This document shows positions 1-64,000 of a stretch of 64,000 bases of DNA, piece after piece. Location of the stretch: NCBI GenBank assembly GCA_963833425.1, contig CAWHXP010000011.1, positions 64,001 to 128,000 of the forward strand, in the 5' to 3' direction. The translations under genes were made by a program, and so were the position numbers. This DNA comes from an uncultured Methanosarcinaceae archaeon. Lineage in GTDB: Archaea > Halobacteriota > Methanosarcinia > Methanosarcinales > Methanosarcinaceae. The notes under the pieces are model-generated. The model did not search any database. It saw only the letters and a program-made list of their open reading frames with translations, and was not told the DNA's origin. Within the stretch, counting starts at the first letter, position 1; every line of letters starts with the position of its first letter.

Positions 1-788
1 ATGATATCGTTTCGCCCAAACTTCTAGGCTCAATAGAGGAACTTGTGGAAGTAAAGGATTTCCATGAATCTGAGTCTGTTATTATTATCAAATAATTGGG
101 GTTCGTGTGTTAACTCTATGCACTGTGATGCACTAAAGAGTTTAATTATCAGTTTTTCTGCTCGATGCAGATCTAACTATTATTAAAAAGATGTATCCTA
201 AAGCTGTATCCCGATCCCTTATTATGGGGTTTGTGATCAGAAAGGGAGAATTTGTGTCGCAGTATATAGTCTGAAAAACAAAACCTGATGTTCTGATATT
301 TTCCTTTATAAAAATCGATGTAAAATATATTAGAGTGACACTTCTACTCGCAAAATTGATACTCACATGCTTAACAAGGAAACTGGTGAATCAGACAAAG
401 TTAATTTGCGCCAGATAAACGATTTAAGTGGGTATAGAAACTATCATTCCAACTTGAGTACCCTTACTGTAAAGCGATTTGCCAAGAGACCCGGGGTTAC
501 GAAGAAGCTTACCTTATACAGATGATTAATTTTTAAGGAGCTATGCAAAATTATTTTGGAATGAATTACTTGAAACATGTTCCGAGAATAATATGATCAC
601 AAATTCGGGAATTTCTCATAAATAATTTCGAACTTGAAGTCTTCGTATATTCTGGAAGTGAATTTTTGAAACACAATCCAAGATCAATTAATAACTTAAA
701 TGGCCAAATAAGTGTAAAGTAAAAGTAATTAATACTCATGTAAAAATTTTACTAGTTAATGACGGCAAAAAAAAAATAAGAAATAATT

Positions 789-1475
789 TCATTTTCTGTT
801 CCCTTTAACCTTCCATTTAAGAAGTACCCCATTCTCGATCTTTTCCATGGATAGTAGTTCAAGTTCTAAAACTTTAGCTTCAGAGAATCCCTCTCCGTCA
901 GTAAAAGTTGGGGAAGTAGCTCCTCCGATAATAAGATTTCCTACAAAGGTATATATTTCATCAACAAGGCCTGCAGAAAGCATGCCCCAGTTAAGGGTTG
1001 AACCTCCCTCTACCATAAGAATATTTATTCCCATTTTCTTCAATTTTCCTACAAGCTCTGAAAGATCAACTTTATTAGTCTCCGTTTTAATAACAAGCGC
1101 CATTTTCTCCAGTTTTTCTACATTTTCTGCAGGAGCCGCATTTGAAACTGCAATTATTCTTATTCCATCCCCTTTTTTGAAAATATCTGCATTCACAGGG
1201 GTTCTTGCGGAACTATCCACAATAATTCTTGCTGGATTTTCACTTTTCCCAGCTGCTTTCCTGGCAGCTTTCCTTTCTGGAGATTTCACAGTAAGGCTTG
1301 GATCATCTGAAAGGATAGTTCCTATCCCTACCATCACTGCATCTGCCTGAGATCTTAGATCATCCATTCGTTCAAAATCAAGCTTTCCAGAGATCCGAAT
1401 CTGTTTCCTTTCCTTTGTTGAGAGTTTACCGTCAGCTGAGATAGCAGAATTGATAAAAATGAAAGGCCTGTCCAT
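789..1475 (-). CDS. arfC: 2,5-diamino-6-ribosylamino-4(3H)-pyrimidinone 5'-phosphate reductase (archaeal RibD C-terminal family, riboflavin/F420 pathway)
   Basis: Motifs NSAISADGKL, DAVMVGIGT..SDDPSLTV, RIIVDS and LMVEGG..LNW; 228 aa. Confidence 0.92.
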   Translation of the reverse strand: MDRPFIFINSAISADGKLSTKERKQIRISGKLDFERMDDLRSQADAVMVGIGTILSDDPSLTVKSPERKAARKAAGKSENPARIIVDSSARTPVNADIFKKGDGIRIIAVSNAAPAENVEKLEKMALVIKTETNKVDLSELVGKLKKMGINILMVEGGSTLNWGMLSAGLVDEIYTFVGNLIIGGATSPTFTDGEGFSEAKVLELELLSMEKIENGVLLKWKVKGNRK

Positions 1476-1636
1476 TTTCAGGCTCCTGAAATAGATCTCT
1501 TTTGGAGGAATTTTCGTTCGAAAAAAAGACGCATCTTATTAACATTTATTGAGTAAGCTCCATAGTTCATTTAATTTTTTTGTTTGCTCCGTATTAAGAG
1601 GTTAATTGCTGATTTGCGAGCGGATCTTAACCTGAA

Positions 1637-2491
1637 TTATTCCATTTCGACCAAAGGCTTCAGAAGATCATGATCTCTCAAAAGCCCCTGAAGTTTGCGG
1701 TTAGAGTTAATGATTGGAACCTGGTCAATCCTATTCCGCTTCATCTTCCTTGCACAATCGCTGACAGATGCAATATAAGTGGCTGTGATCGGTTCACTGA
1801 TCATAATATCACTTGCGATCATGTTAGGGACTTTGATCCTTGAAACACTATAGTAGATGCTCATGGTATCACGCATCGATTCCCAGGTCCAAGCATCATC
1901 GTCCAATCCTGCAGACATATCTGACATCTCTACACTGTCCTCAATTATGCTGGCAGAAATTACGTCACGATCCGAGATTATTCCTACGAGTTCCAGATTC
2001 GCATCAAGCACAGGGACAGCCTTGACTCCTGCAAGCTCCATTATCCTGGCAACAACAGGCAAAGGTGTTTCATTATAAATAGCAACTACTTCTTTTTCTA
2101 CGTAATCCTTGATGGGAATATCGATATTCATATCTGCAATTGTTGCCACAACATCTGCAACAGTAACAAGTCCTACGAGTTTTCCCTCATCTACGACCGG
2201 GAGCCTCCTTATGCGGTGTTCTAAAAGAAGACGTGCTGCAGTCTGCAGGGCTGACCCAGGGGATATGGTTATAGGATTCCTTGTCATAAGAAGGGCTAGC
2301 TGTTCTTCTTCAGGGTTTTGTAGAAGATTCGTCCTGGTCACGATTCCTACAACTTTGGAGTCTTTAATTACCGGAACCCCTGATATATGTTTGTTCTTAA
2401 GAACTTTAAGAATTTCGTCCCTTGAGCCTGGTAGGGTTGCACTTGCTACATCCCTGACCATAATATCTTCAATGAAGATGTTTTTTGGCAT
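1637..2491 (-). CDS. CBS-domain protein (four CBS repeats)
   Basis: Repeated CBS signatures: ISGVPV..VVGIVT, IRRLPVVD.GKLVGLVT, AVPVLD..LVGIISDRD, IDQVPII..LQGLL. Confidence 0.88.
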   Translation of the reverse strand: MPKNIFIEDIMVRDVASATLPGSRDEILKVLKNKHISGVPVIKDSKVVGIVTRTNLLQNPEEEQLALLMTRNPITISPGSALQTAARLLLEHRIRRLPVVDEGKLVGLVTVADVVATIADMNIDIPIKDYVEKEVVAIYNETPLPVVARIMELAGVKAVPVLDANLELVGIISDRDVISASIIEDSVEMSDMSAGLDDDAWTWESMRDTMSIYYSVSRIKVPNMIASDIMISEPITATYIASVSDCARKMKRNRIDQVPIINSNRKLQGLLRDHDLLKPLVEME

Positions 2492-2577
2492 GCGATTTAC
2501 ACCTTTGTATCCTCTGAATCCGGATTTACTTTTTATGTCCCTTTCTCAAAAGATTTCTCATTTGATAGAAAGAATCA

Positions 2578-3027
2578 TCACTGTTCTTCACCCCGGACTA
2601 CTAGAACCGGGATTTTTGAGCTTCTCATTACTTTTTCTGCAACACTCCCCATTAAAAACCTATCGAGTCCGGTTTTTCCGAGGGTACCGACTACTATAAT
2701 GTCAGCGTTATTATTTTCTGCGAAATTGATAATTTCACTGCTAGGATGTCCTTCCAAGATAACATCTCTTACATTTACTCCTGATGCCTCTCCAAGTTCT
2801 CTTACTTCGGATACCGCCTTCTCTCCTTCTTTTCTTAGGACCTCATACATTTCTTCCCACCCGCCATCCATCGGTATCGAGGAAAAAGAAGATGTATCCA
2901 CCACGTAGAGAGTGTGAACCGTGGCTCCGCTAAGTTTTGCAATTCCAATACCGTAAGAAATAGCTTTCTTGCTATTTTCGGATCCGTCTGTTGCAATCAC
3001 TATATTCCGGTAAAACTCGCTCTTCAT
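2578..3027 (-). CDS. Universal stress protein (UspA family)
   Basis: IVIATDGSENS and ADIIVVGTLGKTGLDRFLMGSVAEKV motifs. Start placed at the ATG at 3027, which follows a GGAG RBS. Confidence 0.92.
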   Translation of the reverse strand: MKSEFYRNIVIATDGSENSKKAISYGIGIAKLSGATVHTLYVVDTSSFSSIPMDGGWEEMYEVLRKEGEKAVSEVRELGEASGVNVRDVILEGHPSSEIINFAENNNADIIVVGTLGKTGLDRFLMGSVAEKVMRSSKIPVLVVRGEEQ

Positions 3028-3046
3028 GTCTTTGTTCTCCATTTGC

Positions 3047-4157
3047 TTACGAATGAAGTACCGATAGTATATCATCGGGTCTTGCCCGCCTTACAATTCC
3101 ACTTATAGGGTTTTTTATCCCTGTAAGATTATTGGAACTTCCATTCAGGATCATTAAATTAGCTTTATTTCCCTTTTCTATCGAACCTAGTGGAATCCTG
3201 CTCAGTTATAAAAGAACCATTAAGTGTGCAAATTTTAAATACTTGTCTATCCTCAATTGAAAAAACCTTGGACATAAATTCCATTTCAGCAAACATATTT
3301 ACTGAATTTAGCATTACATTATCTGTTCCTGCAGCTACTTTGAGTCCAGCCTCCAGCATTTCTGCAATAGGTGCCATGCCAGCTCCTGTGACAAAATTTG
3401 ATCTTGGACATACTACTACCGGAATTTTCGCATCAGCCACATATTCAATATCTTTTTTTGTGGCAGTAGTTAGATGAATTAGGAGATCAGGCTCAAGTGA
3501 TAGTGCTTTTTCTATATCGCTCCGATTCTTTTCTCCTGCATGAATTGCAAAGAACTTTTTCAGATCTCGTGTGTAGGTTGCGATCTCCTCCAATATTACA
3601 AGATCAAGATCATTTGCCCCGCTCATTCCAATTCCGTTGGAATGTAGAAGAACTCTTTTTACTTCGTCAAGTATCACTATGAGGGGTAATTCAGGCTTTT
3701 CAGGTCTACCGAGTATCATGGAATGAATTTCAAGCCCTTCAAGAGCTTTATTTAGGGCTTCAACTCCTAAAATTCCCCCTTCTCTAAAATCTGCAAAGGC
3801 ATAGGTACCTGTTTCGATCATATCAAATAGAGACTTTCTCATACTTTCTATAAGGATTTTATACGGCGTTTCTCTGAGAATTTCATGCTTTATTCCATCT
3901 GGATATTTTACGAGAGAATCGAGATCTTTCTGAATCCGAAAGCCAGAAATTTTCCCTAAAGGAGGATCTTTGAGTACCGAATCTCCAAGGTGAGTGTGGG
4001 CATTGACAAAACAGGGAGCTATTATATTGGAAGAACACGTGTGTTCCTCTCCAATTTCTGTAATTATTCCGTTATTTATGCAGATATAACCCTCAATAGT
4101 TTCCAGTTCGGGACCTGCAATGATTGTTCCGGAAATAATCTTTTCATTACTGTACAT
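3047..4157 (-). CDS. Amidohydrolase superfamily protein (deaminase-like), one frameshift near 3188
   Basis: NAHTH, IHAGE and GTDN metal-binding motifs. Removing one base at ~3188 restores the typical C-terminus GSIEKGNKANLMIL...RRARPDDILSVLHS*. Confidence 0.85.
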
Positions 4158-5032
4158 ATATAATAACCTCTGTTATTTCTCAAAACATATGTGCTCATTT
4201 TGTAGAAGACTAAATATATACATATTGTGTAACTTTTCAGCATGGGGAAAACAATATTATTAGTCACCTTTACTGAGATTCAATAAGCAAACTTTGGTGG
4301 GGTTAATTTATTTGACTGTTAGCTATTGATGATGATTTTATTTTACCTATCAGTCTATAATAAAAAATATCTATTGCGTCAAAATAGAGGCCAACAATCT
4401 GGAAGCTCAAAAATCATTTTGGGTAGGCTAAATGGTTACAACACAATATGAAGCGTCATTTTTTTATGATGAACTAATTTTTATGGATTTTGGATTGTTC
4501 GAGTATTTCCCGTTATATATTTAAAACTTTTTAATGGAATTTTTGATAAATACTATGTGTTATTATTGGTCCTTTTAAGGCTGTTTTTGAATTTTATCAG
4601 GTCATATTTATTTCCTTCAGAGCTTAATCACTTGAGGATAAAGATTCAAGCACAAGTAAGTTTTTCATAAATATTATACTCATAGATAGTTGAAAATTTT
4701 AATAGCACTGATTTTTAGTTCAGCTGTATAACATTAGTTCCGATTTAATGTAGTCACAATAACTATTACTTATTCTTTTCAAATTTTTCTTCAATAGTTC
4801 ACACGAAAAAACTTCATCCAAACCTGATTGCTCTGGATGCCCTTATATGGTAGTTCCAGTCTCCTGGGATAATTCTCTTGCTTGGTCAATGATTCCATGT
4901 GTGAGGTTTCACTCAATTCTTCAGACTAAAATACCTAAAAGAAGCTTTTCTTGGAGCAACACTTTAGGAAGGTGTGTTGATGGCTGTAGAACTACTTCTC
5001 CCATTTGATATTACAACTTGGTTTTAAGTACA

Positions 5033-5123
5033 AGAGGATTTCGATAAACCTCTGATTTCAACAAATTGCTTATATACCCTTTATAAACTATCTACTAAAA
5101 AGTGGGGTTTATCGAAATCGTCG
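5033..5123. mobile_element. MITE (~90 bp) with IS5-type terminal inverted repeats
   Basis: Ends AGAGGATTTCGATAAAC ... GTTTATCGAAATCGTCG match the ends of the IS5 element at 40489-41624. Confidence 0.8.
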
Positions 5124-5589
5124 CAAGTTTATCGAGTTTTTACGCTCCCTGCTTTATTTGATTTAAAAAATCTGTAGGAATTAAATTTTTCTTCTATATC
5201 TATAATATTTGTAGCTCATTTTTTGTCTCCTTGAAGCCAAGTTTCTACCCAACTCCAGAGTTTACCCTAAAAATGCACATACATTTTATCTTCCTTTACT
5301 TCAAAATTTACTAATGGGCTATATATCATGAAATCAGGACATAACTCAAAACTCAGTTTTCATGTGAGGTTAACTAAACTGTTTCATCGATTCTTGAAAC
5401 TGAAGATCCCTTAGAAGACAAAGGTTCCTTGGGATTCACTTATCTATGTCATTTAAAGGCAGTTAAATCAGGAGAAGCATGAATATTTTCGAGTCTCTGT
5501 GACTCTTCTTTATGAACTCTGGAGATATGTGCTTGCGCCTTATCTTTCCAATCTAAAAGAAGACAAAATGCTTTTTTATTACAACACAA

Positions 5590-5800
5590 AGTATATATCA
5601 TATGGTGCGTTTTCTAGTGATGTTTTTACCGAAGAACCTACGCTTTTGCAGGAATTCCTGAAAAGCCACGCAGCAATTTTTTTGTGGCGGATTTAAATCT
5701 CCCGATCGATTTGTTGGTCCGTTATAGTCGGTAAAGATATAACTTCAGCCCAGAAAATTTTCCTTCTGGGCATCGATCAATTGATATCAGGAGAACTATT
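5590..5800 (+). promoter_or_regulatory. Probable rps15 promoter and long structured 5' leader (candidate S15 ribosomal leader)
   Basis: TATA-like GTATATAT at ~5592, then ~175 nt with hairpins (GCCAC...GTGGC; GCCCAGAA...TTCTGGGC) and a GGAG RBS before the ATG at 5801. Confidence 0.5.
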
Positions 5801-6260
<460 letters not shown>

Positions 6261-6828
6261 CACTATAACTATTTTAGATTATGTAGTCGGTTTTGCTTCT
6301 CGCCAAACCGCTCTTCATACTATTTTTGAAGATATATTATTTTTATTGTTTTACCAAGTGATTTTTCCTATATTATTTTGGAATAATTTCGCCTCAAATT
6401 TTTTATAATTTCTCCATACTCTCACAACCTACAAAAAACTAAATATTATTCTAAGTATTGATTCTACTGGCAATAGAGTTCTAAAAGATATTTTCTGGTG
6501 ACCCTAGGTATTCAAGTTTCAAGGTAATGTGGAGCTTTCTGTCGTATCATTGAATGAATTCTTCAAAGATTTCAAACTTGCCTCTGTAAAACTATGGTAT
6601 ACATTGAATCATTTCTCAATTTTTCAGTTTATCTGAGGATTTTTTAACCATGCAAGTATTGGCTTATTTGCTTCTGTGATCCATTATTAGTTTCTTTAAT
6701 GGCATATATTCCAGTATTGTCTGAAGAGTTCGACCATCACTTAGATCGTATTTTGCGTGTTGCAATCATAGTCAACTTACAAATTAATTACATTTTTAAA
6801 AACCAATTATAGTTGGAAACGTAATTAT

Positions 6829-6918
6829 AGAGAATTTCGATAAATCACTACGTTTCTTCATATGTTCATAAAGGGTATAATACAACTAGTGAAAACCAAA
6901 GGCTAATAGAAATTCTCT
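6829..6918. mobile_element. MITE, IS5-type, inverted relative to the 5033 copy
   Basis: Ends AGAGAATTTCGATAAA ... TAATAGAAATTCTCT; internal ATAAAGGGTATA is the reverse complement of the core of the 5033 copy. Confidence 0.7.
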
Positions 6919-7226
6919 TTAATTTATCATGTTAACTTATTCTTTCAAAAAATAAATATTCAGAATTTGAGAATATTTTAGCTACATTAGATGCATTCAT
7001 GTATATACTAACTAAATATATTTTATTATAATTTTATCCAGCTAATGCTTTAGTAGTGTTCTCCTAATCATTAATTTTCTGGTATACAACTTTTTATTTA
7101 TAGGGGATAGCTTCAAATTATTTATATAGTTGTATTACATAATAACAATGGGGCTTTCAGTACAAGGACAGAGGTGTGTTATTCACAATTGATGAACATC
7201 TTATGAAAGAAAAGGGGATACAATAC

Positions 7227-7472
7227 ATGGAACAGATAAAGAATTGTATAATTGATTATTTGAAGGCTAACTCTTTTATGGACAAGGATACCAAATTTGG
7301 AGATAATGATTCTCTTACTCAGAGCGGAATTATAGATTCAATTGGTCTGCTTGAACTCGTGGACTACATCAGTGAGAAATATTCGATTGAAATTCCTGAA
7401 GACATGCTAACGCCGGAAAACTTTGACTCATTGCAGGGAATTACTAATATGATACTCAAGCTGGCGAAGTGA
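7227..7472 (+). CDS. Acyl/aminoacyl carrier protein (phosphopantetheine attachment domain)
   Basis: 81-aa acidic protein with SL..SGIIDSIGLLELV (conserved Ser) and IEIPEDMLTPENFDS; its stop overlaps the next start (GTGA). Confidence 0.9.
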   Translation: MEQIKNCIIDYLKANSFMDKDTKFGDNDSLTQSGIIDSIGLLELVDYISEKYSIEIPEDMLTPENFDSLQGITNMILKLAK

Positions 7473-8957
7473 AAAAAATGCGAATTGATGCGTATATCAC
7501 AGAATACGCCAGAATAACTCCTCAAAATATTGCTCTTGAAGAAGGCAAAAATTCAGTTTCCTATGGCTGTCTTGATGAGGATATAAATATTCTCGCTTCG
7601 TCTCTGATGGATTTTGAACATTGCAGATTTGCAATACTGGCAGAGTCTGGTATACAATATATAAAAATACTTATGGCTGTATACAGGTCAGCCAACATTG
7701 CAATCCCTCTTCCGATCGAATTCCCAAAATTCAGTCTTGAATTGATCCTTGATGCTGACAATGTCAATAATATAATTGCAACAGATACACAGTATTTTAG
7801 ATTTGGAGAGAGTTTTTTTGAACGCTTTGGAACCGTGATCATTGTTGACAATGATAATTCTTTAAATATTCTCCGTAGGAAGGCCGAATCAGAAACAAAT
7901 AAACCGAAACTTCGACTGGTCCTTTACACCTCAGGCACAACAGGTACTCCAAAAGGAGTCATGTTGAGTGACAAAAACCTGGTAGCAAATGCAAAATCAA
8001 TAATAGAAGTGCTTGGAATAACTCCAAAAGATAAAGCAGCACTTGTTATATCCATGCACCATGCTTTTGGGAATTCCATAATAGATTCCCACATTATGGC
8101 TGGCGGATCAATCAGAATTGGAAGCATGAATTTTATGGATTCGGTTTTCAATCTGGTTGAGTCAGAAGTATCCATATTCTATGGAGTGCCCAGCACATAT
8201 CGTATACTTCTCAAGTATCCAGATAGATTCAAAAAAGCTTTTGCTAATGTCAGAATTGCTGCATCTGCTGGTGGCGGCATGGATCGAAAGATTATAACTG
8301 ATATATGGGGACTAACTCCTAATATCGATATTTTGCCAATGTATGGCCAGACGGAAGCTACAGCACGGCTTGCCTACCTTCCAGCAGAAGATGTGAATAA
8401 ATTCATTGACACTATAGGAAAAGCAATTCCAGGGGTTGAGCTGGATGTCTTTGATTCTGAGTACAGATCAGTAGAACCAAATATAACAGGTGAATTGGTT
8501 GCTAGGGGGGACAATATCCTGTTAGGTTACCTAGATGATGAAATCTCCACTAAGGAGAGGATCATAGATGGGTGGCTGCATACAGGAGACCTTGCACAAA
8601 AATTGCCTAATGGGTATATTAAACTGCTGGGTCGTAAGGACGATATCATTAAAATTGGCGATCATCGTGTGAACCCAAGAGAAATTGAAAGGCATATAGA
8701 GGAGAATAACAAGGTTTCCAAAGTTTTTGTTGTGCCTGTATCCCATGAACTTTTGGGAACTGCGATCAGCCTCATGGTCATACCTACGAAGGGGACAGAA
8801 ATCAATACATCTATTTACATTCTGCCGGAAGAGCCTGCCAGGTTACCTGTGCCCAAGAGAAATATTACTCATAGATAATCTCCCATTAAGCGAGAACGGA
8901 AAAATATCCAATCGATCCATTATAGAGGAATACAAACATGTCAAAGCTAGTATGTAA
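7469..8957 (+). CDS. AMP-binding adenylate-forming enzyme (acyl-CoA/acyl-ACP ligase family), one frameshift at ~8810
   Basis: YTSGTTGTPKGV, YGQTEA, LHTGDL and GRKDDIIK motifs. Removing one base at ~8810 restores LPGYLCP...LPLSENGKI with the catalytic Lys. Confidence 0.9.
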
Positions 8958-9948
8958 AAAATGTGTTCTGGATTCGGATATCCCAGGTATAGATATTAAT
9001 AAGGAAACTGGTCTCTGCCATTTTTGTGAGACTTACACTCCTCTTTTATCACAGGAAAAGAGTGAATATCTGAGTAAAATTGATGAGCTGTTTAAAAATT
9101 GCAGCGGAAAGGGTAATTATAGCGTTATTTATGCACTTTCCGGTGGGAAGGATTCTTCATACACGCTTTACAAGCTCAAAAAAGAATATCCTTTCCTGAA
9201 TGTTTTGGCTGTTCAGTTCGATAATGGATTTATTTCTGAAAATGCAATAAAAAATGCCAAAAAGATGTGCAAGGTCACAGGCTGCGATTATTTTCAGCTG
9301 ACAATAGAGAAGGATATACTTTACGATACATTTCGAAAAGCGGCCGAATCTTACGATGCATTTCCTAAATTCGCTAAATACCGAGCCAGTGATATCTGCA
9401 ATATCTGTATCACTATCATCAAACAGAAACTTATAGAACAGGCCATCATTCAGAAGGCACCTTTTATTGTATTTGCTTTCACAGCTGGACAATCTCCTAA
9501 TCCTATAATTAACTTATCACTTAACTTCATACAATGGTCCAGGAATCTATTTGAAAAGCAGCTTCAAAAAATAGGCGTTGATGATAAAGATGAATTATTC
9601 CTCATAAAAAGTGAGATTATTGAGAATATGGGGGAGAATGTTCTAAGTATTCTGCATCCATTGTGTCTATGGGAATATAGTGAGGATAAAGTACTGAGGA
9701 CATTGTTGGAAATTGGTTGGGAGCTACCGGATATTAAAGACAGTAATTCAACCAATTGTACATTGAACTCCTTTGCCTGCTATAACCATCTAGAGAAATA
9801 TGGGTTCCATCCTTATGCCTTTGATACAGCAGGACTTGTCAGAAGTGGGGAAATGTCTAGGGAAGAAGGATTTGAAAAAATTAACCAGGAGCTATCTAAA
9901 CAATTGATAGAAGAAGCTGCAAATAAGCTTAAGATTAAAAACAAATAA
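8938..9948 (+). CDS. PP-loop (adenine nucleotide alpha hydrolase) enzyme, N-acetyl-sugar amidotransferase-like
   Basis: N-terminal CxxC...CxxC, SGGKDSSY PP-loop, DNGF, CNIC, STNC and VRSGEMSREEG motifs. Confidence 0.75.
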   Translation: MSKLVCKKCVLDSDIPGIDINKETGLCHFCETYTPLLSQEKSEYLSKIDELFKNCSGKGNYSVIYALSGGKDSSYTLYKLKKEYPFLNVLAVQFDNGFISENAIKNAKKMCKVTGCDYFQLTIEKDILYDTFRKAAESYDAFPKFAKYRASDICNICITIIKQKLIEQAIIQKAPFIVFAFTAGQSPNPIINLSLNFIQWSRNLFEKQLQKIGVDDKDELFLIKSEIIENMGENVLSILHPLCLWEYSEDKVLRTLLEIGWELPDIKDSNSTNCTLNSFACYNHLEKYGFHPYAFDTAGLVRSGEMSREEGFEKINQELSKQLIEEAANKLKIKNK

Positions 9949-10035
9949 TTTTAAAAAATTATTAACTACGATTTAATCCATAATTATGATATATTTTATT
10001 AATATAAATAAAATGGCTATTAGAGGGATGATATT

Positions 10036-11028
10036 ATGCAAGCAGTTGAAGAATTGAATGTGCAGATAATGGAAGAACTGAGCAGAGACATTGAAAATCT
10101 AGCTTCAAATATTAGAGGTTTTATTAGAAGTCAGATAGTGAGTTTTAAGAAAAAAGGAGTGCTTTTAGGAGTTTCAGGTGGAATTGATTCAGCTGTTAGC
10201 TCTTACACTTTGTGTACAGGAGCTTGGGAGTGAAAACGTGTATGGGCTTCTCCTTCCTGAAAAAGAATCTGCTCCTTCCAGTAAAATTTTGGGCGCAGAA
10301 ATCTGCGAAAGCCTGGGTGTGTCGTATGAGGATGTTCCTATATCTCCAATCCTGGAGTCCCTTGATATTTATGAGAAAAAGGAACAGATCATTAAGAGAA
10401 CCTGCCCAGAATACGATGCAAGAATTCATAAAACATCTCTAATACTGCCTGATTTCCTTAACCAGGGGCTTTTGAATGTCCCTTATATCCGATTGATAAA
10501 GGATGGTAAGACGGTTGCAAAATACAGGCTAAAGGCAAGTGACTATCTGGAACTGATCGGACTGCAGGGTGTCAAGCAGCGGTCTAGAATGGTAATTCAG
10601 TACATGTATGCTGAAAAGATGAACTATCGTTGTTTGTGGGACAACCAACAAGACTGAACTTGTCCTTGGTCAGTTCGTAAAATATGGAGATGGAGGTGTA
10701 GACCTCGAGCCTCTTGCTGATTGTTATAAGACTCAGATATATGCCCTTGGGAAATTTTTGGATGTCAATGAAGAGATTATGAAACGCCCTCCCAGTGCTG
10801 ATACATGGAGTCATTATACGACTGATGAGGAGTTCTACTGGCGTATGCCCATGCACGTTATTGATCAGTTGCTATATTCCCAAGAACAGCATTTACCTTT
10901 GGAGATAATTGAAAAGAACACAGGATTATCCAGAGATCAGATAGAAAAGGCTCAAAGACACCTTAATAAAATAAAAATACACTGAATATATAAGGGCTAG
11001 CCCCCCTATTTACTATCTGAGCAAATGA
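10036..11028 (+). CDS. NH3-dependent NAD+ synthetase-like protein (NadE family), frameshifts at ~10198, ~10628 and ~10975
   Basis: GVSGGIDSA PP-loop and KQRSRM; after correction VCGTTNKTE..GQFVKYGDGG.D.EPL...YKTQ, followed by RPPSADTW. Confidence 0.82.
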
Positions 11029-11120
11029 AATTTAGACCAAATAAATTATCGGAGGCAAAGATGTAATAGCAACAATCAAGAAATTTTGCTACTTTGCCTG
11101 AAGCAGAAAACCAAGCATTT

Positions 11121-11213
11121 AGAGGATTTCGATTAAACCTCTGATTTCTATAGGTCATTTATATACCATTTTATAAGTATATGACGAAATATTAGGGTTT
11201 ATCGAAATCCTCT
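11121..11213. mobile_element. MITE, IS5-type
   Basis: Ends AGAGGATTTCGATTAAAC ... GTTTATCGAAATCCTCT; interior similar to the 5033 copy. Confidence 0.82.
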
Positions 11214-11235
11214 ATTAATTATATCTGACATATCT

Positions 11236-12369
11236 ATGAATACAAAGGTTTCTATTGTCCGTTGCATTGATTATTCGAACGCAAAGGAAGCGATCAAAGA
11301 GTCGCTAAATCTGATAGGTGGTCTTGAGAAGATCATAGCTCCCGGAAACCGCGTATTGCTCAAACCCAATGTACTTGGTATAAGGCCTCCAGAGGATGCA
11401 GTCACAACTCATCCAGCAATAGTATCTGCAATGTGTGAACTGGTTTCAGAGGTGGGAGGTGTTCCACTTATAGGAGATGGGTCCGGAATTGTAAGCTCCG
11501 GATCTACTACCACTTCGCAGGCATTTAAGGTAACTGGAATTGAAGATGTGGCTTCCAGGTTCGGGGTAGAGTTGATCAATTTTGAGACATACGGTTATGT
11601 TGAGGTTGATAGTCCAGATCCCAGACAATTGCCACATTTATACATATCAAAAGCGATACTCGAGGCAGATGTAATAATTTCGCTTCCAAAGCTCAAGACC
11701 CATGAGCTCACGCTGTATACAGGAGCAGTAAAAAATTTCTTTGGTATCCTACCTCAAAAAAATAGGAAGCAGGCCCACTTTCTGGAAGATCGTGATCATT
11801 TTGGAGAGGTAGTCGCTGACATTTACTCTATTGTCAAGCCTCATCTTGCAGTCATGGATGGTGTAGTCGGGATGGAGGGGAATGGTCCATCGAATGGTAC
11901 GCCTATCTTTGTAGGTGTAATCATGGCAAGTTATGACTGTGTAGCCCTGGATATTGTGGCCTCTGAGCTAATAGGGATTGACCCTCTAAAAGTTCCCACA
12001 AACAGAGCTGCAATCTCAAGGGGATTTGGGACGGAGTGTCTGGAGATTGTTGGAATACCTTTGGCCGAAGTAAAAGTTAGGTTCAAAAGACCAGAAGGTG
12101 GTGTTACTGCCATGATACCATCTTTTCTGATGAGGATCCTTCGAAGGCAGTTAACTGTAAAGCCCTTTATCAACACCTCAAGTTGTACACTTTGCAAAAC
12201 ATGCATTTTGAATTGCTCGGCAAATGCCATTGAAGAAGTAGGCAGGTCTCTCAAAATAAATGAAAGAAAATGTATTCAGTGTTATTGTTGCCGCGAACTT
12301 TGCCCCAAAGATGCGGTAGGAATAAAGAAATCACTACTTCTAAAGCTGGTTACAAGAAATAAAAACTAA
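11236..12369 (+). CDS. DUF362 domain protein with C-terminal 2x[4Fe-4S] ferredoxin
   Basis: VLLKPN, TTHP, LPKLKTH, TGAVKNFFG and GMEGNGP motifs; CxxCxxCxxxC twice at the C-terminus. Confidence 0.9.
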   Translation: MNTKVSIVRCIDYSNAKEAIKESLNLIGGLEKIIAPGNRVLLKPNVLGIRPPEDAVTTHPAIVSAMCELVSEVGGVPLIGDGSGIVSSGSTTTSQAFKVTGIEDVASRFGVELINFETYGYVEVDSPDPRQLPHLYISKAILEADVIISLPKLKTHELTLYTGAVKNFFGILPQKNRKQAHFLEDRDHFGEVVADIYSIVKPHLAVMDGVVGMEGNGPSNGTPIFVGVIMASYDCVALDIVASELIGIDPLKVPTNRAAISRGFGTECLEIVGIPLAEVKVRFKRPEGGVTAMIPSFLMRILRRQLTVKPFINTSSCTLCKTCILNCSANAIEEVGRSLKINERKCIQCYCCRELCPKDAVGIKKSLLLKLVTRNKN

Positions 12370-12495
12370 CAAAAAATTTATCCCAAAATTAAGTCCTCTT
12401 CAGTGCTGTTAATCAAAAATTAATTATAAAAAATATAATTATTTGTCAAAAGTAATGTAGAGTGAAAGATTTAATTGAAAAATGGGGTCACTAAT

Positions 12496-13029
12496 ATGAG
12501 TACCTTAATATCTAATAGAGATAAAGTAACCTATCGCGAAATTGCTGATCATTACAACAGCAATAAACTACTATTTGGAATAAAGTATTTCAAAAACTGG
12601 ATTTTGGAACTACTTGCCTCAAATGTTCCTGTTCCTTCATGGAGAGCAAAACTGCATAGGATGAGGGGTGTAAATGTTGGGAAGAACGTATACATCGGTT
12701 ATAACGTAGTTTTTGACAGGTTACACCCTGAATTGATTACAGTAGGGGATTATGCTGAAATCGGTGATAGGTGCATATTATCTGCACATTCAAGGGGCAG
12801 CTTAACCACAAGACAGGCATATCCAAGAAGTATGGCTCCAATCATAATCGGTCGCGGGGTTTCTGTTAATCCAGGGTGTATAATTACTCAGGGAGTCAAA
12901 ATTGGAGAAAATTCAATAATAGGAATAGGGTCTGTAGTTAGCCGTGATATTTCTCCAAATAGTCTAGCTCTGGGCTACCCGGCAAAAGTTATTAAAAAAC
13001 TTGATTGTGTAGGGGAGCTTCAAACCTAA
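12496..13029 (+). CDS. Hexapeptide-repeat (left-handed beta-helix) acyltransferase
   Basis: GVNVGKNVYIG, VGDYAEIGDRC, ITQGVKIGENSIIGIGSVVSRDI and GYPAKVIK. Confidence 0.88.
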   Translation: MSTLISNRDKVTYREIADHYNSNKLLFGIKYFKNWILELLASNVPVPSWRAKLHRMRGVNVGKNVYIGYNVVFDRLHPELITVGDYAEIGDRCILSAHSRGSLTTRQAYPRSMAPIIIGRGVSVNPGCIITQGVKIGENSIIGIGSVVSRDISPNSLALGYPAKVIKKLDCVGELQT

Positions 13030-13086
13030 TTCTTCATATTTTTTTAATTATTTGTCGGATCTGTATTTGAATGCGATACCAAGTTG

Positions 13087-13941
13087 GGTTCCGTTGCAAA
13101 AAATCTTTTCTAAGGATACAATAGAATGAAAGAAAACCAAAGACAGTAATATGCTATCTAATTCCTTTAAATAAAAGCATTATGAAGGAGAAATTATCCT
13201 ATTGAATGTAAGATGGTACTTAAAATACCCATTGAGCTAAAGAAATTTAAATGAAATGATGATAGAAAGAGAAATTCAAATTGATCACAGTACTATAAAT
13301 GAGATGGATACATCAATATTCCCCTGAAATAGAAAAGAAGATAAGAAGACATTTAAGACCAACAAATGATTCGTGGAGAGTTGATGAAACCTATATCAAA
13401 GTAAAAGGTAAATGAAAATATCTTTACAGAGCAGTTGACTCAAATGGTGATACAATCAATTTCATGTTAACTGCAAAACGAAACTAAAAGCAGTGAAGAA
13501 ATTCTTCAAGAAAGCTTTGAGCTCTAATCAGAATCAAATTCCAAGAGCAATAACCTTTGATAAGAATCAAGTTTATCCTATTGTCATACACGAACTGAAA
13601 AATGATAAAATACTACCTAAAAACGTAGGCATTAGACAAATCAAGTATTTGAATAAAATTATAAAACAAGATCATAGATCTATAAAGCGAATCGTTAATC
13701 CAATGTTAGGATTTCAGTCTTTTCGCTCTGCAAGTAAGATTTTAAAAGGAATTGAAGCTATGAATATGGTTAAAAAAGGACAAATCAAGAATCCAAACTA
13801 CTCTGGTCTTAATGAAGCTAAATATACCAATCAATTATTTGGAATAGTTCTGTAATATTGATACATTTTCCTTGAATCTTTTGACTTTTATTTATTATTC
13901 ATATATTTACGTGCTTATTCTGCGATTTTTGCAACGGAACC
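13087..13941 (+). mobile_element. IS6-family element (855 bp) with inactivated transposase
   Basis: TIRs GGTTCCGTTGCAAA / TTTGCAACGGAACC; transposase motifs WRVDETYIKVKG and YRAVDS interrupted by stops and a frameshift. Confidence 0.95.
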
Positions 13942-14301
13942 CTATCGATGACGGTGCTTTATATGAATTAGTTTCAAATGTTCCAGGAACTCAATAAGCT
14001 TTATGAGCTCCATACGTTCTATGAGTCGTAGACCAGCTATGATTCTAATTTTAGATGGAACTTAGGTAATTGATAAATTTTATTACAAGAAATATATAAT
14101 GAAATTTTAAAAACGAAAACTTTTCCAATAAAAATATTAGCTCTGAATTCTGTTTTTTTGTGATAGAGTAAAGTGATACAGAGTGAATTAAATTTTAAAA
14201 ATTTTAAGATATATATAATAAGCACACAGTTGACTTTAAAGCTTGGATCTATTTTGGCACGATAATCTATTCCATAGTATGTGCTCTTATTTTAAAAAAT
14301 T

Positions 14302-14637
14302 TTATTGAGAGTCGTTTTGTAGTACATGTACCCCGGTTGTAAAGTTTTCTGTGGGTCCAAAGCGACGAAAACAACGAATAGTCGGCTTTTCGAACTCCTC
14401 TTTATACCCTGCATGACTAACTTGCTCGTTATATAGATTGCTCTCTGTCAGCTCCACTGCGATTTCCCTGACATACTCCTTATCCTTGTAGTCCATTTGA
14501 AAAATGATATCTGTTAGCCCCTCAACAATTGTCTTTCTTTCTTCACACTCTTCATAATAATCACTCTTTTTTAGATCAGGGTTATGTAACAGATAAAATA
14601 CCAGCTTTAGTAAGATCATCCTTATGTTCAAATACAC
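14302..14637 (-). CDS. Hypothetical protein, possibly the C-terminal remnant of the adjacent pseudogene
   Basis: 111-aa open frame directly downstream of the phosphoesterase remnant; no motif recognised. Confidence 0.3.
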   Translation of the reverse strand: MYLNIRMILLKLVFYLLHNPDLKKSDYYEECEERKTIVEGLTDIIFQMDYKDKEYVREIAVELTESNLYNEQVSHAGYKEEFEKPTIRCFRRFGPTENFTTGVHVLQNDSQ

Positions 14638-15582
14638 TGATCATGAATAAGTGACATTCCATCTGATAATATTGTTTTGTTCAATCTATGTCTTTTTTGA
14701 CCGACTGTGATCTTGTTTGTATCGGGTGGGTATATAACATCCTTGCTGACAACCTGATTAGTCTTCAAAGAGTATTCATACGTGAGAACCTGACCATCAT
14801 CATATACTTCGAATATTCGAGCACCTCTGAATGTATCACCATTTGAATTCAGGCAGCCGTCTTAACAGTTAAAAATTGATGTGTTATAAAATGATGTGTT
14901 ATTAATTGATGGGTTAATTTGGAGACAGCTGTTAATACCTTGATTATGTCCATTGATAACTGCTACAACATTTGGATGCGAATTTATGATGTCAATATAT
15001 TTCTTATTTTTTACAGCATGATACCCATCTTCGAATGGTTGGATTACCTGCGATACGTGAGTAAGCACGAAAACTCTTTTGTTAGCATATGTATTTAGAG
15101 CCCACTTCAGATAATCTGGATTTGCGATTTATAAGTTGTCACTGATGTTTAGGAACACAAACGTAAAATTGCCATTGGTTATCAATGAGTCTGTTGAATA
15201 ATTTAACACACTATAAAATATAAAATTGTTTAACCCTTCCCAGTTCCCTATCACATAGTAATATGGATTCAACAATTTACTGAAATAATTGTCTTGCAGC
15301 TTAATCATAAATAAAATGGCGTCAATTCTATCTTTAGGTTCAAATATATCACCATTGAAAAATGTGTAATTTAGCCCTGATGAGTTGTGCTCATTATTTG
15401 ACCACTAATTAAATTATTTAAATCTTCTTCCCATGAAGTTTCCCGTGGTTCCTCCGAATTATGCAGGTCGCTACCTACCGCAAATCTCATGACGATGTGA
15501 TTATTTTGTGCTGCTGTTCTGTTGTAGAATATAGTATAATTATAAAAATAACCCATAGTAAATATAGATATTTCAATTCCAT
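14628..15582 (-). pseudogene. Calcineurin-like metallophosphoesterase with N-terminal hydrophobic segment, disrupted
   Basis: Fragments across frames: RFAVGSDLH, NGDIFE, YYVIGNWE, VFVLTH, VVAVINGH; several stops and frameshifts. Confidence 0.65.
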
Positions 15583-15916
15583 TCCCCCATCTCTGAGTTT
15601 TACTGAATGCAGTGTTGAAATTAGCAACAAGTACTGTGAACGTTGATACTTTTTAATGAGCTTTATTATCCGGATTATATATTGTGCCATTCCCTGACAT
15701 TCCTATAAAATATCTAATTAGCGGTATTTACTGATGCATAATCTAATTTTACAATATTCTATAAAATAAAATAAATTTGTGTAAATAATTATTATAAGTT
15801 GGAACGGATCTTTTTATAACGGAACCGTTCATAATGCTACAAGTAAATTAGTAATTATATAGTTTTGTCATGCTTTATCTGTTCTTTGTATTTTGCAAAA
15901 TGATCCTTAAAAATGA

Positions 15917-17032
15917 TCATGGACTTCCCGATGTTTTAACCCAACCAAAACCTGCAAAGTATTTTTGGAAAATATCCGCCCTTAAAGCAAATATTCCATC
16001 ATTTGTCGCCATCGGAATAGATAACCAAGTTCCATTGGGGTCATTATAATAAGGCTCATTCCAAGCGACCCACGTAATATTAGCTGTGTTTAGAGTAGCT
16101 TCATAGGTTCCCCATGGATTTCGTAAAACAATATAATTCTGATTATTAGCAGACGCCCAGCCCAAAATCGAATATGAATGGTTAGCTACTAAATGTGCAC
16201 TGTTGTAATTTACATCAGGGGAAGGGGCTGTGCCATAAGTCCATGCGACCATCGGATTAAACGTTTTAGAACCAGTACTGTTTTCACGAACTGTTTTCCA
16301 TATATCATCGGCTGAAAGAGATGAGTTGGTTCTGTAATTGGGGGGTAAATTCGTGAGTGTAGCTAATGCTCTAACTGGGTCACCAAAAGCAATTTTCGTA
16401 ATATCTGGTTCATCACTCGCATCTTTAGTAGACCACTTAGCAAATGCCTTTTCATACAAAGCTGGCCAAAGTTCCCCATTTTCGCTAGAACGAGCATAGA
16501 TGAACAAATTGGAGGACATAGGTAGTAATGAAGTAATTTCGACTTTTTTACAAACTCCTCCATCATAAAAGTCAAACTCATAATAGACTTTACCCCCAAT
16601 ATAGGCGGACTTATCAGCAATCACGTAAGTGTCAGCCCATGCTAATGATGAAAGCGCTGCAATAAAGTAGCAGTCCGCTACTGCTCCTTGAATGGGGTCG
16701 GTAACCTCTGCACCATTTACAAAAAATTCACCTGCAGTATTCACCCATGTCATGTTATCCATAGCTTCAACATGTTCTTTAAGGGCACCTATTCCAGTGG
16801 ATACGTCAACTGGGTACGAAACGCTATTAGTTTTAGGGTCATATTTCATACCTGCATACAGTGGTGAGCCGTGTTTGGGGTCAAACATTTTTTCATAAGG
16901 CATTTTTAATGCTTGCTCTAATAGTTTATGTGGGTTTGCTATCCTTTCCCAATTGATTTTTTTCTTCAAAACCACTTCTGTCAAAGCATAGGGGTTAATA
17001 ACGCCAATGTTAATATTAGATGTTTCAGCCAT
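15917..17032 (-). CDS. Calpain-family (peptidase C2) cysteine protease
   Basis: QGAVADCYFIAAL (Cys), ELWPALYEKAFAK, NHSYSI (His), LRNPWG (Asn); GGAGG RBS; no obvious signal peptide. Confidence 0.92.
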   Translation of the reverse strand: MAETSNINIGVINPYALTEVVLKKKINWERIANPHKLLEQALKMPYEKMFDPKHGSPLYAGMKYDPKTNSVSYPVDVSTGIGALKEHVEAMDNMTWVNTAGEFFVNGAEVTDPIQGAVADCYFIAALSSLAWADTYVIADKSAYIGGKVYYEFDFYDGGVCKKVEITSLLPMSSNLFIYARSSENGELWPALYEKAFAKWSTKDASDEPDITKIAFGDPVRALATLTNLPPNYRTNSSLSADDIWKTVRENSTGSKTFNPMVAWTYGTAPSPDVNYNSAHLVANHSYSILGWASANNQNYIVLRNPWGTYEATLNTANITWVAWNEPYYNDPNGTWLSIPMATNDGIFALRADIFQKYFAGFGWVKTSGSP

Positions 17033-17095
17033 TTAATTCCTCCAAATCTTTTTAATTTACTATAATTAGGGAATGTTATGTTTTGTAAATTTAAA

Positions 17096-17293
17096 TCAAC
17101 CGACTTTAATCTCAGTTTCAACATTAGTTGAATATCCATCCAACATTCTCGGCACGATATCTTCTGGGTTCAGTTCAGTTTCTGGTACTTTCTTTCTTAC
17201 AAATACAATTATTACTTCGCTTCCATTCTTTTCTCCGATACCTACTCCAGTCACATTAGGAAGTAACTTCAAAAAACTTTCATATTTTCTCAT
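17096..17293 (-). CDS. Small protein resembling the N-terminal domain of Nal1-like serine proteases
   Basis: LLKLLPNVTGVGIG...IIVFVRKKVP...IVPRMLDGYSTNV. The GGAGGGG RBS suggests the start may lie ~18 nt further upstream at CTG. Confidence 0.7.
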   Translation of the reverse strand: MRKYESFLKLLPNVTGVGIGEKNGSEVIIVFVRKKVPETELNPEDIVPRMLDGYSTNVETEIKVG

Positions 17294-17432
17294 AATTGTT
17301 TCAATAGTCAGATATTTAACCCCTCCTTTAATTAGTTTAAGAGTTTTACTGTTGATGGATCAAAAAGTAATTCCATCAAAATTATTTTAGGTGAATCTTT
17401 CATTATTTCCTAAATTATTTTAAATAAATTGT

Positions 17433-17650
17433 ACAAAAAATGATTTCTGAATAAAATTTATTTTGTCATGATTCAACTATACAAAAAATAGTTTCTGAAT
17501 GAAATTCACTTTGTCATAAAATTCAACTAAACAAAAAAATAGTTTCTGAATGAAATTCACTTTGTCATAAAATTCAACTAAACAAAAAAAATAGTTTCCG
17601 AATGAAATTAATTTTGTCATAAAATTTAACTTTACAAAAAAATAGTTTCT
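17433..17650. repeat. Tandem array of four 48-52-bp units plus a partial fifth
   Basis: Unit ACAAAAAATAGTTTCTGAATGAAATTCACTTTGTCATAAAATTCAACTAA; copies start at ~17433, 17481, 17531, 17582 and 17634; no spacers. Confidence 0.92.
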
Positions 17651-17866
17651 AACAAAAAATTGTTCCACGGTCTCTGATTTGAAACTAGATAATCAATGTC
17701 TTGATTCCAGTATCAACAATACGGTATAGTAAATACCCTATTGAAAATTTATAATTCTAACAATTAATCAATTTGCTAGTGTTTTGCGATAGCCTAATTG
17801 CCTTTATGAGAAAAAATTCATTTGGAACATTTCATCCTGCTCCGCACACAGATACATACGATTTTT

Positions 17867-18721
17867 GGTTCCGTTGCAAAAAATTCAAAATAATCATATT
17901 AATCTATGAATAATAAATAAAAGTCAAAAGATTCAAGGAAAATGTATCAATATTACAGAACTATTCCAAATAATTGATTGGTATATTTAGCTTCATTAAG
18001 ACCAGAGTAGTTTGGATTCTTGATTTGTCCTTTTTTAACCATATTCATAGCTTCAATTCCTTTTAAAATCTTACTTGCAGAGCGAAAAGACTGAAATCCT
18101 AACATTGGATTAACGATTCGCTTTATAGATCTATGATCTTGTTCTATAATTTTATTCAAATACTTGATTTGTCTGATGCCTACGTTTTTAGGTAGTATTT
18201 TATCATTTTTCAGTTCGTGTATGACAATAGGATAAACTTGATTCTTATCAAAGGTTATTGCTCTTGGAATTTGATTCTGATTAGAGCTCAAAGCTTTCTT
18301 GAAGAATTTCTTCACTGCTTTTAGTTTCGTTTTGCAGTTAACATGAAATTGATTGTATCACCATTTGAGTCAACTGCTCTGTAAAGATATTTTCATTTAC
18401 CTTTTACTTTGATATAGGTTTCATCAACTCTCCACGAATCATTTGTTGGTCTTAAATGTCTTCTTATCTTCTTTTCTATTTCAGGGGAATATTGATGTAT
18501 CCATCTCATTTATAGTACTGTGATCAATTTGAATTTCTCTTTCTATCATCATTTCATTTAAATTTCTTTAGCTCAATGGGTATTTTAAGTACCATCTTAC
18601 ATTCAATAGGATAATTTCTCCTTCATAATGCTTTTATTTAAAGGAATTAGATAGCATATTACTGTCTTTGGTTTTCTTTCATTCTATTGTATCCTTAGAA
18701 AAGATTTTTTGCAACGGAACC
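17867..18721 (-). mobile_element. IS6-family element (855 bp) with inactivated transposase; inverted near-copy of 13087-13941
   Basis: Same TIRs and the same inactivating stops and frameshift as the first copy. Confidence 0.95.
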
Positions 18722-19157
18722 TAATTTATATGTATTAAAAAAAATCAAAGAGCATTTTAATGATATATAATACAATGACACATTCAAAAATATGTAGTAC
18801 AAAGGTACCGAAAACGACTTTGTAAATGATGCAAAAAAGAGAAGAGAAATCTTCAACTGCTTATTGGACTCTACTTTAATAATTGCGACAAAGGATACTA
18901 AACTAACAACTTATCCTGGATAAATACCCCAAAACTTATAAATCCTAAGTAACCTATTAATCGACAAAATCATTATCACTTGAATTTTTGTTTCAGTTTT
19001 CACTAAATTTATCAATCTAAAAGAATCAAACGACCTAAAAGGACTTACTTCTGTTTTCATATTAAGTAGAATTTCCAGAAAAATATTGTAAGACGAAACA
19101 GAAACAAACTTAAATAACTGGAATAAAAACAAAGAAAAATATTAAGAGGAAGCTAGT

Positions 19158-19352
19158 ATGGGAAATATAAGACAGACGAACATAAAAAGAATCGCATTTA
19201 GACTGATTGAAAATTACGGAGATGTTCTTACAAAGGATTTCGAAACCAACAAGACTCTTGTGACAAAGTATACAACCATTGAAAGTAAGATCATAAGAAA
19301 TAGGGTTGCAGGTTATGTTACAAGAAAAGTAGCACGCATGAAAATATACTGA
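19158..19352 (+). CDS. rps17e: 30S ribosomal protein S17e
   Basis: [11 protein letters not shown]...DFETNK...[20 protein letters not shown]. Confidence 0.96.
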
Positions 19353-19388
19353 ACAGAAATTTATTTTGGACACAGGAGGATTTCTGAC

Positions 19389-20264
19389 ATGTTTGAAGGG
19401 ACAATGTCTGCTCTGATCACTCCTTTTAAAAAGAACGATAGGATTGACAGGGAAGGCTTACAGAGGAATATTACATTTGTTGAAGAGAGAGGAGTTGCAG
19501 GGATTGTACCTTGTGGTACGACCGGAGAGTCTGCGACACTTTCTGCACTCGAGCACGAAGAAGTGATCGACATCGCAGTGGAATGTTCAAATGTTCCTGT
19601 AATTGCAGGAACGGGCTCGAATAACACAGGAGAAGCTCTCCAGTTTACAAAACATGCTGAAGATGCGGGTGTTGATGCGGCACTTTTGATTTCTCCCTAC
19701 TACAACAAACCAAACTCTGCAGGGTTGCTGGTACATTTTAAGAAAATTGCAGAAGCAGTGGATATTCCTATAATCCTGTATAATGTTCCCTCTAGGACAG
19801 GGCAAGATGTGCCAGTAGAAGTAATTGCCGAACTTGCAAAGATCGAAAATATTGTTGGGATTAAGGAAGCCAGTGGAAACGTCGTCAAAGTTTCTCAGAT
19901 CCTGGAATATACTGCAGATGAAAATTTCGTTATTCTATCAGGTGACGATGGTTTGACTCTCCCAATTCTTTCTATAGGAGGCAGAGGAGTAATCTCTGTT
20001 GCTGCAAATATAATTCCTGACAGGATGTCCACAATGGTTAATGCAGCTCTCGCTGGAGACTACGAAACTGCAAGGAAAATTCATTTTGAGATTGCTCCGC
20101 TGATTCGTGCTCTTTTTCTGGAAACAAATCCTGTTCCTGTCAAAAAGGCTGCCGAACTTGTAGGACTTGCAAGCGGGCATTTGAGGCTCCCACTCGCACC
20201 CCTTAGCGAGAAAAATATCATAAAGCTTGTGGATGAACTTCGAAAATTGGAGATTATGGAATGA
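19389..20264 (+). CDS. dapA: 4-hydroxy-tetrahydrodipicolinate synthase
   Basis: GTTGES, PYYNKP, LYNVPSRTG, GIKEASG and TNPVPVK motifs. Confidence 0.97.
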   Translation: MFEGTMSALITPFKKNDRIDREGLQRNITFVEERGVAGIVPCGTTGESATLSALEHEEVIDIAVECSNVPVIAGTGSNNTGEALQFTKHAEDAGVDAALLISPYYNKPNSAGLLVHFKKIAEAVDIPIILYNVPSRTGQDVPVEVIAELAKIENIVGIKEASGNVVKVSQILEYTADENFVILSGDDGLTLPILSIGGRGVISVAANIIPDRMSTMVNAALAGDYETARKIHFEIAPLIRALFLETNPVPVKKAAELVGLASGHLRLPLAPLSEKNIIKLVDELRKLEIME

Positions 20265-21052
20265 TCAACGCAGCATTACTCGGAGCTTGTGGGAGAATGG
20301 GCTCCTTAATTGTAGAAACGATTACCCACTTTCCAGATATTAAGCTCGTTGCTGCCTTTGATATAAGCAACATTGGAAAGGATGTAGGGGGATTCACTCG
20401 TGTGGGTAATCTGGGAATCAAGATATCGGACGTAAGAGATCTTGAAACTGTTTTGAAAAAAAACCATGTTGATGTCCTTATTGACTTTACGGCCGCAATG
20501 GCGACTACAATAAACGCTCCAATAGCTGCCAGATGCGGAGTAAACCTTATAATAGGAACTACAGGCCTGACCACGGAACAGCGAGCAGTTATTGACAAAG
20601 CTATCAAGGAAAATCAGGTACGTGCGATTATTTCCCCCAATTATTCCATAGGTGTTAATGTTTTTTTTAAGATAATTAGGGAAGCCGCAAAGTATCTTGC
20701 AGATTACGATATCGAGATTATAGAAACTCATCATAACCAGAAAAAAGATGCTCCAAGCGGGACCGCACTTCGGGTGGCCGACGTTGTCAGTGAGGCTATT
20801 GGTGGAAAGGAGTATATCTATGGAAGGGAAGGAATATCTCCTCGAGGCAAGGAAATAGGCATTCATGCTGTCCGAGCTGGAGATATTACAGGAGATCACA
20901 CTGTCCTTTTTGCAGGTAACTCAGAAAGGATCGAAATTCGACACATTGCTCACTCCCCTCAGATTTTTGCCAAAGGCGCGGTTCGTGCAGCAGAATGGAT
21001 ATGTGAACAAAAACCTGGGATTTATTCTATGGATGATGTACTTTGTTTGTAA
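20261..21052 (+). CDS. dapB: 4-hydroxy-tetrahydrodipicolinate reductase
   Basis: GACGRMG, IDFT, GTTG and ETHHNQKKDAPSGTA motifs; ATGA overlap with dapA. Confidence 0.97.
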   Translation: MINAALLGACGRMGSLIVETITHFPDIKLVAAFDISNIGKDVGGFTRVGNLGIKISDVRDLETVLKKNHVDVLIDFTAAMATTINAPIAARCGVNLIIGTTGLTTEQRAVIDKAIKENQVRAIISPNYSIGVNVFFKIIREAAKYLADYDIEIIETHHNQKKDAPSGTALRVADVVSEAIGGKEYIYGREGISPRGKEIGIHAVRAGDITGDHTVLFAGNSERIEIRHIAHSPQIFAKGAVRAAEWICEQKPGIYSMDDVLCL

Positions 21053-21928
21053 AAATAGTTTGTATATAATTGAATAGGGCACAAATATGGCTCTTTACAT
21101 GGATTCTTAAATTTTTTTTGGCCCTTATCAATTTTTAAGGTCTAAATCAATTTTTTTTGTTTTTTTAGAATTTTTTAATCTCTTCTGGGCCTGCTAGAAT
21201 TTAAGTCAGTGTAGCAAACTTTTGGGGTAAATTGTCATTAATTACAAGCCATTGATTATGTTTTTCCAATTTGTTGTGCTTTAATCGTTAAATGTTTAGG
21301 GGATCTAAAAAGCAGATCAAATAAACCCTACTTTTATTGGGGTAGTTCTTGTTACTACTTCAGTTTTTAATCCAGTAATCGATACTTTGTTGTGATGTAT
21401 ATAATTGTAATTTTTTCGACTACTGCTCACCAGAACAATTGAAAAATATGCACATAGTACTGCTAATTTGCGACAGGATATTCCATCAAAAATAACTTCA
21501 CTTTGTTCATTGACTGCATGTTTTTCTATATTGGGTAAAATAATCCTATAATAATGTTATAGAGCTTTCTTTTTAAAGCTCTTTTATCGGCATAAAACAC
21601 GGCTTTAGATATATGATTTAGTGATATAAAAAATAAAATAAGGTAAAAATAAATGAAGTTTAAAAAGACAATGACTATTTTGTAGTAGCCTTCGTTGTAG
21701 CTTCATTGACTGCTATAGCAGTAAGTACAAACTAAGCTATAGCGACGGTAAAAGTAGCTCCAGTAACAGTGGACAAAGGTGTAGGATCCATACTGGAGGC
21801 AGATTCTACGTTTTACCACATTATTTCATATCTGTTTTCCAATTTCTGATACACTAACCAAATATAACATAATAGTAATTAATTTATACTTAATTGGCAT
21901 CAAAATAAACTAAATATATTTCTGTATC

Positions 21929-22102
21929 CTTAAAAAATATGCATCTGAATAATATGGAAAGTGTAAAGAAATTATAAAAATAAAGACAATAGGTGTAAGC
22001 GCATGAACGAGGTTACTTAAAAAATATGCATCTGATTAATATGGAAAGTATAAAGAAATTATAAAAATAAAGACAATAGGTGTAAGTGCATGAACGAGGT
22101 TA
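21929..22102 (+). repeat. Tandem duplication of an 87-bp unit containing an RBS and start codon
   Basis: 21929-22015 and 22016-22102 differ at about 3 positions; each ends AGGTGTAAG(C/T)GCATGAACGAGGTTA. Confidence 0.92.
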
Positions 22103-24000
22103 GCAGGAGGAGGATAATCCTAAAAAATGTGAAAATCTAGAAATGAAGGAGATAAAAGATATATGGAGAAAACTTTCCGAAATGCACGGTTATATCAAAA
22201 AAGTGATGGAATATTCTAACAGGCTGCATTTTGAAACTGCTCTTGAAAGTTCAAGGCATGAACATTAACAAGCTCTTCTAAATTACTTTTTTGAAGATAT
22301 AGGGACTGGACTTGAACGAAACATGATGAAAAGATGTCCAGAAAAGGAAAATTGCACTCCCGCGTTTACAACCGTTCTACAGCATACTGCAGGGCTTATC
22401 AAATATAACAAGGTAGAAGAAACCCTTATTTCGGATAACAAAAACAAGCTGGATGAACTTAGATGCGGAGCTCCTTATCGAAAATGTGAGCAGTACTTTT
22501 CCGAAGTTTCGAATCTCTTCACAAAACAAATCAACTTTATACGTTCTCTGAAGATTTATGAAACTAATCAGGAACAGAAGTCAGATATTTCATCCCTAGA
22601 AACTTGCGTGGTTATAAGCGAAATTCTTGAGCCGATCTCAAATAAACAACGTCTGGAAATTCTAAAATCAATCGCCTTCGAACAGAAAAGTTTCTCTACT
22701 CTTTCCAAACTTACGGGCCTTATAGCAGGAAATTTATTTTTTCATCTCCAAAAACTCATGAACTGCGAGCTGATTCTGCAGCAACATGATAGAGGAGATT
22801 ATATGATTACTGAGAAAGGATTCAAAATTCTGCAGGGTTTGAATGAGATGTATTCTTCACTCCAATGTTCCCCACAACAGATATACCACTCTGATTTATT
22901 TGGGGAATCGAAAAAGGAAGAATTAACCGACGAATCGAAAATAGTAGAACTGACTGAAGCTCTAAAAGAAATGGCTATGAACCTTGGGGCCTTCAAAGTA
23001 GGCATTGCAACGACCAAAAACCTTATAGGTGGCCCTCCTTAGGCAGACTTGACCTATGTGCTGCCAGAAGCAAAATCTGCTGTCTGTTCCGCCCTACCTT
23101 TTGATTAGAACCTTATAGATCCTTATTTCAGAAAAATGGATATCGAATCCCTTGAAACTAATAAGGTACTAACTACTACCCTTGCTGATGGAATAGCCAT
23201 TGAGATGGCAAATTTCTTGCAGCAGACTGGATATAAAGCCGTTCCTCAAATTGCAAATTTGTTTACCGGAGGGGTACAAAAAATTGGCTGCTGGAGATGC
23301 GTCCTCCGATTTCCCACAGGTATTTGGCAGTACGCTCTGGGATAGGGTATTTTGGATATTCAGGGAATGTTATTACAAGAGAATACGGATCTGCTATTGT
23401 ATTGGTCTCAGTAGTTACGGATGCAGAACTTGTCCCAACAGACTCCATGGCAGAAGAAGAAAATTATTGTGACGAATGTAAGCTTTGCCTTTCAGTATGT
23501 TCTTCTGGATACGTGGACCCCGTTGAGAAAGTCACTGTAACCCTTGGTGGAAAGGAGTTTAGTTATGGAAAACGAAGAAACAATAGTCGCTGTTTACTTG
23601 TATGTATGGGACTTACAGGTCTGAGCGCCTCTGGAAATTGGTCCACCTGGTCTCCTGGGCGCTTTAACATCCCCGAAAAAGATGAAGATTGCATTTCTGC
23701 AATACCTTCTGTTACACAAGCGTACCTTGAAAGGCTACAGTTCAAAGGTGGATTTTTTGTGCCCATTATGTCAGGGTCCAAGAGGGAATATCCCTGTTCT
23801 AACTGTCATTTAGTTTGTCACCCTGACAAAAAAGTTCGAACAGCAAGATACAAGATGCTAATAGAAAGCGGAGTGGTTATACAGGAACCTAACGGAACTC
23901 GTAGAGTCGTATCTCCGGAAGAAGCAAAAGAGTACCTCAATCCATGCCTCCTGAAAGGAGAAAACTGTACGAACCTATTCCACCGGGAAAACCGATCTAA
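22090..24000 (+). pseudogene. ArsR-type winged-helix regulator fused to an epoxyqueuosine reductase/reductive-dehalogenase-like Fe-S domain, disrupted
   Basis: wHTH (EPISNKQRLEILK...GNLFFHLQKL...YMITEKG) runs in frame into GAFKVGIAT..GGPP, then SHRYLAVRSGIG..G.SG, VTDAEL and CDECKLCLSVC. In-frame TAA at ~22267, TAG at 23040 and 23106, plus frameshifts. Confidence 0.8.
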
Positions 24001-24479
24001 AAACGGGGGAAATTATTTCACGTAAAACTAAATTCGGATTATCCTTTCAAAAAGAAAATCCTAATTTTTAAGATTAAATCCTCTTAAACATATTTTGTTG
24101 CCTAATTTAAGACAATTTTGAATCCTGAAAATTTCTATGCTAATGCATACATTGGATTTTTATAAACTGATTAACAGCATTCTTTGTAATGCTTAACTTT
24201 GTTTCAAATCAAATAATTTTAATTGTTATTCTTTGAATTTCAAATCGTATAATTGATTTTATTCCCATCAAAATTAAATCAAATTGACTCAGATATGAAA
24301 TTTTTTAACTATGGGTGAAAAGGTTGAAATTCCGTTTTTAAGGATAATCTTGGATATTCAAGTCTGATTGAAGAGTTGCTTGGAGAATTTGCAGACTTGC
24401 ATATTAACGAAAAAATGTTGAAACCCTAAAGAAGGTTTGAGCCTTGTTTCTGCTCACTCATGAGTTTCATTGTTTATTA

Positions 24480-24968
24480 ATGGTTGGTGTTCTTATCAAC
24501 TGTTATTACTCTCGGCATTTGATTGTGATTTGAACTCAATGCCTTCCTAAGGAATCTCTTTGAAGCTTTTCTATTTCGTTTCGCACTTATATGAAATTGA
24601 TTGTGTTTCCATCTGAGTCAACTGCTCTGTAAAGATATTTTCATTCACCTTTTACTTTTATATAAGTTTCATCAACTCTCCAAGAATCATTTGTTGGTCT
24701 TAAGTGCTTTCTTATCTTCTTTTCTATTTAGGTGGATATTGATGTACCCATCTCATGATTGTCGTATGGTCGACTTTAATTCCCCTTTCTGCCATCATTT
24801 CCTTTAAATTTCTATAGCTTAATGTATATTTTAAGTACCATCTTACGTTTAATAAGACAATTTCTCCTTCATAATGATTCCATTTAAAGGAATTTACTGG
24901 CATAATATATACTCCTAAATTTCTACTTGTTTCAGTGAATCCCCCTCATTATTTTTTGCAACTGAACC
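24480..24968 (-). mobile_element. Degenerate IS6 fragment (left end plus N-terminal transposase)
   Basis: TIR TTTGCAACTGAACC ending at 24968; minus strand reads FKWNHYEGEIVLLNVRWYLKY and RVDETY. Confidence 0.85.
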
Positions 24969-25049
24969 GCTTATTGTAAAAGTAAAATAAATGATAATAA
25001 ATTTTGAATAGGCTTTTAGCTATGTTTAATTTTCCTTTACCTAAAGCAT

Positions 25050-26547
25050 TTCGTTCAATTAATAGTCAATGTTTTGTTATCCAGGCAGAATCCCATATGT
25101 ATATTTCTGGATGTTCTTTCATTTTTTTTGTTGAACTAATTTTTTCTTAGAGTTTCGTGAGGGATTTCTAGCTCAATTTCGAAGCCAATTTTGTTAATAG
25201 TTTCCTTGGGAATAAATTTAGTTATATACAGATCAATTTCTATTACCCTATTGTCGTAAGATTCATTAAACTGGTTATTAATTTTCACTAAATACCTGAA
25301 AACGATTGGTACTCATCCTTTTCGTCGTGAAAAAGTGCACTTATTCTCATCGTCCTTGATTTCAATTAAGTTGTATATAACTCTATTAGGCTTTTCCTTT
25401 CTTCATCAGATGTTTTGAACATTTCGTGTTTAAATTCATCAATATCTAATTTGTTCTCATCATTTAGTTCTTTCAAAGTTGCGAATGAAAATTTCATTAA
25501 TGGTGAGAGAATAAATATCTTATCCGATATTTCTGCAAACTTGCACTTTATTTTACTATTTCCGTCCCCACGAGCTACGGGATAATAAGCATCTAGGCGA
25601 CCAGAGATTGGTTGTCGAATCATATAATTTGCTGACATCAAGCTTATTATTTAGTAGCTCGGTCTATCTATAGTCCATAGGTTACTCAAATATTGCTCAA
25701 ATTGTGAAAGATACGATTCAGATGCTATGGTTTTTTTATTCGTCACATCCTTAGTCGATAGAAGCCAATCGCAAGCTTCTTCTCCAGCGACTGCCCCATA
25801 TACCGAAAGAGGATTCCCCAGGAGGAGAAAGCACAGGATTTCGATTTCTTAATACTCACCTTTGGCCGGATCTCTGCAATTTTTCATTAGATACTGGATA
25901 CCAGGCAAGTATTAGTTACTACACAAACCTGATGCTTCCATCGCTCCTTAAAATCTTTATCTTTTATTCTATTGCATAGTTAGTCGATAAATGGTACAAT
26001 GAAGTGTCTGAGTCAATCAAAAAGCAATATTCTTTCCACTGTTATCTATCAGTAATTTGTCTAAATGATCCAAACAATTTTTAGCAATTTCTTGCGTTTA
26101 GTAGTAAAACTGGCCGATTATATTTCCAAAAACAGATCCACCATAATTACCCCAGTTTTCTCCATAAAGTTATCCAGCCATGGAGTATCATCTACCAAAT
26201 TTCGCGAAATTTGATACGAAATTTCAACTGATCTTTTTCCTATTGCTTCAAAAATTTCTATTTTGTTCTTCTGTTCTTCTTTCAGAATATCTGTTTCACA
26301 TTTTCAATATCTAGTTTCTTAGATACAGTGTCAGACTTTGTGAGACTAGTTTCTTGGTCTATTTCAGAGATTTTTTTATTGAGTTCTGCATTACTTATTT
26401 TTAAATCGCCTACAACTTTCTCGGTCGTTGCATGTTGTTCCACACTTTATGTAGCATTCCTTTTTCGTGTAAAGTAATAGTATCAATAACTGTAGAAATG
26501 ACACCTACCACGATTAAAAAAATAATTTGTATGTTTATTGGGTCCAT
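25050..26547 (-). pseudogene. Decayed gene(s) of unknown function
   Basis: Protein-like minus-strand fragments (e.g. 25366-25641) broken by stops; an RBS-led short hydrophobic ORF (MDPINIQII...) starts at ~26547. Confidence 0.35.
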
Positions 26548-26906
26548 AGTTGTTCTCCTGAAAACGAGAAAAAGTAGATTTTTTAGCATATATATTTTTA
26601 AAGTTAAATATTTAATAATATATATTAATAAAACCCAATCACACAAACTAATTAACTTCTGTTCCAATGAGAAATAATAATAAATAAAAATGTTATTAAA
26701 AAGCATTGATATATATTTTTATTAAATTTTAAAATTTTACTCACAAACGGTCATACAATCTTTTAACAGCTCACCCGGAAAAAATATATATCAAAGAAAC
26801 AGTATTTATTTTTATAAACACAAAAGAACAGTATTTATTTTTATAAACATTTAATCTATTTGTGAATTCGTTATAAGTTCAATTGAATAAAATGTGGTTT
26901 TTACAT

Positions 26907-27831
26907 ATGTTTTCAAATAATAGAGATGCTGTAATCGTACCGTTAGATATTCCAAAAGCAATGCGTGAAATATACGTTAAAAATTACATAGAGATTACAA
27001 AGAATAGCGGTAGGCTCATGCTGTTTGCAGGCGATCAGAAAGTAGAACATTTGAACGATGACTTTTATGGAGAAGGAGTGCCTGAAGAAGATGCTGATCC
27101 AGAACACCTTTTTAAGATAGCATCCCAGGCGAAAATAGGAGTTTTTGCAACTCAGCTAGGGCTAATTGCACGCTATGGTATGAATTACAAAGACGTGCCA
27201 TATCTCGTAAAAATAAATTCAAAGTCTAATCTTGTAGAGACGTCTCAGGCAGATCCTTTTAGCAACTCTCTGGTACGATGTAAACCAACTGGTTGAATTT
27301 AAAGAAAACAGTGAGCTCAATATCCTTGGAGTAGGTTATACTATTTACCTTGGCAGTGAGTTCGAAGCCGAGATGTTTGCGCAGGCTGCCCAGGTAATTT
27401 ACGATGCTCACCAGCTTGGGATGGTTTCAGTACTCTGGATCTATCCACGCGGCACTGCCGTAAAAGATGAAAAGGACCCGCACCTGATCGCGGGGGCAAC
27501 AGGAGTTGGAGCCTGTCTTGGAACGGACTTTGTAAAAGTCAATTACCCAACAAATAAAGGAGCACGATCTGCCGAAATTTTCAAGGAAGCTATCATGGCA
27601 GCTGGACGTACCAAAGTCATTTGTGCGGGTGGTACCAGCGATGAACCTGAGACTTTCCTGAGAAAGCTTCATGATCAAATACATATATCTGGAGCTATGG
27701 GAAATGCAACAGGAAGAAACATTCACCAGAAAACTCTTGACGAAGCTGTACGCATGTGCAATGCTGTCTATGCCATAACCGTTGAAGACGCAAGCTTCGA
27801 AGAAGCCCTTAAGATCTATAAGGAGAAATAG
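26907..27831 (+). CDS. fba: Class I (DhnA-type) fructose-bisphosphate aldolase, one frameshift at ~27267
   Basis: LFAGDQKVEH, LWIYPRG, DFVKVNYP (Schiff-base Lys) and GRNIHQ; removing one base gives ...SNLWYDVNQ...GYTIYLGSEFE; adjacent to pyk. Confidence 0.88.
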
Positions 27832-27987
27832 AGAGGCTGCAAAGTATATGGAAACAATGCGCAAACTGGTGAAGTGTAATATGGTAACTAAGATGCTTAT
27901 TTCCGGAGTCCTTATTAAGAAGAAAAATTTAATTTAGAAATTCAAAATGGCATAGATTAAAGGTTAAACTTTAAAGGCCGTGTAAAT

Positions 27988-29420
27988 ATGCAAATCCCAG
28001 ACCATAAGACAAAGATAGTTTGCACAATAGGCCCAGCTTCATCTTCCGAGAAAATAATCAGGGAACTTGTGCTTGCAGGCATGAATGTGGCAAGGATCAA
28101 TTTTTCTCATGGGGACTTCGAAAGCCATAAAGAGGTAATTCAGAGAGTCCGTAAAGTCGCCAAAGATCTTGACAGAATAGTTGCAATTCTTGCCGATCTA
28201 CCCGGCCCAAAGATCCGTATAGGCAAACTGGAAAAAGAACCGCTCATGCTTCACAAAGGAAACTTTGTGACCCTTACAGTTGACGAGTCTTTTGTAAATT
28301 CGGAGCGTATTCCTGTAAGCTATAACAACTTCCTGAAAGTGTAGCTCCTGGAAATCTTATTTACTTAAATGATGGATTTATCCAGCTACGTTGTCTTGAA
28401 ATCTTGGGAAAAGACGTTCTTTGCGAGGTTCTAATTGGAGGGCAGCTTTATTCTCATAAAGGGCTGAATCTTCCAGGAGCAAAGATTTTTCTTGATCCTG
28501 TAACGGAAAAAGATTTAAAAATTCTTGAGTTTGGCTTGAACGAAGAAATTGACACTTTCAGTATTTCTTTTATAGAAGATGCCAGAGATATCAATAAAGT
28601 CCGAAGTTTTGCTGCAGAAAGAGGTAAATCTGTATATATTGTTGCTAAAATAGAGCGCAGACGAGCTGTAGATAATATTGAGGAAATTCTTGCGAAAACC
28701 GATGCTCTTATGATTGCCAGAGGAGATTTGGGCGTTGAAATTCCCATTCAGGAAATCCCATCAGTCCAAAAAGAACTTATCCAGAGTGCTAAGCTTCTTG
28801 GAATTCCTGTAATTACAGCCACTCAAATGCTGGCTTCAATGAGTGATAACGTGAGACCTACACGAGCAGAGGTGACTGATGTCGCCAATGCAATCCTTGA
28901 TGGGACGGATGCTGTCATGCTTTCGGAAGAAACAGCTGTTGGCAACTATCCTGTAGAAGCAGTTGAAATGATGGGGAAAATTGCGAAAACCACCGAAAAC
29001 TGGCGCTCTCGGACAAAATGGGGTCTTGACACAATGATCAAGGGTATTACAGCCAGGGAAATGTCAGTGGATGAGGTAATAACTCTTCAGGTTCATGAAG
29101 CTCTTCAGAAACTTCCGGTTGCAGCCGTTTTAACCCCTACCAGAAGTGGAGCAACTCCTCGCAGGATTTCCCGCTTCAAGCCTGAAATCTGGATCCTCGC
29201 ATTCAGTCGTTTCCCAGAAACCTGTGGTTTTCTTTCCTTGTCCTATGGCGTTTATCCAATTATTGTGAAAAAAGTAATTGAAAACTGGGAAGTAGAAGCT
29301 ACGAATAGAGCTAAAGAACTGGGATTTGCAAACAGTGGGAATATCGTAGTTTTTACCCAGGGTCCTTCTTCAGGAAGTCCTGGAGGTACAAACATGCTTA
29401 AGATACTTTCTCTTGACTAA
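27988..29420 (+). CDS. pyk: Pyruvate kinase, one frameshift at ~28325
   Basis: KTKIVCTIGPAS, ARINFSHG, DLPGPKIR, AKIE, ARGDLG, ATQML, PTRAE and MLSEETA; one missing A restores YKQLPESV...YLNDG. Confidence 0.95.
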
Positions 29421-29577
29421 AATCAAACGCAGCCTAAATTAAAAATCATAAACTCCAGTTTATAAAGCTTATCCTTGTTTGGTATTTGTATCCAGTAGAT
29501 TAAGCGGGATATAAAACCTTCAATGTTATGTATTTAGGTATCAAAAGCGTGTTTTCTACTTCAGAAAAATCAATATT

Positions 29578-30498
29578 ATGTATGAGGTTTCATTGATGAA
29601 AAGAAAGGAATCTGCAACAAAAAATAAGAAATATCTAGCTATTCTCTTGGTTGTTATAATGTTTTTCTCAGTCTTTGTTATATTTTTTGCTAATAGCTTG
29701 AAAACAGGTAACAAAAGTGACCTTTCCACTCAAGCAGTTGAAAATAAAAATCCTACAGTCACCTTTTCCCAAATCCCAGGTAAACATATACATCATCAGT
29801 TTGATTCTATTGTTGATGGATTGAATATGTCTCCCGAGGGGGTAATGAATGCAATTTATATTGACCTCCAAAAATCAAAAAGAACTCCTTTAGGGGATAT
29901 TTTTAATAATAAAGGTTTAAATGATTTTTATGGTGCAGATGTTACAAGATGCTATCGTGCAAATTACGCTAACGGAAGTGGGTTCGAATTGAACCAGATT
30001 CCAGAGCAGAAGATCCTGATGCCCTGGGGTGCAGTTCCGTATCGTGGATATAATTTTCTTATGAAGACAAACAACACCTACAATCTGTTGAGTGTAGTTG
30101 GAGACCCTGTGCTCAGTGGCTCTCGCCAGAGCGTTAAGGATGTAATCGATATCATAGAGAATAACAAAACATCTACTCGCGAATTTGACCAAATTTTGAG
30201 CCGGGTAGAACCTGAGGATGTAATCATCGAGGAAATAGCTACAAAAAACAATGTTACGAACATTCCGGCAGAACAGTATTATATGGATCTCAAAAAATTG
30301 GATAACGGTAGTTATATGCAGACGCTTATGTTCCTCAATCCTGAGCCCAAGGTAACCAAAAATATCGCAGCTCTCAAGGAAAACTCGAGTGAACGTGGAG
30401 TCACTTATAATGTAACTAACTCAGGGAACATTATTACACTGACGATGAGCTCGGATTTTAAAGGCTTGTACAATGAAAAAAAGTTGCTTTCATTGTAA
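29578..30498 (+). CDS. Hypothetical membrane-anchored/exported protein
   Basis: 306-aa ORF with a basic N-terminus and hydrophobic segment (YLAILLVVIMFFSVFVIFF); T-rich tract follows the stop. Confidence 0.8.
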   Translation: MYEVSLMKRKESATKNKKYLAILLVVIMFFSVFVIFFANSLKTGNKSDLSTQAVENKNPTVTFSQIPGKHIHHQFDSIVDGLNMSPEGVMNAIYIDLQKSKRTPLGDIFNNKGLNDFYGADVTRCYRANYANGSGFELNQIPEQKILMPWGAVPYRGYNFLMKTNNTYNLLSVVGDPVLSGSRQSVKDVIDIIENNKTSTREFDQILSRVEPEDVIIEEIATKNNVTNIPAEQYYMDLKKLDNGSYMQTLMFLNPEPKVTKNIAALKENSSERGVTYNVTNSGNIITLTMSSDFKGLYNEKKLLSL

Positions 30499-31619
30499 GT
30501 AGGCGGTTCCTACCCTCTTCATTTTTTTATTTTTTTGTCCGCGACCCAAATTTCACTTTTTTTCATTTTTGTCTTCCATTTTAATAATAAATAGTTGAAG
30601 TCTCCTCGCTTGAAGGACATCACTCAGACAGGTAAGAGATGAAAGCCATCAACTTTTAGGCTCTATTTTTTTTTAAATTTGGGATTTGTTTATAGATATT
30701 ATTCTAAATATATAACTATGTAATCTAAACTGGATAGTTGGAACCATTAAGTATACAAATGCAATTATCATTTGCGCACTGTATAACATCAGGAGAAAGG
30801 TACTTTGTAATCCATTACTTATTGACTTCTTAAAATCAAAAATCTATTACATAAATAAAGCGTCTAAGTTGTGATACTGATTACAGAATGTGAATAAGAT
30901 CATTTCTATCTGATCTCTATTTCGAAAACAAATTTCAACACTCTAACAAGTATCAATAATTAATAAATGATCACGTTTGTATTCAGAGCGCTAAGTTAGT
31001 CATTCTAATGGCGGGATGTAGCCATCAACTTCTGCATTATTCTATTTTCTTAATAAATAGTTTAACTTCGTATTTATCAACTAGTTTTCTTCCCATATAC
31101 ACACCCGTTTGGTTGTATTTTCCTATCGGCTATCTCTTTCCATATATTTGCATCTATTAAATGATAACAATCCGAATTCAAAGTAGTATATCCTATTTAT
31201 CACAAACTATACGTGTATATAAGCATATTTCATATATAATTATATAAATAATTATTATGTTAAAGAAAATATTCTGATGCAAGTTATCGCCATAGCCACT
31301 ATCCAGCCAAAGCTCAAAAAAAATCATATTAAATAATTCGCTAGAGCTTTGCAGGTGGATATATGACGAAACACTAGCTTTAAGAAAGAATTCTTGGGAA
31401 TCAGGAACAAAAGATAGTTAACTATCATGATCCTAAGAAAAGAATCCCGATATGAAAAAACGATAAACTAGAGCTCAAAAACGTTGACTCTAAGTTTCAC
31501 AAGATGTAGTAAAAGGATTAGAATTCTAATCTATTGTTTCTCCCAGTGAACTCTCTGTGAAGTTCAAGTGCTCCATCTATTTCCCTTCTGCACGAATACT
31601 TTCACAAGTCATTAATTTT

Positions 31620-32126
31620 TTAGGTCTGCATTCTAAAACTAGTTATTTCTTCAAGGTAATCATCAATTAACTCGTAGTGACCGCTCTCATATACCGCTAG
31701 CATTTCGAAAAAATTTCTTTCGACATCGTTTATGGCCCATTTAGCCAGTTCCGAATAAAAGTATTCGCTTTTTCTCTCATGTCTCATAGCGGCGAGAAGA
31801 ATACCTGTATCGCCAAGAGTGAGTTCACCACTTCTTGTTAGAGCTGGATTGAACTCTGGGGTGAAAGACTGACCACTATTTACTTTTGTGCTGACTACTG
31901 GAAGTTCTTTTGTGTCACGGTATTTTTCGAGGTAGCTCAAATGCTTTAATTCTTCATTTGCAAGATACTCATAAAGCTCCTTAAACTTCGGATTTTCCAT
32001 TAGAGTAGAGTTATATAAATAAAACTCTCTTGCTTCTCTTTCCCTTTCAATTGCCAGAGCTATAGCTTCTTCAATTCCTTTTAAGGTCCTTACTTCGTCT
32101 ACTACATATTGATATATACTTTTCAT
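31620..32126 (-). CDS. Ferritin-like/rubrerythrin family protein
   Basis: Duplicated helix pairs AIERE...FY...LANEELKH and AMRHE...FY...LAVYESGH. Confidence 0.85.
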   Translation of the reverse strand: MKSIYQYVVDEVRTLKGIEEAIALAIEREREAREFYLYNSTLMENPKFKELYEYLANEELKHLSYLEKYRDTKELPVVSTKVNSGQSFTPEFNPALTRSGELTLGDTGILLAAMRHERKSEYFYSELAKWAINDVERNFFEMLAVYESGHYELIDDYLEEITSFRMQT

Positions 32127-32443
32127 ATATTTTACCCCATAGATGTTAGCTTTTCATGTTATTCTTTTTTAGAGGCATTTCGTAACTATTTTTAGTTCTC
32201 AATTTGTTTTTTCTTTTTTTTCGCTCCTTCTTTGCATTTAATCATTATATCTTCAGAAAGTTATTCATGCCCAAGATGTCGTACATATTATTTTATACGT
32301 CTAATAAACTCAATAAATTCAATCTGGATAGTACACGATTACGACAGATGACATATTGTATATTATGTAATAATGATTTTTTTTAATTAACCATTTTTTT
32401 TCTGGAGGTTAATTTTTCCGGTTCATTATTTGGAGCTGATGGA

Positions 32444-32760
32444 TTATTTACCAGATTTTTCAAAAAGGATAGGATGCTTCTTTTTTAGTGGTGTTGAGTA
32501 CTCTTCGTCAAATTTTGTAACATAAAGAGTTTTCACTTTTGTAAGCTGATAAAATGATAGACACTGAGCTATTTCAAGGTTAGCCCTCTCAAAGTTAGCT
32601 CGATCAAAGTTTGTCTCTTGAATGTCAGCCATAAAGATCAAGTCCTGAAGGTTAGCTCCTTGAAGATTAGTTCATAAAGATCACTCCCTTAAAATTTAGC
32701 TCCTTAAAGGTTAGCTTCTTGTGAGTCTTTTCTCTTGAAAATATCCGTTTATAATCATCG
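32444..32760 (-). pseudogene. Pentapeptide-repeat protein remnant
   Basis: ADIQE-TNFDR-ANFER-ANLEI and upstream ANLQD fragments across frames. Confidence 0.6.
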
Positions 32761-33464
32761 GCTTTGAACTAAAGCAATTATTACTAGGCTAGGATGAATC
32801 TTCTAATTTTCATGATTTAGTTTTTAAAATTGTATCTATTTATATTCTGTGTCTGTAAAACCCGCACGAAATGATAGCCATGAAGATTGAATTAATCGTG
32901 AATAGGTGATGTGTGGTGCTTGAGCTGCTTTATGACTTCGCAGGAGCATCTGCAACCTACTCTTGTGGGTTTATGACACCGACGGACTGGAATTATCTTG
33001 CCATCGTTTCACCCGGTTTTCTACGAATAAGATCTATGAAGGTTCTAAATCAATCGGATTCCGCATCCCACTGAATGCGATCAATGTATGTATATTCTGC
33101 GTGCTCCACATGCAAAGATTATAATTGGGAAGTATATGGAAATCCAGATTCAAGAACCAATAATACTGTGAATTCATCAAATTGCAAATGTTAGCCGCTG
33201 CCAAGTTATGATACGCACTCAATAAACTTCTGATCGAAAGTCTACTATCCGATGGATTACCAGAAATGTACCAAAAAGCACTTTGAAGATTTTGAAAGCA
33301 GCTAATTTAATATTTAGCAATTTAGATTAGCATCAAGTTATAGATGAATGTAAAGCTGGATGATTGTAGTCTGAAAAGGATTTTTTAACTTTAATACGTT
33401 TTCCCAGCCTTTCTCTACCATCAATACTGAGATTCTATACAGTTTTAATAAATCAGAGGCTCTT

Positions 33465-33575
33465 AAGGACTGATGCGGTAGAACGGAAAATCAGCAGCCT
33501 TAAGCCCTCAACTATCCTAAAATTAAACTACAGTTTTCATTGTACTTAATTCATTTCTCAAGTGCGTAAGTCCTA
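33465..33575. mobile_element. MITE-like element with (T)AGGACTTACGCA-type ends
   Basis: AAGGACTGATGCG ... TGCGTAAGTCCTA; related copies at 55789-55905, 49225-49316 and (inverted) ~33600-33709. Confidence 0.6.
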
Positions 33576-34130
33576 AAAATATCCTAGTTTCTTAATATTA
33601 TTTGGGAAACAAAGAAATCAAATATAATTGGATGTTGCAATTTAAACTTTGATTTTAGACAGTATAGGTTCAATGCTATTCATTATTTGATTCAACTGTA
33701 TAATTCCTAATGAATATTAAATAAGCAATGTAAACATTTTTTTTAAAACACTGATATTCTGAATAATAATTAAATATACTAAATAAATAATTAAATAACT
33801 CTAAATATAATCATATATAATTTTCATATTACCTATTATGCATATAAATATATCTACTTGTTTATATTACCTTATGTATTAATAATATTATTGGAGTCAG
33901 GCTCCTAAAAGAGGATATCTGAAGTTATAATAGTTAATAGCACTGTTTGTAAAATATGGAAATTAGAGAGTGAATAAAGTTAGAGGAATGTTATGGGTAC
34001 GTATTAATTTATTAAAGAAGTAGATAAAAACGTTTTATTAAATTTTTTACACATAATCTTCATGATTTTTTTTAAATTCGATCTATAATCCACAGACAAG
34101 AAGAACTATAAAAAGAAGGGAGAAATCAAA

Positions 34131-35963
34131 ATGAAAAAATATTTCGAGATAAAAAAAATTGTAAATATGAAAGCAAGAATGTTAATAATTAGTGGAATAT
34201 GCATTTTATTTTTAGTTATAGGTTCATCTATAGCAATACCATATAAAGGATTCTTAGATTGTAACAAATCATTTGATATTAAAAAAAATATCGTAAATCA
34301 TACTGAGTTTTCTCCAAAGCTTGAATTTGCACCAGAAAATCCTGAGTTTGTAAAATATCAGAGGAATATAGTTTATAATCCAGTGAATTTTTATTCTCTG
34401 GATAAATATAGAACAGGCTTTATACCGGCACCTGTGGATCTTCGTCATCTAAGTACACATAGCCGTCCCCTGCTTGGTAGCAGTATTTCTGGGACAAATA
34501 TATCTACACCAACTCACTATGACTTGCGGGAACTAAACAGAATTACCCACGTGAAAGATCAGGGGAATGCAGGGAATTGTTGGGCATTTGCAACCTATGC
34601 GTCTCTTGAATCATACTTAATGCCGCTAGAAAATTGGGATTTCTCGGAAAATAATTTAAAAAACTTGCTTTCTCCTGCTTCTCCGGAAGGGTTTGATTTA
34701 AACGAAGGTGGGAACATGTTTATGTCAACTGCTTACCTGACTCGCTGGAACGGACCTATCGCTGGAAAAAGTGATCCTTATAATGATTCATCAAGCTATT
34801 CTACCAGCGAGCTTAGCCTTCCTTTAAAGAAACATGTACAAAATGTACTTTTCCTTCCAGATAGGCACGGTTCTCTGGACAATGAGGAAATAAAACGGGC
34901 AGTTCAGAACTATGGAGCTGTATGGACCACATTGTATTATAATCCCACTTCTTATTCCTCAACCAAGCACAATTATTACTATAAAGGGACCTCAAGCCCT
35001 AACCATGCAGTGGCTATTGTGGGTTGGAATGACTCTTTTGATAAGAACAATTTCTCCCAGGTTCCGCCAGGAAATGGAGCATTTATCGTGAAAAATAGCT
35101 GGGGTCCACTTTGGGGTGATGATGGATATTTCTATGTTTCTTATTATGATTCGTCTATAGGAAGTGCTAATAATGGGGTTTTTACAGCTGAAAATACTGG
35201 TAATTATAAACACATCTATCAGTACGACCCTCTCGGATGGACAGGTAACTTTGGATATGGCAGCCAAACTGGTTGGTGCGCAAACATCTTTACTGCAAAA
35301 TCTAGCGAAGTCCTCGAAGCAGTAAGTTTCTATGCAACAGATTCAAACTGCAACTACAAAATATACATTTACACTAATCCAAGTTCCACACCCATTAGTC
35401 AAGATGATCCGGTTCTTACCCAGAGTGGTGTAATTCCCATGTCAGGCTACCACACAGTTAATCTAAATTCGGGAGTTCAGCTCAAAGCTAACCAAAAATT
35501 TTCCGTAGTCTTGAAGCTTACAAACTCTAAATACAATTACCCAATTGCAGTAGAATCACCGGTCTCGGGATATAGTGGTAAAGCAAAAGCAAATGCAGGA
35601 GAAAGTTTCGTCAGTTCGAATGGAAATTCTTGGACAGATATAACAAAAGATTCAGGTTACTCAAATACGAATGTGTGCATCAAGGCCTTCACAGATACTG
35701 GAAATATATCGAATGTTGCCGATTTTTTTGCAGCCCCTACATCCGGGAACGTACCACTCGATGTTGTGTTTACTGACAAAAGTACAGGATCACCAATTTC
35801 ATGGTACTGGGACTTTGGAGACGGAACATACTCAACAATCCAGAACCCAAAGCACAATTATTCAGCAACAGGAAATTACACAGTGTCACTTACAGAAACA
35901 AATGCCGGAGGTAATAATACGATAACAAAACCTCACAATATAACAGTGACGGCAGCTACTTAA
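34131..35963 (+). CDS. Secreted papain-family (C1A) cysteine protease with lectin-like and PKD domains
   Basis: Signal peptide; DQGNAGNCWAF, NHAVAIVGW, KNSWG; IYQYDPLGW domain; PKD motif FTDKSTG.PISWYWDFGDG. Confidence 0.93.
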   Translation: MKKYFEIKKIVNMKARMLIISGICILFLVIGSSIAIPYKGFLDCNKSFDIKKNIVNHTEFSPKLEFAPENPEFVKYQRNIVYNPVNFYSLDKYRTGFIPAPVDLRHLSTHSRPLLGSSISGTNISTPTHYDLRELNRITHVKDQGNAGNCWAFATYASLESYLMPLENWDFSENNLKNLLSPASPEGFDLNEGGNMFMSTAYLTRWNGPIAGKSDPYNDSSSYSTSELSLPLKKHVQNVLFLPDRHGSLDNEEIKRAVQNYGAVWTTLYYNPTSYSSTKHNYYYKGTSSPNHAVAIVGWNDSFDKNNFSQVPPGNGAFIVKNSWGPLWGDDGYFYVSYYDSSIGSANNGVFTAENTGNYKHIYQYDPLGWTGNFGYGSQTGWCANIFTAKSSEVLEAVSFYATDSNCNYKIYIYTNPSSTPISQDDPVLTQSGVIPMSGYHTVNLNSGVQLKANQKFSVVLKLTNSKYNYPIAVESPVSGYSGKAKANAGESFVSSNGNSWTDITKDSGYSNTNVCIKAFTDTGNISNVADFFAAPTSGNVPLDVVFTDKSTGSPISWYWDFGDGTYSTIQNPKHNYSATGNYTVSLTETNAGGNNTITKPHNITVTAAT

Positions 35964-37512
35964 TAAACTTGCTGTATACAACGTACCGAAGACTCTGTGA
36001 AATATAATAGACTCTGTATCCATTTCATCTCACCACAAAAAGATGCCTAGTAGATTGTAAATGCTGTCAAATTTATAAAAAATAATCTTACTTATCAGGA
36101 AAGTGAAATTAATCATCTAATTACGTAATTTTTAACCTTTTAAGGGGAAAAAACTCTACTCAAATCAAGTACAGAATGTCGTGCGGAAGCTGATTATCTT
36201 AAAGGTCGTAAAAACAGCTGCAAACATAGATCTCTCTAAACTAAATTTGAGAAACTCGAATTGGTAAAGCCAATTCTAAGAATTTTTCATCGAAAATTAA
36301 ATATTTTGGTGATTCTGATTAAGTTGAGAACTTATAAAATATGGTTGATGACCTGAAAAAATATGATTAATGATTTTATGGCTTCTTGGTGTCTAAAATT
36401 TTCATCATATACGGATATAAGCGCCTCATGTAAACATTAACTAAGTAGTTATCTTTCAAAATATTGATTTATTCTATGCTCACGAAAAATAATGATGTTT
36501 GAATCATAGATCCAAGCGAAAATGATGTCCAGGCTTAAGAGTAATTCATGAAAATATATAACTTTGGATCTTCTTAAGTGGGTTCTCCGGGAAAAAAAAA
36601 TGGTGCGCTCACAATTGAAAAAATGAAACAATCAAAGTAATCTCATCCAGAATCCCAGAACATTCTAGGATTTATCAAAATGAAGGTAGAAAGCTCAGTG
36701 TTTTAATTGTAGAGTGAATGCCGTCACTTTTTTATCCAGCGTTTTTGATAGAAATATTTTTCAATATTTAGCCACTAATTGACATATAATCTGAATTAGT
36801 ATAATTTATTGTGCTTATATGGAAGTCAAAAATCAAAGCAAGAAATAGAAAAGTAATAAGCATTAATGTATAGTTGTCAGTACCATGTAACCTTTCGTCC
36901 AAAAACAGAGAATCATTACTTAAATGCAAGAAACTATGAGACTCAAAGAATTTATCTTAGAAAAACAAAAAAATTTGATTATGAAGTTCTTGACATGGAG
37001 AAATCACATTTCATGTGAATTTGCTATTAGATGTAGATTCAAAAATAATAGTCTATTCATCAGTATAAAATAAGAAAATATACATAGAAGCAGTTGAAAT
37101 TAGAATTTCTCGAACTAAAATAGAGGCTACCTATATTATAGACTTTATCAAAGCCCATATCTACAACTGATTCTGTAACTCTTAATGTGTAAAAAGCATA
37201 ATGGGAGGCAGAAGAACAAACGATTACCACATATAAATAAAACACAATGGAGGTTGCAGATCCTCCATCCAAAAATTTTAACATTTCTGCATCTTTTTTG
37301 ATGAATTTAAGAAAAAGGCTGAAAAAAGCCTATTTTTTCTCGAATCCATAGAATGAAGTGGGCAAAGGTTCGAAAATGCTAAAACAGTGACAAAAAAAAT
37401 CAAAATTTATTTCATGGATGCCAGAAAAGCAAATGTATATAAGTTCTATCCTGTATTATCGAAGGCGGTGACAAAAAAACAGAGGAAAAGGACTTAAAGG
37501 AGACAATAAGCC

Positions 37513-39156
37513 TTGAAAAACATTTTTATTCTTGGAATCGAAGGCACTGCTTGGAATTTTAGTGCAGCAATCGTAAACGAGACCGAGATTATTGTTGAGG
37601 TTACAGAAACGTATAAACCCGAAATCGGAGGAATACATCCCCGAGAAGCCGCTCAGCACCATGCAAAATATGCGGCCAGCGTAATCAAAAGACTCCTTAT
37701 AAAGGCAAAAGAAAAAGGAGTCGAGTCTTCGTGTATTAACGGAATAGCTTTTTCACAAGGACCTGGAATGGGACCATGCTTGAGAACGGTCGCGACAGCG
37801 GCCAGAATGCTTTCCCTTTCCCTAGGCATTCCCTTAATAGGAGTTAACCACTGCATCGCCCACATAGAAATAGGCATCTGGAAAACACTAACAAAAGATC
37901 CAGTTATCCTTTATGTAAGCGGAGCCAATTCGCAGGTTATCTCCTATATGGGAGGAAGGTATAGAATTTTTGGAGAGACTTTGGATATAGGACTCGGGAA
38001 TGCCCTTGATAAATTTGTGAGAGGAGCTGGCTTGCAACATCCCGGAGGACCAAAGATTGAGGCATACGCGAAAAACGCAAAAAAGTATATTCCGCTCCCT
38101 TATGTTGTAAAGGGAATGGACCTTTCCTTTTCAGGGCTCGCAACGGCTGCCAGTGAAGCCCTAAAAACAACTCCCCTTGAAGATGTCTGTTATTCTTATC
38201 AGGAAACTGCTTTTGCAATGGTTGTGGAAGTTGTAGAGCGTGCTCTTGCTCATACAGGAAAAAAAGAGGTGCTTCTGGCAGGAGGAGTCGGAGCAAATAC
38301 AAGGCTTCGAGAGATGTTAAACGAAATGTGCAAGGCCAGAGGAGCAAAATTTTATGCGCCAGAAAAATGTTTCATGGGAGATAATGGAACCATGATCGCG
38401 TATACAGGTCTTCTGATGTATAAGTCAGGAAATACGCTCACACTTGAAAATTCCAGGGTAAATCCAAGTTTCAGGACTGACGAGGTAAATGTTACATGGA
38501 TTAGAGAAAAAGAAATGAAAAAAATCCCTGAAATTTCCCCCGAGGATTTCTTCAGAATTCCTCCAGGAGAAATGTTAGAAAGCGGGGCTGAAGCTGTTGT
38601 ATATCTGGAAAAAGGACCTGAAGGAAAAAAAGTTCTTGTTAAAGAAAGAATTCAGAAAATTTACAGGCATAAAGAGATAGATGAAATTATCAGGAAAGAA
38701 AGAAACCGTACCGAAGCTAAATTAATGTCTGAAGCACGAAGCTTTGGGATTTCGACACCTATCATCTATGATGTAGAAGATTTCAAGCTCAAAATGCAAT
38801 ACATAGAAGGAGTTCCCATAAAATATCTTATCACTCCTGAAATATCTAAAAACGTGGGAAAACTTGTCGGAAAACTTCATAATTCAGGTATAGTACACGG
38901 GGACCTAACCACCTCAAATCTCATGCTTGCAGGTAAGAAACTTTATCTTCTGGACTTCGGACTCGCTTATTTCGATAAAGGCCTGGAAGCCAGAGGTGTC
39001 GACGTCCATGTGCTTTTTCAGACTTTTGAGAGCACACACAGTAACCACAAAGCTCTTATCGAAGCATTCAAAAAAGGGTACCAAAGTGCTTTTATAGATT
39101 CAGAGGATGTACTCAAGCGAGTAGGAGAGATTAAAAAGAGAGCTCGCTATGCATAA
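37513..39156 (+). CDS. kae1: Bifunctional tRNA t6A biosynthesis protein Kae1 / Bud32 kinase (KEOPS)
   Basis: ILGIEGTA, GGIHPREAAQHH, NHCIAHIE, DNGTMIA; kinase part GAEAVVY, HGDLTTSN and DFGL. Confidence 0.97.
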   Translation: MKNIFILGIEGTAWNFSAAIVNETEIIVEVTETYKPEIGGIHPREAAQHHAKYAASVIKRLLIKAKEKGVESSCINGIAFSQGPGMGPCLRTVATAARMLSLSLGIPLIGVNHCIAHIEIGIWKTLTKDPVILYVSGANSQVISYMGGRYRIFGETLDIGLGNALDKFVRGAGLQHPGGPKIEAYAKNAKKYIPLPYVVKGMDLSFSGLATAASEALKTTPLEDVCYSYQETAFAMVVEVVERALAHTGKKEVLLAGGVGANTRLREMLNEMCKARGAKFYAPEKCFMGDNGTMIAYTGLLMYKSGNTLTLENSRVNPSFRTDEVNVTWIREKEMKKIPEISPEDFFRIPPGEMLESGAEAVVYLEKGPEGKKVLVKERIQKIYRHKEIDEIIRKERNRTEAKLMSEARSFGISTPIIYDVEDFKLKMQYIEGVPIKYLITPEISKNVGKLVGKLHNSGIVHGDLTTSNLMLAGKKLYLLDFGLAYFDKGLEARGVDVHVLFQTFESTHSNHKALIEAFKKGYQSAFIDSEDVLKRVGEIKKRARYA

Positions 39157-39703
39157 GATCGTTTTTGTTACGGGAAATAAGGACAAGTTTACAGAGGTAA
39201 GGGATATTCTCAAAACTCTTGGAGTCGAAGTAATTCAGGACAAAAATGGCTATCCTGAGCTTCAGGAAGATGAACTTGAACCTATTGCAGCCTATGGAGC
39301 ACTACATGCTGCAAATAAACTGAACATGCCTGTAATGGTTGATGATTCCGGAATATTCATAAAAGTTTTAAATGGCTTTCCAGGCCCATATTCTCGCTTT
39401 GTGGAAGATAAACTCGGAAACCTGAAAGTGCTCAAGCTGATGGAAAAAGAAGAAGACAGGACAGCTTACTTTAAGACAGTAATCGGATACTGCGAACCTG
39501 GGAAAGAGCCTCTTGTTTTTTCAGGCGTTGTGAAAGGTGAGATAGCCCATGAAGAGCGAGGCACGGGCGGCTTTGGGTACGACCCTATTTTTGAATATCA
39601 GGGTATTACTTTCGGAGAACTGAGATATGACGAGAAGAACGAGGTTTCACATCGTAGAATGGCTATTAATAAGTTTCTAGAATGGTTTAATAATATTGAT
39701 TAA
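39149..39703 (+). CDS. rdgB: dITP/XTP pyrophosphatase (HAM1 family)
   Basis: TGNKDKF, DDSG, FPGPYS, GFGYDPIF and KNEVSHR motifs. Confidence 0.95.
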   Translation: MHKIVFVTGNKDKFTEVRDILKTLGVEVIQDKNGYPELQEDELEPIAAYGALHAANKLNMPVMVDDSGIFIKVLNGFPGPYSRFVEDKLGNLKVLKLMEKEEDRTAYFKTVIGYCEPGKEPLVFSGVVKGEIAHEERGTGGFGYDPIFEYQGITFGELRYDEKNEVSHRRMAINKFLEWFNNID

Positions 39704-40488
39704 AAGACGTGAATCTGCAGAAAAATTCCCTGCAGGAGGATCTAAATTTTTGTCACAGTACCTATTTAAATTAATTACAAGAAAAATAATTTCTAAACGA
39801 AAAATGATTTCGTATAAAATTTTTCAAATCAAAAAACAATTAAATATTAAGAATGATTTTTTATTATTTCCGAAGTCTTTAGAATCTAATATTATGTTTT
39901 TCCTAATATAAGACTTGATTGATTAAAGTTTCAATATTTAAATCCTAATAATACCGCAACTCTCTTAGTATCTAGGCCTTTCCATCCAACTTGTGGCCAC
40001 CATTTCAAATAGGTAATAGTTACTAAAATAAACACCTGGTAGGCCACTGATAAGCTCAAGACAAGGTTTTCATACAATGGCATTAGGAAGAAAGCTTGCT
40101 ACCACAAATTCGATCCTAGCATCGCTAAATTCATTGGTTTTTCAAAAAATTAGGGTGTACCTGGTTGGTTAGTGGTTTAGGTGAATGTTTGGTAGATAGT
40201 TGGGTAAAAGTAGCAGGGATCTTAGTAGTGATTGTGATAAAGAACATGATGATTTCTTTTCTGCCATTTCTTTATCACCAGTTATGGATTAATGGTATAC
40301 TATAACCGCGCCTTAAGACTATCATTAATCAACAACAGTGAATCATTTTTTAATTTGTTTGTTTTCAGCTTTAAAACACAATTATCTTCAAGTTTATTTT
40401 AAATGAATGATAATAAAAATTGCTTCTGAATGAAATTTATTTCGATATAAAATATTTTAAAGTCTAACAACAATTAAATATTAATTAT

Positions 40489-41624
40489 AGAGGATTTCGA
40501 TAAACTTCGGATTTTATTGCTTAGCAGGGATTTCTCATATCTTCCCCTCAATTTCTCTATTTAATTCCTCTTTTTGGCTTTACTTATTCTCAATTCTTTG
40601 ATTTTAAAGATAGCTTCCGCTATCTTCATTATACTTTTTTTATTTTCAATGTCCTCAATTGATGGAGATTATAACAAAAAGCCGTACACAACATTTTTAG
40701 ATTTACTAGTTTAACAGTAGTAACAAAAACTCTCCCTGCTTTGAAAATTTCTTTCGTTACTGAATAAACTCTTTCCCCTGTGACTCTTTTTAAGCTAATT
40801 CTCTTATTTCTTAATATATCATTTATTCCCAGCGTATGTCCTTTGACTGCTCTTTTCATTGTTGCACTATACCCTTTCGTTTTTGCTCCAAAGTATCCTT
40901 TGTCCCTATAAACCACTTCATTTTCCTCTGTCACATCTACATACGAATCATTTACTGACGCAGTTGTTGTTTTGAATCTTCTGATCAGCTAATAATCTCT
41001 GACTATTATATTATGAAACTTATATCCAAAGTGAGACTTACCTCCCTTCTTTGTCCATGTTCTGTCTCTGCTTATTCTTGTTTTTGCCTCATCTCTCTGC
41101 TTTTGCATGTCCTGGATCTGAATGGATAAAAGTAGAATCCTGAATCATTCCCTGCTTTATCGGTAAACCCAGAGCATCAAGTTGGCTTTGCAACTTTCCC
41201 CATATTTTCTTTGAAATTCTCGATAATTCTCTCCCTAAATAGCCATATAGTAGTACTGTCAGGTATGTATTCCGGAAATCCAAGGAATTTCCTAAAAGAA
41301 ATTCGATCTATACACTGTTTCTCAAGTTCAAAATCAGAGAGCCCATGCCATTGTTGTAAAACAAGCATTTTGAACATCACAATGACATCAGTTTCAGGTC
41401 TCCCTCATGAAACGGTTTTGTTGATACACATAGACTCAAGAATAATACGAAACGCTTTCCAATCAATTAAGGAAGCAATTTCAGCAAGCTTATCTCCAAC
41501 AGATTCAAGACGTTTATACTCTTATTTAAGAGAAAAATCAGTAAGAGTTTTCATGAATATAGATAAATATTGACAAATTTAAAGTCAACCATGCTCAAGA
41601 GCATGGAGGTTATCGAAATTCGCT
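40489..41624 (-). mobile_element. IS5-family element (~1.14 kb) with disrupted transposase
   Basis: TIRs AGAGGATTTCGATAAAC / GGTTATCGAAATTCGCT in TA-rich flanks; fragments KMLVLQQWHGLSD, PDSTTIW.FRE, IQDSTFI and YRDKGYFG. Confidence 0.92.
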
Positions 41625-41743
41625 ATATTTTAATTATTCCCGAAGATCAAAACATTCTGAACATGGTGACTATTGAGAGTCACTAGCTCTCGATTTATAG
41701 TGAAGACATTGTCCAATCTTCACATAGGAATTGAGGTATTATT

Positions 41744-42635
41744 ATGGAACTAGCAACATTGATACTACACTTGTTAAAAGGCTAGTGTAGTACTCACAAT
41801 ATTTGCCCTTGGGCTCAGCACGAAGCCACAGGACACGACATATCTTTTCCACAGGCCTGAGAAAGTTATTGAGATCTTTCCTGTCGATGAACGTTGTCAT
41901 GCCGCTATTCACGGCAATTGTGATTGCAATTTTCCATCTGCATCCGGTTGTGAAGATAACACTGATCGCTCTGGCAGTGTCTCCCATTCCACCCCTGCTC
42001 CCAAAAAGGGTGTTAAAGGCGGAGGGAGATGCTTCTTACACAATCGGCCTACTTGTCACAGCTTCTTTGTTCGCGCTCATCTTCGTACCGTTGGCCGTGC
42101 ACCTGCTGAGGATAGCTTTTGGTATCTCCGCGAAAATATCTCATACAGAGGTCATGTTGATCGTGGGAATTACCTCGCTAGCTCCGTTGGTAGCTGGCAT
42201 GTTAGTTCGATAGATATCTTTTTCCTTCGCCGAGAGAATCACGAAGCCAATTTCTCTTAGCGCTGCAATCCTCCTCATAAGCGTCACACCTATATTACTC
42301 ATCAGTATGCCGATTGTCGTTCGATGATAGGCAATGGCACGCAGATCTCCATCGTAGCATTCATTATCGTAGGACTCACAGTCGGCCATCTGCCAGGTGG
42401 ACCTAAGCCGGAGCACCGGACTGTGCTAGCGCTTACGGCATCTTCCAAGCATCCCGGAATTGCGATTGCCAGCACTATTTATCCTGAGAAAAATCTCGTG
42501 ATAGCGACCATTATTTTATACTTGTTCATGAATATAATTATATCATTTCCATACCTTATATGGTCAAAGCTTCGGAACACGAAGATGGGATTCATCCTAA
42601 TTTGTGATGCAGACAATGGAGAAAATAAAAAATAG
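41744..42635 (+). pseudogene. Na+-dependent (bile acid:sodium symporter-like) transporter, disrupted
   Basis: Hydrophobic fragments SMNVVMPL, ALAVSPIPPLLP and GGPKPEHRTVLAL...HPGIA split by stops and frameshifts. Confidence 0.7.
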
Positions 42636-42680
42636 CGGAGAGTGGGAGGAATAAATCATTTGGAACTAGGAAGTGTATAA

Positions 42681-43813
42681 GTGGCTGATACTGAACATAT
42701 TCTACTATTTGGCACAGCTTTCTTGAAGCTAATCATTATTCTATTAGTTACCATTAGGATCATAATAATAACTCGATTAATTCTGAACCAGTTGGTCTGG
42801 CCAGCAGTCAAAAGAACAAAACCAGGAGCTATCGATAAAATCTTCCACCTTTTAGAAATCATCCTACCGAGTTTCATCATTCTGCTAGGCATACAAGCCG
42901 CAGTAAGGATGTTCAGTGAGTCTTATAGTACCTATACAAAACTCATAAATGATTCCTTTTTCCTTATTTATTTGAGTATAGGGACATATATTATTCTTAG
43001 TTTAATATCCATTACTTCAGACTGGTATTTATCGAGGGTGCACCTGTACAATCTGAAAGAAATTAATCTGGAAGAAATCGATCACCGAACTGTTCGCTCT
43101 ATATAATATATGTTTCAGCTGATTTTTTTGTCTTTGTCATAATATTGCTTCTTGAGCATTTCGAAATCACAACGACTACACTTCATGAATCAATTACGCT
43201 CTAGGTATAGGAGGCATTATAATTGGACTTGCAGCCCAAAATACACTTGCTGACCTAATTGCCGGGATTGCAATTTCTATTGACCGCCCCTTCAGAATTG
43301 GAGATCGTATACTGATTGAAAAACTAGATACATGGGGAGATGTAATAGATATCACCTGGCGGTCAACTCGGAATTTAACTAGGGATAACCGTCAGGTAGC
43401 AATATCCAATTCTGTAATATGCAAGGAACTTATCACGAATTATTCCCTACCTGACACGATGTTTCGTGTTGAGATCTTTGTCATTGTATATTATGTCCAG
43501 GATATAGAGCACTAGCGAAATCTGATTCTTGAGTATCTGGAGAAAGAAGACTGGATAACGCATGATAAACCGATACAGGTACTTTTAGCAGGGTTTAAGA
43601 ATTTGGAGTGCAGTTCAAAGTCAGATGCTGGATAGAAAACTATGTGACACAAAAATTTCCGAGGATCGGCTCAACACGACAATTTACAAAGCTCTGATAG
43701 CTGCAGGTATTGCAATGGCAAGACGGACTTCGTATGTTATCATGTATTTTACTGACTTGAAAAATGAGTCGATAATTTCCAGACAGGGGAACGATTTCAA
43801 GAACAGAAAGTAG
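42681..43813 (+). pseudogene. Small-conductance mechanosensitive channel (MscS family), disrupted
   Basis: Frame at ~43200-43450 reads LGIGGIIIGLAAQNTLADLIAG...DRPFRIGDRI...GDVIDITWRST; several frameshifts. Confidence 0.85.
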
Positions 43814-44181
43814 TTTAAGAAAAAGGTAAAAAATACAATGGATCGCAATAACCTCTTTTTCAATTATTGAACTCATCTCAAACTTGATTAGATTTCATTT
43901 TTTTTATTTTTTTTCTTATCATGAGCGCAGGGGTCGACTACTATGTAAAAAATAAACTATTGTGAGACGATTTAAGACATTTTCTTTAGTGAGGCAATAT
44001 CTATAAAGGATATATTGAAAAAACTGACTAGTTGGACTGAGATTAAGCCAGAGTTTAGATAAAATGTGCAAATTCGAGTAATAATCTGCCTATGTTATAT
44101 CTTCAATTTATAAGCCCACAAAAGTTTTCTGCGGATGTTGCTGGAAGGGGGAAAGCAACCAAAGCGCCAAACATCACCTAT

Positions 44182-46528
44182 TCACTGCCGAGCCATGAGA
44201 ATACGCATCTCAGCCTCCTGATCTTCTATCAGCTGGCCGCTTACATCCACGGTCACGTTGTGGATCTTGCCTGTGAACTCAAATGGAGGCTTATAGTCCG
44301 GTGTGACTGGTGATCTATGGGCTGAGCCACATGCTACCCCGCCGGTTAGCCCGAATATAAGCGGACTAGTCACGGGTACATCAGCTTGACCAACCAACTT
44401 TCCATCTATAAAAAGCGTAGCAATTCCAGGTGAGCCCTTCCCATGAGCAATATCAGGGTTATCAGTAACTTCGAACTTAAACCCGAGTTGATGTCTCCCT
44501 GCAGGAACATTCTCATTTGACTCTACATAGTAAAAGGCTCTAGACACATAGTTGTGCACCCAATGAAGCTTCCCGTCTTTGATATAAAATGAAAAACCGC
44601 CATCTATACCACCATGAGAGAGCAAGATTCCTTCAGCACCTTCTTCGGGGATCTCTACATCGGCTATGATACAGTGGGAGCGGTTGAGAACTTTGACTAC
44701 TGCATTTGCAGAAATCTCCTGAGTTCCCGGATAATATGTGTAACGCGTTCGATTGATTGCTATACTTGGCCTCTCAACGGCAGCACGCTGAACTCCACGA
44801 CCATCGATAGGTAGCACATTATATTTTCCGGCTTCTGCATACCAGGTGGCAATCATCTCGATTAACTTCGATCGATTCTCTGCAGCCACATTATAGTTCT
44901 CTGCCCAATCCTTCTCAACATGATAAAGCTCCCAGCCTTTTGCATCCAGCTCAGTCAATGTATCTGCTGAAATCGGTTCTCCAAAAGGTTTTCCTGCTTC
45001 AGTGAACGACGGACCAGGCCACGGACATACTGCACGCCAGCCGTCATGATACAGAGAGCGGTGCCCCATCATCTCGAAGTATTGGGTGTGGTGCTTGGTT
45101 GGTGCGTTGGCATCGCCAAATGTATGTGCAAAACTTACCCCTTCGATAGGTGATTGGCTTACACCTTTGATTATTGTCGGAGGCTCAATTCCCAGGCATT
45201 CCAGAACTGTAGGTACCATATCAATAGTGTGAGCATACTGAGTCCGAATTTCGCCTTTGGCTTTAATTCCTTTGGGCCAGTGGACAATAAAGGGATCACT
45301 GATACCACCACGGTAGGTTTCTCGTTTCCAACGGCTAAATGGTGTGTTTCCGGCCCAGGTCCAGCCCCAAGCATAATGGTTGAAGGTCTCTGGTCCCCCA
45401 AGTTTATCCAAGGCTGCGAGATTTTCCTCTAGAGACTCAGGCACATTGTTGAAAAACTTGTTCTCATTAATTGATCCCGTAGGACCTCCTTCGGAGCTTG
45501 CCCCGTTATCAGAAATTACCATGATCAACGTATTTTTGAACTCATTAATATCTTTTAGAAACTGCAACAACCGACCAATGTGATAATCTGTGTGTTCTAG
45601 GAATCCGGCAAAGACTTCCATCATACGGGCATATAGTTTCTTCTCCTCAGGGGAGCATTTGTCCCAAGGTTTAACATCAGGATCATGGCGAGATAGCTTG
45701 GTTTCTTTTGGGACAATACCCAGTTCCTTCTGCCGGGCTAATGTCTTCTCTCGATAAGCGTCCCAACAACTATCGAACTTACCGCTATATTTATCTGCCC
45801 ATTCCTTAGGAACATGATGAGGAGCATGCGTGGCACCTGGACAGAAGTACATAAAAAAAGGTTTGCTGGGTGCGATTTGTTTGGAATCAGCAATGAATTG
45901 GATAGCCCTATTCACTATATCCTCATTCAAGGTGTAGCCCTCTTCTGGAGTTTTGGGAGGGGCTATGGAATGATTATCATAGATCAGTTCAGGATAATAC
46001 TGGTTTGTATCACCTCCTAAAAAACCGTAAAAGCGCTCAAAACCTCTTCCCAAAGGCCATCGGTCATAGGGCCCAGCCGCAGACATCTGTTCTGCAGGCG
46101 TCATATGCCATTTGCCAATTGCATAGGTATTGTAACCATGCTGCAGAAGCATCTCAGACAAAAAACCGTTATCAAAAGGTATATTACCGTTATAGCCTGG
46201 ATAGCCAGTTGAGCCTTCAGTGATACATGCCATATTGTTTGAATGATGGTTTCGGCCGGTAATTATGCACGAACGGCTAGGGAGCACAGCGCAGTTGTAT
46301 GCATATTGCTGTAAGCGAGACCATCCGCAGCCAAACTATCAAGGTTGGGTGTATGTATAGGGCTACCATAGCATCCAAGTTGTCCAAATCCTGTGTCGTC
46401 CAGTACAATGAACAGTACGTTAGAGCACCCTCTTTAGAACGCTGTGGTTCTGGCCAAGCTGGCTCCGACTCGTCCACTGTGCGCCCGATTACACCTGGAA
46501 AAGTAGTTCCCGGTTTATATTCTTTCAT
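44182..46528 (-). CDS. Arylsulfatase (formylglycine-dependent sulfatase family), frameshifts at ~46423 and ~46281
   Basis: Restoring two missing Cs gives PNVLFIVLDDTGFG and TTALCSPSRSCIITGRNHH (CxPxR). Downstream GKWH, ATHAPHH and SDNG motifs. Confidence 0.9.
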
Positions 46529-46712
46529 TGACACATCTTTTTCCTCCAATAGTTAATTGGTCTATTGAAAAAAAATTTGTCTGGTTATCAATATTGAAAA
46601 AGCTAAAGTGTTTTATTCATCAATTTTTGATCTATCCAGTTCAAATTGAAAAAATATTTAGTTTAATTATATTAAATTAACTATTAGCAAATTGTTTTTG
46701 AAATAAATAGTC

Positions 46713-46984
46713 TTGTACCTTGCCATAAAAAATGTTAATATTGTAGCTAATTCTACTATCTCCCTTGCTGATGGAGTTGCAAAGTATTTGAGTTCCGGAA
46801 AACTGGAAAATGATTCCATGCTCCAAGAGCGTCTCCTTGCTGAAATGAAGAATCATTCCAACATTATTAGCATCGTTGTTGCATATTTTCCCGCTGCTAA
46901 TGCCGGGAAGCTTTATGCACCCCATGTCAAGAGAAACGATTCAGAAGTCGTATATGATCCGCTCAAATATAACTACACGAAGGA
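46713..46984 (+). pseudogene. Fragment of an extracytoplasmic sensor (Cache-like) domain cut by an IS6-type end
   Basis: Protein-like frame (...GKLYAPHV...YDPLKYNYT) stops abruptly at the IS6 TIR CCGTTGCAAAA. Confidence 0.4.
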
Positions 46985-47266
46985 GAGGCCGTTGCAAAAA
47001 ATCTGGCTTTCTTGCAAAATCAGAAAAAAACCTTCAAAATTAGGAAATTTAATCATTTTAATTAGAAAGAAAATTACACATAACGGTGAAAATTATAGTT
47101 TCAAATTGCAGAAATATTATTTTTGCAACAGAACCCCATCTTACATTCAATAGGATAATTTCTCCTTCATAATGCTTCCATTTAAAGGAATTAGATAGCA
47201 TATTACTATCTTTGATTTTCTTTTTATTCTATTGTATCAGTAGAAAGGATTTTTTGCAACGGAACC
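46985..47266. mobile_element. IS6-type MITE (46985-47135) abutting an IS6 left-end fragment (47136-47266)
   Basis: CCGTTGCAAAA...TTTTGCAACAGAACC, followed by ~130 bp matching the IS6 left end and ending TTTGCAACGGAACC. Confidence 0.82.
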
Positions 47267-47560
47267 AAATAAAAAAATATCATAGACATTTTTTCAAGAC
47301 ATAATGGATAATCTCCTGATAAACTGCTTGAATTAATGGCTACATTTTATTACTCTCTAAGCTCAGGTCCGTATGCAATATAAATAGAATTCACTTGTAA
47401 TTCAAGACCTTACAATAGAAGAAACATAAAAAAATCAATGACTATTGATATTATTCATTTATGTAAATTGCTTCGTAGTTACAGATAACCAGTATGTCTA
47501 CGTGTTTGGAACCGTATATAACACTTCATATGCACCTTTTTCCAAAAGGCAAGTCAGCGA

Positions 47561-48173
47561 TCACAAACACTCGTAAGTCGATAAATTTTTGGACTTATAA
47601 GCTTTTAATAGTTTTTCCGTTTTATTAGCATGTTTTGTGACTAAATAAAGACTATGAACAGCTTGTTCCATATACGAGTTTCCGGCTTCAATATCTCCTT
47701 TTTTTATAAGCTTCGATTGCATGATAATATAAACTGCTGCACTTTTGGCCTGTACCATTTGTAATCGATATTCATCTTTTGCATTTTGTAAATCAGGCGA
47801 TACACTGTATAAATCACTATCATTTATTGCTTTCTGGCTATCTTTGTCTAAAGTATTTGCATATGTAGAGACTGACGTGAAATCGTTGTTATCTGATGTA
47901 AAATTGTTGTTCATTAACGCAGTACCTAGGTATTTCATATCATCAGCTACAACAAGTGAATTTGATAGATACGTTTCCAACCATTGAGAATCTTGGTAGT
48001 TTGTTGTTGCATTTATTGGTATAGGAGCCAGTGTTGGAACTGGCATTGTAACTTCGGTTGGTGCTTTTGCATAACACAAAGCGATTGGAATAGTTGCCAA
48101 AATCAAAAAACAAAAAAATTATCGTTAAAATATTCAGTATCTTTTTTGTCTTCTCAAATGCGTGTTTTCCCAT
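47561..48173 (-). CDS. Hypothetical exported protein, probable frameshift near 48110
   Basis: Signal-like N-terminus split between two frames at a T-run; Thr/Pro-rich linker, then a helical domain. Confidence 0.55.
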
Positions 48174-48667
48174 TAATTATACACCTATTTTTGCTCAATT
48201 TTTATGTGCTGATGATGTACATGCTTACTGGTGTGTTATTTTTGTCACCGTTATTATTTTAAATTAATGATACGAAAAAAAGTTTCTAAACGAAAAAAAT
48301 GCTGCATTAAATATTTCACATTCAAAGAGCAATTAAATATTAATAATTATTTTTAAAGCATATACATTGAAATACTATTTTTTTTAGCCTACTCATTGAC
48401 TTTGGACTCTGTTTTTGTGGTGAGATGAAGGAAGCTGAGCTGATCAGATTTTACATAATTTTCGGTACACTGCTCTAATACATTCGATAATTTGTAAAAT
48501 TACCAGGATTTAGTCCCAAATAAGTTATCAAATGAGACTTATTTTACACTCCATTTTTCAAATTGATTTGAATTTCAAAAAGCTTAAATATAGAATTCAA
48601 TCCCAAATAGTATAATTTGAATTGAAAATAATAAATGGATAGACAACGTAGTTAGGAGAGATCAAAG

Positions 48668-49065
48668 ATGATACCTGACAGGTGTAGCTTTTGTAAAGGC
48701 AAACTTGTTGAAGGTAAGACAGACTTTGTGGTAAAAGTTAGAGAGCAAATTATTGCTATCAAAGATGTTTCTGCCTATATATATGAAAACTGCGGAGAAG
48801 CATACTATATTCCAAAAATTCACATTCCGGCAGAGAGGAATGTAATAGAATGGATATTCTCAGTGAAAGACAATGGAATTGAATCGACCCACAATATTCG
48901 CAGAAAATCTTTGAAGTTTTTAAGCAATTGCATAAAAAGGAAGTATATCCTGGAACAGGTATAGGGCTAGCAATTTGTAAGAAAATTGTAGAGCGGCATG
49001 ATGAGCATATATGGGTAGAATAGGAACTTATCGAAGGTCCACCTTTTACTTCACTTTGCCCATAC
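48668..49065 (+). pseudogene. Chimeric remnant: YgiT-type zinc finger joined to a histidine-kinase HATPase fragment
   Basis: CSFCKG...(Y)ENCGEAYY, then EWIFSVKDNGI and, in another frame, [16 protein letters not shown]...STFYFTLP. Confidence 0.7.
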
Positions 49066-49374
49066 TCCTATGATATAAAAAACCAACTTTTGATGTATTC
49101 TGATTCATTGACTATGGTCTTTCATATTTATGTAAGCCGTTTCTTTTTGAAACCTGACTTCCTAACTATCACTTTCTGATAGGCTCTAAATACATAGAAT
49201 AAATTGTTATGATGAAAGGGCATAAAGACTTACATACTTAAGGTAGAAAATTAAAACAAAAAAATTATATTATCTAATTAAATTTAATCATGATATAACT
49301 TAGTGCGTAAGTCCTAATTAAATTATGTCATAGAAATATACTCAAATTCGCTCTTTTGTCTTATTAGAGAGTGC

Positions 49375-49818
49375 TCATCTTACAACGAGTACTGATTTTT
49401 TGGAATGTTGGACCACATTGTCGGCAATGCTTGCATTCAGTAATCCTTTAACCCCGGTCATCCCGTGAGTGGCCACAATGATAAGGCCAATGTCATTTTT
49501 TTCTGCAAATTCGATAATGCCTTCTGAAGGGCTTCCTCGAAGAATTAAAGATTCGACTTCAACATTTGCAGCTTTTCCAGCATTTTCGACATATGTGATT
49601 GCTTCTTTACCTTCTGTTGCGACCTTCTTAGCAAATGCCTTCTCCCAGTCCTCACTTGTATCAAGAGTCATCGAAAAGAATGCCATTGCTATCATATGTA
49701 AAGCATACAGTTTTGCGCCGGTCATTTTAGCAATTTCAATTGCTGTATTAACAGCTTTTTCTGATGCTTCAGTACCGTCGGTTGCAACCATTATCTTTCT
49801 GAAAATACCACTGTTCAT
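49375..49818 (-). CDS. Universal stress protein (UspA family)
   Basis: KIMVATDGTEAS, GSPSEGIIEFAE and LIIVATHG...SIADNVV. Confidence 0.9.
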   Translation of the reverse strand: MNSGIFRKIMVATDGTEASEKAVNTAIEIAKMTGAKLYALHMIAMAFFSMTLDTSEDWEKAFAKKVATEGKEAITYVENAGKAANVEVESLILRGSPSEGIIEFAEKNDIGLIIVATHGMTGVKGLLNASIADNVVQHSKKSVLVVR

Positions 49819-50186
49819 ACTTATTTCTCCTATTCTACATTATTTTACATTATAGTATATAATTCTATAAACATTTGCTGGAAGAAAAGCAAGATTAAAT
49901 TTTCATGTTTGGATAAAATGTGACATTTCTACCATGAGAAAGACCCTGATAAAAATATAAATAAATTATATAAAATCATCTTCATCACTAAATTGATTAG
50001 GATAACTGAATAAAATAGTACTAATTAGACATTTTCTGCGGCAGTACACCTAAAGTTTACAAAATCTGTCCTTTTTTTGCATTTCTAGTGCTTGTCTTTT
50101 TTTCATAAGTTCTTTTAATGTTGGTGGGACTATGCATACACTCTCAAATTGTTTATTATTCGCAAGATACATGGATATTTTTTATA

Positions 50187-50224
<38 letters not shown>

Positions 50225-50284
50225 TATATACTTCTATTTTCTCTGCTTCTTGTCATTACGAAAAATAGGACTTATCGTTTTGCT

Positions 50285-50612
50285 GATTCCGTTGCAAAAA
50301 TTTCAAAATAACATGTAAATCTATTAGTAATGAATAAAAATATTCAAGGAAAATGTACTAACATTATAAAACTATATCAAACAATTGATTAATGTATTTG
50401 ACTTCATTAAGAACAGAGTAATTTAGATTCTTGATTTGTCCTTTTTTAATCATATTCATAGCTTCAATTCCTTTTAAAGTCTTATTAGCAGATCGAAAAG
50501 ACTGAAATCCTAACATTGGATTAACGATTCGCTTTGTAGATCTATGATCTTGTTCTATAATGTTATTCGAATACTTGATTTGTCGAATACCTACGTTTTT
50601 AGGTAGTATTTT
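50285..50612 (-). mobile_element. IS6 right-end fragment
   Basis: TIR GATTCCGTTGCAAAA and transposase C-terminus NNIIEQDHR...MLGFQSF...GIEAMNMIKKGQ. Confidence 0.88.
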
Positions 50613-50812
50613 AGGTATTGATGCAACAGATGTCTCAAAAATCACAATGAGATGACCATTAGAGAAGTGAGTGATTTCATTATTTTGTATAATCTTAATA
50701 TTCTCTTTTATTTACCTCCTTATTTTTTGGTAAGGTAACAAAAAGAACACAAACATAATCTAAACAAGATAATATTATATATGCAGAGATCTATAATAAA
50801 AGGGTTTATAAG

Positions 50813-51052
50813 GTGGTTTTTACGACGGATCTCAAAAAATTGTTTCTGGAAGAAAATGTAGGTGGCTTTGATCTTCTGTTCCGGGCTATTTTTGGAGTGC
50901 TTGCAATCATTACTCTTGCAACAGGTTTTGTGAAAACTTCTTCCTGGAAATGGGTTGTTACTCTGATAGCTTTTACAGGGCTCTTCAGTTCGATCATGAG
51001 ACACTGCACTCCTTACACTATCTTTAAGATTAATACTGCAAAAAAGAATTAG
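50813..51052 (+). CDS. YgaP-like (DUF2892) membrane protein
   Basis: ENVGGFD...R, two TM segments and RHCTPYTIFKINT. Confidence 0.82.
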   Translation: MVFTTDLKKLFLEENVGGFDLLFRAIFGVLAIITLATGFVKTSSWKWVVTLIAFTGLFSSIMRHCTPYTIFKINTAKKN

Positions 51053-52009
51053 AGATAAATTTTAAGGACTTAAGAATTATCCTTATTGTGGATAATGTGG
51101 AGGAAGCTCATTTTTCTTCAATTTACGGTTCATTTTCAACGAAATTGCCTGAACAAGATTCACTCTACATTTTTGCCAGTTTCATGAATTTACTATAAAT
51201 TTTAGGCTAAATGTTTGCACACTCTATGCAAGTGAGTTTCTCTAAGATGTATTCCCTCATCATAATTTAATAATATTTGTGATTTTACAAATAATCGGCA
51301 AATCTGAATACATCCGCCATTGACTTTGGACCTTTTTTGTGGTGAAAGAAAAAGGATACAGAGTCAATCAGATTTTACAAAATTTTTGATACATTGCTTT
51401 ATTAAGCTTAAATGTAAATAGGATTAATACGCAGCTGAAATGATGAAATCGATAGTATAAAATTTAGGAAAATCAAAATAAAAATATTTAGGAATCTCTA
51501 CTCATGGTTTTTTTCTTCTCAGGTACATAGGTTCTAAGAATCTCAACGAAAACAATAAACTTTCCAAATAAAGTTATGTTGTAATACACCTAAATAGGGC
51601 TTTACAGCCAGAATTTTAACTTTTGTAGAGATCAAAGAGAATTAAACAAAGAAAGCAGAAAATAGAGTTTTGGACAAGAAGGTACCTGTCAAAAAATGTA
51701 GAACTACTCCTAATAAATGAACATTATGATAGTTGTTAAACTGCAGGTTCCTCAAAAAAATAACTGGATTAATAGATCCTAGCTGGCTTAAGCTGAGCAT
51801 ATGGAACTTCAGGTCGGAGAATGAACAGGAATTTTCCGATTATCTGTTTCATTTTTCATATACTACTTTTTAGCATCATTTGCAAATTATTTCCACGGAT
51901 ACAGGATCAAAACCATATGATGACATTAAGGATCAATTGGATTTTGAATATAAAAAATTGTTTTTATCCGTGTTATTTATCGGTAGAAAGTAAGGAATCG
52001 CATGAAATT

Positions 52010-52474
52010 TTAGATATCCGTCACTTCAACAGCCAGATCAGTGTTGATGATATAATCAAAGTTGATTATTTTATCCCATTTTTGTTGCATGAACATAGAC
52101 TGAAAGCATAATCCGATAATTCTTTTTTTCCCGAATTTTCGAGGACCTTTCTGGCAATTTAGTTTGCTTTATCAGGATCTATCCCAGTTTTCGGCATTGC
52201 AAGTTCATCTCGTAGGACGAGCACGTCAGCATTGCATCTATTAGCTCTCCAAGCTGCATACCCCAGGAGTCATAGTATTGATCTAGCTTTCTCAAAGTCT
52301 AGACCTGGGACGAAGGCAAGCTTTCTGTCCCGGACTACAAAACTTAGAAGTTCAGCAAAGGGGGTGCAGAAACTTGGAGTTTCCACAAAAGTGATCTTTT
52401 CCGCTCCTTCTGCAAGGTCTCTAGAATTGTTCAGGATACCTCCGACCCCTTGTGAGGTAGTTTATTATTGGCAT
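52010..52474 (-). pseudogene. DUF2124-family methanogen protein, disrupted
   Basis: Minus-strand fragments TPSFCTPFAELLSFVVRD and IIGLCFQSMF.QQKWDKIINFDYII with frameshifts; GGAG RBS before the ATG at 52474. Confidence 0.7.
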
Positions 52475-53094
52475 AACAATGTTCTCCTTATTGAGCTTTC
52501 ATTAAACTACTTTTAGATTACTCTTTGTAGCATCATTATCAGTACTCTCTGTAGCATTATATATTTTTATAAACACATTGAGGCCATTACCTAAAATAAG
52601 TTGAGTTGATTAGCTCTTCCCAAGATAAAAGCAAGAAGTGTATTGTTCATAGATGTTGGCACAAGATTAGGAAACTGACATGGAAATTATTCCAAAATAA
52701 TTATGTGTTGCTTAGGTTATCTAGTAACAAGCATTAAATGTTTTTTGCATTCAGTTTATTGCTTAGAGTAATCATCCTATTTGGGATCTGAAACAGCTTT
52801 TTTAAGCAGTTCTCATTTTTCTTAGCTTAACGATTTTTATGCACAACTTCGAATACTAAGTGTAGCGATTTTCCGACTTTAATGTGAATTTTTTAGTATA
52901 ACAATAACACTCTATAGACCTTCTTAGACATTTTGTGTCTTAACAGAATACAAATGAAGTAACCTCATACCAGTTTTCAGGAAAACTTTTTAAACTTTCG
53001 AGTAGATTTCTTCATCGTAGACAGGTTCAAAGTAATCATTTTCTACATAGTTTGTAGATATCATTTCCATGTTTAGGGAATTATCCCCAGGTCT

Positions 53095-53679
53095 TCACTC
53101 ATCTTTTGCCTCAAAGTAAGGGATACAGACTACTTTTCCATTTCTCAATCGTCCCATAGGTTCCATAAAACCTTCTCCACATTTGTTACAGATCAGAGTA
53201 GGGTAAATTATGGCTTTTTCTGGAGGCTTTATTTCAACTTCACTGACCCAGAAGAGATTTTCCTCTAGCATTTTTAGGATCATCTGGCTTTTTGCTTTGT
53301 GTAAGGCTCGAAACTCCTTTGTTTCTTCTGGGCTTGCAGTGTCCATCCTGATTTTTTCGAAGAGTGCAACATGTTTTTCGTCCTGCGAAAGGACATCTGG
53401 TTTCAAGGAAATTCTGATGGCTTTTTTATCGCCTCTTTTGAAATATGTGTAAACATGCTTTCCATAATCTTTAAAAGCAAGATTTCCTTTTCCGCACGTA
53501 CAACCGTTTATTACCTGAATAGCATCAATAGCACATGATCTATTTTCCGCAATTGTAACTAATTCTTCGTCTTTGCTACGGTCTTTAAAGTGATTGGAAG
53601 CTAGTAATGCCACCCTATAGCCAATTGAAAGTCCAGGACAGACATGTCCATGAAATTGTACAACAGTATTGAAATCCAA
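53095..53679 (-). CDS. FmdE-family protein with C-terminal zinc-finger-like motif
   Basis: FHGHVCPG, CAIDAIQ, GCTCGKGNL and CNKCGEGFME motifs. Confidence 0.9.
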   Translation of the reverse strand: MDFNTVVQFHGHVCPGLSIGYRVALLASNHFKDRSKDEELVTIAENRSCAIDAIQVINGCTCGKGNLAFKDYGKHVYTYFKRGDKKAIRISLKPDVLSQDEKHVALFEKIRMDTASPEETKEFRALHKAKSQMILKMLEENLFWVSEVEIKPPEKAIIYPTLICNKCGEGFMEPMGRLRNGKVVCIPYFEAKDE

Positions 53680-54776
53680 ATTTAACTCCTAATTCAGTTG
53701 ATATGCTTAATATCTATAATACTATTTGTCCATAATTATTTGGGATGGTAAGAGTATAGTTGGGCCGGAATTTCCTACTGTAAGAGTACATAGGAATCTC
53801 CATTGAGGGAACTATCAAACTGTAAAGTACTTACTCGAAAATGTGATTATCATAAAACGCTTTTAAAGATACTTCACAGACCAGGCTATAACGAGGTATT
53901 AAGAGAAGCCAACGTAATCTGTTCAGTTTTTTTAGCGGCTATTGGGCCTGATTTTCGGAATGATTGGAATTATCCTAGTTTTCTCTTACGTTTTTGAATG
54001 ATAACTCGACTTTATAGTCATAACTTTCCTCTATTCATGAATAATCTACTGATTTTTTTTTCCCAGAGAATCAATCATCAAGGTCTGTGGATTTTCTCAA
54101 GTAGAAACTAACTTTAATGTGATGACAGGTGCTCCAGGATGGGTAGTGGTTTGCCATAACGTCGAGAGATTTTGTGACCTTTCTAGTATTCTTTTTGATT
54201 GCCAATGTTTTTCCTGTTTCTTATATCAGGATTGCGTTACTTAGCACCTAGGGATATTTCATAAATATTTTTAAGAGAATCCTGCTACTTTTTTTGATAG
54301 ATTTCGTCACCATAGTTATAGCGGCGGACAACGTCAGACCTGCAAGATCCCAGAGTCGTGGGATATAGCAGTGTTAGCAAGAGTTGCAGTATTGCTGGGT
54401 CTGTTAAAGGTGCAGAATCTTTCGGGCTACTACTCTCTGGATGAGCCACCTGGGATCACCAGCAACACAGGCCTGCAGACATTTGTCTTTGACATGCTGA
54501 ACTTCGGAGGTATGTTCAAGATACTTGTTGTGAGAGAGAAGGGTTATTTTGGGAGTCTATTCCCAGCAAAACACTCATGACAGCTATTATGCTGACATGA
54601 TCGTAACTTTTACAATATCGATCTTAAGGATCCCAGGCCTGATACTGATCGCTGCCGATTTTATACCTGATGTTGAGATGTATTTTCCAGTTGCCTTAAT
54701 TATTAATGACATTTTCAAGGTCAAAATATTGAAATATTCCATTATCAATTAGTAACTTATTTATACTATATCTCAT

Positions 54777-55325
54777 ATGTATAAGTTGATGGTAAATAGA
54801 GTTAAGCGCAGAGTATCCTGCTTCCCAAAGGCCACTTATTATAAACCAAGGGAAGTTCCGTTCTGTGATCTCGAAACTATCAACTTATCCATCGAAAAGC
54901 TTGAAGCTCTCCGTCTTTGTGATCTGCTCAATATCGAACAGAACGAGGCCGCTGAAATGATGGGCGTTTCCCGGAAAACCTTCTGGAATGACTTACAAAA
55001 AGCCAGAGAGAAAGTAGTTGATGCCCTCGTCAATGGCAAAGCAATCGAGATTACTGGTGGAGAGTACATAAATAGTGGTGAGTGCAAGATCGAGTTCATC
55101 TGCAAAGGATGTGAGCATGATTGGGAATCGAAATGCAAGGAGGGCCGCCCCACAATCTGTCCAAAGTGCGGTTCCGGCATTATTTATCGAATCGGCGGCG
55201 ATGGAAAAGGAAAAAGATTTTTTAAGAACAATTATTGCTGTCCCAAAAACAAAGGGAAAACGGCGGTAAATTCTAAAGCAGGAAGTATAAAAAATGACAA
55301 AAATTGCAATACCTTCGATGAATAA
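54777..55325 (+). CDS. DUF134 (UPF0251) HTH protein with C-terminal zinc ribbon
   Basis: LEALRLCD...QNEAAEMMGVSRKTF...AREKVVDALVNGKAI; CKGC and CPKC. Confidence 0.88.
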   Translation: MYKLMVNRVKRRVSCFPKATYYKPREVPFCDLETINLSIEKLEALRLCDLLNIEQNEAAEMMGVSRKTFWNDLQKAREKVVDALVNGKAIEITGGEYINSGECKIEFICKGCEHDWESKCKEGRPTICPKCGSGIIYRIGGDGKGKRFFKNNYCCPKNKGKTAVNSKAGSIKNDKNCNTFDE

Positions 55326-55668
55326 CGGTGGACTAGAGTCTGATGTATGTGCTCACTTTGGCTCATGCGAATATTTTACTATTGTAGATATACAGGACCA
55401 AGCTATTACAGACATTGGGACAATAAACAATATGTCTCCTGATGGCGAGCACAACTGTACCGTCCCTTCGCTAATCCTGAAATCGCACAATGTAGAGGCT
55501 GTACTTGTCTCTGGTATCGGAGGAAGGCCATTATTATCCCTGGTAGATAATAAAATAAAGGTATTTGCTGGAGCAATGGGTAAGGTTTCTGATGCTCTTC
55601 AGGACTATAACAATGGTATGCTGCAAGAATTATCTACAAATGGTACTTGTAACTGCTCTCATCACTAG
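55294..55668 (+). CDS. NifB/NifX-family metal-cluster-binding protein
   Basis: KIAIPS...VCAHFGSCEYFTIVD...VLVSGIGGRP; C-terminal CNCSHH. Confidence 0.88.
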   Translation: MTKIAIPSMNNGGLESDVCAHFGSCEYFTIVDIQDQAITDIGTINNMSPDGEHNCTVPSLILKSHNVEAVLVSGIGGRPLLSLVDNKIKVFAGAMGKVSDALQDYNNGMLQELSTNGTCNCSHH

Positions 55669-55788
55669 AATTAGATAATAAGTAATAATTTGTATGAATC
55701 ATGATTGTTGGAAGTGCAAGGGTCTAGCGCTTAAAAGACCTCTGGAAAAAAAAGCTAAGGCAAGCCAAATTGAGATATTTAATAGTAT

Positions 55789-55905
55789 TAGGACTACGAA
55801 GTTGAACTGAAAAATCAGTATCATTAAATCTTGACTGTCTATAATCCAAATTCAAACCACAGCGTTATAATGTATCCAATTTTGTTGTTCAAGTGTGTAA
55901 TCCTA
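55789..55905. mobile_element. MITE-like element, same family as 33465-33575
   Basis: TAGGACTACGAAGTTGAACTGAAAAATCAG ... AAGTGTGTAATCCTA. Confidence 0.6.
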
Positions 55906-56038
55906 ACTTTATTGCATCAATAATTTAGTATCAAAATCTGTGCTCTATCACTATTACATATTGAAATGATCCTTTTGTGTCAAGTTGAGTATGCTGGATT
56001 TAAATCCCAATAAAAATTTAAAAAGCGGAGTTAAAAGT

Positions 56039-56728
56039 ATGGATATACAAGAGATAAACAGCTATGGACAGGAACTAGTGGACTGTCTTAAACTCACAAC
56101 ATCTCCTGTTGCAGTCAAACTAATTCCGAGAGGAGAGGAAGTTCCCGAGGGCATCGAGAAGGTAGAAGAGGCTATGAGGCACTGCCAGCTTGTTGATAGA
56201 GTAAGAAGAACAGGTGAGGAGTTCTATACCCTTGGCGAAGATCAAATGTGCAAAGGTGGAGCTGGTGCAATGGGCATAGGGGAAATGCCGGCAAAAGTAG
56301 CCAGTGGGGAATTTTACTACAAAGGACTCAAACAGTTCAGCACCCAGGGTGCAGCAATGCGGACAATTGATATGGTTCCTAAGCTTCTTCCCAATTCAAC
56401 AGAAGCTGTCTTATACTCTCCTCTGGAAAAAACCTCCTTTACTCCGGATGTTGTTGTGATCATTTGCAACCCTAGACAAATTATGTTGCTTACACAAGCT
56501 TTTATGTACAAGAACGGTGGCAGGCTTGAAACCAGTTTCGCAGGAAAGCAGAGCTTATGTTCTGACGGCGTTGTGCAGGTGTATAAGGCAGGTAAAATAG
56601 GAGTAACGGTCGGTTGTAGTGGCAGTAGATCTTATACAAAAATCGCCGACGAAGAGATGATTATGGGGATCCCTGTTGAACTTTTAGCTGATGTTGTTTC
56701 TGGCCTCAAGGAAATATGCCCTAAATGA
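56039..56728 (+). CDS. DUF169 domain protein
   Basis: LTTSPVAVKL, RHCQ, CKGGA.AMG, PDVVVI, QSLCSD and GCSGSR motifs; start placed after a GGAG RBS. Confidence 0.85.
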   Translation: MDIQEINSYGQELVDCLKLTTSPVAVKLIPRGEEVPEGIEKVEEAMRHCQLVDRVRRTGEEFYTLGEDQMCKGGAGAMGIGEMPAKVASGEFYYKGLKQFSTQGAAMRTIDMVPKLLPNSTEAVLYSPLEKTSFTPDVVVIICNPRQIMLLTQAFMYKNGGRLETSFAGKQSLCSDGVVQVYKAGKIGVTVGCSGSRSYTKIADEEMIMGIPVELLADVVSGLKEICPK

Positions 56729-57036
56729 AATCTAAAACTTGAGTCTTTCCTTTACATACAGGATCTTTCATATTCAAATTATTTCATATTATTTTTTATT
56801 TATCTTACAAAAATTCAAACTATATTACCTGAATATCTAATGATTGTTAAAAGAACGTCAGACTATTCTGTCAAATTAAGGTTCTTATGCAGTTATTACT
56901 CAAAAATATTGAGTTTGGTAGTTCTTTAAATATGTCACTACTCAAATATAATTCTTATAATGTTTGGCATATGCTTACTCAGGCAACAAATAGCCATCAG
57001 AATGTTATTGTAGCTCATAATTACGGAGGAAAAGTC

Positions 57037-58653
57037 TTGCCTGTATTCATTGAAATTAAGAATTTAACTGTGGATCTTAACGGTATCAAAGTGCTGAAAG
57101 ACGTAAATTTAAGCATTAATGAAGGGGAAATTGTTGGAGTTCTAGGAAAAAGCGGATCAGGGAAAACAATCCTAATGCATTTATTGCGTGGTACTGAGTC
57201 TTTTGAAAATATATCTGGTGAAGTTATTTATCATCTGGCTCGTTGCAATAATTGCAGATACATAGATTGTCCCAGCAAGACAGGCCAAAAATGTCCTTTC
57301 TGTGGAGAGTTGCTTGAAGCTTTTGAAGCTGATTTCATAAAACTTTCTCATTACGACCCAATAAGGAAAGATATTACAAAAAGAATTGCAATCATGCTCC
57401 AGCGTACCTTTGCTCTTTATGGAGATGAAAGAGTTATTGTAAATGTTATAAATTCCTTGAATGAAATTGGGTACACTGGTCAAGACTCTGTGAGAAAAGC
57501 GGTTGAATTGCTTGAAGAAGTACACCTGAACCACCGTATGATGCATGTTGCACGAGAACTATCAGGTGGAGAAAAACAGAGGGTTGTACTTGCAAGACAA
57601 CTTGTAAGAAATCCCTTGCTTCTGTTAGCTGACGAGCCTACAGGTACCCTTGATCCAATGACTGCTAAATTGGTCCATGATGCTATGATTAGGGTAGTGA
57701 GAAATTATAATATGAGTATGATCCTTACATCTCACTGGCCTGAAATTATCGAGAATTTAGCTGATAAGGCGATTCTTCTTGAAAACGGAGAGGTAGTTCT
57801 GGAAGGTAATCCATTTGAAGTTTCTGCAGTCTTTATGAAGAACGCATGTATATTGAAGCAAGAAAAGAACACCTTGGTCGGGGAGTCTATAATGCAGGTA
57901 AGAGACCTTACTAAACGTTATATCTCTGTAGACCGTGGTGTAGTAAGAGCTGTGGATGGGATCTCTTTTGATGTGAGAGAAGGAGAGATCTTCGGGCTAG
58001 TCGGTGTCAGTGGAGCAGGCAAGACAACCACTTCGAAGATTCTTATGGGAATTCTACCACCCACTTCAGGAGAAGTTGAGGTTCGCGTGGGAGACGAATG
58101 GGTTGATATGACAAAGTTGGGAGTCGAAAATAAAGGAAGGGCAACTAAATATATGGGGTTCCTGCATCAGGAATACGGCCTTTACACTCATAGCTCTGTA
58201 ATAGATAACCTCACTGAATCCATTAGCCTTGATTTACCTTTCGAACTTGGTGTCAGAAAAGCTTTAATGACTCTTAAGGCTGCAGGCTTTGAAGAGAATA
58301 AGGCAAAAGCTATTTTACCCAAAATGACTGATGAAATGAGTGAAGGGGAGCGGCATAGGATTGCACTTGCCCAGGTCCTTATAAAGGAGCCCAAAATCAT
58401 CATCATGGATGAACCAACTGGGACAATGGATCCAATTACCAAAATATCGGTGACAACTTCCATTCTTAAAGCTAGAGAAGAGCTGGGGGAAACCTTCGTT
58501 ATAGTTTCTCACGACATGGATTTTGTAAACGAGATATGTGACCGCGTCGCACTTATGCGCGACGGAAAAGTTGTAGACATTGGGAAACCTAAAAACATAC
58601 TTTCCCAGCTCACTGACGAAGAAAGAATCAAAGCTGATTCGGTTAGGACTTAA
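57037..58653 (+). CDS. atwA: Methyl-coenzyme M reductase system component A2 (twin ABC ATPase)
   Basis: Two NBDs (GKSGSGKT, GVSGAGKT), CxxC...CxxC insert, IAIMLQRTFALY, HRMMHVARELSGGEKQRV; TTG start after GGAGG. Confidence 0.95.
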   Translation: MPVFIEIKNLTVDLNGIKVLKDVNLSINEGEIVGVLGKSGSGKTILMHLLRGTESFENISGEVIYHLARCNNCRYIDCPSKTGQKCPFCGELLEAFEADFIKLSHYDPIRKDITKRIAIMLQRTFALYGDERVIVNVINSLNEIGYTGQDSVRKAVELLEEVHLNHRMMHVARELSGGEKQRVVLARQLVRNPLLLLADEPTGTLDPMTAKLVHDAMIRVVRNYNMSMILTSHWPEIIENLADKAILLENGEVVLEGNPFEVSAVFMKNACILKQEKNTLVGESIMQVRDLTKRYISVDRGVVRAVDGISFDVREGEIFGLVGVSGAGKTTTSKILMGILPPTSGEVEVRVGDEWVDMTKLGVENKGRATKYMGFLHQEYGLYTHSSVIDNLTESISLDLPFELGVRKALMTLKAAGFEENKAKAILPKMTDEMSEGERHRIALAQVLIKEPKIIIMDEPTGTMDPITKISVTTSILKAREELGETFVIVSHDMDFVNEICDRVALMRDGKVVDIGKPKNILSQLTDEERIKADSVRT

Positions 58654-58730
58654 ACTCTTGAAGAACAAAATAAAGTACGTTCAAGTAAGTTATAAATATT
58701 TTAGTTTAAATTGTTTGGAATTAATCTTAC

Positions 58731-58834
58731 TAGTGCATCGATTTTAAAATAGATGCATAATTTGTGAGATAATTAATTTTTCTTGGAATGAATTAAACAT
58801 TTAGCTTTTGATTTAGTTTGCAATCGATGTACTA
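58731..58834. mobile_element. Short element with 13-bp terminal inverted repeats (MITE-like)
   Basis: TAGTGCATCGATT ... AATCGATGTACTA (one mismatch). Confidence 0.55.
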
Positions 58835-58927
58835 ATTCTTCGGTTCAACTGCATAATACAAATACTGAGCCACTCTGAGCTTGTGAAGTAGTAGAAACGG
58901 AAAATGAGATATCTTTAAATTGTTTAT

Positions 58928-59017
58928 ATCGGATTTCGATAAACCTCTGATTTTCACGAGCCAGTTACATACAATTATATGCATATGATAAAATTAAGAA
59001 GCTTATCGAAATTATCT
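58928..59017. mobile_element. MITE, IS5-type
   Basis: GGATTTCGATAAACCTCTGATTT ... CTTATCGAAATTATCT; same length and left end as the 5033 and 11121 copies. Confidence 0.75.
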
Positions 59018-59048
59018 ATAAAATCGAACTCATCAAGGAAGTGAAACA

Positions 59049-59378
59049 TTGGTAGAAAAAGTTGACATCGATGAAAAGCTAAAAATTATGGCTGGGCAAC
59101 TTCCAGAAGTGATGAATGCGTTTTCTGGACTCCATTCCGAAGTTGTTAAGGATGGAGCTCTCAGTTCCAGAATGAAAGAACTCATTATTGTGGGAATTGC
59201 AGTAGCACTTCACTGTGAATACTGTCTCTGGAAACACATTCCTGAAGCTGTAAAATTGGGAGCAACCCGTGGGGAAATTTTAGAGGCTGTGAGTACTGCT
59301 ATATTAATGGCTGGTGGACCTGCCGTAGCTTATGGGTCGGTAGTTGTTCTTGAAATTTTAGATAAACTGGGCATTTAA
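59049..59378 (+). CDS. Carboxymuconolactone decarboxylase/AhpD-like protein
   Basis: DGALSSRMKELI.VGIAVALHCEYCLWKH (CxxC), GATRGEI and MAGGPA. Confidence 0.9.
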   Translation: MVEKVDIDEKLKIMAGQLPEVMNAFSGLHSEVVKDGALSSRMKELIIVGIAVALHCEYCLWKHIPEAVKLGATRGEILEAVSTAILMAGGPAVAYGSVVVLEILDKLGI

Positions 59379-59397
59379 AAAAATAAGGTGATATAAA

Positions 59398-59805
59398 TTG
59401 ACTGAAGGAACAACTAATCTCGTCAAATGCCATGTTTGCGGGGGTGAACTGGAAAGAGAAGATGTTATTGAGGAAGAAGGCGAGATTTTCTGTGAGGACT
59501 GTTACATAGAGAGCCATCATAAAATCCAGGCTTGTAATCCCTGGGCTGTCCGTTCAAAAAAAAAATTTAGGGAAGAAGCTGGGTTTGAAGGAACCGAAGG
59601 ACTGACTGAGCTGCAAAAAGCCATTTATGAATTCATCGTCTCGAGTGGCGGAGTAAAAAAGGAAGAAATTGCAAAAAAATTTGAGATATCTTTATTAGAA
59701 ACGGAAAATCAATTTGCTCTTCTGAGACATTGCGAACTGGTTAAAGGGCAAAAAAGGGCAGATGGTATATACATTGTACCTTTCGAAAATAAATATGTCC
59801 CATGA
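59398..59805 (+). CDS. Hypothetical zinc-finger plus winged-helix-like protein
   Basis: CHVC...CEDC, CNPWAV and LTELQKAIYEFI...LRHCELV; AGGTG RBS. Confidence 0.75.
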   Translation: MTEGTTNLVKCHVCGGELEREDVIEEEGEIFCEDCYIESHHKIQACNPWAVRSKKKFREEAGFEGTEGLTELQKAIYEFIVSSGGVKKEEIAKKFEISLLETENQFALLRHCELVKGQKRADGIYIVPFENKYVP

Positions 59806-60732
59806 GCGTCTTAAAAATTGTTTAAACATGACTGAAATATATTTCTAAAGCAGGAACAATAAACCTAAAAGGACTATAAAAATATTTGGAATAGCTCTAA
59901 GTAACTACTTTTTTTCAAGATGTTGTTTACACCTATTTTATTTTCTAAAAGCAGTGGTAGTATATCATTAATTGTTGATGTCTTAATGATCAAATTTTCA
60001 GTTTAATAATGCTACATTTTTATTCATTGTAACAGGTCTGCCTTTGCATCACAGAAGGTGGAATAAAAAGGCTTGAAGGTGAATTCTGCCGTAAGCATTC
60101 CAGTTTTTATGAATTCCATTTTATTCTTGTTAAACCTTTTTGATGCTGAACAAACTACATCTGCCGTTTTTCATATCTCAACAAAAAAACCAGCTTTTCT
60201 GTAATGTTCTCCTTGATTAACTAAAAAATCTGTAATCAGCAAGTAAGTCTACGATCACCCTTACCATCCAATCAGCAAGATTTGTTTTAAGGATAAGGTT
60301 CATGTGGGTAATTCAAGGCCTGGAGTGGTTCATAACATGCCAGCCTCTGCTCCAGGTAACTTCTTTGGTTAGTGAAACCATGTGATAATGTATTTTGTAT
60401 ACACAATAATTCACATACCCAAATTCCATTTACATTCCAAAGGTAGCTAAAGCATAAATCCGTTAGTTAATAAAGTTTCTAAGGAAAATTTCCATCCCCG
60501 CAAGAATCTACAAGGTCTTCAAATAAAATCAAACTTATCAGGAATCTTAAATTATATTTGATATTATTTTATGTGCTAAATATCAATTATTTTACAAAAA
60601 TAAATGAATGCTTCTATACAAACTATAATGCCTCTATATAAAACTATTATACATGATAATATTTGTACGTACAATTTGTTGGGAAAAAGAAAAGGGGATA
60701 TTTTAAAGTTATGTTTTTTATTCAAAGCCCAA

Positions 60733-61500
60733 TGAGTACAGAAGAAGAAAAAGAAGTATCTATTATAATTGAGCTATTTCAGAAGTTCTCGTCAAGTGGA
60801 GATGGATTTAGTGCTGCAGAGGCAAAAAAGAGGCTTCAAACATACGGGCGTAACAATATAGCAGAAAAGAAAACCAATCCTATTTTCAAATTTTTAAGCT
60901 ATTTTTGGGGCCCCATTCCATGGATGATTGAGATTGAGTAGTCCTTTCTGCAATTTTGCATCGTTTGGAGGATTTTTCGATTATTCTTACACTTTTGATA
61001 CTAAATGCCATAGTAGTTTTCTGGCAGGAATACAATAGCAGATAATGCTATTGAATTATTGAAGCAGAAGCTGGCCTTGAAGGCGCGGGTACGTCGGGAT
61101 AACAAATGGATTGAAGTCTCTGCCAGTGAAATAGTACCTGGAGATTTAATTCGCTTTCTTTTGGGGAATATCTTTCCTGCGGATATTAAACTCACAGACG
61201 GAGATTACCTGCTGGTAGATGAGTCCGCATTAACCGGAAAATCTCTCCCTGTAGAAAAACATATCTTTTATATCGCATACTCCGGTTCCATTATTCGGCA
61301 AGGAGAAATGAATGCACTGGTAGTTGCCATTGGGATGAGCACTTTTTTTGGCAAAACTGCACGGCTTGTAGAGGAGGCAAAAACTCAGAGTCATTTTCAG
61401 AAGCTGTTATCAAGATAGGCAATTATCTGATAGCTTTTGCTCTCATACTTGTAATGCTTGTATTTATAGTAGTGTTTCGACGTCATGAAAGTCTTTTTTG
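60733..61500 (+). pseudogene. Truncated proton-efflux P-type ATPase (type IIIA)
   Basis: YGRN.I.EKK, YFWGPIPWMIE, VPGDLI, PADIKL, VDESALTGKSLPV, TFFGKTA, SHFQK; frameshifted and ends before the DKTGT domain. Confidence 0.88.
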
Positions 61501-62149
61501 TAAAATGAGTATATAAATACAAGACGGTTCTTCTACCCGCCCAAATCCTTATTTTTCATGCCTTAGTCTCAGAAACTCGTGATTTAGACGACATCCCTCA
61601 AGAAAGAGTGGTAACTATTCGGCTACCATAATTAATCTATTGATGTTTTTTGAGTTGTCATAAATGTGTCATCATTAGCTAGTTCAAAACGAGATTCCAT
61701 AACGAAAAGATTCTTTAGATCCCGTGTTTCCGATCAACAGTCAATCGTTTTGTATATGGGGCCCTAGCCGGTCTATCGAAAGCAGTGATACTGAGACGAA
61801 GAAATGGGAAGAAAATCTTTAACCGAGTTTCAATTCTAGTTCATAACATTTTTCTTTGTGGCTACATATGTTTTTTACTTTACAATGTATTTTTTTGGAA
61901 TTGTATCGGAATCCGGAATAAAAATTTTTCTTATGAAATAATAATCGGATAAACAAACTATCTTCGGCTCTCTGTCTTCGGCTTTGTTTATTCTGTTTGG
62001 ATATTGGAAGCATTCGGATTATTAGCTTTTTATGTGTGATACCAAATACACAGATACTTATAATATATTAAATATCAAATAATATTGATTGAGAATCCTT
62101 ATTTAGAGAGGTTAAATTCTTTATTTTATGAGTAATTGCTTCCCTGCAG

Positions 62150-62828
62150 AACCCGAGAAAAAAGGAGTGATTCCGGAAGCTACTTTTATCCATTATAGAT
62201 CTAGATAACACAGAAATGGATGTATTTCGATAAAATGAAGCAAAAACAAGAGAAACAGAACCTGAGCCTTGGAAAAAATGATATCAAGGTACAATTTGAT
62301 TAAACTTCATAGCATAATGGACAAAGATTTTTAACTTATCAGAGGATTCAAAACAACCATTGCATCACTTTATTATTTCAGGTATATTTGTCAGAAAAAT
62401 GAAGTGGTTTACAGAGACAGAGGATACTTTAGGGCAAAATCAAAAGTTGTGATGCGCCAATGAAAAGAGCAATAAAAGTATACCCTATGAGAATGAGTAG
62501 TATATTATAAAACAAGAGTATAAGCTCAAAAAGAGCTCAGGAAAAAAGATTATGCAGTAACTAAAAAGATATTCAAACCAGAATAAGTTTTTGTCACTAC
62601 TGTTCAAAGAGTAACTCCAAAGATGTTGTGTACAGCTTTTTGTTATAATCTCCATCAATTGAGGACATTGAAAATAAAAAAAGTATATTGAAGATAGCGG
62701 AAGCTATCTTTAAAATCAAAGAATTGAGACTAAAGTAAAGCCAAAAAGAGGAATTAAATAGAGAAATTAGGGGAAGATCTGAGAAATTCCTGCTAAGAAA
62801 TAAAATCCGAAGTTTGTCGAAATCCTCT
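62150..62828 (+). mobile_element. IS5-family remnant (3' half plus right end)
   Basis: NEVVYRDRGYF and CTAFCYNLHQLRTLKIKKV; ends GTTTGTCGAAATCCTCT. Confidence 0.85.
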
Positions 62829-63277
62829 ATAATTTTAGGTTCGATTGACTTTTTTGATAAACTTTCCAGTGGTTGAATTCGATCTTTTATTTTAATCGCC
62901 TTTTTAAAATTCCGTTTTTCCTGCTATGTACCATTTTAACGCAAAGTATCTTCATTAATGTCATAACTTTAATACTTGATATAGTTGCCACCCTGTATTT
63001 TTATTTCTTTCCCTGTTATATATATAGCTACTTCAATTCTGGTAGCTTCCAGATCTTCCCAGCAAGATTTCCTTAATATTCTAACCTTCTGGATGTATCC
63101 TTCATGTATCGTTCATTCGAAGTCCACAAACCTCAGGGCTTCAATATCTCCTATTTTGAGAGATCTTTTATCAAATCTATGGGGAATAAGCAGCTATAGA
63201 GGTTCGAAGCAGGATAAAAAACTCTAATATCCCTAAGACTATACAGATCCCTAATAAATAAATCAATTTGAAACCTC

Positions 63278-63529
63278 TTAATTTCTCTTATGTATTTCAA
63301 GCCAATCTATAACTTTAGGCCAGAGAGATAGTGAAATTATCATTGTAATTGCCAAAACAAAAATTGAGCCTGCAACTATATCTACTTGAGTATAAGCCGC
63401 TCTTCCCCTGATTACATTGGTTGAAATAGCTCCTAAAAGAAAGAAAATTACAAGCACTATTGACGTGACAATGCTTGCTAAAAGCACTGATCTAGGCTTA
63501 TTAACCTCGTATCTAGATTTTACCATAGA
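63278..63529 (-). CDS. Small two-TM membrane protein
   Basis: Two hydrophobic segments; AGGTG RBS before MVKSRYE; downstream of the heavy-metal ATPase. Confidence 0.65.
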   Translation of the reverse strand, partial: SMVKSRYEVNKPRSVLLASIVTSIVLVIFFLLGAISTNVIRGRAAYTQVDIVAGSIFVLAITMIISLSLWPKVIDWLEIHKRN

Positions 63530-63713
63530 TCTCACCTTCAATTTCTGGGATTTCAAAATTCTTCAAACGTCATTTTAAACCTCTTCTCAGGGAAATAGAC
63601 TTATACGTAGAGAAATTTTGTCAGCAATTATCTTCATACTTATTTTCCGTTTTTCCTTCAAATATATTCCAAACAAACTTTAGATGAATCAACTTTAAAA
63701 CTATTTTCATAAT

Positions 63714-64000
63714 TTATTTAATTCTGCTTCGTTTCATTAGCAAGGAATTGGTCGTTACCGAAACTGAACTAAGTGCCATGAAAGCGGCAGCGAGTTCAGG
63801 TGTAATCAGAATCCTGTGAAAAAAGGGATACAGAATTCCTGCTGCAATAGGGATGCCTATCGTATTGTATCCAAAAGCCCAGAGTAAATTCTGCCTGATC
63901 TTGTTTATGGTAAGCCGGCTCAATTTAAGGGCTGCAACCACATCCTTCGGATCATTTCTTATGAGAACGATTTTTGCGGATTCCATTGCAACATCTGTGC
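63714..64000 (-). CDS. copA: Copper-type heavy-metal P1B ATPase, C-terminal end (continues beyond the window)
   Basis: DVAMESA.IVL, KIRQNLLWAFGYN, GIPIAAG and AMALSSVSV-like motif (YN/MxxSS of P1B-1). Confidence 0.88.
   Translation of the reverse strand, partial: TDVAMESAKIVLIRNDPKDVVAALKLSRLTINKIRQNLLWAFGYNTIGIPIAAGILYPFFHRILITPELAAAFMALSSVSVTTNSLLMKRSRIK

What the first reader, a model, noticed from the sequence alone, without database searches (positions are those of the whole stretch)
7227..13029. Carrier-protein-dependent biosynthetic cluster in a methanogenic archaeon
Seen: six co-oriented genes, the first three with overlapping stops/starts, encoding a carrier protein (GIIDS), an adenylation enzyme, a PP-loop amidotransferase-like enzyme, a NadE-like enzyme, a DUF362-ferredoxin and a hexapeptide acyltransferase. 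Known: archaea make isoprenoid lipids and generally lack ACP-based fatty-acid synthesis; similar ACP + ligase + NadE/AsnB sets occur in bacterial surface-polysaccharide loci. Inference: the ligase loads an acid or amino acid on the carrier, and the two ATP-pyrophosphatases form amide bonds on a sugar or small molecule. Possible products are a modified methanochondroitin or S-layer glycan, or an unknown metabolite. No KS or condensation domain is present.
Basis: partly seen in the sequence, partly recalled or inferred. Interest (0 to 1): 0.82.

Follow-up and report, generated by a model that had tools for sequence, protein, structure and literature searches.

The report
Carrier-protein acyl-tailoring operon in Methanosarcina
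A methane-producing archaeon carries a conserved, transcribed set of genes that load a small acid onto a dedicated carrier protein and probably rework an amide group on it, a widespread but chemically unsolved pathway that in bacteria sits in slime-polysaccharide loci.

Summary
The six co-oriented genes are real: ACP (Ser38 in GIIDS), ANL ligase, NASAT-type PP-loop enzyme, PRK00876-type NadE paralog, DUF362 with two 4Fe-4S motifs, and a hexapeptide acetyltransferase. The ligase, PP-loop and NadE genes carry four 1-nt insertions. The single-copy rpS15 gene next door carries the same kind of lesion, and every relative and environmental contig examined lacks them, so they are most likely assembly errors.

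The cluster keeps its order in 8 of 8 Methanosarcina loci fetched. An Sfp-type PPTase lies directly upstream in 6 of 8. In this genome the only PPTase-like ORF and the only PP-binding domain found pair up by default. RNA-library contigs cover all genes and bridge all junctions.

ACP + ligase + PP-loop is a core module found next to each other in 44 of 62 bacterial loci, often in EPS/exosortase loci, with NadE-like (10) or AsnB (33) beside it. The PP-loop domain also occurs fused to the ligase and inserted into NRPS A domains, the architecture published for the AMDH domain.

Best reading: a carboxylate on an ACP-bound acid is amidated, then the amide is ATP-activated to a nitrile, amidine or thioamide. 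The product is unknown. Verdict: new variant of a known kind.

The parts
6823..6924 (.). MITE-like element (inverted copies of the motif TAGAG[GA]ATTTCGAT) upstream of the operon. Not a specific operator.
   Evidence: Inverted repeat I5. The motif has 246 hits with at most 1 mismatch genome-wide, in pairs about 79 nt or about 1.1 kb apart.
7227..7472 (+). Acyl carrier protein, 81 aa from the ATG at 7227. Phosphopantetheine attachment at Ser38 in GIIDS.
   Evidence: PF00550 25.5 bits, over the cut-off. D37, S38 and G40 are invariant in 34 homologs. It is the only PP-binding hit in the genome.
7469..8957 (+). ANL-superfamily acid-ACP ligase (492 aa in the relative). The frame is broken by a 1-nt insertion at about 8809. 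The likely start is the ATG at 7478.
   Evidence: PF00501 171.5 bits, and an AMP-binding_C tail in the second frame. The gene is intact in the relative. The insertion is listed. Three contigs spanning the site are each one letter shorter.
8938..9948 (+). NASAT-type PP-loop ATP pyrophosphatase with an N-terminal Zn ribbon, SGGKDS, CxxC and a third conserved Cys. A 1-nt insertion at 9934 alters only the last residues.
   Evidence: TIGR03573 111-112 bits, under the cut-off of 203. Invariant residues. AF2 model pLDDT 93.8. Foldseek 8wex TM 0.69.
10036..10985 (+). NadE paralog of the PRK00876 type (347 aa in the relative). It is split into three frames by 1-nt insertions at 10198 and 10627.
   Evidence: NF002048 matches of the three pieces. 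The intact ortholog scores 466 bits against a cut-off of 313. Insertions. A separate housekeeping NadE lies on C3.
11120..11214 (.). MITE (perfect copies of the 14-nt terminal motif, inverted, 81 nt start to start) in the NadE-DUF362 spacer.
   Evidence: It explains the joints and loose ends at 11159-11215. The spacer is only 38 nt in another Methanosarcina.
11236..12369 (+). DUF362 domain protein with a C-terminal 2x[4Fe-4S] ferredoxin module.
   Evidence: PF04015 209.8 bits plus Fer4 families. Two complete CxxCxxCxxxC motifs are invariant in 14 orthologs. It is present in 14 of 18 archaeal and 0 of 62 bacterial loci.
12475..13029 (+). Left-handed beta-helix (hexapeptide) acetyl/acyltransferase of the WcaF / maltose O-acetyltransferase type.
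   Evidence: PF00132 40.9 bits. NCBIfam WcaF family 62 bits, under its cut-off. Present in 8 of 8 Methanosarcina loci.
13493..13855 (+). IS6-family transposase fragment that ends the synteny with the closest relative.
   Evidence: PF13610 73 bits, NF033587 80 bits. The alignment to the relative stops at window 13087.

Best explanation
This is an intact, expressed thiotemplate operon that is mis-assembled in this record. Its heart is a module shared with many bacteria.

Proposed steps:
1. An Sfp-type PPTase makes holo-ACP. Its gene lies on another contig here and directly upstream in most relatives.
2. The ANL ligase adenylates a small carboxylic acid and thioesterifies it to the ACP. The Methanosarcinaceae ligases lack the Asp that binds an alpha-amino group.
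3. The NadE paralog amidates a free carboxylate of the tethered acid with ammonia. AsnB may play this part in many bacteria.
4. The NASAT-type PP-loop enzyme adenylates that amide oxygen and replaces or eliminates it, giving a nitrile, an amidine or a thioamide.
5. The DUF362-ferredoxin and the hexapeptide acetyltransferase, seen only in the Methanosarcinaceae versions, then tailor or pass on the product. The likely destination is a surface glycan or a small metabolite.

Shown here: gene content, conservation, fusions, the PPTase link, presence in RNA libraries.
Inferred: every chemical step, the substrate and the acceptor.
For: 1. Synteny. The order ACP-ligase-PP-loop-NadE-DUF362-Hexa is kept in 8 of 8 fetched Methanosarcina loci. 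One locus lacks NadE and has a truncated ligase; another lacks DUF362. The PP-loop gene is present in 22 of 24 congeners and gives strong hits in several genera of the family (51 of 121 genomes at E<=1e-40).
2. PPTase. It is adjacent and co-oriented in 6 of 8 loci. In this genome there is one PPTase-like ORF and one PP-binding domain.
3. Core module. ACP lies within 4 kb of the PP-loop gene in 53 of 62 bacterial loci, the ligase in 47, both in 44. NadE-like is beside it in 10 and AsnB within 6 kb in 33.
4. Fusions. P0126 joins a ligase (36% identical over 480 aa to the Methanosarcina ligase) to a PP-loop domain (39%). Seven NRPS proteins checked by Pfam carry the domain between the A core and AMP-binding_C, ahead of a T domain. 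The five of them aligned share all hallmark motifs.
5. Published relatives. The AMDH domain (SGGKD motif, inserted in an A domain) dehydrates T-bound Asn to cyanoalanine (PMC7966384, passages). CtaC thioamidates PCP-bound peptides (PMC6772006, passages). NASAT is proposed to make acetamidino groups (PMC10607449, passages).
6. Fold. The whole-length fold match is to NASAT 8wex, TM 0.69.
7. Transcription. RNA-library contigs bridge all five junctions. RNA depth is 0-5 upstream and 49-232 over 7182-8169 (ACP and the 5' part of the ligase), while the DNA runs lie between 2 and 17 throughout.
8. Ligase-to-ACP loading was shown in vivo for S. meliloti SMb20650/SMb20651 (PMC7232532, passages). Homology of that pair to this one was not tested here.
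Against: - No substrate, product or acceptor is identified.
- The PP-loop protein scores under the NASAT cut-off (112 against 203 bits).
- No sequence of CysH-AMDH, AlbIV, CtaC or the S. meliloti proteins could be compared, so these links rest on architecture and motifs.
- The order of the NadE and PP-loop steps is a guess. NadE-like is missing from 52 of 62 bacterial loci, and AsnB could serve other ends, such as ammonia supply or uronamide formation.
- The Methanosarcina clusters have no glycosyltransferase neighbours.
- The RNA evidence comes from contigs of 90-99% identical relatives in metatranscriptomes, not from this strain.
- Frameshift events are denser here (4 in about 5 kb) than in the other sequence compared, so real decay in this strain is not excluded.
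- The PPTase-like ORF of this genome scores just under the Pfam cut-off (22.9-24.3 against 25).
Confidence: 0.5

Rival explanations
1. Canonical NASAT chemistry off the carrier. ACP and ligase only supply an unusual acyl donor. A transferase puts the acyl group on an amino sugar. The PP-loop enzyme then turns the resulting N-acyl amide into an amidine on the sugar, as proposed for WbuX/PseA/WbpG. The NadE paralog amidates a uronic or other carboxylate of the glycan.
For: The best family match and the best fold match are NASAT. The tetracysteine and PP-loop signatures are met. Bacterial modules sit in EPS/exosortase loci with glycosyltransferases, flippases and deacetylases (at least one EPS-type gene in 31 of 62 loci). 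A hexapeptide transferase is in the archaeal cluster.
Against: The score is under the NASAT cut-off. The family is fused to the ligase and embedded in NRPS modules directly ahead of a T domain, which points to carrier-bound substrates. No sugar-nucleotide genes lie beside the Methanosarcina clusters. Methanosarcina has separate, more canonical NASAT paralogs (185 bits).
Confidence: 0.22
2. Sulfur rather than nitrogen chemistry. The PP-loop enzyme is a [4Fe-4S]-dependent, CtaC-like thioamide or thiocarboxylate synthetase acting on the ACP-bound acyl group, with the DUF362-ferredoxin as a redox or sulfur partner.
For: C154xxC157 aligns by hhalign (probability 96.7%) with the CxxC of this genome's NcsA/TtuA-like protein. 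After NASAT, the next fold matches are NcsA, TtuA, [4Fe-4S]-LarE and YcfA. CtaC has the same layout of structural Zn, D77/S78 and C154/C157/C284, and works on PCP-bound substrates. The hosts are strict anaerobes.
Against: The third Cys (C274) was not aligned with the third TtuA/NcsA ligand. The same three Cys are kept in the canonical-type NASAT paralogs, and LpNASAT was reported with Zn only. The local motifs of CtaC, read from the mutagenesis primers in its supplement, differ from ours. No shared accession was found with the published CtaC homolog list. TM-scores to the sulfur insertases are low (0.33-0.39).
Confidence: 0.13
3. The locus is a decaying pseudogene cluster in this strain: the four insertions are real and the pathway is dead here.
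For: There are four frame-breaking or end-changing insertions within about 5 kb. Eight of nine orthologs tested elsewhere in the genome lie in a single frame. IS6 fragments and MITEs flank the locus.
Against: The adjacent single-copy rpS15 gene and an amidohydrolase carry the same kind of non-homopolymer 1-nt insertion. A broken sole rpS15 is not credible biology. All four environmental runs leave out the rpS15 base, and where contigs span the cluster sites they fit loss of the inserted bases. The genome has 21 contigs yet only 80% marker completeness.
Confidence: 0.12
4. Chance neighbourhood: the NadE gene is ordinary NAD synthetase and the genes are functionally unrelated.
For: NCBIfam would name the intact ortholog NAD(+) synthase (466 bits).
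Against: A separate short NadE (275-aa frame, PF02540 295 bits) exists on C3. Synteny is kept across archaeal genera and, for the core, across many bacterial phyla. Fusion proteins exist.
Confidence: 0.03

Closest known systems
AMDH domain of the NRPS CysH (cystobactamid) and its homolog in AlbIV (albicidin). PMC7966384, passages read.
   Same: It is an ATP-binding SGGKD-motif domain working with an adenylation enzyme on a carrier-tethered substrate. It activates a primary carboxamide (Asn to beta-cyanoalanine or isoasparagine). Relatives of the window's PP-loop protein have exactly this placement, inserted in an A domain ahead of AMP-binding_C and T. Those aligned share the Zn ribbon, SGGKDS, CxxC, GQ, [ST]NC and VR motifs.
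   Different: The window's protein stands alone beside a stand-alone ligase and ACP. The ligase is not an Asn-type A domain (HHAFG in place of FDxS). A NadE paralog is attached. No CysH or AlbIV sequence was available, so the kinship is by architecture and motif only.
N-acetyl sugar amidotransferase (NASAT: WbuX/WbpG/PseA; LpNASAT, PDB 8WEX). PMC10607449, passages read.
   Same: Best sequence-family and fold match (TIGR03573 over the full length; 8wex TM 0.69/0.64, 20% identity). It has the tetracysteine Zn motif CXXCXn[GN]XCXXC and the PP-loop SGGXDS.
   Different: The score (112 bits) is far under the family cut-off (203). The profile aligns with 8wex only over the N-terminal about 125 residues. 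The genomic partners are ACP and ligase, not sugar-nucleotide genes. Methanosarcina has separate paralogs closer to NASAT (185 bits).
CtaC / CtaI / CtaH / CtaB of closthioamide biosynthesis. PMC6772006 passages and supplement parts 6-7; PMC7183216 passages.
   Same: An NRPS-independent thiotemplated system: a stand-alone ANL ligase loads an acid on a stand-alone carrier, a PPTase is in the cluster, and an AANH enzyme with structural Zn, an ATP site and a CxxC...C motif modifies an amide on the carrier-bound substrate. The hosts are anaerobes.
   Different: CtaC inserts sulfur into backbone amides and needs a [4Fe-4S] cluster. Its local motifs differ. There is no ATP-grasp, papain-like ligase or second carrier here. 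Direct sequence comparison could not be run.
Sinorhizobium meliloti pSymB genes smb20650 (ligase) and smb20651 (ACP). PMC7232532, passages read. The operon make-up asnB-ACP-ligase-nadE1 is taken from earlier unchecked notes of this scan, which cite Ramos-Vega et al. 2009; that paper was not seen.
   Same: A dedicated ACP is co-transcribed with an ANL ligase that acylates it in vivo and cannot replace FadD. It is said to be joined by an amidotransferase and an extra NadE. The product is unknown.
   Different: No NASAT-type PP-loop enzyme, DUF362 or hexapeptide transferase is reported there. Homology of its proteins to those of the window was not tested.
DltA/DltC and exosortase-A-associated acyl-CoA ligase (TIGR03098)
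   Same: A stand-alone ligase plus a small carrier protein serve cell-envelope polymer decoration. TIGR03098 is the ligase's second-best NCBIfam match (188.6 bits). The bacterial modules lie beside exosortase and EPS genes.
   Different: All scores are far under the cut-offs (TIGR03098 cut-off 592). There is no MBOAT/DltB-type transferase. The PP-loop and NadE enzymes have no counterpart in Dlt.

Membership tests
NASAT (N-acetyl sugar amidotransferase, TIGR03573 WbuX) | PP-loop SGGXDS | tested here: met
   S68 G69 G70 D72 S73 are invariant in 30 homologs. The feature is as defined in PMC10607449.
NASAT (N-acetyl sugar amidotransferase, TIGR03573 WbuX) | Tetracysteine Zn motif CXXCXn[GN]XCXXC | tested here: met
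   C6, C9, G25, C27 and C30 are invariant or nearly invariant.
NASAT (N-acetyl sugar amidotransferase, TIGR03573 WbuX) | Score at or above the curated NCBIfam cut-off (203.2 bits) | tested here: not met
   110.9 bits for the window protein and 112.2 bits for the intact relative.
NASAT (N-acetyl sugar amidotransferase, TIGR03573 WbuX) | Overall fold of LpNASAT (8WEX) | tested here: met
   Foldseek E 5e-14, TM 0.69/0.64 over about 360 columns; model pLDDT 93.8.
NASAT (N-acetyl sugar amidotransferase, TIGR03573 WbuX) | Converts a sugar N-acetyl group to acetamidino | not testable with these tools
   Needs an enzyme assay.
AMDH domain (CysH/AlbIV) | SGGKD ATP-binding motif | tested here: met
   SGGKDS is present. 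The motif is as named in PMC7966384.
AMDH domain (CysH/AlbIV) | Inserted into an NRPS adenylation domain | tested here: not met
   The window protein is a stand-alone 336/345-aa ORF. Only relatives (P0214, P0218, P0226, P0244, P0248, P0263, P0267) have the insertion.
AMDH domain (CysH/AlbIV) | Sequence homology to CysH AMDH | not tested
   No CysH or AlbIV sequence could be obtained through the tools.
CtaC-type thiotemplated thioamide synthetase | Three-Cys [4Fe-4S] motif of TtcA/TtuA type | tested here: inconclusive
   The CxxC aligns with the CxxC of the NcsA/TtuA-like protein (hhalign probability 96.7%). The third Cys was not aligned. Metal content is unknown.
CtaC-type thiotemplated thioamide synthetase | Sequence homology to CtaC (Ccel_3258) | not tested
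   The sequence was not obtainable. Ten Clostridia homologs share no accession with the published list.
NAD(+) synthase subfamily NF002048 (PRK00876) | Score at or above the cut-off of 313 bits | tested here: met
   The intact ortholog scores 466.1 bits. The window copy is split into three pieces scoring 52, 193 and 92 bits.
NAD(+) synthase subfamily NF002048 (PRK00876) | Is the cell's NAD synthetase | tested here: inconclusive
   A separate short NadE (PF02540 294.6 bits) is on C3, and two more PRK00876-like paralogs exist. Activity was not tested.
Acyl carrier protein (PF00550) | Score over the cut-off and a conserved attachment Ser in a DS motif | tested here: met
   25.5 bits against 20.8. 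D37 and S38 are invariant in 34 sequences. DS is kept in at least 90% of 66 loci.
Acyl carrier protein (PF00550) | A cognate phosphopantetheinyl transferase is present | tested here: met
   A 232-aa Sfp-size ORF lies on C16 (22.9-24.3 bits, just under the cut-off of 25). Its orthologs (46-57% identical) lie directly upstream of the ACP in 6 of 8 relatives, one of them scoring 27.2 bits.
ANL adenylate-forming ligase (PF00501) | AMP-binding core and C-terminal subdomain | tested here: met
   171.5 bits. The motifs SGTTGxPKG, YGQTE, TGD and GRKDD are present. The C-terminal subdomain is in frame in the relative (40 bits).

The most novel reading that the evidence does not exclude
Methanosarcinaceae run a genuine thiotemplated pathway. 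A dedicated ACP carries a small diacid whose free carboxylate is turned stepwise into an amide (NadE paralog) and then a nitrile, amidine or thioamide (stand-alone AMDH/NASAT/CtaC-like enzyme). A ferredoxin-linked DUF362 enzyme then processes it, for example by reduction. That would give DUF362 its first function and methanogens their first carrier-protein-built metabolite or glycan decoration. The same core would explain an uncharacterised cassette in EPS loci of many bacterial phyla.
Probability: 0.3. Interest if true: 0.75.

Novelty: new variant of a known kind. Interest (0 to 1): 0.55.

Why it matters
Archaea are held to lack ACP-based chemistry almost entirely. [quoted passage not shown]

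Here a complete carrier system (PPTase, ACP, loading ligase, tailoring enzymes) is conserved across several genera of a major methanogen family. It also appears in peat and other environmental metatranscriptome libraries.

Its core module is widespread in bacterial exopolysaccharide loci and has no known product. The stand-alone PP-loop enzyme ties together three enzyme types studied separately: NASAT, the NRPS AMDH domain and, possibly, CtaC. This gives a tractable soluble system for working out how they activate amides.

The searches run here found no description of the archaeal cluster. Those searches cover only the held library.

Tried and rejected
- **Complex prediction (ACP with the PP-loop enzyme).** Re-sends were not passed on. 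The tool was declared unavailable. Nothing was folded.
- **DUF362 structure.** The AF2 model from 14 close orthologs was poor (pLDDT 46.1), so no fold search was run. The PDB sequence search hit only the ferredoxin part. The ESM Atlas returned only DUF362 clusters.
- **Getting CtaC for a direct comparison.** A search from a Clostridia homolog and a cluster look-up of 10 hits gave no R. cellulolyticum protein and no accession shared with the published homolog table.
- **A shared operator upstream of the ACP and DUF362 genes.** The inverted repeats proved to be copies of an abundant MITE/IS terminal repeat. The idea was rejected. The 'joints' 6844 to 11187 have sides of only 20-22 nt and are explained by that repeat.
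- **Sigma-70 promoter and terminator scan.** Counts equal those of shuffles, and the model does not apply to archaea.
- **Genome-wide frameshift rate from relatives' genes.** Only 14 orthologs were found, too few for a rate.
- **Earlier findings by place and by sequence.** Nothing was returned.
- **Literature.** DUF362 is mentioned only as the LarA outgroup and clan mate. Npun_F2552 gave 0 papers. AANH + NRPS + thioamide gave only the CtaC paper.
- **Tree.** The careful search did not finish. Only the quick tree is reported.

Full report
**What is there**

Window 7227-13029 holds six co-oriented + strand genes.

- **ACP, 7227-7472.** PF00550 25.5 bits against a cut-off of 20.8. The best NCBIfam matches are specialised carriers such as AmcB and AsbD, all under their cut-offs.
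- **ANL ligase, 7469/7478-8878.** PF00501 171.5 bits. [quoted passage not shown] The C-terminal subdomain lies in another frame (8727-8957).
- **PP-loop enzyme, 8938-9948.** TIGR03573 WbuX 111 bits against a cut-off of 203.
- **NadE-like gene.** It lies in three frames (10036-10233, 10178-10657, 10758-10985), all matching NF002048 PRK00876.
- **DUF362 protein with two ferredoxin motifs, 11236-12369.**
- **WcaF/Mac-type hexapeptide transferase, 12475-13029**.

Upstream lie the ribosomal protein S15 gene and housekeeping genes. Downstream lie an IS6 transposase fragment, a calpain-like protease gene and a second, inverted IS6 fragment. Near-identical proteins carry Methanosarcina names.

**Are the frameshifts real?**

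I compared the window with a relative that is 94% identical in DNA over 7.9 kb (handle G019).

- The window has single-base insertions at 8809 (ligase), 9934 (last codons of the PP-loop gene), 10198 and 10627 (NadE), and one extra A at 7472.
- The same comparison shows a 1-nt insertion at 5934 inside rpS15, and another inside the neighbouring amidohydrolase gene.
- None of the four frame-breaking insertions extends a homopolymer.
- rpS15 is single-copy in this genome and is split at residue 44/45. That is not credible as biology.
- In G019 all these genes are whole: ligase 492 aa, PP-loop 345, NadE 347, S15 152.
- Contigs were laid from four public runs, two DNA and two RNA libraries, at 90-99% likeness. 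All four runs leave out the rpS15 base and base 7472. Two of the four leave out the base at 10627-10629.
- Three contigs spanning 8809 are each one letter shorter, with one gap. One 1,229-letter contig over 9456-10685 has five gaps and a net loss of one letter, exactly the pattern seen against G019.

Against a uniform error model:

- Of 26 G019 ORFs compared, 12 had non-3n indel events (29 events: 17 insertions and 12 deletions in this genome). Most outside this region are compensating pairs a few bases apart.
- Of 9 orthologs of other relatives' genes found elsewhere in the genome, 8 lie in one frame.

The errors are therefore locally clustered. I put about 0.8 on assembly error and about 0.12 on real decay.

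**Conservation**

- The PP-loop gene is found at 78-97% identity in 22 of 24 other genomes of the genus. In the 16 genomes of other genera of the order first sampled, only weak PP-loop hits appeared (28 of 41 genomes with any match).
- A family-wide profile search gave 51 of 121 genomes at E<=1e-40. Per genus the matches were g1 18/19, g20 12/13, g23 5/6, g26 11/11, g14 3/19 and g13 1/10. A few of these are about 140-165-bit hits to longer frames, probably paralogs. The other ten genera searched gave none.
- In 8 of 8 loci fetched from congeners the order ACP-ligase-PP-loop-NadE-DUF362-Hexa is kept. One locus has a truncated ligase and no NadE. Another lacks DUF362. Both belong to a genome that has two copies.
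- In another Methanosarcina the NadE-DUF362 spacer is 38 nt. The 250-nt spacer here holds a MITE (see below).

**The phosphopantetheinyl transferase**

The genome has one PF01648-like ORF, 232 aa and Sfp-sized, on contig C16. It scores 22.9-24.3 bits, just under the cut-off of 25.
- Its orthologs (46-57% identical) lie directly upstream of the ACP gene, co-oriented, in 6 of 8 relatives' loci. One of them scores 27.2 bits.
- The ACP of the window is the only PP-binding domain found in the genome.
- No condensation or ketosynthase domain was found. The genome is 80% complete, so this is weak evidence.
- The sole carrier and the sole PPTase therefore pair by default.

**Transcription**

RNA-library contigs of close relatives cover all six genes and bridge every junction:

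| Junction | Contig span |
|---|---|
| ACP / ligase | 7391-7681 |
| ligase / PP-loop | 8489-9308 |
| PP-loop / NadE | 9456-10685 |
| NadE / DUF362 | 10898-11386 |
| DUF362 / Hexa | 12124-13057 and 11971-12955 |

- In the two RNA runs the summed depth is 0-5 over 6441-7181 and 49-232 over 7182-8169.
- The two DNA runs lie between 2 and 17 over the same stretch.
- The silent upstream stretch argues against DNA carry-over.
- Caveats: these are contigs, not reads, and they come from relatives rather than this strain. A contig across two genes does not prove one transcript.

**The core module outside archaea**

A full-library HMMER search with the PP-loop protein found 2,542 proteins at E<=1e-3 and 65 at E<=1e-30. 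A profile of 30 of these (A1) fetched 80 genomic loci.

- 18 loci are archaeal: Methanosarcina, Methanolobus, Methanomethylovorans, Methanococcoides and one Methanomicrobiaceae MAG at 50% identity.
- 62 loci are bacterial, at 28-38% identity: Thermodesulfobacteriota, Nitrospirota, Myxococcota, Planctomycetota, Bacillota, Bacteroidota, Spirochaetota, Verrucomicrobiota, Patescibacteria and others.

Counts by tblastn:

| Feature | Bacterial loci (n = 62) | Archaeal loci (n = 18) |
|---|---|---|
| ACP within 4 kb | 53 | 15 |
| Ligase within 4 kb | 47 | 17 |
| ACP and ligase | 44 | 15 |
| NadE-like within 4 kb | 10 | 16 |
| AsnB within 6 kb | 33 | 0 |
| DUF362 | 0 | 14 |
| Hexapeptide transferase | 5 | 14 |
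| PPTase | 0 | 7 |
| FabG-like SDR within 4 kb | 1 | 6 |

Several misses are short contigs. In Methanolobus the SDR lies between NadE and DUF362.

Pfam on the neighbours of 11 loci shows the bacterial modules among polysaccharide export genes, Wzz/GNVR, exosortase EpsH, priming sugar transferase, GT2/GT4, flippases, the polysaccharide-deacetylase-DUF3473 pair, GNAT/FemAB-like proteins and dTDP-rhamnose genes. The Methanomicrobiaceae copy lies between DegT, GT2, a flippase and GT1. By the cruder tblastn count, 31 of 62 bacterial loci have at least one EPS-type gene.

The ACPs form a tight family. The motif GxIDSxGxxE has an invariant DS, and a second conserved PEN[LF]DS block is present.

A quick ML tree of 73 sequences puts the 16 archaeal rows in one clade (SH-aLRT 100), with the Methanomicrobiaceae MAG basal. 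The clade sits inside the bacterial radiation and is weakly (82) joined to two Bacillota rows, with a long-branch warning. This fits one old transfer from bacteria but does not prove it.

**What the PP-loop enzyme is**

- Thirty homologs share C6, C9, C27 and C30 (Zn ribbon), SGGxDS, R149, C154xxC157, G184-Q185, W261, N273-C274-N277 and R302.
- The tetracysteine motif and the PP-loop are the two signatures given for the NASAT family (PMC10607449, passages).
- The AF2 model is confident (pLDDT 93.8).
- Its best solved match over the whole length is LpNASAT 8wex (E 5e-14, TM 0.69). NcsA, TtuA, [4Fe-4S]-LarE and YcfA follow at TM 0.33-0.39.
- The TIGR03573 score is about half the cut-off.
- Methanosarcina has separate paralogs that score 185 bits.
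- The CxxC aligns with the CxxC of the genome's own NcsA/TtuA-like protein (hhalign probability 96.7%).
- The third Cys was not aligned. All three Cys are also kept in the NASAT-like paralogs.

**Fusions**

- P0126 (811 aa) and P0136 (873 aa) are ligase-PP-loop fusions. P0126 matches the Methanosarcina ligase at 36% over 480 aa and the PP-loop protein at 39%. It shares the ligase's unusual HHA[FY]GNSII motif.
- Seven NRPS proteins checked by Pfam carry the domain between the AMP-binding core and AMP-binding_C, followed by a T domain.
- Five of the seven (P0214, P0226, P0244, P0263, P0267) were aligned motif by motif. They keep every hallmark motif. BLASTP of all seven against the PP-loop protein gave 26-30% identity over nearly the full length, E 1e-27 to 1e-33.
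- The word-index search for longer proteins found six more, among them three further NRPS modules with a condensation domain and one AsnB-NASAT-type fusion. In that fusion only the first 121 residues resemble ours.
- The NRPS placement is what Gross et al. describe for the AMDH domain of CysH and AlbIV. That domain is inserted in an A domain and has an SGGKD motif. It dehydrates T-domain-bound asparagine to beta-cyanoalanine or isomerises it. It has many unannotated homologs, and no structural template was known (PMC7966384, passages).
I checked the paper's passages and the motif sharing of five NRPS-embedded relatives. I could not compare CysH itself.

**Mechanism proposed**

Three published enzyme types that share this protein's signatures activate an amide carbonyl by adenylation, according to their authors. 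The kinship of AMDH and CtaC with this protein was not tested by sequence.

- NASAT: amide to amidine on a sugar. This is proposed, not assayed.
- AMDH: amide to nitrile on a T domain. This was shown.
- CtaC: amide to thioamide on a PCP. This was shown (PMC6772006, passages).

NadE and AsnB chemistry turns a carboxylate into a primary amide (established family chemistry, recalled). Putting these together with the fusions and the constant ACP-ligase partnership gives this reading:

1. The ligase loads an acid with a second carboxylate.
2. NadE-like, or AsnB in many bacteria, amidates it.
3. The PP-loop enzyme converts the amide into a nitrile, amidine or thioamide.

Further inferences:

- The Methanosarcinaceae ligases have Ala where NRPS A domains have the alpha-amino-binding Asp (HHAFG against FDxS). 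The bacterial ligases tested from loci that also hold NadE-like (L043, L054, L080), and the fusion protein P0136, have SFDYG. A non-amino diacid is my guess for the archaeal system, and an Asp-like acid for some bacterial ones. This inference is weak.
- DUF362 belongs to the LarA clan (PMC11770544, passages) and has no known function. With its two [4Fe-4S] motifs I assume a redox tailoring step.
- The hexapeptide enzyme resembles acetyl-CoA-dependent O-acetyltransferases. It may acetylate the product or its acceptor.
- Nothing in the Methanosarcina neighbourhood names the acceptor.
- Loading of a dedicated ACP by its co-transcribed ligase has been shown in vivo for S. meliloti SMb20650/SMb20651 (PMC7232532, passages). 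Earlier notes of this scan say that operon also holds asnB and nadE1. I did not test homology.

**Novelty and verdict**

- The kinds of parts are known: stand-alone thiotemplate systems, NASAT, AMDH, CtaC and the S. meliloti operon.
- New here is the combination of a stand-alone AMDH/NASAT-type enzyme with ACP, ligase and a NadE paralog, and its extension by DUF362-ferredoxin, a hexapeptide transferase and a PPTase as a conserved unit in a methanogen family.
- The searches I ran returned no description of it. They cover only the held library, and bioRxiv supplements were not seen.
- I file it as a new variant of a known kind, interest 0.55. The main open points are the substrate, the N-versus-S-versus-elimination outcome, and the acceptor.

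Noticed in passing
window 5801-6260 (rpS15) and 3165-4157 (amidohydrolase): Both genes carry a single non-homopolymer 1-nt insertion relative to a 91-94% identical relative. rpS15 is single-copy and split at residue 44/45. Together with the four insertions in the cluster, this marks a local patch of assembly errors in C11 at about 67-75 kb.
   Followed up: yes
window 6823-6924, 11120-11214, also 40488 and others; genome-wide: The 14-nt motif TAGAGGATTTCGAT is the terminal inverted repeat of an abundant element. It has 246 hits with at most 1 mismatch in the genome, in inverted pairs about 79 nt apart (MITEs) or about 1.1 kb apart (a small IS). Copies sit upstream of the ACP gene and in the NadE-DUF362 spacer.
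   Followed up: partly
window 13493-13855 (+), 17953-18315 (-), 15917-17032 (-): Two inverted IS6-family transposase fragments bracket a calpain-family (Peptidase_C2) cysteine protease gene, which is unusual in archaea. Synteny with the closest relative ends at the first fragment.
   Followed up: no
G000:C4:993-1949 (-) and G000:C10 about 32849-33823 (+) (L117, L116): Two further PRK00876-type NadE paralogs (318 and 324 aa) each lie next to a TrmB-family regulator gene and are not near any carrier protein. With the short housekeeping NadE on C3, the genome has four NadE-family genes.
   Followed up: partly
proteins P0214, P0218, P0226, P0244, P0248, P0263, P0267, P0401, P0402, P0404, P0405: NRPS modules of the form C-A(PP-loop)-T. 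The five aligned motif by motif (P0214, P0226, P0244, P0263, P0267) keep the Zn ribbon and the CxxC plus [ST]NC cysteines of the NASAT-like family. If these are AMDH domains, AMDH, NASAT and the stand-alone enzymes form one family, for which LpNASAT (8WEX) would be a structural template. The 2021 AMDH paper said none existed.
   Followed up: partly
L106:4117-5256 (-), L107:4739-5890 (+), alignment A2: NASAT-like paralogs of Methanosarcina keep a CxxC that aligns with the CxxC of a NcsA/TtuA-like protein, plus a third Cys. The LpNASAT paper reports only the Zn site. Whether NASATs bind an Fe-S cluster when purified anaerobically seems untested.
   Followed up: no
protein P0403 (1025 aa): A fusion of a glutamine-dependent asparagine synthetase (residues 1-600) with a NASAT-type PP-loop domain (646-1025). 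It hints that AsnB beside these modules may feed ammonia to, or work in sequence with, the PP-loop enzyme.
   Followed up: partly
L015 and L016 (two loci of handle G007): One Methanosarcina genome has two copies of the cluster with complementary losses. One copy has a truncated ligase and no NadE. The other lacks DUF362.
   Followed up: no
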